A stretch of DNA of 43,024 bases from Promethearchaeota archaeon (GTDB lineage: Archaea > Asgardarchaeota > Thorarchaeia > Thorarchaeales > Thorarchaeaceae), in assembly GCA_048939765.1 (NCBI GenBank), contig JBHLPF010000032.1:1-43024 (forward strand), read 5' to 3'. The position numbers and the translations under genes were made by a program. Under the pieces are notes generated by a model. That model was not told where the DNA came from. It made no database searches and saw only the letters and a list, made by a program, of their open reading frames with translations. Below, piece after piece: positions 1 to 43,024 of this stretch. Each line of letters opens with the position of its first letter. Position 1 is the stretch's first letter.

Positions 1-40
1 ATCCTTTAAATTCGCTCCTCGGAGTCGTCGGCTCAGCAAT

Positions 41-148
41 GCGCTCGTTGTCTAGGGGCTATGATGGATCCCTGCCAATGCGCGGGGGTTTATCCCTCGG
101 AACCGTAGAACGGATCCGGCCCGGGTTCGAATCCCGGCGAGCGCACCA
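41..148 (+). tRNA. tRNA-Gly(GCC) with 33-nt intron at 37/38 (78-110)
   Basis: Acceptor stem GCGCTCG/CGAGCGC, anticodon stem GATCC/GGATC with CT-GCC-A, T-arm CCGGG TTCGAAT CCCGG, encoded CCA. BHB central helix CTGC/GTAG. TTTAAA TATA-like box at 5-10. Confidence 0.95.
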
Positions 149-236
149 CTTCTTCTTCAGCCCTATGACTCAATTCTTCTAAAGGCAAGTCTTAGGAAGC
201 CCTTATCAACAACTACTAGGAGTCAAGCACAAAATC

Positions 237-425
237 TTGGTGAAGCTGATGAGCCACAAAAGAGCAATAGTTTGGGCAGTAGCGGGAGTCTTCATAATGT
301 TCTCGTTCTTCGAGCTAATGAATTTGGCACTCAGTAGTGGAGACATCCTTATAGGACTCGTATTGACACTAATAGCAGCGGGAATTGGCTTCTACATACT
401 AGGATACGGCTTTGACATAGAATAG
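237..425 (+). CDS. Small membrane protein (2 hydrophobic helices)
   Basis: 62-aa ORF with two hydrophobic stretches, filling the space between repeats 1 and 2. Confidence 0.65.
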   Translation: MVKLMSHKRAIVWAVAGVFIMFSFFELMNLALSSGDILIGLVLTLIAAGIGFYILGYGFDIE

Positions 426-446
426 ATAGGCTAAATGAATTCATAG

Positions 447-468
447 TCGATTCCCGGCGAGCGCACTA
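447..468 (+). repeat. tRNA-Gly 3'-end copy 2
   Basis: TCGATTCCCGGCGAGCGCACTA, 20/22 match to 127-148. Confidence 0.85.
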
Positions 469-486
469 TTCCCCTAATTGTGGTTT

Positions 487-1569
487 CTATTTTACCAGAC
501 TCTCAAAAAGCCGGGCTGATCTATTATCCTGAGGATCAGTTTCAACTGCCTGCTTCAATGCTTCCCGTGCTTCCTTGATGCGGTTCTGCTTTAGCAGGGC
601 AATTCCAAGGTCACACCAGGCAGCTGTGAGTGACGGGTCAATTCCAATAGCCGATCTTAGTGCACTTTCCGCTTCTTCGTATTTGCTTTGAGCGAGCAAG
701 CATTTACCCAATGTGTGGGGGAAGCCAGCATATTCAGGGGACTCTTCAGCCAGTTTCCTGTACTTAGCTTCAGCCTGGGGCATGCTTCCCAAGCCACTCA
801 AAGAGATAGTGAACAACTGTCTGGCTCTAGGGTTAATTTGACTCAGTTCTGCTCGTTTAGTCGAGAGATCTATTAACCCAATCTCTTCAAGTTTTGCCCC
901 AAGTCTATCGATTGCAAAGTCAGTAAGTGGCTCAATCCTTATTGCATTCTCATATGCTTCAAGAGCCTCATCTAACATGCCTTGCTTGAGCAAGACAACT
1001 CCTAGTTTGACCCACACCACATAGCTCCCGCTGTTGAATTGAAGGGCTTTCTGATAACTATGGATAGCTTCTTCGTATTTCTGGTCGCGTTGTTGAAAAT
1101 CGGCCAACTTCTCCCACTGAAATGAATCATCTGGATGGGTTCTCACGCCTTCTTCATAGGCTTCCTCTGCTGATACTTCAAGACCCAGCTCAGCAGATAG
1201 CTCAGCAATGTGGTTCCATGACGAGGTGTCGTCAGGCTTTCTAGAAACTGCTTCGCGAAAGCATTCTATTGCCTCAATCTTGAGGCCTTCTGACATCAAG
1301 AAGAAACCTAGCTGCCTCAGGGCGTTGGGACTCGCTTCATGAGTCCGAGCAGCCTCTCTTAGCATTGTCTTGGCAGCCTCTCTTTCACCATGATTGTAAA
1401 GGAATATTGCGTAGGAAGTCAAACCCGCCTCGAATTCCGGATAAGTAGATGTCAATTCTATATAGGTGTCCTCAGCTGCTCTGTGATCTCCTTTCTGTTC
1501 AAACTCAATGGATTTGGTCAAGAGTCCAAATGCTCTTTCATGTCGTATCCAATTCCGAATCCTACGCAA
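487..1569 (-). CDS. Tetratricopeptide-repeat protein
   Basis: Multiple TPR consensus repeats (W..LG..L...G...EA...Y..A). Confidence 0.9.
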   Translation of the reverse strand: MRRIRNWIRHERAFGLLTKSIEFEQKGDHRAAEDTYIELTSTYPEFEAGLTSYAIFLYNHGEREAAKTMLREAARTHEASPNALRQLGFFLMSEGLKIEAIECFREAVSRKPDDTSSWNHIAELSAELGLEVSAEEAYEEGVRTHPDDSFQWEKLADFQQRDQKYEEAIHSYQKALQFNSGSYVVWVKLGVVLLKQGMLDEALEAYENAIRIEPLTDFAIDRLGAKLEEIGLIDLSTKRAELSQINPRARQLFTISLSGLGSMPQAEAKYRKLAEESPEYAGFPHTLGKCLLAQSKYEEAESALRSAIGIDPSLTAAWCDLGIALLKQNRIKEAREALKQAVETDPQDNRSARLFESLVK

Positions 1570-1655
1570 CGCCTATTCTTCCAGTGATAGCATTGGATTA
1601 GTAGCATATAGATTATCGTGAGCGGAACTTGATACAGCCGTTACAAGCCTATGAA

Positions 1656-1693
1656 CCGGGTTCAAATCCCGGCGAGCGCACCATTTCTTCTTC
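1656..1693 (+). repeat. tRNA-Gly 3'-end copy 3
   Basis: 36/38 match to 121-158. Confidence 0.95.
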
Positions 1694-1846
1694 GTCATCT
1701 AGAGCAATACTGACAGCTGAAACTACTGCAGGATTATGGTTTCGATTTTAGTAGCGTTATTGGATGGAACGTTCTTGTACGTTCAGGCTGGGTAGATAAA
1801 TTGCCAATCAAAACCTTCATGAAGCAGATTGCAGCGATTTCTTTTG

Positions 1847-2767
1847 ATGCCCCAACTAGATTATATTGACAAGAAGATTCTTGGCATTCTAGTTCATGAT
1901 TGCAGAACTCCCTATCGGGAGATTGCTAAATCTCTAGGAATGTCCGCCACTGCTATCAAGAGTAGAGTCGATGAAATGGTTGCTGCTGGAGTCATAACAG
2001 ACTTCATTGTCGAGTTTTCATCAGCCATGATTGGCTCAGAGGTCATGATGCTGTGGCTTAAAACAGATGGCACAGAGGACAGAGAGCAGTTCATTTCAGA
2101 GATTGGAAAAAACAGAGGCGTCATGCAGATTGTCCCTCTCTATGGAGGGGACTATCTGGTATTTGCTGAGTATACGAGTTCACTCGAGCTGGCGACTCTT
2201 GCTGAAGCCTTCAAGAGCAATCCATATGTCAGTTTCACTGAAATGCATACTCTACTTGAAGTCATGCAGCAAGGTAGGAAGACAATCCTAACGAATCTTC
2301 AGCTAAGGGTTCTCAAAGCACTCCTTAAGGATGCCAGGATGTTGATTAGTGACATCTCGAGAGAAACTGGTCTGACAGTGCGGCTTGTTAGAAGGACACT
2401 GCGAGAACTAAAAGAGAGTGAAGCAATTAGGTTCTCACTCAGATGGTGTCTCAACGTGGGTGAAAGGGTTACCTTTCTTCTGAAATTGAAATGGGACTCA
2501 AAGCAAGCGTCAAGGAAGGAGATCAGAGATATGCTGTTGAAAAACTATGAGGATGAACTCTGGGATATTCTTGTATCTGCAAGTGACCCGATTCTGATTG
2601 GTGTTGCGACTGTTGACAACCTGAATAATATCGACATTATTACAAACGAGATTAGGTCGCACCCTGGTATATTATATTCTGACGCCTTCATTTACAGACG
2701 CCCATATAACTACAAGAGCATCAAGAGACTCAGTCTTGAGGAAGCCGTTCAGGCGGCTGGAGTCTAG
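1847..2767 (+). CDS. Lrp/AsnC-family regulator with two tandem wHTH+ligand-binding modules
   Basis: LDYIDKKILGILVHDCRTPYREIAKSLG and a second HTH LTNLQLRVLKALLKDARMLISDISRETG. Alternative TTG start at 1829. Confidence 0.85.
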   Translation: MPQLDYIDKKILGILVHDCRTPYREIAKSLGMSATAIKSRVDEMVAAGVITDFIVEFSSAMIGSEVMMLWLKTDGTEDREQFISEIGKNRGVMQIVPLYGGDYLVFAEYTSSLELATLAEAFKSNPYVSFTEMHTLLEVMQQGRKTILTNLQLRVLKALLKDARMLISDISRETGLTVRLVRRTLRELKESEAIRFSLRWCLNVGERVTFLLKLKWDSKQASRKEIRDMLLKNYEDELWDILVSASDPILIGVATVDNLNNIDIITNEIRSHPGILYSDAFIYRRPYNYKSIKRLSLEEAVQAAGV

Positions 2768-2906
2768 TTGGACTCAATTCAGCCACTTTGTAAGACATGT
2801 TCTTTACAAAATGACGCTCTTGGAGCCTCTTCTGATGTTTTTTTCAACTTCATTTCTAACACAGCTAGATATCCTGTTCTTGCATATGATAGCCCTGTGA
2901 ATCATC

Positions 2907-3125
2907 ATGACAGAATTGCAGGAAAAAGCGAAGGAAAGTGAAAGCCACACTGCAACTGAGATTCACGGGCAAAGTAAGGCCTTTGGAGACTTCTATGCAG
3001 TGAAGGGGTTTGATTCCCAGGTATCGAATAATTCAGTACCTGAAATCTTTGCTGGACCAATTCTTGGTCATGACCTCACAATAGAAACCAGAAAACGCTG
3101 GTTTAGGAGGTATAAAATTGGATGA
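2907..3125 (+). pseudogene. Possible decayed N-terminal fragment of an ABC ATPase
   Basis: EIHGQSKAFGDFYAVKGFDSQV...EIFAGP resembles the ABC ATPase N-terminus but has no intact Walker A. Confidence 0.45.
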
Positions 3126-4059
3126 AGTGATTATTAGAGATTTAACAAAGAAATTCGACGACTTGACAGCTGTCGATCATATTGAGTTGAATGTCCCTGA
3201 AGGCTCAATCTATGGGCTACTGGGACCAAATGGAGCAGGCAAGTCCACAACAGTTCGGCTTCTCTGTACTCTACTCAGACCCAGTGAAGGTACAGCGTCC
3301 GTTGGGGGCTTTGATATCATCGATTCACCAGTAAGTGTTCGAGAGATAACTGGTGTTATGCCAGAAGAGAGCAATCATACTCTCTATCCTACAATATCCA
3401 CCTATGAGAATTTGGAGTACTTCGGTAGGCTCTATAGAATTCCTGAGGGTGAGATACCAGAAAGGATAGAGGAGCTGCTGAATTTCATGGGTCTCTGGGA
3501 ACGAAAGGATGATCCTGCTGGAGAGTTGAGCACAGGCAACCGTCAACGTCTAGCTCTATGTCGTGCGTTACTCCACCGACCAAGAGTGGTATTGATGGAT
3601 GAGCCAACATCTGCCCTAGACCCAATTGCCGCCAAAAAGGTTCGAGAACTCATCATTAATCTTGCTGCTAAATATAGACAGACCTTTTTCATAAACTCAC
3701 ACAATCTAGCTGAAATCCAGAGAATGTGCGACAGGATTGCCATCATCGATGAGGGCCGAATCTTGCTCAGTGGCAAGACCAAGGAGCTTCAATCTAAATT
3801 GCAGGCTAGCCAGAATTTCACGATTCGCGTCAATGATGACTTGGAAAAGGCTCTGTCTATTGCCAAGTCTATGAAATTCGTTACGTCTGCTGAGGAAGAG
3901 GTGGATTCTATCCGGGTCACTATCGAGGACCCAGTAGGCAATAATTCAACTCTGATGCAATCATTGCTGTCAGAGGGTGTACAAATAATCGAATTTGCGG
4001 AACAAGAGGCGACATTGGAAGACCTATACCTTGATGTCATAAAGGGAGGTGTCACATAA
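3118..4059 (+). CDS. ABC-2 type transporter ATP-binding protein
   Basis: Walker A GPNGAGKS, signature LSTGNRQR, Walker B VVLMDEP. Confidence 0.95.
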   Translation: MDEVIIRDLTKKFDDLTAVDHIELNVPEGSIYGLLGPNGAGKSTTVRLLCTLLRPSEGTASVGGFDIIDSPVSVREITGVMPEESNHTLYPTISTYENLEYFGRLYRIPEGEIPERIEELLNFMGLWERKDDPAGELSTGNRQRLALCRALLHRPRVVLMDEPTSALDPIAAKKVRELIINLAAKYRQTFFINSHNLAEIQRMCDRIAIIDEGRILLSGKTKELQSKLQASQNFTIRVNDDLEKALSIAKSMKFVTSAEEEVDSIRVTIEDPVGNNSTLMQSLLSEGVQIIEFAEQEATLEDLYLDVIKGGVT

Positions 4060-4814
4060 TGGTTCTAAGGAATTCGATGCTCGTTGCCAGAACTGACTTA
4101 CGAATGGCAATGAAAGTGAAGATGGTCAAGTATGGTCTACTTGTGATGGGCGCAATGGCACCTATCATGCTAATTGGACTTGTCCTACTGGTTGCATTTT
4201 CAACGCCTGCAGTTGCAGCGACTATCATAACAATGCTGGATCCAATGATGTCACCTGTGATTGGAATTATGGCCATCGTTCCAGCGTCTATGATCTCTGC
4301 TAATGCCCTTGTAGGTGAAAAAGAACAGAACACTCTTGAGCCGCTCCTATGCACACCCCTGACAGATCGTGAACTCCTGATTGGTAAAGTGTTGAGCTCA
4401 TTCATCCCGACCATTGCTCTACTACTTGGATCGGTCTTTGTCACAGAGATAGCCACGAATATCATACTCACGTCTGTGGGAGCTGAGGTAATACTCTTTC
4501 CAGGAGTTCCTAGTCTGTTTCTACTTCTAGTGGCAGGTCCCATTCTAATTGCGGCAGTGGTATCAGTGATGGTTCTCATCAGTGGGAAGGTCAAGCGTGT
4601 CTATGAGGCCTATCAGTCCTCTGGAGTAGTCGTTATGGTCTTTCTGATTCCCCTGATTCTACCCATGTTGTCAATGAATCCTGGAGGAAGTGTGGACATC
4701 AACCTTGTATGGTTGTCTAACATTGTCACATTACTATTCGCATCCGTATTGGCAATTGTCACATGGACCCTAGCAGTCAAGAGATTCAACCGTGATAAAA
4801 TAGTATCAATGTAG
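4059..4814 (+). CDS. ABC-2 type permease
   Basis: About 6 TM segments, GEKEQNTLEPLLCTPLT motif, translationally coupled to the ATPase. Confidence 0.9.
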   Translation: MVLRNSMLVARTDLRMAMKVKMVKYGLLVMGAMAPIMLIGLVLLVAFSTPAVAATIITMLDPMMSPVIGIMAIVPASMISANALVGEKEQNTLEPLLCTPLTDRELLIGKVLSSFIPTIALLLGSVFVTEIATNIILTSVGAEVILFPGVPSLFLLLVAGPILIAAVVSVMVLISGKVKRVYEAYQSSGVVVMVFLIPLILPMLSMNPGGSVDINLVWLSNIVTLLFASVLAIVTWTLAVKRFNRDKIVSM

Positions 4815-4880
4815 TCGATGAGGACATCAAGCTCTCTTTGTGTTTGATAGAGCTGAGCTGTAGTCTGGAGAGATCACAAG

Positions 4881-5267
4881 ATGAATTCAACTGAGATGAT
4901 GGAGAGGTTTCGGCAATTCGCTTCAGCCGACCTCTTCACCATCACTCCCAATCGGATGCATCAGGTTTCAGAGATTCTTCTCAAAACCGGTGCAATACGC
5001 ATCATCCTGACAAGATATGAGTACAGGACAGAGAGCCTTGATGTTGATATTGAGGTCTCTCTGCCCTTCCTGCCAGCAACTTCCGATGTAACATCGATAG
5101 AGGAATATATTGATAGTATGATTGCTACTCTTGAGTATCTGAAACGTCTCGCTTTCATCGGGTTCGACTTGGAAACGCTTCAAGAAGAAGGCATCCTCAT
5201 AGCCTCCACTGCTTTTAGTGTGGATACGGAAGAGTCTGTTTTCAAAGCCCTTGAGCCTCCACATTAG
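4881..5267 (+). CDS. Hypothetical protein
   Basis: 128-aa ORF with GGAG upstream and protein-like composition. Confidence 0.65.
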   Translation: MNSTEMMERFRQFASADLFTITPNRMHQVSEILLKTGAIRIILTRYEYRTESLDVDIEVSLPFLPATSDVTSIEEYIDSMIATLEYLKRLAFIGFDLETLQEEGILIASTAFSVDTEESVFKALEPPH

Positions 5268-5425
5268 ATAACCGCAGCCGGTCAAATTCTGGATTTCAAG
5301 ATTTGATGAAGCAAGTCAATCTGTAAAGGACTTCAAGGGCTCTGATCCCCAAGGAAATGACGAGATTCTTGAGGCATATTGTCAACGACGGCGGAAATAG
5401 CAGGGTAGAATCTGGAGCTTTCATT

Positions 5426-5464
5426 CCGGGTTCGAATCCCGGCGAGCGCACCACTTCTTCTTCA
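5426..5464 (+). repeat. tRNA-Gly 3'-end copy 4 (perfect)
   Basis: 39/39 identical to 121-159. Confidence 0.97.
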
Positions 5465-5505
5465 CCGTCCTATGCAGGACAACACGTAAATCCTGAGAGA
5501 GTGAG

Positions 5506-5955
5506 ATGCTTGGCATGAATAGGCATCTTCTCCATATGGCTGCTCGTGTGTGGCTGATTGAAACGCTATTCTCCATATTCAATTTCTTTGTTCTCATGAA
5601 TCTCGTCTATGAACCAACCTGGGGTGGATTGGTAGCACACCAGCTAGGGATGTCAACCAGAATTGTGGTTATCGTTATTCTCGCTTATCTGCTACTTCGA
5701 TATGTCAAGGAATACGAAACGATAGACCTTGTTCATGTAGGGTTGCTCTGGCTAGGACTGGAGCTATTGTTCGAATGGGGTGGCAGTCTATTGGTTGGGC
5801 GATCTGTAGATGAAATCCTCATTGGATGGAACATCTTTGCGGGCTACATTTGGCCCTATGTACTACTTACGTACCTACTATCCAACCTGGTCATAGGTGT
5901 AGTTTTCCATCCGGGGAAAAGAGCAACTGGTCATAGCTCCAAGATTAGAGATTGA
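5506..5955 (+). CDS. Membrane protein (about 4 TM)
   Basis: Hydrophobic 149-aa ORF filling the space between repeats 4 and 5. Confidence 0.8.
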   Translation: MLGMNRHLLHMAARVWLIETLFSIFNFFVLMNLVYEPTWGGLVAHQLGMSTRIVVIVILAYLLLRYVKEYETIDLVHVGLLWLGLELLFEWGGSLLVGRSVDEILIGWNIFAGYIWPYVLLTYLLSNLVIGVVFHPGKRATGHSSKIRD

Positions 5956-5985
5956 CGGTGACTGAAAGCGAACTCCTTGTAGCTC

Positions 5986-6011
5986 TCGAATCCCGGCAAG
6001 GTCACCGCTTC
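5986..6011 (+). repeat. tRNA-Gly 3'-end copy 5 (degenerate)
   Basis: TCGAATCCCGGCAAGGTCACCGCTTC, 22/26 match to 127-152. Confidence 0.75.
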
Positions 6012-6118
6012 CTGCTCTACCTGATTCGTTAACCATACAATAGGGGCAAATTGTGATTGCTAGAGCGGTCCTATGCAAGATTGAAAAGGAAGTTGGCATC
6101 TAGTGCTCTTTTGGCGAG

Positions 6119-7246
6119 TTGAGTCGGATGCAAAAGGGTACTACTGGACCCGGTTCTAAGACACACCCTGTAGTAGCTGTGCTTTCTAGGGTGCCAATGA
6201 AATTCACCTATACGATAGTCCTCGTTGGTATACTGACCTATGCTGGGTTCTTTCTTCTTACTCTATTGACCGGCCAGATAACACAGGTCTTCTTCTCATT
6301 CATGCATCTGGTGCAATTAGATTTCTCCTTATTGATATCTGTCGGACTCTTCTTCCTTTTCAGTTACTACAAGACATTGGAGAGAAGGCTCAGAGAGATT
6401 CGATATGTCTTCCTAATCGATGATGATGATTTCGAGAGATATCTCGATGATTTGACCAGCAAGATGAGTAGCGCACGGGGCTACCTGCTGGGTCTTCCGT
6501 TTATCGCTCTATCAATAGCTTCAATCTTTCTCTTTGTAATGCCGACAATGCCTAATGCTCTATTCCCAGTTAATCCGCTGTCACCTGTTTGGCTCTACCT
6601 GTCCATAATCGAGTTCAGCCTCATTATGCTTCCATTGTTCGGAGTAGCTATCTGGCTAGGCGTGGTAGTAATGTCAGTTTCAAAAGACATCGGACGAAAG
6701 CTGGAGATTACGGTGGAGCCAATTTCACCTGATCGTGCAGGAGGACTAGTTTCATTCTCCGAAGTGCTCTTGAGAGGCGTATTCATGTTTTCACTATTGC
6801 TAGTACTGTTGATTCCCCTGCTCGCCTACCTTGTGCACAATCTAAGCTCAAGTAGCCCCTTATTGGCTCTAATTCCCACAGCAGGCTTAGTGTTGGCAAT
6901 TATGACAATTTCCGTATTCTTTTTGGTCCCTCAATATCACATTCACAGCATCTTGGAGGAACAGAAAAAGAAGCACCTGTCCCAAGTCAGTAGAGAAGTG
7001 AATGATGCTCTTTCCAACATACGGGGCATGCTCTCTGCTCCCTCTACAAAGTCTGACATTCCATCTCAGCAGCTCACACTTGTAAGCCTTCAACTCACGA
7101 TGCTCTTTGAACAAGTTGAAAAAATGAAGACCTGGCCCTCCACTCTCTGGATAGCAGCTAAGGCAATCAGCTCTTTGTTGCTTATTCTGCTAACATTCTT
7201 TGTGAATCAGCTGCTCCTGTACTACATAGAATCGATTCTTAGCTAA
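6119..7246 (+). CDS. Polytopic membrane protein of unknown function
   Basis: About 7 hydrophobic helices, with PISPDRAGGL and KTWP motifs. Confidence 0.8.
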   Translation: MSRMQKGTTGPGSKTHPVVAVLSRVPMKFTYTIVLVGILTYAGFFLLTLLTGQITQVFFSFMHLVQLDFSLLISVGLFFLFSYYKTLERRLREIRYVFLIDDDDFERYLDDLTSKMSSARGYLLGLPFIALSIASIFLFVMPTMPNALFPVNPLSPVWLYLSIIEFSLIMLPLFGVAIWLGVVVMSVSKDIGRKLEITVEPISPDRAGGLVSFSEVLLRGVFMFSLLLVLLIPLLAYLVHNLSSSSPLLALIPTAGLVLAIMTISVFFLVPQYHIHSILEEQKKKHLSQVSREVNDALSNIRGMLSAPSTKSDIPSQQLTLVSLQLTMLFEQVEKMKTWPSTLWIAAKAISSLLLILLTFFVNQLLLYYIESILS

Positions 7247-7352
7247 CGAACATCAGAATTTGATTCTAAATACTCTTGGACATTCCTAACCTTTGACTTT
7301 TCAGAGTCCGCTTGTTAATCTCTAAATTTATGGTTAATAAGACCCCAGCGGT

Positions 7353-7380
7353 CCGGGTTCGAATCCTGGCGAATGCACTA
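7353..7380 (+). repeat. tRNA-Gly 3'-end copy 6 (degenerate)
   Basis: CCGGGTTCGAATCCTGGCGAATGCACTA, 24/28 match to 121-148. Confidence 0.85.
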
Positions 7381-7469
7381 TTCCCTCGCAGATTATTTGA
7401 CTAATATGATGACGCAAGCTAAACTATATCTCGGATGAATTGCAATGGGACAAGTAGGGATGACCAACA

Positions 7470-7712
7470 ATGATGAACAAGTTCCAAGATCTGATGAATG
7501 CCAAAGCTCTAGTACAACTGGTAGTGGATGCGATAACTGATAGAGCACATCATAAAGTTGTCAAGGGCACAATAAGACTTGTCACAAGGAACTACATAGA
7601 AATTGGCAGAGTGGCTACGCAGGATGAGAAGGCCCAGTTTGGTAGAGATGAAGTCAGAGTGATAATTCCAATGGAGAAGATTGCCGAGGTAATTTACTCG
7701 CCAAGTGAGTGA
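7470..7712 (+). CDS. Small hypothetical protein, possibly Sm/SH3-like beta fold
   Basis: 80-aa ORF with beta-strand patterning. Confidence 0.6.
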   Translation: MMNKFQDLMNAKALVQLVVDAITDRAHHKVVKGTIRLVTRNYIEIGRVATQDEKAQFGRDEVRVIIPMEKIAEVIYSPSE

Positions 7713-7730
7713 GTGTATGCGAGATTGTGG

Positions 7731-8735
7731 TCAATCCGGACCCCCGTGAATCCTGACGGCGTTCTCCCAATAGAGTTTGCTAAGAACTGATACAGGCAAA
7801 TCAAGGCCATTGATGAAAGTCCCACCAGTGTTTTTTGTGTCTGCATCATCGAATGGGAGGGGTCTTTCTCTGACACTGGTTTCCCATAGCAGCCGCTGGG
7901 CAAGATATCTACCTGCAAAATAGTCCTGACCTCCTCTGTTGGTTGACAGATCCGTGCCAAACATGATTCTGTCAGAATACTTCAGCAAGAAGTCGCGAGC
8001 TATATCGACATCCTTGCTCAGCTCTCTTGCCATCCATCGTGAGGATGCAGTATCAAGGAATACATTTGGAAATCTGTCCAGCCATTTGGTAAGGTTTGGG
8101 AGGCGATGTATCTCTGGCTGTGAGCCAAAGTGGGGGAGCTGGAAGACAAGGCGTGAATGACGTTCTATAACATTCTCAAGTTGTGCAAGACTGTCCGCCT
8201 TGGTGCCGTACTTCTTCTTATCTTGATAGTGCAAGTCGTAGTATGTATCGGGATCGGCAACGTGAAGCAGAAGAGGGACATCATGATCCTCAAGGGCCTG
8301 AAAGATTGGATCTAGACGGAGATCATCAATTCTGAAGTCATTGGGCACTTCCTGGTAGTAGTCCTTCCAACGAGGACCGAACCACATCTTTGCAAGTCCG
8401 TAGCCCTCCGACTTGATTCTCTCAATGACCGCTATGACTTTATCAACCTCAAAATTCGCAACGTCACTAAGAGATAGATACTTTGCAAAAACGAACCTGT
8501 TCGGAAACCGCTTCTTTATTGGTTTTAGGTCACTCTCTCCATGAACAATAGCAACCTGAGATGCGACGTTAAACTCTTCTTCGATCTTCACCATCTGAAT
8601 TAGATCATCTGAGTGACCGATATGCGTATGTGCATCGAAGATTGGTCCTTTGTATTTCCACTCTTCTGTCAAATTTGACCAATTCTGCGATATTATAGGT
8701 GTTGAAAAGCGATTCCATTCAGGACCTTCTCTCAA
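7731..8735 (-). CDS. Amidohydrolase family protein
   Basis: IFDAHTH metal motif, LLLHV, PHFG, RIMFGTD, YWENAVRI. Confidence 0.9.
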   Translation of the reverse strand: MREGPEWNRFSTPIISQNWSNLTEEWKYKGPIFDAHTHIGHSDDLIQMVKIEEEFNVASQVAIVHGESDLKPIKKRFPNRFVFAKYLSLSDVANFEVDKVIAVIERIKSEGYGLAKMWFGPRWKDYYQEVPNDFRIDDLRLDPIFQALEDHDVPLLLHVADPDTYYDLHYQDKKKYGTKADSLAQLENVIERHSRLVFQLPHFGSQPEIHRLPNLTKWLDRFPNVFLDTASSRWMARELSKDVDIARDFLLKYSDRIMFGTDLSTNRGGQDYFAGRYLAQRLLWETSVRERPLPFDDADTKNTGGTFINGLDLPVSVLSKLYWENAVRIHGGPD

Positions 8736-8759
8736 TTGAGCTAGTCAAAGAGCTTCTCT

Positions 8760-9662
8760 TTGACGGTTGCCTTATGTAAGACTCAACTCTTAAGATGGAT
8801 TTTGATTTTGACGAGTCGAGAGAATTCAATGATGACATCCGTAGCGCTTCTGAAATTCGAGGATAGCCTCAAGAGCACACTCACCGCGGGCTTGAACCTT
8901 ATTGGTGGGTTTTCGAATCTGAAATCACCTGTACTCATTAAGCCTAACATCTGCACGATTTCTGATGGTACTGGCTCGTCAGTCACAGACGTGAAAGTCA
9001 TCGAGGCGATTGCTAGACTAATCCTTGAGCAAGATCAAGGATTGGCCATCAAAATAGTCGAATCAGACAGTCAGAGTAAGTACGCTGAAGAGGCCTTTGA
9101 GAAGTTCGGATATGCGGACTTAGAGAGGAAAATGAAGAAAGAAGGCTTCGATGTGTTTCTGGTCAATCTCAGCAAATCTCCTCTTGTCAAAGCAGACTTC
9201 AAAGGGAGATACTTCAATAGGCCTGAGCTGCCAGAACTGCTAGTCGATCCCCACTGCTTTGTCACTGTCGCTGCAGCTAAGACACATTATCTTACTACCA
9301 TCACTGGAGCTTTGAAGAACCAGTTCGGAGTGCTTCCCAGGAAGGACCAATCCTTCTATCATCCCAATATTGATGATGTGGTGATAGATCTGAATAATCT
9401 CCTGCAACCGGACCTATGCATTGTTGATGCAAGAGTTGCTGTGGAGGGATGGAATGGACCTAGAACGAAGCGACTTGATGCCTTCATCATGGGGCGCAAG
9501 CCTGCTTCAGTCGATGCCACAATGGCTCGGATCATGGGCCTCAAACCAAGTGAGATTCGACATGTACTGGAATCTAGCAAGCTAGGTCTTGGCAACATTG
9601 ACCCAATAGTCTTGGGAGAAACCATTGAATCAGTGCAGGTCGCTTTCAATCTGCCTAGATGA
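8760..9662 (+). CDS. DUF362 domain protein
   Basis: VLIKPN, KTH...TGALKNQFG, SVDA motifs. True start is probably the ATG near 8829. Confidence 0.85.
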   Translation: MTVALCKTQLLRWILILTSRENSMMTSVALLKFEDSLKSTLTAGLNLIGGFSNLKSPVLIKPNICTISDGTGSSVTDVKVIEAIARLILEQDQGLAIKIVESDSQSKYAEEAFEKFGYADLERKMKKEGFDVFLVNLSKSPLVKADFKGRYFNRPELPELLVDPHCFVTVAAAKTHYLTTITGALKNQFGVLPRKDQSFYHPNIDDVVIDLNNLLQPDLCIVDARVAVEGWNGPRTKRLDAFIMGRKPASVDATMARIMGLKPSEIRHVLESSKLGLGNIDPIVLGETIESVQVAFNLPR

Positions 9663-9688
9663 CTATGTTTCTTATGCATCCAACTTAA

Positions 9689-10177
9689 ATGAAGAATGTA
9701 GCTGGAACCGCGAGGAGCAAAGAGTCAGTGAAAAGAGTTCTATTCCTGTGTACTGGTAATTCAGCACGCAGCCAGATGTCCGAGGCTTTACTAAGACTAC
9801 TGGGCGGAGATGGATTTGAAGCCTACAGTGCTGGTACACATCCGGCATCTGAAGTGAACCCCTTTGCCCTAGAGGTCTTGAGAGAGAGGGGGGCTAGCAC
9901 AGAGGGCCTTTTTACGAAGACTATTGATTACTTTGCAGGACAGGAGTTTCATCTTGCAGTGACAGTCTGTGATAATGCAAAACAGGAGTGCCCAGCTTTT
10001 CCTGGAGCTAGAACAATAGATCATTGGTCACTAGAAGATCCTGCATCCTTTGAGGGGACCTATGATGAGATTCTCTTGAAATTCAGAGAAACTAGGGATG
10101 AAATCGAGAGAAGAATCAAGACGTATATTCTTCAGGACAAGCTTGCGGAGGATCCCTTGAAATCACTCAGATTGTAG
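9689..10177 (+). CDS. arsC: Arsenate reductase, LMW-PTP fold
   Basis: FLCTGNSARSQM P-loop, VTVCDNAKQECP, HWSLEDP. Confidence 0.9.
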   Translation: MKNVAGTARSKESVKRVLFLCTGNSARSQMSEALLRLLGGDGFEAYSAGTHPASEVNPFALEVLRERGASTEGLFTKTIDYFAGQEFHLAVTVCDNAKQECPAFPGARTIDHWSLEDPASFEGTYDEILLKFRETRDEIERRIKTYILQDKLAEDPLKSLRL

Positions 10178-10185
10178 ATTAGGCA

Positions 10186-12195
10186 TTAGCCCTCCTCTAC
10201 CCAAGAGAACTTCCTCTGCAGAGTTGCAGGGTAAACCTTTCGCCAAGGATACTCCACCTTCTGACACCACTTGTAGATTGTCCTAGGATGGATGTATGAC
10301 TTGAGGGATGTTCCGAGGTTCCAGGTGCGACAGTCCCGTGCGAGGTAGTAATCCACCTCTATCTTGCGCTTCGCTAGCTTGGCCTTTTCCACTCGGTCCT
10401 TTTCGATTTTGACCGTCTTCTCAGCACGAGCCATACGTGCAGAAGACTTCTCTTTGAAATCTGCAAGAGATAGTTGCTTCTTCTCAAGAGTTGCCCTGCT
10501 CTTGTTGTAACGCTCCCGGGAGCTTGTGAGGCCCTCCTCCGCCGTGTCCAGACGCAGTCTACTCCGGTCTATACTGGCTTGGGCATCTTCAAGGCGCTGT
10601 TTCTTAGTGGTCTTGCCCTTCCTCTTGCTTCCTCTTGTTCGACGTTTTCTGTCACGAGCATTGTCCCAAGTCATCTTGGCGTTGTTTCGCTTCTCACGCC
10701 AAGCAACAACCGACTGCTTGTTTTTCTCAACAAGCTGCTTTTGCTTAGAAACTGCAGATTGGCGCTTAGCAAGGTTCTCTTTCTCTTTCTTCTTGAACGC
10801 CCTCAGTCGTTTCCTTTTTTCAGCAAGCCGAGATTCAGCTTTCTTGACACGTTCTTCCGCCTTTCTGATTCGTTCCTTATAGCGGTCTGCTGACCTAGCC
10901 CATCCTTTCGGTGCTTGTTTTGTGTGATTCATCACCCGTGCAACCTCAAGGTTGGCACGTTTCAGTGCCTCCTTCTTGATGAATTCCGGATCAGTTCTTT
11001 TGGCCTTGCCCCGACCAAGCTCCTTTTTCATTGTTAGAGTGGCGTGAAATGTCCTAAAGACCTTAGCAGTGAGGTCTTTGTCGAATCCACCAAGGAAACG
11101 ATTGACTTGTGCGCTTCCCACCCTTGGGAAGATTTGTGCTGGTTTTTTCGGATCTACACGAGTGCTCTTGCCCTTCCGTGTCCTGAAAGACTCTAATCGC
11201 TCCACTGCATTATCATAGAGCTCTCTAAACACCCTATAGACATCAGGTGACAATTCCAGTTCTTTATGCCAGGGCACACTGTCCTTTCCAAGAAAGTCAA
11301 AGACGACGGAACTGGGTGTGAATGTGAGATGCTCGATTCTTAGTGTAGTAGCACCCACGGTGTCGGCTTCATCTGGATCTTTCTCATCACCAACTCGCAG
11401 GCTCAATCTGTCTATTAGATAGCATGCAGCTGCTATCATTCTTGTCTTTGAGTTGCCAGAATGAAGACCATCCATGATGTATTCTCGAATCTCATCTATC
11501 TTCCTAGATATCTTCATGGCTTTGTCAAACTTGGCCGCCTCACGCTCTTGTTTGATAGGAGTACTGTCATGGAGCCAGATGTACTTTGTACTCTTGGTGA
11601 GCTCATCGGTCCATTTGGCAACCCACATGCTATCTGGAGCCCATTCGATTTTGGCCCAGTCCCCTTCCGGGACCGCTGCATCTGGACTCAAGTTCAAGGT
11701 GATGTCCTGTTCCCTTGCACCCTGCTTCCATCGCCCACGCAGAGGATGCTCCCCTCGGCCCATGAAGATACCAGATGGTTCTGTCTGGTAGTTGCCAAGT
11801 TCCATGCGCACCCCATCTACAAGGGCATAACCAAATTCCTCTTTCAGTCGTTCACGTTCTGCCTTGCGAGCCTCCCTTCCGGCTCTCTTCTCCTCCTTTG
11901 TCATGGCATCCTTTGCAGCACGTTCTTCTTCAACGAATTGAATTACAGAAGAAAAGTCAACCTCTTCTGGGTCTAGCGGGGGTTCCACCTTCAGTGCTTT
12001 GCTGAAGTCACTCATGAAGTTCTCAATGAAGACAGAATCCTCAACATAGGGTGTTCCTAGTTTTCTCACCCAGGCGACCGCCATCTCTTCTTGAAGCTGA
12101 TTGAGAACTATGGACTCGCCTCGAACAACTATCTCAAAATGATGCGGCTCTGGTGGTCTGAGTACAATGATGCCTTTATGTTCGAAGGACTCCAT
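10186..12195 (-). CDS. DNA topoisomerase IB (eukaryote-like)
   Basis: EPSGIFMGRGEHPLRG, LRVGDEKD, FDFLGKDSV, LTAKVFRT, NH, LGTSLKSYIHPR (catalytic R,K,R,H,Y). Confidence 0.95.
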   Translation of the reverse strand: MESFEHKGIIVLRPPEPHHFEIVVRGESIVLNQLQEEMAVAWVRKLGTPYVEDSVFIENFMSDFSKALKVEPPLDPEEVDFSSVIQFVEEERAAKDAMTKEEKRAGREARKAERERLKEEFGYALVDGVRMELGNYQTEPSGIFMGRGEHPLRGRWKQGAREQDITLNLSPDAAVPEGDWAKIEWAPDSMWVAKWTDELTKSTKYIWLHDSTPIKQEREAAKFDKAMKISRKIDEIREYIMDGLHSGNSKTRMIAAACYLIDRLSLRVGDEKDPDEADTVGATTLRIEHLTFTPSSVVFDFLGKDSVPWHKELELSPDVYRVFRELYDNAVERLESFRTRKGKSTRVDPKKPAQIFPRVGSAQVNRFLGGFDKDLTAKVFRTFHATLTMKKELGRGKAKRTDPEFIKKEALKRANLEVARVMNHTKQAPKGWARSADRYKERIRKAEERVKKAESRLAEKRKRLRAFKKKEKENLAKRQSAVSKQKQLVEKNKQSVVAWREKRNNAKMTWDNARDRKRRTRGSKRKGKTTKKQRLEDAQASIDRSRLRLDTAEEGLTSSRERYNKSRATLEKKQLSLADFKEKSSARMARAEKTVKIEKDRVEKAKLAKRKIEVDYYLARDCRTWNLGTSLKSYIHPRTIYKWCQKVEYPWRKVYPATLQRKFSWVEEG

Positions 12196-12361
12196 CTTAA
12201 CGCCTCTTCATTTGGCGGATTTAGGCAGAAGGTCGGTCACTCAGCGTGATTTTGCAGCCCAGTGTCGAGAGCAGAAATATGTAAACAAAAGGATTGCGCT
12301 GAGGGAGTCATCCAGAGCGATTAGTTTAAATCGAATCCGTCTGGTCTGCGCTCTAGAACCT

Positions 12362-12436
12362 GCGGCCATAGTCTAGGGGTTATGATCCGAGCCTTCCAAG
12401 CTCGTAACCCGGGTTCGAATCCCGGTGGCCGCACCA
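12362..12436 (+). tRNA. tRNA-Gly(TCC)
   Basis: Cloverleaf GCGGCCA/TGGCCGC, anticodon CT-TCC-AA, encoded CCA. Confidence 0.97.
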
Positions 12437-12444
12437 TTCTCTTT

Positions 12445-13158
12445 CTATAGAGCAAATCGAGCCTTGACTATTCCCATCTTCTTCGTGTATACCCATAGCA
12501 GTTCTGCACACACATGCCATGCCATCATCACTTCAGAGTCCAGCTCGATATGAGTCTGGAAGACAGACTTCACATCCTCACTGAAGTCACCATGCGGGAA
12601 CGCCCCTACGCCAAGAATGACGGGAACTCCATCATCTTTTGGAAAAATCGACTCGAGTCCATCGATTGTCGTTTGTTTACCACCCTCAACGCATAGTGCA
12701 GTAATGCTCTGAGGACTATCGGCTTTGAGTCGGAGTACAAGGTCAGCAAGAGACTCGTCTGCTACTCGAAGCAGAAACTCGCCCTTGGGCGGCACTCTTC
12801 CCTCCAACAGAAGCTGCTCAAAGAGACCTATGAATCTATCATAGTTTCTTGGTAAGCGCACAACCGGATTGACTTCGATTATGCGACCGTCTTGAAGATG
12901 CAGATGAATACTAAGTGACCCATGCTTACAGAGGGGGGTTTCCAGCAGAGTCATGAGAGAAAAGAAGGCAATGTCGGGCCGCCCACGGCGTTCCGTGTTT
13001 TCTAAATCTGTCATTGCCTGACCATGGTATGATTGATCGAGGAGGAGTTGATTTGGTTTCTTTCCCCTTCTACTGGCGTGCTTTTGGATTGGCTTCTTAG
13101 ACGTCAGATGCGTTGGTATCAATTCGATGGCTGACTCAAGAAGGATGACATGAAGCAT
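12445..13158 (-). CDS. nep1: Nep1/EMG1 rRNA pseudouridine N1-methyltransferase
   Basis: LLDQSYH, RGRPDI, VRLPRNYDRFIGLFEQLL, GAFPHGDF. Confidence 0.93.
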   Translation of the reverse strand: MLHVILLESAIELIPTHLTSKKPIQKHASRRGKKPNQLLLDQSYHGQAMTDLENTERRGRPDIAFFSLMTLLETPLCKHGSLSIHLHLQDGRIIEVNPVVRLPRNYDRFIGLFEQLLLEGRVPPKGEFLLRVADESLADLVLRLKADSPQSITALCVEGGKQTTIDGLESIFPKDDGVPVILGVGAFPHGDFSEDVKSVFQTHIELDSEVMMAWHVCAELLWVYTKKMGIVKARFAL

Positions 13159-13235
13159 GACTGACCTACCTAATCTAGTGGTAGCCACGAACGATTTAAG
13201 ATGTATCGGATGACTCATCAGTCAGAGGAAGTTCA

Positions 13236-13553
13236 GTGCCCAGAAGACGGACCAAGCAATCAGAAACTAAGCGTCTAGCCAGTGCTAGGATAGAGCTCCT
13301 ATGGGAGCAAGCCTCAGAAATGGCTAGGACTGACCGAGAAGGTGCTCGCAGACGCATGCAGATAGCCTCCAGAGTGGCACAGAGGGCACGCATCAAAGTT
13401 CCCAAAGACATCAAGAGAAAGATCTGTCGACAATGCGGGAGTGTACTGATTCCGAGTGAGAGTTGCCGTGTGAGAATGCGAAACAACCGAGCGAAGCATC
13501 TCACAGTGACTTGCATTGCTTGTGGCAACATCACAAGATACTATGTCGGATAG
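13236..13553 (+). CDS. rnp4: RNase P protein component 4 (Rpp21)
   Basis: CRQC...CIACG zinc ribbon, ARIELL, conserved gene context. Confidence 0.93.
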   Translation: MPRRRTKQSETKRLASARIELLWEQASEMARTDREGARRRMQIASRVAQRARIKVPKDIKRKICRQCGSVLIPSESCRVRMRNNRAKHLTVTCIACGNITRYYVG

Positions 13554-13595
13554 GAATGCTAAAGTGGAAACTCCATTCGAACATGACGACCAGAC

Positions 13596-13865
13596 ATGGG
13601 ACTTGCAGGAACACCAGACAAGACGAGAATAAACATCGCATGGCAGGACTCGGCCATCATGCAGATAGGAAAGAGTGGACTCTCTGAAGGTATTATCAAG
13701 GAAACAAGGAGGCTTCTCAAGAAACACAAATACATCAAGGTCCGTCTGCTTAAGTCTGCTGTAACATCGAGTACCAAAAAGGAGGTTTTCGAGGCTCTTG
13801 CACAAGGGACTGGTTCTCATTTGGCCGGTATACGTGGAAACACAGCAGTTCTGTTCAAGCTATAG
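13596..13865 (+). CDS. YhbY/CRS1 RNA-binding protein
   Basis: IGKSGL, IKVRLLKS, RGNTAVL. Confidence 0.9.
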   Translation: MGLAGTPDKTRINIAWQDSAIMQIGKSGLSEGIIKETRRLLKKHKYIKVRLLKSAVTSSTKKEVFEALAQGTGSHLAGIRGNTAVLFKL

Positions 13866-13991
13866 ACAATTTCCTTAGCACGTTGCGACAACCTTTTATG
13901 CGGACTAATTTTGACGATGGCAGCCTTCTGAGGTAGGCCACCAGCTCAGTCTATGTGCGGTGACCCCCTCAAATGAAATGGTGACAGACAG

Positions 13992-14444
13992 ATGCCTACG
14001 GTCTATGATATCCCACCTACCGTCATGATACGACGACTTGCACAGGACCTTAGGTCTCGGGATGAGATCAAGCCTCCAGAATGGGCCCTCTTTGTGAAGA
14101 CTGGCGCACACAAGGAGCGATCACCAGATGATCCAGACTGGTGGTATATGAGATGTGCCAGCATTCTCAGGAAGATCTATCTCAGGGGTCCTATAGGGAC
14201 GGAACGTCTACGCATTGACTACGGCGGGAAGAAGCGACGCGGTGCAAAGCCGAACAAGTTCCACAAAGGAAGCGGAGCAGTTGTACGGACCGCCCTGCAA
14301 CAGCTGGAAAGAGCAGGTTTCATCATGAAGCAGGGAAATAAGGGCCGCGAGATGACCAACATAGGCAGGTCATACATGGACAAGCTCTCTGCGGCTCTAA
14401 AGAGGGAGCTCTCGAAGGCGATACCTGAGCTGGAGAACTACTAG
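13992..14444 (+). CDS. rps19e: Ribosomal protein eS19
   Basis: PEWALFVKTG, WWYMRCASILRKIY. Confidence 0.97.
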   Translation: MPTVYDIPPTVMIRRLAQDLRSRDEIKPPEWALFVKTGAHKERSPDDPDWWYMRCASILRKIYLRGPIGTERLRIDYGGKKRRGAKPNKFHKGSGAVVRTALQQLERAGFIMKQGNKGREMTNIGRSYMDKLSAALKRELSKAIPELENY

Positions 14445-14464
14445 ACGCCTTCTAGGCGTAGTAG

Positions 14465-14803
14465 GTGAGTGTGCTGAGCGACGAGGAACTCGATGAGATT
14501 CGAAGGAGAAAACTTGCATCTCTGAGAGAAGAAGCATTCGAGGAACAAGCTAGGGAACAGCAGGTTGCAGAGGCACAGGCACAGAAGGAGGCAATTCTAA
14601 GACAGATATTGACTCCCGAGGCCCGTTCTAGGCTCACGAACATCAGAATGGTCAAGCCCCAAATAGCAGAACAGATTGAGATGCAGCTCATTCAGCTGGC
14701 CTCATCTGGAAGGTTGAGGGCAAGAGTGACCGATGAGCAATTGAAGAAATTGCTCCAACAGATAACTGGACAGGAACGAGAGAGGAAGATCTCGTTTAGA
14801 TAG
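14465..14803 (+). CDS. PDCD5-like DNA-binding protein
   Basis: ELDEIRRRKL, ILTPEARSRL. Confidence 0.93.
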   Translation: MSVLSDEELDEIRRRKLASLREEAFEEQAREQQVAEAQAQKEAILRQILTPEARSRLTNIRMVKPQIAEQIEMQLIQLASSGRLRARVTDEQLKKLLQQITGQERERKISFR

Positions 14804-14821
14804 CTGTGAAAGGTGAAGGAA

Positions 14822-14977
14822 ATGGCAAGAAACAAGCCCCTCGCGAAGAAACTCAGGATGGCAAGAGCACTAAAGAGTAACTCCTCAGTGCCCACCTGGG
14901 CTGTAGTTAAGACTGGTGGGAAGGTAAGGACGACACCCAAGCAGCGAAAATGGCGTGAAACCAAACTCAAGCCTTAG
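14822..14977 (+). CDS. rpl39e: Ribosomal protein eL39 (absent from the ORF track)
   Basis: Translated by hand: [51 protein letters not shown]. Confidence 0.95.
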
Positions 14978-14990
14978 TCAGGTGTGCTAG

Positions 14991-15401
14991 ATGATCGAAG
15001 AGAAAGAGATTGAGGAAATCGAAGAGGACCTACCTGACCTCGAAGAGATAGAAGAGATTGGCGAGGATGAGGAGATCGAGGCGGTAGAGGGTAGGCCAGA
15101 TGCTGAGGAAGTTGAACCCGCTGAAGTCATTCCAGAGGAGGAAATCATCGATGAGCGAATCTACACAGTACCCCTGAGAAAAGCATACTGGACAGGCAGC
15201 AGACTCCGTAGGTCTAATAGAGCCGTAAGAATACTCAGGGAGTTCGTGCAGCGTCATATGAAGCCCGAAGAGATCGTGATTCAGCCAGAGGTGAACGAGA
15301 GAATCTGGGAGAGAGGAATCCAGAAGCCTCCACGAAGGATAAGAATTCGGGCAACCAAGAACTCAGACGACCTTGTCCGAGTCTATCTAGCTGAGGGGTA
15401 G
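14991..15401 (+). CDS. rpl31e: Ribosomal protein eL31 with acidic N-terminal extension
   Basis: ERIYTVPLR, VNERIWERGIQKPPRRIRIR. Confidence 0.95.
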   Translation: MIEEKEIEEIEEDLPDLEEIEEIGEDEEIEAVEGRPDAEEVEPAEVIPEEEIIDERIYTVPLRKAYWTGSRLRRSNRAVRILREFVQRHMKPEEIVIQPEVNERIWERGIQKPPRRIRIRATKNSDDLVRVYLAEG

Positions 15402-15406
15402 TAGAG

Positions 15407-16072
15407 ATGATCGCCCGATACGACTTCGAGGGCGATTCAAATGTTGGAGCCTTTGGAATCGCCACAGACAGGTATGTGTTTGTTTCTCCAAATATGTCAG
15501 AAAGGTCTATAGATACAATGGAACGTGTCTTTAATCTTCCATTGGTGCAGTCAACAGTGGCCACTCTAGACGTGATTGGCCTTGTCTGTATAGCCAATTC
15601 AAATGGCATTCTTCTTCCCTACACAACTAATGATGATGAGCTTGCCGCATTGAAGGAATATCATGACATTCGTGTAGATTGGATTGATAACAAGATGACT
15701 GCTCTGGGCAATATCATCTTAGCAAATGATAGCGGAGCTATTTGTCATCCAGATTTTGACAAGAAGGCACGAACTAAGATTTCAGACACTCTCGATGTTG
15801 AGGTCATTCCAGGAACGGTGGCTAATCTGCCCACCGTTGGTTCCAACACAGCAATAACAAATCAGGGTGCTATTGTCCATCCTATGGCCACAACAGCCGA
15901 AATTGAGAAGATATCACAGTTGTTAAAAGTACACGTCGAGGTTGGCACAGTCAACCGAGGCAGTCCCTATACCAGTCTAGGTGTAATGGCGAATATGGAC
16001 AGCATGATTGTTGGGTCAGAAACAACAGGCGTAGAGCTAGCCCATATCAGTCAAGTCCTAGGCTTTGTCTAA
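15407..16072 (+). CDS. eif6: Translation initiation factor 6
   Basis: SNVGAF, LGNIILAND, VGTVNRGS, GSETTGVEL. Confidence 0.96.
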   Translation: MIARYDFEGDSNVGAFGIATDRYVFVSPNMSERSIDTMERVFNLPLVQSTVATLDVIGLVCIANSNGILLPYTTNDDELAALKEYHDIRVDWIDNKMTALGNIILANDSGAICHPDFDKKARTKISDTLDVEVIPGTVANLPTVGSNTAITNQGAIVHPMATTAEIEKISQLLKVHVEVGTVNRGSPYTSLGVMANMDSMIVGSETTGVELAHISQVLGFV

Positions 16073-16087
16073 AGAGGTTGTATTCAG

Positions 16088-16330
16088 ATGAGTTCCAAGG
16101 TATGGAGAACAAAGGGCGAATATCGAAAGCTGAAACGAGTGTTCACATTCTCAAAGGAAATGATTGCACTGAATGAGGCACATGTTATGGAGAAGATTTA
16201 CTCAGAGATAGGCAGTCGTCACAGAGTGAAAAGAAAGGATATCACTATCACTGAGATTGCCGAGATCAAACCTGAAGAGGCCACAAATCTGGAGCTCCGA
16301 CGGATACTTGGACTGGAGAGCGAACTCTAA
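16088..16330 (+). CDS. rpl18a: Ribosomal protein eL20 (L18Ae/LX)
   Basis: EKIYSEIGSRHRVKRKDI. Confidence 0.93.
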   Translation: MSSKVWRTKGEYRKLKRVFTFSKEMIALNEAHVMEKIYSEIGSRHRVKRKDITITEIAEIKPEEATNLELRRILGLESEL

Positions 16331-16767
16331 TGACAGAGGAGCAACAGAATCGTCTTCAAAAGCTCTATGTGCAACAACAACTCGCTGAGTCCAACCTGAA
16401 TACACTTCGACAGCAGATCGAATTGACACAAGTCCTTCTAAATCAGTATCAAAATGGTTTCGCCGTGTTAAAAGAGCTTGAGAACAGGAAGGAAGGCGAA
16501 GAAACACTGCTCAATGTCGGAGGAGGCATCTTCGTACAGGCAAAGCTGATGGATACCTCCAGAGTGACAAGGGCTCTTGGGAGTGGGGTCAGAATCGAAC
16601 AGAGTCTTGAACAAGCCATTGAAGGAGTCGAAAAAGCCATCGAGAGTCTTGGTAAACAGTATGAAAGCCTTCTTTCTGAACTAGGAAAGCTCGCCAGCCA
16701 ATCAGAAGCGATTGATGCACAGATGAGACAACTGGCGACGCAGATGCAGGGCCAGGGGGCACAATAG
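16330..16767 (+). CDS. pfdA: Prefoldin alpha subunit
   Basis: Coiled coils flanking LLNVGGGIFV...LGSGV. Confidence 0.92.
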   Translation: MTEEQQNRLQKLYVQQQLAESNLNTLRQQIELTQVLLNQYQNGFAVLKELENRKEGEETLLNVGGGIFVQAKLMDTSRVTRALGSGVRIEQSLEQAIEGVEKAIESLGKQYESLLSELGKLASQSEAIDAQMRQLATQMQGQGAQ

Positions 16768-16768
16768 A

Positions 16769-17677
16769 TTGTTTGAGAAGCTCCGGGGTGCGATGGACTC
16801 TGCGGTCACCAAAGCGACCACAAAGGAGCTAAACGAAAAGAACCTTGCAGATGCGGTATGGAACCTTCAGATGGTCCTAATTCAGAACGATGTTGCAGTA
16901 GATGTTGCTGAACATATTTGTAACCTGACCAAGGAAAAGCTGATTGGGAAAAGAACCGGTCGTCTTGAGAAAACCGGTAATCTGTTCAGAACTGCAATCT
17001 ATGAGTCAATAATGGAAGTCTTGACACCCGAACACCCACTTGATCCAATTCAGTTTGCCACTGAAAAGAAGGCAAAAGGAGAACCAACCGTGATTCTGTT
17101 TGTGGGCGTAAACGGGACTGGGAAGACGACTACATTGGCGAAGTTGGCGAATCTCTACAAGAAGAACGGTTTTTCTGTTGTTATCGCAGCTGGAGATACA
17201 TTCCGCGCTGGAAGCATTGAACAGCTTGAAGAACACGCAAATAGGCTTGGAATTCGAGTCATTAAGCAGAATTATGGCTCTGATGCGGCAGCTGTGGCAT
17301 ACGATGCCATATCCCATGCGCGGGCAAAGGGGATTAACATTGTCTTGATAGACTCAGCTGGTAGAATGCAGAGTAACAAGAACCTCATCTCTGAGATGCA
17401 GAAGATTGTAAGAGTCACAAAACCAGACTTGAAAATCTTCGTTGGCGATGCGCTTGCAGGGAATGATGCACTATCTCAAGCAAAAGAGTTCAACGATGCC
17501 ATAGAGATTGATGGAGCCATTCTGACCAAGGTGGATGCGGATCCCTCAGGGGGTGCTGCGCTTTCAGTGACGTTTGTTACAGGTCGACCTGTGGTCTATA
17601 TCGGTGTTGGCCAGAGTTATGACGATCTACGCAAGTTCGAGCCTGAGTGGTTTGCACAGAGACTCGTAGCGGATTAA
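16769..17677 (+). CDS. ftsY: SRP receptor FtsY
   Basis: GVNGTGKTTT, DTFRAG, DSAGR, TKVD, GVGQSYDDL. Confidence 0.97.
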   Translation: MFEKLRGAMDSAVTKATTKELNEKNLADAVWNLQMVLIQNDVAVDVAEHICNLTKEKLIGKRTGRLEKTGNLFRTAIYESIMEVLTPEHPLDPIQFATEKKAKGEPTVILFVGVNGTGKTTTLAKLANLYKKNGFSVVIAAGDTFRAGSIEQLEEHANRLGIRVIKQNYGSDAAAVAYDAISHARAKGINIVLIDSAGRMQSNKNLISEMQKIVRVTKPDLKIFVGDALAGNDALSQAKEFNDAIEIDGAILTKVDADPSGGAALSVTFVTGRPVVYIGVGQSYDDLRKFEPEWFAQRLVAD

Positions 17678-17716
17678 ACAGGTGGACAGTTTTATTACCC
17701 GGCAAAATCTGAAACC

Positions 17717-18676
17717 TTGGTATCTAATCCAATAGTCGAGGTTACCATTTTGGATTTCAAGGGTAGAAGCTTTGTGGATCTATCAGATTTCAATAGGGAT
17801 GAACTGAGAGCCTTTCTCGATAAAGCACATGAACTGAAACGCAAACAGAAGAATGGAGAGCCTCACCAGATTCTGAAGGGCAAGTCACTTGCCATGATTT
17901 TCATGAAGTCATCAACAAGAACGCGTGTTTCCTTTGAAGTAGGAATGACGCAGCTTGGCGGTCATGCACTCTATCTTCAGCCCAGTGGCACGCAGCTCGG
18001 CAGAGGAGAAACGATTGCAGACACGGCTAGGGTCCTCAGCAGATATTGTGATGTGATTATGGCCAGAGTATTTGGCCACAATGAAGTGACAGAATTAGCG
18101 GAACACGCCACAGTTCCAGTAATCAATGGACTTTCTGACTACAACCATCCTTGTCAAATCATGGCTGACATGATGACAATTGAGGAACATAAGGGCAGAC
18201 TAGAGGGACTCAAGATAGCATATGTCGGTGACTCAAACAATGTGAGTAATTCGATAATGCAAGGTTGTACCATCATGGGAATGGATGTCACAATTGGCTC
18301 ACCGAAGGGATATACTCCATCTGAGGAAATCATAAAGAAAGCTGACGCATTGAGCAAGACCTACAACACAACCGTTGAAGTTTTGAATGACGCTGCTGAT
18401 GCCGTAAAAGGAGCTGCAGTGATATACACTGACACCTTCTTCAGCATGGGTCAGGAGAAATCAAAGGAGAAGGAGGATGCCTTGATGCCGTTTCAAGTCA
18501 ATAGGACTCTTGTTGGGAAGGCAAGCAACGATGTGATTGTGATGCACTGCTTGCCAGCTCATCGTGATGAAGAGCTGACCTCCGATGTAATGGACGATGC
18601 CAAGCATAGTGTGGTATTTGACCAAGCAGAGAATCGTCTGCATGCACAAAAAGGAATAATGGCACTCATAGTGTAA
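17717..18676 (+). CDS. argF: Ornithine carbamoyltransferase
   Basis: SSTRTRVSFE, HPCQ, SMG, HCLP, QAENRLH. Confidence 0.96.
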   Translation: MVSNPIVEVTILDFKGRSFVDLSDFNRDELRAFLDKAHELKRKQKNGEPHQILKGKSLAMIFMKSSTRTRVSFEVGMTQLGGHALYLQPSGTQLGRGETIADTARVLSRYCDVIMARVFGHNEVTELAEHATVPVINGLSDYNHPCQIMADMMTIEEHKGRLEGLKIAYVGDSNNVSNSIMQGCTIMGMDVTIGSPKGYTPSEEIIKKADALSKTYNTTVEVLNDAADAVKGAAVIYTDTFFSMGQEKSKEKEDALMPFQVNRTLVGKASNDVIVMHCLPAHRDEELTSDVMDDAKHSVVFDQAENRLHAQKGIMALIV

Positions 18677-18688
18677 GGGGCTTTAGAA

Positions 18689-19660
18689 TTGGCGCGAGAG
18701 ATTGTTGCTGTGGGCAGAATCAATGTCGACGTCATTATGGAAGTCAGCAGTATTCCAGCAAAGAACGAGCATGTCACCAGCCAAAAAAGCCTCATTTCCT
18801 TCGGTGGCTCAGCGTCAAACTTCGCCTCCCAGACTGCCAGACTCGGTGTGGGCACAGGGATAATTGGTTGCGTCGGTGATGACCTATATGGGCAGCAAGC
18901 CTTGAAAGCTCTATCAAATGCAGGAGTAGACGTCAGCTCTGTACTTGTCCTGGACAATCAGCCAACTGGCATCTTTTTCATTGCGGAACAGAGAAATGGC
19001 GACAGAATCGTTGTTTCAGAACCTGGAGCCAATCGATTTCTCGAGAAGTATATCCTCGACGAAGACCTCCTTGTGAAATCCACAGTTATTCATCTAGCAG
19101 GCGGATTTCCAATGATGACCTCTCGGATTCAGGAAGTAACTAAAGCTAATGGAATGATATTCTCACTGGATCCAGGAAGAGCGGCAAGCTCCATGGACTT
19201 CAAATCAATCCTTCGTAGAACTGATCTTCTATTCTTGAACCAAGGAGAACTACAAAACTACTTCAAAATTAGCCCGACAGAAAAGGCCCTGAAGGCATTT
19301 GCCAAGACAATTCCTGGGATTGTCATAATCAAGAAAGGAGCAAAAGGCGCGGTTGCCACAGACGGATTCGAGTACTGCACGTCCCAAGTTTTCGATGTCC
19401 CTGTGGCTGACACCTTGGGAGCTGGAGATGCGTTTGCAGCTGGTTTTGTCACTGCATGGGCACGATCTGAGCGGATTGAACAAGCACTTCATGTTGGCAA
19501 TGCAGTCGCGGCCCTAACAATCACGAAGAGAGGCGCACAGAATGGACAGCCTACAATGGATGAGACCGCCAGACTCCTGAAGAAGAATGGTGTGTCAATT
19601 GACTCTGTTTTAAGGACGTTCGTTACCAAGAAGCGGCGAAAGGGAAAGAGCAGAAGATAG
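18689..19660 (+). CDS. PfkB-family carbohydrate kinase
   Basis: GGSASN, DTLGAGDAFAAG. Confidence 0.92.
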   Translation: MAREIVAVGRINVDVIMEVSSIPAKNEHVTSQKSLISFGGSASNFASQTARLGVGTGIIGCVGDDLYGQQALKALSNAGVDVSSVLVLDNQPTGIFFIAEQRNGDRIVVSEPGANRFLEKYILDEDLLVKSTVIHLAGGFPMMTSRIQEVTKANGMIFSLDPGRAASSMDFKSILRRTDLLFLNQGELQNYFKISPTEKALKAFAKTIPGIVIIKKGAKGAVATDGFEYCTSQVFDVPVADTLGAGDAFAAGFVTAWARSERIEQALHVGNAVAALTITKRGAQNGQPTMDETARLLKKNGVSIDSVLRTFVTKKRRKGKSRR

Positions 19661-19730
19661 GCGGTATTACCGTCGTAGTATTCCACTTTTTCTTAGGAGA
19701 ATACACCGATATTAGCACGGAACTGAAGGT

Positions 19731-20924
19731 GTGATTGAGCTTATGCATCCATTATTGGAAGAGGTCCTTCGAACAGCGCCAACTGGACAACGTGACCCAC
19801 AGTATGGCAAATCCTCAAGGAAGACGCCTGCGAAATCTGCCACAACTGATGAGGACTTGGCCAATCTTTTGGAGTCCGTCAGCGCCAGAATACTCGTAGT
19901 TGGAGTTGGCGGAGCTGGCAACAACGCAGTAACACGTTTGATGCAAGTTGGAGTAGAAGGAGCGGAAACACTTGCAGCTAATACTGATGCACAGGACCTC
20001 TATTTTTGCAGCTCAAACCATAAGCTGCTTCTGGGCAGGGAAACATGTGGAGGACTCGGAGCTGGAAACGACCCCGACATAGGTGAAGCTGCGGCTCTAG
20101 AAACATATGAAGTAATTAGAGATGTGATTCGAGGCGATCTTGTGTTCATAACCGCTGGAATGGGTGGTGGAACAGGTACAGGCGCCGCACCGCTGGTTGC
20201 CAAAGCCGCAAAAGAAAATGGTGCTCTTACAGTGGCTATAGTTTGTTTGCCATTTGAGGTGGAGGGTGACACAAGAAGACGAAATGCACAACGTGGCCTC
20301 AATGCAATCATGGAACATGTGGATACGCTGATAGCCATACCTAATGAGAAGCTCCTTGAGATTGCACCGGACCTTTCACTCCCTGAAGCATTCATGGTAG
20401 CAGACGAGGTCCTAGTAAGAGCTGTAAAGGGAATCGCGGAGTTGATTTCAAAGCCTGGACTTGTGAACCTCGACTTTGCTGATGTCCGTACAACGATGAA
20501 GAATGGTGGCGTTTCAATCATCGCACTTGGCGAGGGAGAGGGAGAGAACAGAGCTGAAGACGCTGTAATCAATGCTCTGAGAAACCCCTTGATAGAAGTT
20601 TCAATTGAGAACGCGCGTAACATTCTTGTCAATGTCAGTGGCAGTACTGACCTTCAGTTGTCTGAGGCAAAGCAAGTCGTACAACTGGTGACTGAGCAAG
20701 TGAATCCTGGAGTTGAGATAATCTATGGTGCATTAATCGATCCAGAACTTGAGAATCGAATTCGTGTGACCATTATTGCATCCGGTGTGAGCTCTCCATA
20801 CGTCTTCGATAAGACAGAAAGGGTGATGCCTTTAGCAGACGACCTGAAGACAGACTTGGGACTTCAGAGGTTGGATGAATCCGACATGGACAATCAGGAA
20901 GGGTTAAAAGAAGACTCAGACTGA
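19731..20924 (+). CDS. ftsZ: Cell division protein FtsZ (FtsZ1-type context)
   Basis: GVGGAGNNAV, GGGTGTG, VNLDFADV. Confidence 0.97.
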   Translation: MIELMHPLLEEVLRTAPTGQRDPQYGKSSRKTPAKSATTDEDLANLLESVSARILVVGVGGAGNNAVTRLMQVGVEGAETLAANTDAQDLYFCSSNHKLLLGRETCGGLGAGNDPDIGEAAALETYEVIRDVIRGDLVFITAGMGGGTGTGAAPLVAKAAKENGALTVAIVCLPFEVEGDTRRRNAQRGLNAIMEHVDTLIAIPNEKLLEIAPDLSLPEAFMVADEVLVRAVKGIAELISKPGLVNLDFADVRTTMKNGGVSIIALGEGEGENRAEDAVINALRNPLIEVSIENARNILVNVSGSTDLQLSEAKQVVQLVTEQVNPGVEIIYGALIDPELENRIRVTIIASGVSSPYVFDKTERVMPLADDLKTDLGLQRLDESDMDNQEGLKEDSD

Positions 20925-20974
20925 GAGCAGTCGAATCCTACCTGAGGGGTTCAGACACCAGGATGTGAACAGAC

Positions 20975-21190
20975 TTGGGCATCAGTGAATTCCTACGAGA
21001 AAGCAGACGCATCCTAAAGCTAGCTACCAAGCCATCTAGGAAGGAACTCTGGACAAGCACCAAGATCACGCTATTAGCTATGATTCTAGTTGGTCTGCTC
21101 AGCTTCATTGTCCAAATCTTCATGACCACGATTACTAGCGGTTGGGGTACCGAAAGCTGGATGCCGGTATCATTGGTCGGGATATTGTAG
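20975..21190 (+). CDS. secE: SecE/Sec61-gamma
   Basis: RILKLATKPSRKE followed by a TM helix, between ftsZ and spt5. Confidence 0.93.
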   Translation: MGISEFLRESRRILKLATKPSRKELWTSTKITLLAMILVGLLSFIVQIFMTTITSGWGTESWMPVSLVGIL

Positions 21191-21234
21191 TCCCCAGCCT
21201 ATCCCGCAGCAGAACATATCAAGGGGGTTTCTAG

Positions 21235-21912
21235 TTGGAGCCAAAAAGCAGCATTTACGCGGTTCGTACTACCATAGGACAGGAGAAGGGCGTTACAGAC
21301 CTCATAACCACCGCAGTCATAGGTGAAACAGATGCCTGGGCGTGCCCTTTCTGTTCTGAGGAGTTTTCTTCCAAGAAGGCCACCTTAGAGCACATGAGCA
21401 GCTGCAAGAAGAAGAAAAAGAAGACAGAAGAACCCAAACTGGTTTCGACTAACCAGCTTCTGGGCCGTGTCAAGGCAATTCTGGTACCCGAAACGCTTCG
21501 AGGCTATGTGTTCCTTGAAACCCTGGAATTTAGAGACGTGGAGATTGCTATCTCTGGTGTACCTCATGTTAGAGGCCGTGTAGGTGGTAAGGTCAGCTTT
21601 GATGAGATTGACAAGTTCCTAGTGCCAAAGCCAGCCGCAGAAGGGATTTCAACAGGCGATGTTGTAGAGATTATTTCTGGACCGTTCAAGGGAGAGCGAG
21701 CCAAGGTAGCACGAGTTGACGCCGCAAAGGAAGAGCTCATTCTGGAGCTATTGGACAGCCCACATACTATTCCCATACGTGTCCACGCAGACTTTGCCAA
21801 AATAGTTGAGAAGGCACATCGTGAGGAAGAGGTCGAGGCCACTGAGGAAGAAGAGGGCCTGGCTCAAGAGAAAGATGATGAGTTGGAAGACGATTCTTTC
21901 TGGGCTCCATAG
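21235..21912 (+). CDS. spt5: Transcription elongation factor Spt5 with zinc-finger insertion
   Basis: YAVRTTIGQE, LRGYVFLE, KOW GDVVEIISGPFKGERAKV. Confidence 0.95.
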   Translation: MEPKSSIYAVRTTIGQEKGVTDLITTAVIGETDAWACPFCSEEFSSKKATLEHMSSCKKKKKKTEEPKLVSTNQLLGRVKAILVPETLRGYVFLETLEFRDVEIAISGVPHVRGRVGGKVSFDEIDKFLVPKPAAEGISTGDVVEIISGPFKGERAKVARVDAAKEELILELLDSPHTIPIRVHADFAKIVEKAHREEEVEATEEEEGLAQEKDDELEDDSFWAP

Positions 21913-22138
21913 GCAGCTGGACCCGCCTATCCACTCCAAAACGCTTAAAACATTCTAGATGTGCGGTCGAATCATCTCCTTAATTGGACATAGACGCAAG
22001 ACGCCGTGTCTGGGGTGAAGAAAGTGACAATGAATGCAGTAGACCGAACTGGACAGAGTACTACTTGTGCCAGTAGGTCGAACATGATCGGGGTGTCTAA
22101 GGACCCGCCGGGATTACTGCATCAGGAGTTGTGAGAAA

Positions 22139-22645
22139 TTGAGCGAAACTAAGCCTATTATTGTAGAGGCAATGGTAGAAGGTGGCAAAGCATCCGGAGG
22201 CCCACCAATTGGGCCAGCTCTTGGACCCACAGGGGTCAACATATTCCAGGTCGTCACCAAGATCAATGAGGTCACTGAAGCATATGCTGGTCTCAAGGTA
22301 CCTGTAAAGATCACTGTAAATCCAGATGACAAGAGCTTCACTGTTGATGTGGGAACTCCACCAACGAGCGCACTAATCTTGAAAGAGATTGGTCAACCAA
22401 AGGGCTCGGGAGAGCCAAGCACAAACATCATCGGGAACCTCACCATTGACCAGATAAAGTCAATTGCAAAGGGAAAAGCGAGCGATATCTCCGCGCTCAA
22501 CATGAAGAGTGCAGCTCTGATTGTGTCTGGCACCTGTGTTTCAATGGGTGTGACTGTGGAAGGGAAGAGAGCCAAGGAGTTCCAGCAGGAAGTCAAAGAC
22601 GGTGTCTGGGACGCCCAGCTAGACGAACCACTCAGGGAGGGCTAA
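22139..22645 (+). CDS. rpl11: Ribosomal protein uL11
   Basis: GGKASGGPPIGPALGP, GTCVSMGVTVEG. Confidence 0.97.
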   Translation: MSETKPIIVEAMVEGGKASGGPPIGPALGPTGVNIFQVVTKINEVTEAYAGLKVPVKITVNPDDKSFTVDVGTPPTSALILKEIGQPKGSGEPSTNIIGNLTIDQIKSIAKGKASDISALNMKSAALIVSGTCVSMGVTVEGKRAKEFQQEVKDGVWDAQLDEPLREG

Positions 22646-22648
22646 TCT

Positions 22649-23311
22649 ATGTCACTCAAAGTTGAACCCATACAAGGTGCCGTCGCTGAGGCAAGGAAAC
22701 TGGGAACTAAGAAGAAAAGGAAGTTCAAGCAGAGCTTTGATATTGCTGTCAACTTCAGGAAGAAGGAACTAGATGTTACCAAGCCAGAGAATCGTTTCAA
22801 TCAGGAGGTAGTGCTTCCTAATGCGATGTTACCCCCTGCAAAGGTATGTGCCTTTGGAGATGGTGAGTTCGCGGAAAATGCTCTGGCTGCCGGTGTTCAG
22901 AGGGTCGTGTCAAAGGACGAAATCCCAAAGCTTGGTGATGAGAAGAAGGAGAGAAAGGCCTTAGCAAAGAACTTCGATTTCTTCATTGCGGCAGTAGATG
23001 CGATGCCCCTCGTAGGTCGGTACCTAGGACAGGCATTAGGCCCCAGAGGGAAGATGCCAAGACCTTTCCCACCACAAGCAGATCTCGGTCCTGTGGTAGA
23101 GCAGTATCAACGGACTGTCCGAGTAAGGATGAGGAACACCCCAACTTTCCACGTCAAGGTTGGTCATGCGGATATGGCTGACAAAGAGATTGCTGATAAC
23201 ATTGCGGCAGTTTTGAGCTTCGTGGACAGCAAGGGATTCCTAGACCGTGTCCGTAGCGTGCTCGTCAAGAGCACAATGGGAGCAACGGTTGATGTGCCAA
23301 TCGAGAGGTGA
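22649..23311 (+). CDS. rpl1: Ribosomal protein uL1
   Basis: RKFKQSFDI, LGPRGKMP, KSTMG. Confidence 0.97.
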   Translation: MSLKVEPIQGAVAEARKLGTKKKRKFKQSFDIAVNFRKKELDVTKPENRFNQEVVLPNAMLPPAKVCAFGDGEFAENALAAGVQRVVSKDEIPKLGDEKKERKALAKNFDFFIAAVDAMPLVGRYLGQALGPRGKMPRPFPPQADLGPVVEQYQRTVRVRMRNTPTFHVKVGHADMADKEIADNIAAVLSFVDSKGFLDRVRSVLVKSTMGATVDVPIER

Positions 23312-24321
23312 TTGAGACGTCAGTTTACGAGAAAACGATTCCACAATGGAAACTTGACAAGGTAGCTGATCTCGCCGCCCGAATTGATGGGAGCGAGATG
23401 ATTGGTCTTGTGAATGTGGAGGGTGTTGGAGCTAGGCAACTCACGGGAATCAGAGAGAGCCTGAGAGGCTCGGCTACTATGATGATGGCACGGAATACAC
23501 TGATGATTAGGGCTCTTGAAACAGCTAAGAAAAGGGGAATAAAGGATCTCATAGAGCATGTTTCAGGCCCTGTGGCCTTCATGTTCAGCAATAAGGACCC
23601 ATTCGTTCTGACAAAGTTCCTTGGTGAGCATAAGGCTGCGGCACCAGCTAAGGGCGGTCAGAGTGCACCAAAAGACATCATTGTTCCAGCTATGAATACG
23701 GGTGTTGCTCCTGGTCCGTTCATCAGCGAGCTGGCTGCATTAAAGATTCCAGCTCGGGTAAAAGGAGGAGTCATTCATATCACTGATGACACCGTTGCTG
23801 TTAAGGCTGGAGATGTAATCTCAAACGCTATGGCGCAGATGTTAACAAGACTGGGAATCGAACCCATGGAACTTCAGCTGAAGCTCATAGCGGCCTATGC
23901 TGATGGAGCGGTAATGATTGGTGACAGTCTTGAGATTGACCTAGGTGGTCTGTTGTCACAGATCATAGCAGGACATCAGTACGCGGTCAATCTTTCGATA
24001 AACATCGGGTACCCTACGGTAGAGACGATGCCAATGCTGCTTGCCAAGGCTAGTATTGAAGCCAAGAGGCTGACTATGGAGATAGGCTTCTTCGAGCCAG
24101 ATATGATTGGCGAGTTCCTAGCCAAGGCAAACTCAGAAGCGTTTGCACTTGCAGCATTAATCGCTGAGAAAGACCCAGACGCAATATCCTCCGAAGCCTT
24201 TAGCCAGGTTCAGGCTGTTGCTGCATCGGCCACAGTGGCTCCACCAGAGGAGCCGGAGCAACCGGAGGAGGAGGAGGAGGAAGAGGAAGAAGTTGCAGGC
24301 CTCGGCGGCCTGTTTGGATAG
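23308..24321 (+). CDS. rpl10: Ribosomal protein uL10 (P0)
   Basis: PQWK, TGVAPGP, acidic tail ending GLGGLFG. Confidence 0.97.
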   Translation: MIETSVYEKTIPQWKLDKVADLAARIDGSEMIGLVNVEGVGARQLTGIRESLRGSATMMMARNTLMIRALETAKKRGIKDLIEHVSGPVAFMFSNKDPFVLTKFLGEHKAAAPAKGGQSAPKDIIVPAMNTGVAPGPFISELAALKIPARVKGGVIHITDDTVAVKAGDVISNAMAQMLTRLGIEPMELQLKLIAAYADGAVMIGDSLEIDLGGLLSQIIAGHQYAVNLSINIGYPTVETMPMLLAKASIEAKRLTMEIGFFEPDMIGEFLAKANSEAFALAALIAEKDPDAISSEAFSQVQAVAASATVAPPEEPEQPEEEEEEEEEVAGLGGLFG

Positions 24322-24341
24322 TAATAACGAGGTAGATAGAA

Positions 24342-24647
24342 ATGGAGTACGTATATACAGCACTTCTGCTCCACAAAGCAGGCCAGAAGGTCAACGCCAA
24401 GAACATGGAAGCTGTACTCACCGCTGCAGGTGTTGAGGCTGACAAGGGCAGAATCAAGGCGCTTCTTGCAGCCTTGAAGGATGTTGACATTGATGAGGCT
24501 TTGAAGGGTGCAGCTATGCCTATGGCTGTCGCTGCAGCTCCTGCAGCTGCTGGCGCCACTGAGGCTGCCGCTGCTAAAGAGGAGAAGAAGGAAGAAGAGG
24601 AAGACGAAGAAGAGGCCACTGCTGGTCTTGGTAGCCTCTTTGGTTAG
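24342..24647 (+). CDS. rpl12: Ribosomal protein P1/L12
   Basis: [11 protein letters not shown], Ala hinge, acidic tail ending GLGSLFG. Confidence 0.97.
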
Positions 24648-24777
24648 AGTGGAACCCGATCTTAGGATCAGTCCCTCTAGTAAGAGGGCGGGCAGGTCGC
24701 AAGCCTGCCTGCTCACCAGCGCTTTTTGTCTGATTTCACCCACAGAAACATATGCCGCCGAATCAAGACTAGAAGAT

Positions 24778-25566
24778 GTGAAGATTGTATATCATCCCCT
24801 GATGCACAATTCGTATGATGGGACTCCTGCAGGTGCATCGGGCAGACTTGACAGTGCTATTGAGATTCTAAGTAAGCATCCAGAATACGAGTTCTTTGAG
24901 CCAAGTCCTGCTACTGATGAGCAGATTCTACGAGCTCATGGTCCGGGACATCTGGATGAGGTAAGGCGAGATAATGACTACACTCGCCAGGGACTCCTTT
25001 ACGAGATGGCAGCGCTCGCAGCTGGTGGAGCTATTTTGACCGCCGAGATAGCAGTGGAAGGAGAGCCTGCCTTCGGACTGATCCGTCCTCCAGGTCACCA
25101 TGCATCGTGGGACAGTTATTGGGGATACTGCTATCACAACAACATTGCAGTGTCACTCCTCCATCTTAAGGCCCTGGGGAAGATCGAAACTGCGTTCGTT
25201 CTCGACTTTGACCTTCACACTGGAGACGGCAATATCAATATCTTGGGAGATAGCGAGGACTATGTCATCTACAATCCTCGAGGGCATGGAGATGATATCT
25301 ATCTGGCAGACACGAAGAGGGCTCTGGAGTCCAGTCCAGATGTGGACATTATTGTCGCTTCGGCTGGATTTGATCAGTATATCGACGACTGGGGAAGCAA
25401 CCTCTCAACAGATGCCTTCAGGAAGATTGGGATGATGATGTATGATTTTGCCATAGAGAGATGTGAGGGTAGGAGATATGGTCTCCTAGAGGGGGGTTAT
25501 AACTTCGAGGACCTAGGAAAGAACGTTCTTGCCTTTTGCGAAGGTCTAAGATTAGGGACAGATTAG
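24778..25566 (+). CDS. Histone deacetylase-family protein
   Basis: RPPGHHA, GYCYHNN, DFDLHTGDG, SAGFD, LEGGY. Likely GTG start at 24778. Confidence 0.92.
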   Translation: MKIVYHPLMHNSYDGTPAGASGRLDSAIEILSKHPEYEFFEPSPATDEQILRAHGPGHLDEVRRDNDYTRQGLLYEMAALAAGGAILTAEIAVEGEPAFGLIRPPGHHASWDSYWGYCYHNNIAVSLLHLKALGKIETAFVLDFDLHTGDGNINILGDSEDYVIYNPRGHGDDIYLADTKRALESSPDVDIIVASAGFDQYIDDWGSNLSTDAFRKIGMMMYDFAIERCEGRRYGLLEGGYNFEDLGKNVLAFCEGLRLGTD

Positions 25567-25631
25567 AGTCTAGTCTTGATATTCATGGTGACCTTAAATT
25601 ACAAGGCTATTACTCACTGCTGGTGAGAGGC

Positions 25632-25880
25632 TTGCGACTATTCAATCTCCTTAGTCCATTATCGGACTTTGTAAGCATGGTGGCGATATACTTTGCCGAG
25701 ATCTGGGACTTTCTGATCTTTTTAGGGAGGGTTTCAGGGGTAATTGTCATTCTTGTTGGGGCGATTCTCTGGTTAACTGAGGTGAATCCCGGTCGGGGCA
25801 AGGGATTGGTCGCCAGTGGGATACTCTTGTCAATAGTAGTGCAATACTTCGTGATGTATCCACCATCATTCGTACTCTGA
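25632..25880 (+). CDS. Small membrane protein
   Basis: Hydrophobic C-terminal part of ORF 25536-25880. TTG at 25632 follows GGTGAGAGG. Confidence 0.65.
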   Translation: MRLFNLLSPLSDFVSMVAIYFAEIWDFLIFLGRVSGVIVILVGAILWLTEVNPGRGKGLVASGILLSIVVQYFVMYPPSFVL

Positions 25881-26027
25881 CCTCATAACATCCCAGGTTT
25901 CACACACACCTGCTAGGCTCGAGGGCACTCTGCTCTCGGGCCACCTTCTATAATGCACACATGCTATCATTCAAGGAGATTTTGCAATTCCAATAAGTTT
26001 ATTAATTATAGTTTATTTTGGAAAATT

Positions 26028-26837
26028 ATGTCAAAGGTAAATCCAATCTACTTACAGATTGCCAATGTGGTGGCAGTTGTAGGGAGTACGGTGTTCAATG
26101 CATTGGTGAACATTCTACCCCTGAACGGGACAACTACTGCTGAGGTTTCAAACGCATACCCAAACCTCTTCACGCCGGCAAACTACGTGTTCTCAATTTG
26201 GGGAGTAATCTACACATTACTATTCATATTCACGTTCTATCAGATTCGAACGAGTCAACGTGACTCACAATACCTTCAGGATATTGGATTCCTGTACCTA
26301 CTTGGTGCTGTGATAAACGTCGCTTGGCTCATAGTGTTTCATTATTCATATCCAGCCCCCAATGACCTGATCATACTCACAGCAGTTCCTATTTTTGGAC
26401 TGTTTCTGACCCTTCTCTACATCTATCTGAGACTAGGTGTTGGTGTGAGAGAAGTATCAAGAGGCGTGAAACTTGCAGTTCATTTACCCCTAAGCGTCTA
26501 TCTTGGGTGGCTATCAGTCGCAACAATTGCAAATACCGCGTCTATCCTCAATTATCTTGGGAGGAGTCCAGGGATACCAATCCCGATTCAGGAAACTTGG
26601 ACTGCGCTAGTGATAGTAATTGCATTCCTCATCACGTTCCTGATGTTGGTTAGAAGAAGAGACTTTGCCTTCGGTTTTGTGGTAATCTGGGCCACAATAG
26701 GGATTGCAGTTAAGCAAGCCGCTTCCCCACTGATTTACTTCACTGCGTTGGGAGTTGCAGTCGCAATTCTCATACTCATTCTTCTACTGCCATTCTTGAA
26801 AAGAGAGGGTTTCTCAAAATACTATATGATGGGCTGA
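26028..26837 (+). CDS. TspO-like tryptophan-rich membrane protein
   Basis: FTPANYVFSIWGVIY, LSVYLGWLSVATIAN. Confidence 0.85.
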   Translation: MSKVNPIYLQIANVVAVVGSTVFNALVNILPLNGTTTAEVSNAYPNLFTPANYVFSIWGVIYTLLFIFTFYQIRTSQRDSQYLQDIGFLYLLGAVINVAWLIVFHYSYPAPNDLIILTAVPIFGLFLTLLYIYLRLGVGVREVSRGVKLAVHLPLSVYLGWLSVATIANTASILNYLGRSPGIPIPIQETWTALVIVIAFLITFLMLVRRRDFAFGFVVIWATIGIAVKQAASPLIYFTALGVAVAILILILLLPFLKREGFSKYYMMG

Positions 26838-26933
26838 GACACAAAGCGTTGGGCAATTCTTCGCTCAGCGCTCCTCCTTTCCTTGCAACATGAGGAAAAA
26901 ATGAACCAGTGAGTATATCACCCACCTCCACCT

Positions 26934-27428
26934 ATGATTCCGAAAACAGTTGAGATAGATGGGATGAAGATGACAGGAAGACAAATTGATGAAGAGACTC
27001 AGGAAAAACTAACACAGCTGTTCGATTCTCAACTGATCGCTGTATTGGGCACCTCAAGTGATGATGATCCATACACCTGTCTTGTGGGGTTTGAGTTCAC
27101 CTCGGACCTCAGGAATGTCATTTTTGCAACCATGAGGAATCGCTTGAAGTATCGTCAAATCAGTTCAAACCCCAGAGTCTCATTGATCATAGATAATCGC
27201 AAGAATGCTCCTTCGGACTTCAGTCACGCCACATCGGTTACAATTGTAGGCACTGCAATAGACACTGAAGAACCAGAGCGCATGAGGCTTGCGGACATGC
27301 TGGTTGAGAAACATCCTTTCTTGACCGACTTCGTCAAGGATTCCGACTGTGCCATTATGAAAGTCATGGTCGAGAAGATGTATATTGTTGGCGATTTTGA
27401 GAGAGTGCAAAGAATCAACATGGCATAG
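26934..27428 (+). CDS. Pyridoxamine 5'-phosphate oxidase-like (split-barrel) protein
   Basis: AVLGT...PY, KYRQISSNPRVSLIID. Confidence 0.85.
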   Translation: MIPKTVEIDGMKMTGRQIDEETQEKLTQLFDSQLIAVLGTSSDDDPYTCLVGFEFTSDLRNVIFATMRNRLKYRQISSNPRVSLIIDNRKNAPSDFSHATSVTIVGTAIDTEEPERMRLADMLVEKHPFLTDFVKDSDCAIMKVMVEKMYIVGDFERVQRINMA

Positions 27429-27477
27429 TCTCGCTCAACCAATTCTCTTTTAAGAATATGAAAATGTGAAACAGTTA

Positions 27478-27586
27478 GGGCCCGTTGCCTAGTCTGGTTT
27501 CAGTGAGCTTTTCGCTTCTGAAAGGCATATAGGGCGCTAGCCTTCTAAGTTAGAGGTCGACGGTTCAAATCCGTCCGGGCCCGCCA
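27478..27586 (+). tRNA. tRNA-Arg(TCT) with 31-nt D-loop intron (27498-27528)
   Basis: GGGCCCG/CGGGCCC acceptor, CT-TCT-AA, strict BHB around the intron, encoded CCA. Confidence 0.93.
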
Positions 27587-29312
27587 TCTGATTCTTTCGC
27601 TTGAACTGAAGAGCTCGTGCCAACCATGGAGAGACCTCGGTTTCTACGATCGACTCCAAGTGGGAAATATCCTCCAAGGATTCTTCAGTTCTTATTCTGG
27701 CTGCTCTTTTGGAGCCTATTCCCGGGATAGCCTTCCACTGCGCCAAGGAAACAGTGTGGACCTTGAGGGGATAGGGAAGGACCGTGACTGACCTAGGTCC
27801 ATGATCAATGACAAACACGTCAACATATGCCCCAGGATATGGTCCGCTCGGCATGAAGCAGAGTAGTGGATATGTTCCAAGAGGCCTCAGAAGGTAGTTG
27901 TTGCCTTCCATCCGTTCCATGAAGACAGATTGAATTACGGTTCCAGATGGTGCGACTTTCTTAATCATTTCCACATCGATTTCTTCACGGACCTGCTTCT
28001 TGTGTTGAAAGAGATCGTGTTTCTTGACCTTACTGGTCCTGGTGTTTCCCACTCTCGTGCCAGAGAATCCAATGACCTGGCGAATATTGATTCGGCGTAC
28101 GATGAGATTCTCTTCCACCAGTTTCTGAAGGAATGCATAGTTGTACTCCAGAGTCTTTTTGCTCTCTCCCAGAAGACCGTAGAGGAGATTGATTCCAGGA
28201 AGTAGATGTGGAAGACCCCATTCCGACCTATGACCTCCCACATCATTCAGCAGTCTTACCGCCTCAATTACCTGGTCCTCGTCAGCCTTCAAATTGTTAC
28301 GACGAACCACCTCTGGATCTACTGATTCCACCCCAAATGCGGCAACATCCCCAGAAGTATGATGTTTGATGATAGACTTGGCCACCTCTGTACTCTCATG
28401 TGGATGCCGTGCAATGGTGCCAGGATTCACATTGTCGATATGAAGGACCTGCAATTCTGGAGCAGCTCTGCGAACCTTGGAGAAGAGCTCCTCGATAACT
28501 TCAGGGTTCGGTTTTGGGAACTCTTCTTCACCGATTTCTTTGGACCCAAATGTAAACAGGTCTGCCTGATTGCCAATCCTGAACGCACGTGCACCCTGAT
28601 CGTATAGAGATTCGATCTCCTTGGCCACATCAGACGCAGTCCTTTGTATTGGTTTGCCATAGAGAGGCTCAGTACAGAAGGAGCAACCACCCGAGATGTA
28701 GCGAGGGCAGCCGCGGTACGTTTCAATCTCACAAATCATGTAACCTGCTGAATATCCAGGATGCTGTGAGAGTACTCTGGCACCCCGTTTCGCAAACACT
28801 TCCACCTCATCCAATGCTTCTCTGGTGCTAGAGAAATCGACTGAGGACAGATCTCCGTTTGCATCCATTATTCCAGCTGATACTATCTCTGGGTCGCCCG
28901 TGGCAATATAGTCGAATGGAGGACTAAGAACATCTGAGCTCAGAGCCAGCCGTCCACCCTCAAGTCCACAGCCGAATCGTGCCCATGGACCCATCAAAAT
29001 CTTTGGAATGTCTTCTATCCTGGCATCAGAGAAGAATCGCTTTGCTTCCTTCACAGAGATAGGTGTTCCACCAAGATATTTGCCTGGGACTATCATCCCT
29101 GCAATCAGGAGAATCAAGTCAGCGGTAGACCAAGCATCATAAGGATTTGTATGCCTACGGACATCATCGATTGTCTGGTAAATTATTTCTGTCCTCGGTG
29201 ACTTGGTCCATATGGCACCAGCAATATACCGGGGATAGGGACTGATGTATGGGGGGACTCCAAGGTTTGTGGGTTCGTCTACATAGCCATCAACAATGAC
29301 AACTCTATCCAG
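27537..29312 (-). CDS. Radical SAM protein (CX7CX2C) with C-terminal helix-hairpin-helix
   Basis: DGYVDEP N-terminus, RGCPRYISGGCSFC, IPGIGSKRA. Start uncertain: CTG 29312 or ATG 29408. Confidence 0.85.
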   Translation of the reverse strand: MDRVVIVDGYVDEPTNLGVPPYISPYPRYIAGAIWTKSPRTEIIYQTIDDVRRHTNPYDAWSTADLILLIAGMIVPGKYLGGTPISVKEAKRFFSDARIEDIPKILMGPWARFGCGLEGGRLALSSDVLSPPFDYIATGDPEIVSAGIMDANGDLSSVDFSSTREALDEVEVFAKRGARVLSQHPGYSAGYMICEIETYRGCPRYISGGCSFCTEPLYGKPIQRTASDVAKEIESLYDQGARAFRIGNQADLFTFGSKEIGEEEFPKPNPEVIEELFSKVRRAAPELQVLHIDNVNPGTIARHPHESTEVAKSIIKHHTSGDVAAFGVESVDPEVVRRNNLKADEDQVIEAVRLLNDVGGHRSEWGLPHLLPGINLLYGLLGESKKTLEYNYAFLQKLVEENLIVRRINIRQVIGFSGTRVGNTRTSKVKKHDLFQHKKQVREEIDVEMIKKVAPSGTVIQSVFMERMEGNNYLLRPLGTYPLLCFMPSGPYPGAYVDVFVIDHGPRSVTVLPYPLKVHTVSLAQWKAIPGIGSKRAARIRTEESLEDISHLESIVETEVSPWLARALQFKRKNQMAGPDGFEPSTSNLEG

Positions 29313-29313
29313 C

Positions 29314-30306
29314 TCACTCCCACTCCCTGAAGTTGTCGTACCCTGCTGCTGAAATCTCCAGAAGCCCCTCTGATGTTTCGAAGTATACCCCCTCTCCGGT
29401 TGTGGCATAGCCTATCCTCTTTAGAGGAACATGCATTTTCTTGGCAATCTGCACTGCTTCATTCCAATCAGACTGAGGTATCGCAAGCACGAGTAGGAAC
29501 TCCTCTCCACCCTCCATCACCAGCTTCAGTTCGGGAATAGAGTGAGCTTCTGAGAATTTGGCAATTCCTTTTGCAGTAGGTAGGTCATCAATAAGAAGAG
29601 ACACATTGCCTTGGGCAGCCATTGTATTCAGTGTGATTCCAAGTCCGTCACTACTGTCCATTGAAGCGGATACAAGATCTTTCTTGGCGAGGGCAGAAAC
29701 AAATCCAATGTGAATGTCTGGTCTATAGGCGGCTCCGATTGCCCTGCTCCTTAGGTCATCATCAGCCGTCTTTCTATTGAGCAGCACCTCAAACGCAACT
29801 GTTGTGAGACCGAAATCTCCAGTTACTGCTATTATGTCACCGTCCTTGACGCCGCCCCGTGTCACTATACCTTCGGGTGGCGCAACTCCAATTGCAACCC
29901 CAGTCAGCACTACATCAGCTGAGGATCCAACATCCCCTCCAATGAAAGGAACGTCCTTCTTCACACAGAATTGGGAGAACCCACGGACAAGTTCTTGGGC
30001 TGCAAGGGCATCGAATTCTCTTGGGACACACAATGAAAGGAGGGTCGCCAGGGGTGTCGCTCCTTTTGCGACAATATCGCTCAGAGCCATGACCGCCGTC
30101 TTTCTTCCAGCTTGGGCCTCGGTCATACCAGGCAGCCAGTCAGTTTCACGAACAAACGTATCGACATTCACTAGGATATTCTTGTTCTCGGAGATTGGAA
30201 TATCAGAAGCGTCTTCATCATACCCAAGCCGAGCCCCAGCAATATCATCAACAAGATTTCTAATCCTCTTGAGAAACTCACGCTCTCCAATCTCTTTTGT
30301 GCTCAT
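29314..30306 (-). CDS. thiL: Thiamine-monophosphate kinase
   Basis: GEREFL, LSDIVAKG, GGD, MDSSDGL, GGEEF. Confidence 0.93.
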   Translation of the reverse strand: MSTKEIGEREFLKRIRNLVDDIAGARLGYDEDASDIPISENKNILVNVDTFVRETDWLPGMTEAQAGRKTAVMALSDIVAKGATPLATLLSLCVPREFDALAAQELVRGFSQFCVKKDVPFIGGDVGSSADVVLTGVAIGVAPPEGIVTRGGVKDGDIIAVTGDFGLTTVAFEVLLNRKTADDDLRSRAIGAAYRPDIHIGFVSALAKKDLVSASMDSSDGLGITLNTMAAQGNVSLLIDDLPTAKGIAKFSEAHSIPELKLVMEGGEEFLLVLAIPQSDWNEAVQIAKKMHVPLKRIGYATTGEGVYFETSEGLLEISAAGYDNFREWE

Positions 30307-30383
30307 TCGCTAGCCTCCTACCTGACTCCTTTGTGTTCATGATAAACTTTTATAACGAATCTCACGGGATGCGCGTCAGTCGG

Positions 30384-30460
30384 GCCTCGGTGGCCAAGTG
30401 GTTTAAGGCGACTGCTTCGTAAGCAGTAGATCGGGGGTTCAAATCCCCCCCGGGGCTCCA
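30384..30460 (+). tRNA. tRNA-Thr(CGT)
   Basis: Cloverleaf, ACTGC TT-CGT-AA GCAGT, T73-CCA. Confidence 0.96.
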
Positions 30461-30552
30461 CCTTTTCTTCTCGTGATGCTATTTGTTTCTAGGAGAGCGG
30501 TCATTCAGACCACTCCAAAATGATATATCCCCCTCACGAAGCCAAGTAAGGC

Positions 30553-30828
30553 ATGACAACGAAGAAGTCATTCACCAGTAGAGAGGCCAAAGAGATTGGA
30601 GATAGGCTTGGCATCAAGTGGGATGAATTTGATGTAGAGCAATTTCGAATGGGAATGGACGTAGAGTTAGAACACGGGAAACGAGATGAACACACAAATG
30701 TGACTAACGACGATGCATTGATGACAGGCAAGATTGCGTTAGCCCACCTCAAGGAGTTTCCAGACTACTATGATAGGCTGGACAAGCTCGAGGAGGAAGC
30801 AAAAGCCTTCTGGAGGGAACGGGAATAG
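30553..30828 (+). CDS. DUF5661-like protein
   Basis: GMDVELEH, KIALAHLKEFPDYYDRL. Confidence 0.85.
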   Translation: MTTKKSFTSREAKEIGDRLGIKWDEFDVEQFRMGMDVELEHGKRDEHTNVTNDDALMTGKIALAHLKEFPDYYDRLDKLEEEAKAFWRERE

Positions 30829-30870
30829 AGTCGGATTGAAAGTCCTTCCTTTTGACGGAAATCATTCATC

Positions 30871-31485
30871 TCAAACAACTATGCCCCTTTTGACGACAAT
30901 TCGCAGAGTGTCCTTAATTTTGACCCAATCAAATGGTTTGCCTGTGACCAGTGAATAGAGCGACAGGCCGTTTGATGATCCTATCAGTATTCCAGCCAGG
31001 CTCTCAGCATCGATGTCTTTTCTGAACTCACCATTCGCTTGACCCTCTTCAATGATTTCGGCGAGAAAGCGAAGTGTCTTGAAGTACTGTTTCTGGAACT
31101 TCGACCTCCAAGACTTCTGTCTCGAGGCCTGTATTTGGAGCTCAAATGTAAGCCGACATTGCTCATCGGACTCATCGAACATAGAGTCTGGCAGGAGAGA
31201 CAATGTTTTCTCCAACTTGGTCCAAGCTGAGTCTTCCGGGGAGAACAACGTCTTTACCCCCTCAAGACTGGTATCACTTGCCTTTTCCATTACGGATAGG
31301 AAGAGCTGCTCCTTGCTGTCGAAATGTCCGTATATGGCGCCCTTGCTATAGCCGCTTTCCTTGACGATGTCATCCATCGATGTTCCGTGATATCCCTTTT
31401 CTGAGAAAAGAGATTCTGCGGCTCCCAGGATTGTATTCACAATCTGCTGCTTTTTTTCCGCGGTGACCTTTGGCATTTTAGTCAA
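30871..31485 (-). CDS. TetR/AcrR-family regulator
   Basis: LFSEKGYHGTSMDDIVKESGYSKGAIYGHFDSKEQL. Confidence 0.95.
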   Translation of the reverse strand: MTKMPKVTAEKKQQIVNTILGAAESLFSEKGYHGTSMDDIVKESGYSKGAIYGHFDSKEQLFLSVMEKASDTSLEGVKTLFSPEDSAWTKLEKTLSLLPDSMFDESDEQCRLTFELQIQASRQKSWRSKFQKQYFKTLRFLAEIIEEGQANGEFRKDIDAESLAGILIGSSNGLSLYSLVTGKPFDWVKIKDTLRIVVKRGIVV

Positions 31486-31505
31486 TCATCTCATTCAATT
31501 CTAAT

Positions 31506-31630
31506 GAAACCGACTGGTTAGTTTCCAATAAATGTATCGATTCGTGATTTGGAATTTGCGTCAGGAGAAAGACTTATATTAAAACCGACTGGTTAGTTTT
31601 AATAGTAATAGAAACCGACTAGTCGGTTTG
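31506..31630. promoter_or_regulatory. Three palindromic TetR-type operators in a divergent promoter
   Basis: AAACCGACTGGTTAGTTT at 31507 and 31582, perfect palindrome AAACCGACTAGTCGGTTT at 31612-31629, TTATATTA box at 31574. Confidence 0.85.
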
Positions 31631-31637
31631 TTTCAGG

Positions 31638-33014
31638 ATGACAGAGGTAAGACAGTTGAAAGCTGAAATGAAAGAGAAGCAACAGCAGCTCACGAGGGAA
31701 GCAGTCACCAAGGACATTGAACCTACAATTTTCACGACTGATGATGTGTCAATGGACTTTCAGATTGACACTGAGAAGGAACACCAACTGAAGGATTTCA
31801 TGAAGATACTAGGAGGCCAAGGATTCTCATTGGTTGGTAGTGCATTAGTTCAATTCTCGCTTGTCTGGTGGCTGACCATAACAACAGGAAGCGCAATAGT
31901 CCTGGCGATTGCCACAATTATGGCTTTGCTGCCTCAGATATTGATTAGTCCGTTTGCGGGAGTACTAGTTGACAGGTGGAATCGTCGCAAGGTCATGATC
32001 ACTTCAGATGGCATAGCAGCTTTGATGATCGTTATACTAGCATTTCTGTTTGCTCAAGGGTCTGCTAGCGTTTTCCATGTATACGGCATAATGGCGATAC
32101 GTTCAGCGGTTGGAGTGTTCCAATGGCCGGCATTGCAGGCGTCTGTTTCACTCATGGTACCCGATGAGCACCTATCGAGAATCAATGGACTGTATCAGTC
32201 CCTTTCCGGACTGGCTCAGATAGCAGCTCCTCCTCTGGGAGCGATGCTTCTACTAATCATGCCAATTCAGACGATATTGCTGATTGATATTTTCACCGCA
32301 GCTCTAGCAATCTTTCCATTGATGTTCATTAGGGTTCCACAGCCTGACAGAGAACCACCAACACAGGAGAGTTCTTCCATTCTGACGGATATGATGCGAG
32401 GTGTGAGATTCCTTACACGATGGAGGGGTGGTCAATTCACGCTAGTTGCAGTGATGATTACGAACCTGATTCTGATTCCCTCGATGTCATTGGTGCCTAT
32501 CTTCGCATTGGTTCACTTCAATGGAGGCGCATTTGAGCTGGCATGGCTTCAGTCAGCCCTGGGTGTGGGAATGCTGGTAGGCGGAATAGCATTGAGCGTT
32601 TGGGGCGGGTTCAAGCGTCGAATGGATACAGTGGTTGTAGCAGTAGTAGCAATGGGCATAGCCATACTCGCGGTGGGAATGACTCCGAGCGGATTACTCT
32701 TCCTAGCTGTTGCGGGACTGTTCATAACGGGAGTCATGGTTCCAATGGCTTCGGGATCCATAATGGCTATTCTACAGGCCATTGTTCCTAAGGAGATTCA
32801 GGGCCGCGTTTTCTCAGTTGTCATCAGCCTCTCACCATTGATGGCGCCTATAGGTCTAGCAATAGCAGGTCCCATCGCTGAGGCGTTTGGAACGTCCTTC
32901 TGGTATCTAATCAGTGGTGTTGTGATCATGCTAATAGGCCTTGTAGGTCGTCTTGACTCCACAATCATGGAGATGGAAGAAGCTGAAAACTTGTCCATAG
33001 CCCCTCTATTGTGA
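31638..33014 (+). CDS. MFS efflux transporter (DHA3/MefA-like)
   Basis: AGVLVDRWNRRKVM motif A, about 12 TM segments. Confidence 0.92.
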   Translation: MTEVRQLKAEMKEKQQQLTREAVTKDIEPTIFTTDDVSMDFQIDTEKEHQLKDFMKILGGQGFSLVGSALVQFSLVWWLTITTGSAIVLAIATIMALLPQILISPFAGVLVDRWNRRKVMITSDGIAALMIVILAFLFAQGSASVFHVYGIMAIRSAVGVFQWPALQASVSLMVPDEHLSRINGLYQSLSGLAQIAAPPLGAMLLLIMPIQTILLIDIFTAALAIFPLMFIRVPQPDREPPTQESSSILTDMMRGVRFLTRWRGGQFTLVAVMITNLILIPSMSLVPIFALVHFNGGAFELAWLQSALGVGMLVGGIALSVWGGFKRRMDTVVVAVVAMGIAILAVGMTPSGLLFLAVAGLFITGVMVPMASGSIMAILQAIVPKEIQGRVFSVVISLSPLMAPIGLAIAGPIAEAFGTSFWYLISGVVIMLIGLVGRLDSTIMEMEEAENLSIAPLL

Positions 33015-33036
33015 ATGTCGAATGCGTGAAGCAAAA

Positions 33037-33083
33037 CCCGGGGAGTGGTATGCCAAACAAGCACTCCCTTGGGCTCCCTTTTC
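33037..33083 (+). terminator. Stem-loop after the MFS gene
   Basis: GGGGAGTG...CACTCCCC stem followed by CCCTTTT. Confidence 0.5.
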
Positions 33084-33190
33084 TAGCGTTATACAGTAAC
33101 CCATGATGATTTGCCTGATTCGTGAAGAGCGCCCAATGAGTCGGCGTTTACCTTAAGGATTATAGTGCGCGAGCTGATTATCTATAGCAT

Positions 33191-33535
33191 GTGAACGACA
33201 TGACCAAAGCTTCCTATCCAGATATAATCAAGAAACTCCCGAAAGTGAAGCACTCGATGGAGGGCGTGGAGGGATGGCTTGCTCAGGGGAAGGACTTCCA
33301 AATAGCGTTCTTCAAGATTCAACCCACAGCAAAGGTACCACCGCATAGCCATGGAGCTCAGTTCGGAGTCGTAATCGAGGGCGAAATTACCCTGACAATA
33401 GGCGATAACACTCAAGTCTATGGTAAGGGTGACACCTATAGTATTCCTGCAGGCGTTATTCACCGTGCAGAGTGCAAGTCTGTTGTCCTTGTAATGGACT
33501 ATTTTGATGATGCAGACAGATATGAAACCGAATAG
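33191..33535 (+). CDS. Cupin domain protein
   Basis: PPHSH, GDTYSIPAGVIH. Confidence 0.9.
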   Translation: MNDMTKASYPDIIKKLPKVKHSMEGVEGWLAQGKDFQIAFFKIQPTAKVPPHSHGAQFGVVIEGEITLTIGDNTQVYGKGDTYSIPAGVIHRAECKSVVLVMDYFDDADRYETE

Positions 33536-33539
33536 AGCC

Positions 33540-33794
33540 CTACTCACTCCAAGCCTCATTCGAGAACTCGATTGCATGCAACACCGTCTGACTGAACTCG
33601 TTTGTATCGCATTCAAAAGTGTACATCACAAATCCATCATAAGCAAAGAAGTGCATTCTTCGCACATGATAGATGATCTTCGGCTGCGCAACTTGCACTA
33701 GCTCGAGGAACTCATCCCGTCTAAATTTCACACGATACGAACTTGTATGTTGAGCGGCTGCCGCTGCCGCGGCTGCTCCACCTGCAAAAGCCAT
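33540..33794 (-). CDS. Hypothetical protein with N-terminal poly-Ala
   Basis: MAFAGGAAAAAAAAQH..., with AGGTG upstream of ATG 33794. Confidence 0.7.
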   Translation of the reverse strand: MAFAGGAAAAAAAAQHTSSYRVKFRRDEFLELVQVAQPKIIYHVRRMHFFAYDGFVMYTFECDTNEFSQTVLHAIEFSNEAWSE

Positions 33795-33907
33795 CTTTAA
33801 GCACCTGATACGAGTCTGGATTTCCTGACTTCTAAACTTGGTTCTCAAAGCAGAACAATGCAGTGAATTGCATAGTGCTTATCTGATGGGAATTGCCCTG
33901 TCAGACC

Positions 33908-34675
33908 ATGGCTCATCCAGGAGTTATGCGCGATTCTGAGGGAAGAGTCCCTCATGTATACCTGAAAGAAGGTGATGTCGCCGAATATGTCTTGCTGCCT
34001 GGCCCTCCAGAACGAGCAAGAGTGACGGCCTCAATGTTTGACAGTTCCAAAGAATTGGGATTCCATAGAGAATACCTCAGCTTCACCGGAGAGTATCAGG
34101 GCATTGAGGTCTCAGTTGTGTCCACCGGGATGGGAGTGTTCTCAGCAGTCGTAGCAGTTGAAGAACTCGCCGCGATTGGTGCTAATACCTTCATTAGAAT
34201 TGGATCATGTGCCACGTATCAAGAGAAGATTCAACTTGGCGACAACATCATAGCTACTGGGTGCATCAGGGACGAGGGCTGTACGCTAGAATATGCACCA
34301 TTGGCGTTCCCAGCAATACCTGACCTAACCGTGATGACAGCGCTCATAGATTCAGCTAGAGAAGTTGGGGCTACGTATCATACAGGAGTTGTGCGAACCT
34401 GCGAGAACTTCTACTTGCGCGACCGGTCATCAGCCCTCAATGCGCAATATGCAAAGCTGGGTGCCGTCGCTCTTGATATGGAACTTTCTGCCATATTGAT
34501 GGCTTCGATTGATTTGGGAAAAAGAGCGGGTGGCATTCTCACTGTAGGATCCAACATGGTCACAACTGAGAACCGGTATAAGGGGGATCGGATCGCTGAG
34601 TTTGACGCGGGCGAGAGGAATATGATAAGAATCGCCCTGGAAACGGCAAGAAAATTGCACGCTCAAGACCAATGA
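33908..34675 (+). CDS. Nucleoside (uridine) phosphorylase family
   Basis: LPGPPERA, STGMG, IRIGSC, LDME. Confidence 0.9.
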   Translation: MAHPGVMRDSEGRVPHVYLKEGDVAEYVLLPGPPERARVTASMFDSSKELGFHREYLSFTGEYQGIEVSVVSTGMGVFSAVVAVEELAAIGANTFIRIGSCATYQEKIQLGDNIIATGCIRDEGCTLEYAPLAFPAIPDLTVMTALIDSAREVGATYHTGVVRTCENFYLRDRSSALNAQYAKLGAVALDMELSAILMASIDLGKRAGGILTVGSNMVTTENRYKGDRIAEFDAGERNMIRIALETARKLHAQDQ

Positions 34676-35011
34676 TTCACCTCCGGACTTGTGCAGCTGC
34701 CCGCAGCTTTATTCGTATTCAGAAGAACTCAGGCGGACCAAAGAGATGAGAATAGAAATTAAAACATAACAAAAAGCCAAAGGCTAAGAAAAAGCACTGG
34801 CAGTCACTCCCCCCATTCGAGTGGTATGCAGCAGCAGGGCGATGAGCACTCATTGGCTCATCAATCTAGTTTTCTGCGGTCTCAATGTATTGATACAGTC
34901 TAACTGATCTCGGTCTACACTTCTTCTCGAAAATTGACATCCTTGTTACGGGTTTCTCCGACATCTTTAAGTGATTTGAAAATGCATCACCAAATCGCGG
35001 ACACAAATGAT

Positions 35012-35131
35012 GCGGAGGTTGCCAAGCCTGGCCAAAGGCGCTAGGTTGAGGGCCTAGTTCAGTAGTGATTCGCGAGACTCCGGGTAATTCGTAGACTCGG
35101 GGCGCGCATTCAAATCTCGCCCTCCGCACCA
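35012..35131 (+). tRNA. tRNA-Leu(GAG) with 32-nt intron at 53/54 (35077-35108)
   Basis: GCGGAGG/CCTCCGC acceptor, CTAGG TT-GAG-GG CCTAG, variable arm, T-arm GCGAG|TTCAAAT CTCGC interrupted by a BHB-like intron. Confidence 0.92.
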
Positions 35132-35169
35132 TCTTTCTTTCTCACCAAATCATTCCACCGCATAATGAT

Positions 35170-35985
35170 TCAATCTTTGAAATAGACCATCTGAATACTA
35201 GAAGCGAGCAGTTCCCCTTCATCACTCCATATCTCAGCGACCTGATCATAATAACCACGGTAGAAACGTTGGCCCCGTGCAGAAGCCAAAATCGGGCGAC
35301 TTCCCTGACGGGCAAGACTGGAGGCATCGGCATGGAAATATGTTGTAATTGATACCGTGCTTGACACCCCTAATGTCTGGCGTCGAATAAAGACTCGAGG
35401 GAAGAATACGTCGCTTATTGCCGCCAGAGAGAGAAAATCAAGCGGCCGTTCTGGCTCGTCACGCACCCATAGTAAACTCTCGGAGTCCTTCGCTGGTTGA
35501 CCCGACAAAGCCAACTCACCACGTATGAATTTGAAGTCATAGCGTTTGATCCAGTTAGGTCCGGGTGGAGCTGACCACGACTCAACTTCTTCAGGTTTCG
35601 GTGCTACGGGAGCGCGTGCCTCAGACATCATCCATGTTTCTTGCCGGTTTGCAAGAATCACAGTAGATGTTGTTGCTACTTGTGAACCTTGAATGATCTC
35701 AGCAATCCAATGTTGGTTCGAACGGTTTGTGCGTATAGGACGAGCTGTGAACTCAAATGGGGCGTCCGCGATTGGCCCGGCAAAGTTCACAGTTAGTGAA
35801 ACAGGACTTCCCTGACTTTCTTTGTGACTCAGTATTCCGTTTAGAATGACTGCTACAATGATACCACCGAATGGACCTACCATATTGGCATAGGTCTGAG
35901 GGATACGCCCTTGGAATGCATTAGGAGATGCTGCTGCAAGTTCAACTGCCTGATCGAAAGGGTGCATTTGATTATTATCGAGCAC
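35170..35985 (-). CDS. TesB-like double-hotdog acyl-CoA thioesterase
   Basis: GPFGG, LAAISDVFFPR, DEGELLASS. Confidence 0.88.
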   Translation of the reverse strand: MLDNNQMHPFDQAVELAAASPNAFQGRIPQTYANMVGPFGGIIVAVILNGILSHKESQGSPVSLTVNFAGPIADAPFEFTARPIRTNRSNQHWIAEIIQGSQVATTSTVILANRQETWMMSEARAPVAPKPEEVESWSAPPGPNWIKRYDFKFIRGELALSGQPAKDSESLLWVRDEPERPLDFLSLAAISDVFFPRVFIRRQTLGVSSTVSITTYFHADASSLARQGSRPILASARGQRFYRGYYDQVAEIWSDEGELLASSIQMVYFKD

Positions 35986-36054
35986 GGTCTTCTTAATCTA
36001 TTCGGGTTTCCTAATGATGTGATTAAAAGGTAGTTAGCTGCAATCGCTGATTTT

Positions 36055-36245
36055 GGACCCACCCTGCACGGGGAGGCAAGCCGCATGTTGAGGGTGGGTC
36101 CTTTGAGGGAGTTGTCGTCAGGAGCGTGATAGGGGGTTCCGAAGACAGAGGAACTCTCGCGCGCTTGGCGGGTCCGGATTGTCAAGGTGGGGAGCAAGAG
36201 AGGGCATAGGGACTCGGACTTTTTGAGAGGCCCAAAGGAACCCCC
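36055..36245 (+). ncRNA. Candidate structured non-coding RNA
   Basis: GC-rich intergenic tract with perfect 11-bp and 9-bp helices. Confidence 0.4.
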
Positions 36246-36452
36246 AGAGAGTCTTGCACATTACTTACAATCATGAACCCTATTGGAGAGATATAAGACT
36301 GTAATGAGATTTGGTGACATTCAAGGATATAGTTATTGTAAAGAATCCGTCGAATTGAAGTGGCTTTGAACGAATAGTACATTCCACAGAGAAGAGGAAT
36401 CTATAAAGGAAAGCCAGTTTGTGATGGAACCAAACAACAGGAGTGGCCAGCC

Positions 36453-37457
36453 ACGACAGATCCAAGAATAGGAATCATTGGTATAGGAAATATGGGGAAG
36501 ATTCATGCCCGGGTTCTCAGTAATATTCGAGCTCTAGCAGCTGTGGCAGATACCGACATGAAGCAAGCTGAACAAGTGGCCAAGATGTATAATGTAGATG
36601 CCTTCAATGACTTCGATTCATTGATTGAGCAATCGGAGTTGGATGGCATCATCATTTCCACTCCAACTGCAACACATGCCGAAATAGCTGAGAGTGTTGC
36701 CAAGAAACAAGATGGAATAAGAGGTATTCTGATTGAGAAACCGCTGGCGAGCAGCCTCAAGGATGCGCGAAAGCTTGCTGAGGTCCTAAAGAAGAAGGAT
36801 GTCATTGTCTTAGTTGGACACTCCGAGATCTACAACCCGGTAGTTGAACGGGCTTTGAACTTGATCAAAGAGGGTGCCATTGGAGTCCCTCAGACGGTCA
36901 TTCATGACAGGCGAGGATTTGTACAGGCATCAAGATTGCCATCTCTAGGAGATGTATTTGAGGACATTGGAGTTCATGATTTTGACATCATGACTCGGAT
37001 AAACAGCGGTAATGCCACTCTCTATGCTCAATGTCAGACCAAGAATGGGATTCTGAACACTGGAAATGTTTCGGTGAAGTTCGAAAACGAGGCGCAACAC
37101 ATCTTCCATTTGTCGAGGCAATACGTAGGCAGAAAGAGGAGCATGGATGTTTCTGGAACAAAGGGAACCCTAAACCTTGACCTCTTTGGACAGGTAATTA
37201 AGGTTCAAGACCTCGATAAGGCGCCTCTGGCTGACAGCAGGACGATTCAGCTTCTGGAACGTGGTGCTACAATCAAGGTGTATGGAGAACCTGTTCTACA
37301 GGTGATAACTGACTTCCTACACTGTATAGAAACAGGCAGCTCACCCAAGGTCGGCCTAGATGATGGGATTCTAGCCCTCGAAGTTGTGGAGGCAGCAAGG
37401 AAGAGTGCGGTTTCAGGGAAGATTGTTAACATCAATATTCAGTCTCGGCACATCTGA
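36453..37457 (+). CDS. Gfo/Idh/MocA-family oxidoreductase (probable ACG start)
   Basis: RIGIIGIGNMG Rossmann motif lies upstream of the first ATG (36492). IEKP and DIGVHDFD motifs. Confidence 0.88.
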   Translation, partial: TTDPRIGIIGIGNMGKIHARVLSNIRALAAVADTDMKQAEQVAKMYNVDAFNDFDSLIEQSELDGIIISTPTATHAEIAESVAKKQDGIRGILIEKPLASSLKDARKLAEVLKKKDVIVLVGHSEIYNPVVERALNLIKEGAIGVPQTVIHDRRGFVQASRLPSLGDVFEDIGVHDFDIMTRINSGNATLYAQCQTKNGILNTGNVSVKFENEAQHIFHLSRQYVGRKRSMDVSGTKGTLNLDLFGQVIKVQDLDKAPLADSRTIQLLERGATIKVYGEPVLQVITDFLHCIETGSSPKVGLDDGILALEVVEAARKSAVSGKIVNINIQSRHI

Positions 37458-38734
37458 GCCAAGAGATGAGTTCGCTCAGAGGATGTGATTTCAACAGTAA
37501 TGGTGCTGCCTAGAGTGACTTCTTCATGCAGTATGATTGGCTTATAGGCGAAGTTTCTACAGACGATGCCACCTCTGGAGCCGGGTTCCGTCGCAATCAC
37601 CTCTCCAGTCCAACCTATCCAAGACTCATTAATATCCGTAACAAGATTCGATACAATGGAACTCAATTTCCGGCTTCTTTCCTTCTTGAGTGATGTATCA
37701 ACTTTGTTGCTAGCCCTTGAAGCCGCCGTGCCAGGACGGTCACCGTACTTCGAGATGTTGACCACCTCAGGCCGCATTTGTTGCAGGAGATGGATGGTGG
37801 CTTCAAAATCTGAAGCCATTTCTCCCGGGAACCCCACGATGATGTCTGTTGCAATTGTGGCGCGGGGTATTTCTCCTCTGATTCTTGAAACAATTTCAGT
37901 CCATTCAGCAACCGTGTATTCTCTTCCCATTGCAGTGAGTAGACCATCACTTCCGGTTTGGAGAGGCACATGAAAGAACTTGAAGAAGTGTTCTGACTCC
38001 ATTACGGCGATTAAGTCATCTATTGTATCAAGAACTAGATTGGGATTGAACATTCCCAGTCTGTATCTATGGGTTCCCTCAATCTGATCCAATTTCCTGA
38101 GAAGTCCAACAAGGGTTTCCCCTGTGTCATGTCCAAAGACTCCCGCATCCTGAGATGTCAGACGAATCTCTCTATAGCCAAGATGCACACATCTTTCCAC
38201 TACGCCAAGGATTTCAGAAACACTGTGGCTACGCACACTTCCCCTAGCGAATCGTACGGCACAATAGGCGCAGCTTCCAAGGCATCCCTCACAGATTGGG
38301 ATTGTGCAAATCACACTGTCCGGGGGCCCCTCAAAGAATCGCAATTTTGATTCATAGTCAGAGTCAAGATGGACAATTCCCCTCTCTCCCTTGAGCACCC
38401 GATCGGCGACATTTCCAAGTGTGTCCAGCGACTGAGGGCCTAGAAGCGCTGCAAATGAGGGGATTGCTCGCTGGATTCGGTCTATGGAGATTCGAGGCAG
38501 ACATCCGGCCACTATGACTGGAACGGACTGGTTTCCGAGCTCTTCAAGGCGATGAATAATTCTGTCCTCTGTCGGTTCCTTAACACCGCACGTATTGAGG
38601 ACTATGAGGTCAGCCACCTCAATATCAGGCGTCTGCTCTGCGCCAAGCCCATTGAGTCGACCCACTATCAAATCCGAATCTGCTCTGTTCAGTGAACACC
38701 CATATGTTTCCAGATAGAAGGTGGTATCGTCCAA
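37439..38734 (-). CDS. tRNA methylthiotransferase (archaeal MtaB/CDKAL1-like)
   Basis: TYGCSLN, NTCGVK, AGCLP, CLGSCAYC, DIIVGFPGE, C-terminal TRAM domain. Confidence 0.92.
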   Translation of the reverse strand: MDDTTFYLETYGCSLNRADSDLIVGRLNGLGAEQTPDIEVADLIVLNTCGVKEPTEDRIIHRLEELGNQSVPVIVAGCLPRISIDRIQRAIPSFAALLGPQSLDTLGNVADRVLKGERGIVHLDSDYESKLRFFEGPPDSVICTIPICEGCLGSCAYCAVRFARGSVRSHSVSEILGVVERCVHLGYREIRLTSQDAGVFGHDTGETLVGLLRKLDQIEGTHRYRLGMFNPNLVLDTIDDLIAVMESEHFFKFFHVPLQTGSDGLLTAMGREYTVAEWTEIVSRIRGEIPRATIATDIIVGFPGEMASDFEATIHLLQQMRPEVVNISKYGDRPGTAASRASNKVDTSLKKERSRKLSSIVSNLVTDINESWIGWTGEVIATEPGSRGGIVCRNFAYKPIILHEEVTLGSTITVEITSSERTHLLAQMCRD

Positions 38735-38742
38735 GACTCAGA

Positions 38743-39024
38743 CTATCCTCCTTGGACGTGGGGGAGCATTGCTATCTCATCATCTTGATTCACTGGGGTG
38801 TCTTCACCCGCAAGAGTGGCGACATCCTTTTTATTGAGCATAATAATCAGATTGCCGCTTATCTTGTCACCCTCCATGATTATCTGCTCCAACTCAGGCC
38901 CACCAATCTCGAGAACCGTGTCAACCACATTTCTAATAGTGGATCCATCCGGAACATCTACAGTAAGCACTTGAGTATCAAGCATCCTTCGAATTGGACC
39001 AAAAGACTTGAACTTCACCTGCAC
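38743..39024 (-). CDS. MoaD/ThiS/SAMP ubiquitin-like sulfur carrier
   Basis: Beta-grasp pattern, C-terminal PHVQGG. Confidence 0.9.
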   Translation of the reverse strand: MQVKFKSFGPIRRMLDTQVLTVDVPDGSTIRNVVDTVLEIGGPELEQIIMEGDKISGNLIIMLNKKDVATLAGEDTPVNQDDEIAMLPHVQGG

Positions 39025-39060
39025 CGTAAAGACCGACCATTTGAGCTCTTCAGAAGAATG

Positions 39061-39441
39061 CTATTCAGGGTTTTGATAGTGCAAAATGGCTTCATCTACC
39101 AAATCATCAACAACTTTGACGATGTCCTGAATCTCCTCAGACGTAGCTGCGGCATAATGGATACCTACAGCTGATATCACAGGACGCATTAATGCCTTGC
39201 ACATCTTCTCTGCGGAAGAGTTTGCGACCACGTAGTCCTTATGCCCGGGTAGTGTGATACTATTGACGCTGATAGTGGAGGCGTCTCTATAATGGCTTCT
39301 AGTTGGATACGCGACTGCTACACCACCAATGTGGTGCTCATCCCCTCCGAAAATCGCCACTAACAGATCTTTGCCAATACTCTTCGCTTCAAGATAGATA
39401 GTGTGACGTCCAGCCTGTTTCTCAAACATCATAGAGAACAT
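39061..39441 (-). CDS. LpdD/proteasome-assembly-chaperone-like small protein
   Basis: GG..HIGGVAVA, PGHKD, GIH...AT.EEI motifs. Confidence 0.65.
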   Translation of the reverse strand: MFSMMFEKQAGRHTIYLEAKSIGKDLLVAIFGGDEHHIGGVAVAYPTRSHYRDASTISVNSITLPGHKDYVVANSSAEKMCKALMRPVISAVGIHYAAATSEEIQDIVKVVDDLVDEAILHYQNPE

Positions 39442-39466
39442 CCTCGTTGTGAGCGAAATACATGCC

Positions 39467-41005
39467 TTACGCTATACCTTCGTGCTTTTGAAACATGCGC
39501 CATGATAGAGCCAACGTCTTGGGATGAGCTGCACGGTACTCATCCAGATGGTGGACTGCAGTGGAATAAGGAGCGCCTTTGACTTTCTCGGGTTCTTTGT
39601 ATGCTTCTTCAGATATCGTTCTGAAAGCAGATATGAGGCCATCCAGCTCTTGTTTTGACTCAGTTTCCGTTGGTTCTATCATCAGAGCCTCAGGAACAAT
39701 CAACGGAAAGTATACGGTTGGTGCGTGTACACCGAAGTCCAGAAGTCGCTTCGCCACATTCATGGCTGACACTCCAGTTTCATCAAGAAGCTCTTCACCC
39801 GAGATAACGCACTCATGCATTCGAGGAGCATCCTGCGAATACGGAAGGCTAAAACCAGGTATAGCACTAACATGATGCGCAACATAATTGGCATTCAGAA
39901 CCGCATTCTCAGCTACTGCACGAACCCCTCTTTTTCCGAGGGAATAGATGTAGGCGTAAGCCCTCACCAACACTCCGAAATTCCCGAAGTACCCATGGAC
40001 TTTCCCTATTGTCTGAGGGTAATCATAGTTCCAATCGAAGCAACCATCAGGATGTTTCACAATACGAGGAACTGGCAGAAAGTCCACCAGCTCTTTCTTA
40101 ACTCCAACAGCACCAGCACCTGGACCACCTCCACCATGCGGGGTGGAGAACGACTTATGCAGGTTCATATGGACCACATCAAAGCCCATATCTCCTGGCC
40201 GCGTTATTCCCATAATAGCATTCAAGTTGGCACCATCGTAGTACAGAAGCCCACCAGCATCATGGACTATGTCGGCGATCTCCTCGATGTCTTTCTCAAA
40301 CACCCCTATTGTGTTGGGATTTGTTAGCATCAGTCCAGCTGTTTTTGGTCCTGATGCCGCTTTTAGAGCTTCAATATTCACAAGACCATCTTCGCTGGAT
40401 GGAACGACGACCACTTTGTAACCTGCCATAGCTGCTGATGCAGGATTTGTACCATGAGCTGCATCAGGAATCAGCATTTCATTACGTTGCTCGCATTCTT
40501 CTGTGACGCATTTGTGATACTCACGAATAAGCATCACGCCTGTATATTCACCTTGAGCGCCGGCTGCAGGCTGTAGTGTCACTGCATCCATGCCTGTGAT
40601 TTCAGCCAACCACCGTTCTAGCTCCCACATCAGTTCAAGGGCACCCTGACTCGTTGAAGCATCCTGACTTGGATGAAGCCATGCGAATCCGTCAAGATTG
40701 GCAGCCCAGTCATTTATGACCGGATTGTACTTCATCGTGCAGCTTCCGAGCGGGTATGTGCCTGTGGAAACGGAGAAATTCATCTGTGAGAGACGGGTGA
40801 AGTGTCTTATGACCTGAAGCTCAGAAACCTCAGGAATTGCAGGTGGAGTCTTGCGCTGCATCTCCTTTGGGATAAGAGTGTGAATTTTCCTGACGGACTG
40901 CCTGATTTCAGCTTCAGCTTCAGGAAACTGATGACTGGTTGCTCCCATACTCGATATCTCGAATATTAGAGGCACTTTCCAGCGGGCTTGGCGATATTCA
41001 GTCAT
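39467..41005 (-). CDS. gcvPB: Glycine decarboxylase subunit 2
   Basis: YPLGSCTMKYNP, AHGTNPASA, NLHKSFSTPHGGGGPG. Confidence 0.97.
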   Translation of the reverse strand: MTEYRQARWKVPLIFEISSMGATSHQFPEAEAEIRQSVRKIHTLIPKEMQRKTPPAIPEVSELQVIRHFTRLSQMNFSVSTGTYPLGSCTMKYNPVINDWAANLDGFAWLHPSQDASTSQGALELMWELERWLAEITGMDAVTLQPAAGAQGEYTGVMLIREYHKCVTEECEQRNEMLIPDAAHGTNPASAAMAGYKVVVVPSSEDGLVNIEALKAASGPKTAGLMLTNPNTIGVFEKDIEEIADIVHDAGGLLYYDGANLNAIMGITRPGDMGFDVVHMNLHKSFSTPHGGGGPGAGAVGVKKELVDFLPVPRIVKHPDGCFDWNYDYPQTIGKVHGYFGNFGVLVRAYAYIYSLGKRGVRAVAENAVLNANYVAHHVSAIPGFSLPYSQDAPRMHECVISGEELLDETGVSAMNVAKRLLDFGVHAPTVYFPLIVPEALMIEPTETESKQELDGLISAFRTISEEAYKEPEKVKGAPYSTAVHHLDEYRAAHPKTLALSWRMFQKHEGIA

Positions 41006-42420
41006 TGCTTGCCACCTCCACTGGTGACGATTTGCTCTATGGCATCCACAAGCTCGTCAATTGCATCCTTTGTGTGGATTTCTGTGAAACATACAAGCAT
41101 AGATTCGCCGAGATCGGGGAAGTCCGAGGTCAGAATCTTACCTCCATGAATTCCTCGGTCCAAGAGACCCTGGTGAACCGATTGAGCTGAAACACCATCA
41201 GCAAAAGAGACCACGAACTCCTTCCAAAATGAACGACCAAATGAGGGAGCCTGCACACCAGATAGCGCGTTCAGCCTGTTGGCAGCATAGTGTGATTTGT
41301 AGGCGATGGCTTCTCCAAGTTCTCTGAAGCCATCTGGACCCAGTAATGAGGCATCGATTGCAGCAGTGACAGCAATGAGTGCCTGGTTTGAGCAGATGTT
41401 GCTTGTAGCTTTCTCCCTGCGTATGTGCTGTTCACGAGGACTTAGTGTGAGGACGAATCCGCGTTTGAATGGCTCTTCAGAAGTCCTTGTTATTCCCACA
41501 AGTCGACCTGGCAATTGACGAATTAGCTTCATGTCATCAATACAGCCGAATATCCCAAGAAGAGGACCGCCATACGACATGGGAGACCCCAAGCCCTGTC
41601 CCTCCGCAACAACAATGTCTGCACCATAATTGCCAGGTGGACGCAATATACCCATTGACATTACGTCCACTCCTGCGATTAGTAGGGCGTCTGCGTCATG
41701 CACCAGCTCATCGATCTTGTCGACATTCGCCTCAATGAATCCGAGATAACTGGGATTCTCAAGATACACTCCTGCAACATTCTCGTTTAATCTAGACTCT
41801 AGGTCGCCAATGTCCATCTGACCGCTCTCTTTGTCGAAGGCGATCCTTTCAATCTCTATACCAAGAGGCTCCGAATAGGTGTTTATGACTCTCCAATGAA
41901 TTGGATTCATGGTACCTGGAACTAGAACCTGACTACGTTTCTTCTTCACTCGAACACTCATCAGGATAGCTTCAGCAAGAGCACTCGCCATATCATACAT
42001 GCTGCTGTTGACAACATCAATATCCAATAACTCCGCCATCAGACTCTGATATTCAAAGAGGGTCTGGAGCATCCCTTGGCTGATTTCTGGCTGGTAACTC
42101 GTATATGATGTGACGAACTCTGACCGCCCGGCGAGGGCCCTTGTAGCAGAAGGCATATAGTGCATCCCAAGTCCATCACCAAGAAACACCCTCCCACTGT
42201 CGGCAGGCTTGTTCCTGTCCGCCAGCTCTTGCATCCTTCTTGCCACTTCGATTTCTGTGTGAGACTCTGTGATATTCAAATCACGACGCAGTCTGAACTT
42301 CTCAGGGATATTCGAGAAGAGTTCGTCAAGACTCTTCCTTCCTATCGACTTGAGCATCTCCTTTTTCGCTTCTTCAGTCAACGGAAGCCACGGATGTTTA
42401 AAGTCCATAGATGGGCCCAC
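41002..42420 (-). CDS. gcvPA: Glycine decarboxylase subunit 1
   Basis: YTSYQPEISQG, SMYD, REQHIRREKATSNICSNQ. Confidence 0.97.
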   Translation of the reverse strand: MGPSMDFKHPWLPLTEEAKKEMLKSIGRKSLDELFSNIPEKFRLRRDLNITESHTEIEVARRMQELADRNKPADSGRVFLGDGLGMHYMPSATRALAGRSEFVTSYTSYQPEISQGMLQTLFEYQSLMAELLDIDVVNSSMYDMASALAEAILMSVRVKKKRSQVLVPGTMNPIHWRVINTYSEPLGIEIERIAFDKESGQMDIGDLESRLNENVAGVYLENPSYLGFIEANVDKIDELVHDADALLIAGVDVMSMGILRPPGNYGADIVVAEGQGLGSPMSYGGPLLGIFGCIDDMKLIRQLPGRLVGITRTSEEPFKRGFVLTLSPREQHIRREKATSNICSNQALIAVTAAIDASLLGPDGFRELGEAIAYKSHYAANRLNALSGVQAPSFGRSFWKEFVVSFADGVSAQSVHQGLLDRGIHGGKILTSDFPDLGESMLVCFTEIHTKDAIDELVDAIEQIVTSGGGKQ

Positions 42421-42557
42421 CGGCTATTCTTGCTGAAACTGGTCCGAGTGACCCGGTAAAATAGCCTTTCGCCTTGAGCCAAATTGATAGTCTGAGAGGC
42501 TCGAATGCTTTTTATGTCCTGCAAAAGCACGACCTTCATGCAGGAGGTTCTGAACCC

Positions 42558-42878
42558 ATGAAACCATGGTTGATGGATATTCTGGCATGTCCAGTGAAGG
42601 AATGCAGGAGCGAGCTGCAGCTAGAGGTCTATGAGAGCCAAACTAGGCAGATAGATGATGAGGAATTTGAGGAGATCGAGGCTGCACTAATAACCTGTCC
42701 AAAGTGTGGTCGTTGGTACCCGGTGATTGATGGAATCCCCTGTATGTTGCCCGATGATCTCAGGATATCAGGGAAACAGAACATTGAGGAGATTGCATTT
42801 CTGAAGCGATGGAGAGAACGCATTCCTTCCGAAATCCTTGAAAAGGGAGTGCCATTCGGCCTGTCAACCGAAGATTGA
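42558..42878 (+). CDS. Trm112-like methyltransferase activator
   Basis: LMDILACP...CPKCGRWYPVIDGIPCML, GGAGG upstream. Confidence 0.9.
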   Translation: MKPWLMDILACPVKECRSELQLEVYESQTRQIDDEEFEEIEAALITCPKCGRWYPVIDGIPCMLPDDLRISGKQNIEEIAFLKRWRERIPSEILEKGVPFGLSTED

Positions 42879-42909
42879 AAGGTCTTGGTGTCTGCAAAAG
42901 GATACAATT

Positions 42910-42985
42910 AGCCCCGTGGTGTAGCGGTCCAGCATTGAGGGTTTTGGCCTCTCAGACCCAGGTTCGAGTCCTGGCGGGGCTACCA
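42910..42985 (+). tRNA. tRNA-Gln(TTG)
   Basis: A1-T72 acceptor AGCCCCG/CGGGGCT, TT-TTG-GC loop, encoded CCA. Confidence 0.95.
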
Positions 42986-43024
42986 TCTATTTCTCTTTCA
43001 CGCTGATCTCCGGAGATGCATCCA

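Follow-up and report, generated by a model that had tools for sequence, protein, structure and literature searches.

Our data show that the 3' end of a tRNA-Gly(GCC) gene in a Thorarchaeota genome anchors an additive flexible genomic island: variable content lies beside this conserved tRNA gene between conserved flanks, and copies of the tRNA 3' end recur throughout it. Thorarchaeota species from two genera share the units between these copies and have gained, lost and re-ordered them, and the joins lie within the tRNA-derived core. Array cargo across relatives consists mainly of membrane, secreted and regulatory proteins. The window analyzed here spans positions 1–43,024 of contig JBHLPF010000032.1 (assembly GCA_048939765.1, hereafter G000), and its features are listed in Table 1.

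Copies of the tRNA-Gly(GCC) 3' end bound five units

The tRNA-Gly(GCC) gene carries an intron at position 38 (ARAGORN, introns allowed); it was missed by the ARAGORN default run and by Rfam, and this anchor is overlooked without an intron-aware search. The part of the att-like segment at its 3' end that is common across genomes measures ~30 nt (CCGGGTTCGAATCCCGGCGAGCGCACCACT) and comprises the T-arm, the acceptor 3' strand and CCA plus 2 nt of the tRNA gene end. A 23-mer search allowing up to 3 mismatches returned 5 matches (0.00 expected), and a 16-mer search returned 7 (0.13 expected), without exception on the + strand. The preliminary description had reported five co-oriented, intergenic copies derived from the GCC isoacceptor, and both their positions and their identities proved exact: the repeats agree with the GCC acceptor strand (GGCGAGCGCAC), not with that of the tRNA-Gly(TCC) gene (GGTGGCCGCAC). 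Its account of the five units, four of them with a single gene, was likewise accurate in content.

Repeat 3 and the tRNA-borne segment enclose c1–c3 as a single 5.3-kb block. The 39-nt identity between 121–159 and 5426–5464 runs past the common core into the tail, and the tail of 5426–5464 differs from the c4 tail by 2 nt in G005 and by 3 nt in G015, which together point to gene conversion or homologous recombination.

Table 1. Coordinates of the array, its repeats and units, and the adjoining backbone
Feature	Position	Strand	Description
tRNA-Gly(GCC) gene	41–148	+	33-nt intron (78–110), CCA encoded; array anchor; ARAGORN -i
Reference att-like segment	121–159	+	T-stem 5' strand, T-loop, T-stem 3' strand, acceptor 3' strand, CCA, 11-nt tail
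Unit c1 (286 bp)	160–445	+	ORF 237–425, 62-aa protein, two membrane helices
Repeat 1	446–468	+	20/22 (from 447); begins in T-loop, without T-stem 5' strand
Unit c2	469–1655	-	TPR protein, ORF 487–1569; Pfam TPR families
Repeat 2	1656–1693	+	36/38; T-loop variant TTCAAAT
Unit c3 (3.7 kb)	1694–5425	+	Five ORFs; Pfam
c3 ORF	1829–2767	+	Tandem-HTH Lrp/AsnC regulator
c3 ORF	2907–3125	+	Small ORF
c3 ORF	3118–4059	+	ABC ATPase
c3 ORF	4059–4814	+	ABC-2 permease
c3 ORF	4881–5267	+	Hypothetical protein
Repeat 3	5426–5464	+	39/39, same as 121–159 including 11-nt tail beyond CCA
Unit c4	5465–5985	+	ORF 5506–5955, 149-aa membrane protein
Repeat 4	5986–6011	+	22/26, decayed
Unit c5	6012–7352	+	ORF 6119–7246, 375-aa protein, ~7 membrane helices
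Repeat 5	7353–7380	+	24/28; distal end of array
Conserved backbone outside array	7387–12436		Pfam; gene order conserved in both genera
Backbone ORF	7470–7712		80 aa
Backbone ORF	7731–8735	-	Amidohydrolase
Backbone ORF	8760–9662		DUF362
Backbone ORF	9689–10177		LMW phosphatase
Backbone ORF	10186–12195	-	Eukaryote-type topoisomerase IB
Backbone tRNA-Gly(TCC)	12362–12436		

Units are exchanged and re-ordered among relatives

We compared 33 loci from 28 Thorarchaeota genomes of two genera, in which the arrays are headed by the same tRNA-Gly(GCC) gene. Both flanks are conserved across the 28 genomes, with genes for an acyltransferase and a PLP-dependent enzyme flanking the tRNA upstream, and the content in between is variable. 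At least two co-oriented repeats are present in 24 of the 33 loci, giving 43 bounded units of 0.3–7 kb (median 1171 bp), mostly with one gene (one ORF in 27/43). Their ORFs fall into 44 families, and 18 of these occur in at least two loci; the 90 cassette ORFs face both ways (64 forward, 26 reverse). When the cargo was scanned with Pfam and PADLOC, these units bounded by att-like copies contained no recombination or transfer genes.

The same units appear in varying combinations and orders, and the first unit after the tRNA is not the same in every species. G015 has unit c1, as does G002 at 66% identity; G005 and G010 lack it, and there the tRNA directly adjoins c2. Different units come after c2 in four genomes. 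In G004, a closed genome, c3 is the first unit after the tRNA, c4 has five upstream contexts within genus g1 and also occurs in genus g5 arrays, and c5 is found at differing positions in eight genomes from two genera. In G011 and G007, of the same genus, the tRNA is not followed by any repeats. Changes in presence, absence and order fall at the repeats, as the preliminary description had proposed: a repeat is found no more than 120 nt away for 35 of the 54 alignment-block ends, against a random mean of 9.9 and maximum of 24 in 10,000 trials. The c5|c3 junction of G002 has no repeat and lies ~100 nt from the place where one is expected.

Could one long ancestral array, lost piecemeal with nothing mobile, have left this pattern by vertical descent? 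Several genomes do differ merely by the presence or absence of units at repeats. We found, however, at least eight independent pairwise order conflicts (including K6/K12, K6/K17, K10/K20, K10/K25, K13/K17 and K13/K30, and also c3 versus c4 and c5), which differential loss from one ancestral order cannot explain. The unit adjacent to the tRNA also differs between species, and c3 in G004 is 85–89% identical at the nucleotide level versus 70–72% for 20 kb of core DNA, leaving a static relic very improbable. Similar excesses are seen for c2 in G010 (81% versus 72–74%) and for the tRNA+c1+c2 block in G015 (96% versus 89–91%). Between genera, cassette proteins are just modestly more alike than backbone proteins (67–80% versus 58–67%), so much of the sharing may be old.

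Independent samples contain alternative junctions

Contigs from other studies join tRNA|c2, tRNA|c4, tRNA|c5, c2|c4 and c2|c5. An environmental junction, 146>487, connects the tRNA to c2 and skips c1; junction 1693>5432 in run X6 lacks exactly c3, and junction 155>5427 in run X5 corresponds to tRNA|c4. A search for empty sites and circles, suggested in the preliminary description, thus yielded empty and alternative junctions in other samples, but no circular form or unit-to-itself junction among the assembled contigs.

Misassembly of the array is unlikely. Chimeric joining of strains through the repeats might be suspected from a contig that begins 40 nt ahead of the tRNA, from a c3|c4 adjacency seen in the present assembly only, and from Logan contigs that end at the 39-nt repeat. 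Yet adjacent contig ends overlap by 77 nt, implying k=77, which exceeds the 39-nt repeat, and contigs of an independent sample bridge the repeats at 447, 1656, 5986 and 7353. Dozens of independent assemblies, one of them a closed chromosome, reproduce the pattern, and sisters show the same junction types; we consider such an artefact extremely unlikely.

Linkage switches near the T-loop

We mapped the crossover by comparing junctions that share one neighboring unit (21 and ~9 junction pairs, which are non-independent). Pairs sharing only the downstream unit show excess identity from T-loop position 14 through the acceptor strand and tail, whereas the T-stem 5' strand shows no excess; where only the upstream unit is shared, excess identity stops at about position 11. 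A CCAGG stem variant accompanies c5 in G002 and G009 despite different neighbors, and in G002 the conserved gene downstream keeps the right half and tail of repeat 5. Nucleotides to the left of the T-loop accompany the upstream unit and those to its right the downstream unit, which fits a fixed crossover. As a signal for site-specific over homologous recombination, this mapping is modest. Many internal repeats are decayed, with 4–6 mismatches in 21 and deletions in some, indicating that not every site is maintained in working order; the junction at decayed repeat 4 is also inherited in G015.

The preliminary description had called for a scan for 3'-end arrays at other tRNAs. In this genome, tRNA-Asp, Cys, Ala and Ser each have one cargo-only unit apiece, which ends in its own tRNA's 3' end from the T-loop, with its own acceptor sequence.

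No recombinase is encoded with the arrays

The absence of an integrase beside the array, remarked on at the outset, extends to this assembly and to every array of relatives and its vicinity. The assembly (88.5% complete) has no match to PF00589, PF16795 or PF00239, and no tyrosine or serine recombinase was found in any array. A custom integrase model, which picks up divergent integrases at ~1e-11, gave 0 matches in 645 kb from 87 array loci, including 23 metagenome contigs. Neither the 43 units nor these 645 kb contain an integrase fragment, a replication gene or a virus gene. Within the genus, PF00589 matches occur in 4 of 17 genomes, none of them near a tRNA or core copy, and PF16795 in 0/17; in the family, 25 of 41 genomes have no PF00589 match. 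Integrase presence is unrelated to array presence, and G011 has two integrases and no array. We found 0 viral contigs carrying the core, and no cognate integrase-bearing element at the same att site in array loci, viral contigs or relatives' integrase loci, collections that are incomplete. MAGs routinely miss plasmids and viruses able to carry ordinary integrases. Unfixed gene order, breakpoints on repeats and a lack of integrase remnants are all in keeping with the preliminary description.

The eukaryote-type topoisomerase IB, 2.8 kb from the array, is the sole enzyme with the tyrosine-recombinase catalytic fold in the assembly. To cast it as the array's recombinase would be pure speculation.

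Possible routes of unit movement

We infer how the units move from these patterns. In the reading that we prefer, with about even confidence, att-bounded, cargo-only units of an additive island are moved in trans by an unlinked site-specific recombinase, with homologous recombination helping. Each unit would arrive as DNA with its own core copy, and this copy would recombine with the core of the tRNA gene or with a resident repeat. The crossover would fall in or beside the 7-nt T-loop, flanked by the inverted T-stem strands in a layout like that of a tyrosine-recombinase core site. The enzyme would be encoded outside the units and the island, most likely in trans from an unlinked or unbinned mobile element, and homologous recombination between the 30–39-nt repeats may add deletions, block moves and repeat homogenization. 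The gene-capture platform of the preliminary description, served by a trans-acting recombinase or by homologous recombination, holds as far as its repeat-bounded, variable, integrase-less modules go; its circles and recombinase were not found.

The repeats may instead be fossil att scars of integrase-bearing elements reduced to cargo, shuffled by RadA-type recombination between 30–39-nt repeats (deletion, circle re-insertion, replacement by relatives' DNA) with no site-specific enzyme now. We regard this as possible, though less likely. A recombinase found neither in the assembly nor near any array, the decay of many repeats and roughly host-like cassette divergence between genera all speak for it, as does the homogenization of the G000 repeats at 121 and 5426 over 39 nt, past the end of the common core; G005 and G015 have a different tail at the orthologous c4. 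It fits less well with zero integrase fragments, replication or virus genes in 43 units and 645 kb, and with a switch between upstream and downstream linkage that clusters at the T-loop and is not spread across the core. Single-gene units of 286 bp would be hard to obtain repeatedly through erosion, and how new units acquire a tRNA-end copy would still need explaining.

A dedicated, lineage-wide system, in which an unrecognised chromosomal recombinase of a family unflagged by current models reads the conserved tRNA T-arm and serves many tRNAs, would match the same T-loop-start layout at tRNA-Asp, Cys, Ala and Ser, the arrays in two genera without any known recombinase and the 25/41 family genomes without a PF00589 match. 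We think it unlikely: no candidate gene was found, the tRNA-flanking genes encode an acyltransferase and a PLP-dependent enzyme, a busy system would not be expected to show decayed sites and divergence that is in part host-like, and ordinary integrases could sit on plasmids or viruses that MAGs miss. Taken further, such an enzyme would cross over in the T-loop and insert or excise tiny cargo-only circles at many tRNA genes, with selection for an intact tRNA tying units to their own tRNA; this chromosome-wide, integron-like capture system of Thorarchaeota, built of other parts, is improbable.

Asgard mobile elements are poorly known, and gene gain and exchange in Asgard archaea bear on ideas of gene flow at the origin of eukaryotes. 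The locus is a natural, well-delimited hotspot in which one-gene modules, mostly for membrane or surface proteins, are swapped between species with no recombinase that can be recognised. Should their movement depend on a trans-acting or new enzyme, the 30-nt core could be used directly to track down both the enzyme and whatever carries it; should homologous recombination be enough by itself, very short tRNA-derived repeats would suffice for an integron-like gene shuffle. Arrays of this type interrupt MAG assemblies at tRNA genes and are overlooked by annotation pipelines.

Comparison with known systems

Integrons are rows of mostly one-gene cassettes with recombination-site-like repeats between them and an order shuffled among relatives; they include chromosomal arrays and integrase-less attC clusters. 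Archaeal integrons have reportedly been described by Ghaly et al. in 2022. The present array resembles them in its one-gene cassettes between repeats and in content and order that vary at these sites among relatives. Unlike an integron, it has no IntI gene beside it (PF00589 is absent from G000 and all array loci), and its repeats are colinear tRNA-Gly(GCC) 3'-end copies with no attI/attC architecture, not the imperfect palindromes with R and L boxes of attC. Integron cassettes are co-oriented behind a common promoter, whereas 26/90 ORFs are reversed here and c2 lies on the minus strand. We reject integron identity on these three grounds and keep "integron-like", the label first given to the array, as an analogy for its cassette row and shuffled order.

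Archaeal elements with tyrosine integrases, such as those with SSV-type "suicidal" integrases (PMC7253208) and thaumarchaeal integrated elements (PMC6563490), also target the 3' part of tRNA genes and duplicate att, with documented tandem re-use of one site. They measure at least 2.6 kb and bear an integrase, split in two fragments in the SSV type, whereas the present array has no PF16795 or PF00589 matches. An SSV-type element was rejected (PF16795 in 0/17 genomes, intergenic repeats, no split integrase flanking).

Among known systems, the array comes nearest to bacterial additive tRNA islands, tycheposon islands and cis-mobilizable elements (CIMEs), and islands with recurring tRNA 3'-end repeats are already in print for bacteria (PMC10872708; bioRxiv 10.1101/2020.12.28.424599). 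Tycheposons of Prochlorococcus encode a replication module together with a recombinase of the tyrosine or serine type, and fragmented integrases occur in their islands; serial tRNA integration that pushes older elements inward, scattered partial tRNA copies and adaptive cargo are shared features (bioRxiv 10.1101/2020.12.28.424599). Unlike tycheposons, the present units have neither a recombinase nor a helicase/primase replication module (43 units, 645 kb). CIMEs and tandem accretion at att sites in the ICESt1/ICESt3 family (reviewed in PMC5704250) and the integrase-less ssrA islands of Dehalococcoides (PMC3146451) offer att-flanked units without their own integrase that build up as tandem series at a conserved gene's 3' end, and their movement in cis or trans is attributed to the integrase of a related element. 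For them the cognate integrase element is known, at the same site in some strains, whereas for the present array it was searched for and not found; the present units are also much smaller.

fGI-2 of 'Ca. Methylopumilus' is an additive island whose repeats reproduce the final 20 bp of tRNA-Lys; no integrase is reported within it, and its genes, for the most part hypothetical or envelope-related, vary by strain and species (PMC10872708). Like the Thorarchaeota array, it is a variable island right behind a tRNA gene, punctuated by direct tRNA-end repeats. The present array differs from it in its Asgard host, its longer core (~30 nt, from the T-stem), the resolution of single-gene modules shuffled in order over two genera, and a crossover mapped to the T-loop.

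An array of tRNA-Gly(GCC) 3′ ends bounds small units

The window corresponds to contig C36 over its full length and belongs to a Thorarchaeota metagenome-assembled genome (G000) of 3.37 Mb in 108 contigs that is 88.5% complete. An intron-aware search recovered tRNA-Gly(GCC) with a 33-nt intron, a gene missed by default ARAGORN and Rfam searches. Behind it, the identities of the five 3′-part copies in the preliminary description were reproduced exactly, and we confirmed that all lie on the plus strand and between ORFs. Chance matches expected in the window number zero for a 23-mer and 0.13 for a 16-mer. The copies bound five units, c1 to c5.

An end of contig C62 carries the same 77 nt as the start of the window, reaching the tRNA-Gly(GCC) anticodon. 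The assembly graph is broken inside this tRNA, possibly because strains of the sample differ right behind it. Two further intron-bearing tRNA genes in the window, a tRNA-Ala(UGC) call and a tRNA-Leu-like gene, were overlooked or partly seen by default tools.

Coordinates of the array, its units and other features
Feature	Location	Description
tRNA-Gly(GCC)	41-148	anchor of the array
Reference core copy	121-159	
3′-end copies	446/447, 1656, 5426, 5986, 7353	
c1		62-aa protein, two membrane helices
c2		TPR protein, minus strand
c3		tandem-HTH Lrp/AsnC regulator, ABC-2 exporter, hypothetical protein
c4		149-aa membrane protein
c5		375-aa protein, about seven membrane helices
Topoisomerase IB	10186-12195 (-)	669 aa, eukaryote type; Topoisom_I_N, Topoisom_I, Topo_C_assoc
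tRNA-Ala(UGC) call	27293-27586	202-nt intron; Rfam match limited to 27523-27583
tRNA-Leu-like gene	~35012-35131	5′ and 3′ ends each one mismatch from tRNA-Leu(UAG) of contig C37
C62 end	G000:C62:7312-7388	identical to window 1-77
Units at four other tRNAs	G000 C12:1-1544, C40:38412-39680, C80:25636-30240, C24:7426-9715	bounded by the tRNA's own 3′ end
PARP-type zinc finger gene	L021 (G015:C40) 10195-10881 (-)	228 aa; between amidohydrolase and DUF362 backbone genes
Second T-arm-like sequence	L026 (G009:C107) ~2485-2530	GGTTCGAAC within CCGGGAACTGCGTTC...GTCGG; right end of one unit

Units change order and combination among relatives

We compared loci from 16 genomes of the window's genus and 12 of a second genus of the same family. 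At least two co-oriented repeats were present in 24 of 33 loci, which together held 43 bounded units (median 1171 bp, range 286-6942), 27 of them with a single ORF. These units contain 44 ORF families, 18 of which are recurrent (K numbers denote cassette families). Behind the tRNA, the order is c2, K20, c4, c5 in relative G005; c2, c4, K20 in G010; and c1, c2, K30, K20, c4, c5, K17, K12 in G015. The closed chromosome of G004 has c3 only and G012 has c5 only; c5 precedes c3 in G002, and G011 and G007 have no repeats at this position. The modules recur in other arrangements; this comparison was the decisive check proposed in the preliminary description. Pairwise orders conflict for K6/K12, K6/K17, K10/K20, K10/K25, K13/K17 and K13/K30, and for c3 against c4 and c5, a pattern that losses from a single ancestral order could not have left. 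Internal alignment-block ends cluster at repeats in the window's array: 35 of 54 fall within 120 nt of one, against a mean of 9.9 and a maximum of 24 in 10,000 randomised trials; the ends away from repeats are indels inside c3.

We considered and rejected 7387-9729 as an older insertion, since its genes belong to the conserved backbone beyond the array in both genera and are absent only from one subclade. Within the backbone of a single relative, we also observed an inserted PARP-type zinc finger gene with no tRNA repeat nearby.

Several units are more similar between species than the surrounding genome. Over 20 kb of core DNA, the window shares 70-74% identity with the G004/G010 clade and 89-91% with G015. 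Above these baselines, c3 is 85-89% identical in G004, c2 is 81% identical in G010, and the block of tRNA, c1 and c2 is 96% identical in G015. Between the two genera the excess is modest (67-80% alike for cassette proteins, 58-67% for backbone proteins), which indicates that part of the sharing is old.

Logan contigs from other studies' sequencing runs contain the junctions tRNA|c2, tRNA|c4, tRNA|c5, c2|c4, c2|c5 and c5|c3, and the c2|c4 junction (1693>5432) is the exact absence of c3. Empty and alternative forms thus coexist in nature; the junctions may come from different species, as matches of at least 90% identity were accepted, and in runs X5, X6 and X8 they were read from covered parts of the window only. 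The preliminary description had envisaged empty sites and small circles. Empty and alternative junctions did appear; none in which the end of a unit meets the start of that same unit was present in the Logan contigs of four runs, which cannot show rare forms, and no contig had a terminal overlap.

We conclude with confidence that the array forms an additive island. Its units are att-bounded and integrase-less, and the tRNA-derived core is where they are exchanged and shuffled.

Cargo and other tRNAs

Cargo across arrays comprises membrane and secreted proteins, TPR, TetR, NosD/beta-helix, FG-GAP, zinc phospholipase C-like, GNAT, epimerase and radical-SAM proteins, with no replication, virus or conjugation genes among it. 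A PADLOC search of the cargo for defence genes returned generic HTH and TPR matches only. One three-gene unit occurs inside arrays of both genera (L033, G014:C120; L061, G086:C255) and encodes a Cys-rich protein of 535-545 aa without a Pfam family, a cytidylate-kinase-like P-loop protein, and a radical-SAM protein resembling spore-photoproduct lyase. This unit may serve in DNA modification or defence.

The preliminary description had proposed a scan for such arrays at other tRNAs. In G000, a single co-oriented copy of the tRNA's own 3′ end lies downstream of each of four: tRNA-Asp(GTC), tRNA-Cys(GCA), tRNA-Ala(UGC) and tRNA-Ser(GCU). These copies begin in the T-loop, and each bounds a cargo-only unit (PEMT-like methyltransferases, two radical-SAM proteins with TetR, unknowns).

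The repeat resembles a recombination site

All strong copies share ~30 nt spanning the T-stem 5′ strand, T-loop, T-stem 3′ strand, acceptor strand, CCA and two bases, followed by a unit-specific pyrimidine-rich tail. The left part, including the CCGGG stem strand, is linked to the upstream unit, and the stem 3′ strand, acceptor and tail to the downstream unit. A CCAGG variant is tied to c5 in G002 and G009 despite different neighbours, and an identical decayed core precedes the backbone gene both after c5 in G000 and after c3 in G002. In junction pairs sharing only the downstream unit, excess identity starts at T-loop position 14 and continues onward; in pairs sharing only the upstream unit, it ends at about position 11. 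This small sample of non-independent pairs (21 and about 9) places the probable join within the T-loop, with inverted stem strands on either side, an arrangement also seen in the core sites of tyrosine recombinases. By eye, 50 junctions showed no convincing conserved "arm" motifs flanking the core.

Two other origins for the copies were rejected. They are not 3′ halves of split or tri-split tRNAs, as they begin at the T-arm instead of position 37/38 and decay has affected several of them; nor are they reverse-transcribed tRNAs, as every tRNA gene of G000 encodes CCA and the repeats run past it into genomic tail. Just upstream of the tRNA-Gly core, a second T-arm-like sequence is found in locus L026 and also in L065, L067 and L111. 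It is kept in both genera and one metagenome contig, and may be a remnant of another tRNA's end.

Search for a recombinase

No G000 match to PF00589, PF16795 or PF00239 passed the cut-off. PF00589 has matches in 4 of the genus's 17 genomes and 16 of the family's 41; none of these matches lies on a contig with an array, or next to a tRNA or core copy. The remaining 13 and 25 genomes, including 95-99% complete ones and the one-contig G056, lack it and hence have no XerA-type enzyme. The relatives' integrases (20 tyrosine recombinases, sporadic in the family) were rejected as candidates, their loci having no tRNA, core copy or generic T-arm/CCA motif. A custom model built from 16 Thorarchaeota integrases detected two held-out divergent ones at ~1e-11, and had no match in 87 array-bearing loci totalling 645 kb, 23 JGI metagenome contigs among them. 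IMG/VR was scanned twice for exact patterns of the core and yielded zero contigs; 25-mer scans of metagenomes and GTDB recovered Thorarchaeota arrays as well as single tRNAs, and no integrase accompanied any of them. A dedicated system with an unrecognised enzyme is our third choice and an improbable one.

The only tyrosine-recombinase-like catalytic fold found in the G000 assembly is a single-copy DNA topoisomerase IB lying between two tRNA-Gly genes. Its placement by tRNA-Gly(GCC) is conserved in array-less genera too.

Mechanism and comparison with known systems

Many internal repeats have decayed, with 4-6 mismatches in 21 or with deletions, and c5 and c3 are joined without a repeat in G002. 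In G000, the copy at 5426 matches the one at 121 without a mismatch over 39 nt, tail included, and this shared tail differs from the orthologous c4 tail by 2 nt in G005 and 3 nt in G015; the comparison suggests conversion, or a recent event moving c1-c3 as one block. That the units are relics shuffled by homologous recombination alone is our second choice, possible but doubtful. Our first choice, to which we give an even chance, is site-specific recombination supplied in trans: a recombinase acting in trans would move the units, and homologous recombination would assist.

The array fails three of four integron tests, and the literature searched contained no description of such one-gene arrays lacking an integrase from Asgard archaea. 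Archaeal elements that carry an integrase are known to re-use tRNA sites in tandem (PMC6563490, PMC7253208). Tycheposon islands and CIMEs have an integrase-bearing partner; none was found for this array. The array matches the additive tRNA islands of bacteria, in which the last 20 bp of tRNA-Lys are reported to recur (PMC10872708), and is similar to tycheposon islands (bioRxiv 10.1101/2020.12.28.424599) and to CIME accretion (PMC5704250, PMC3146451).
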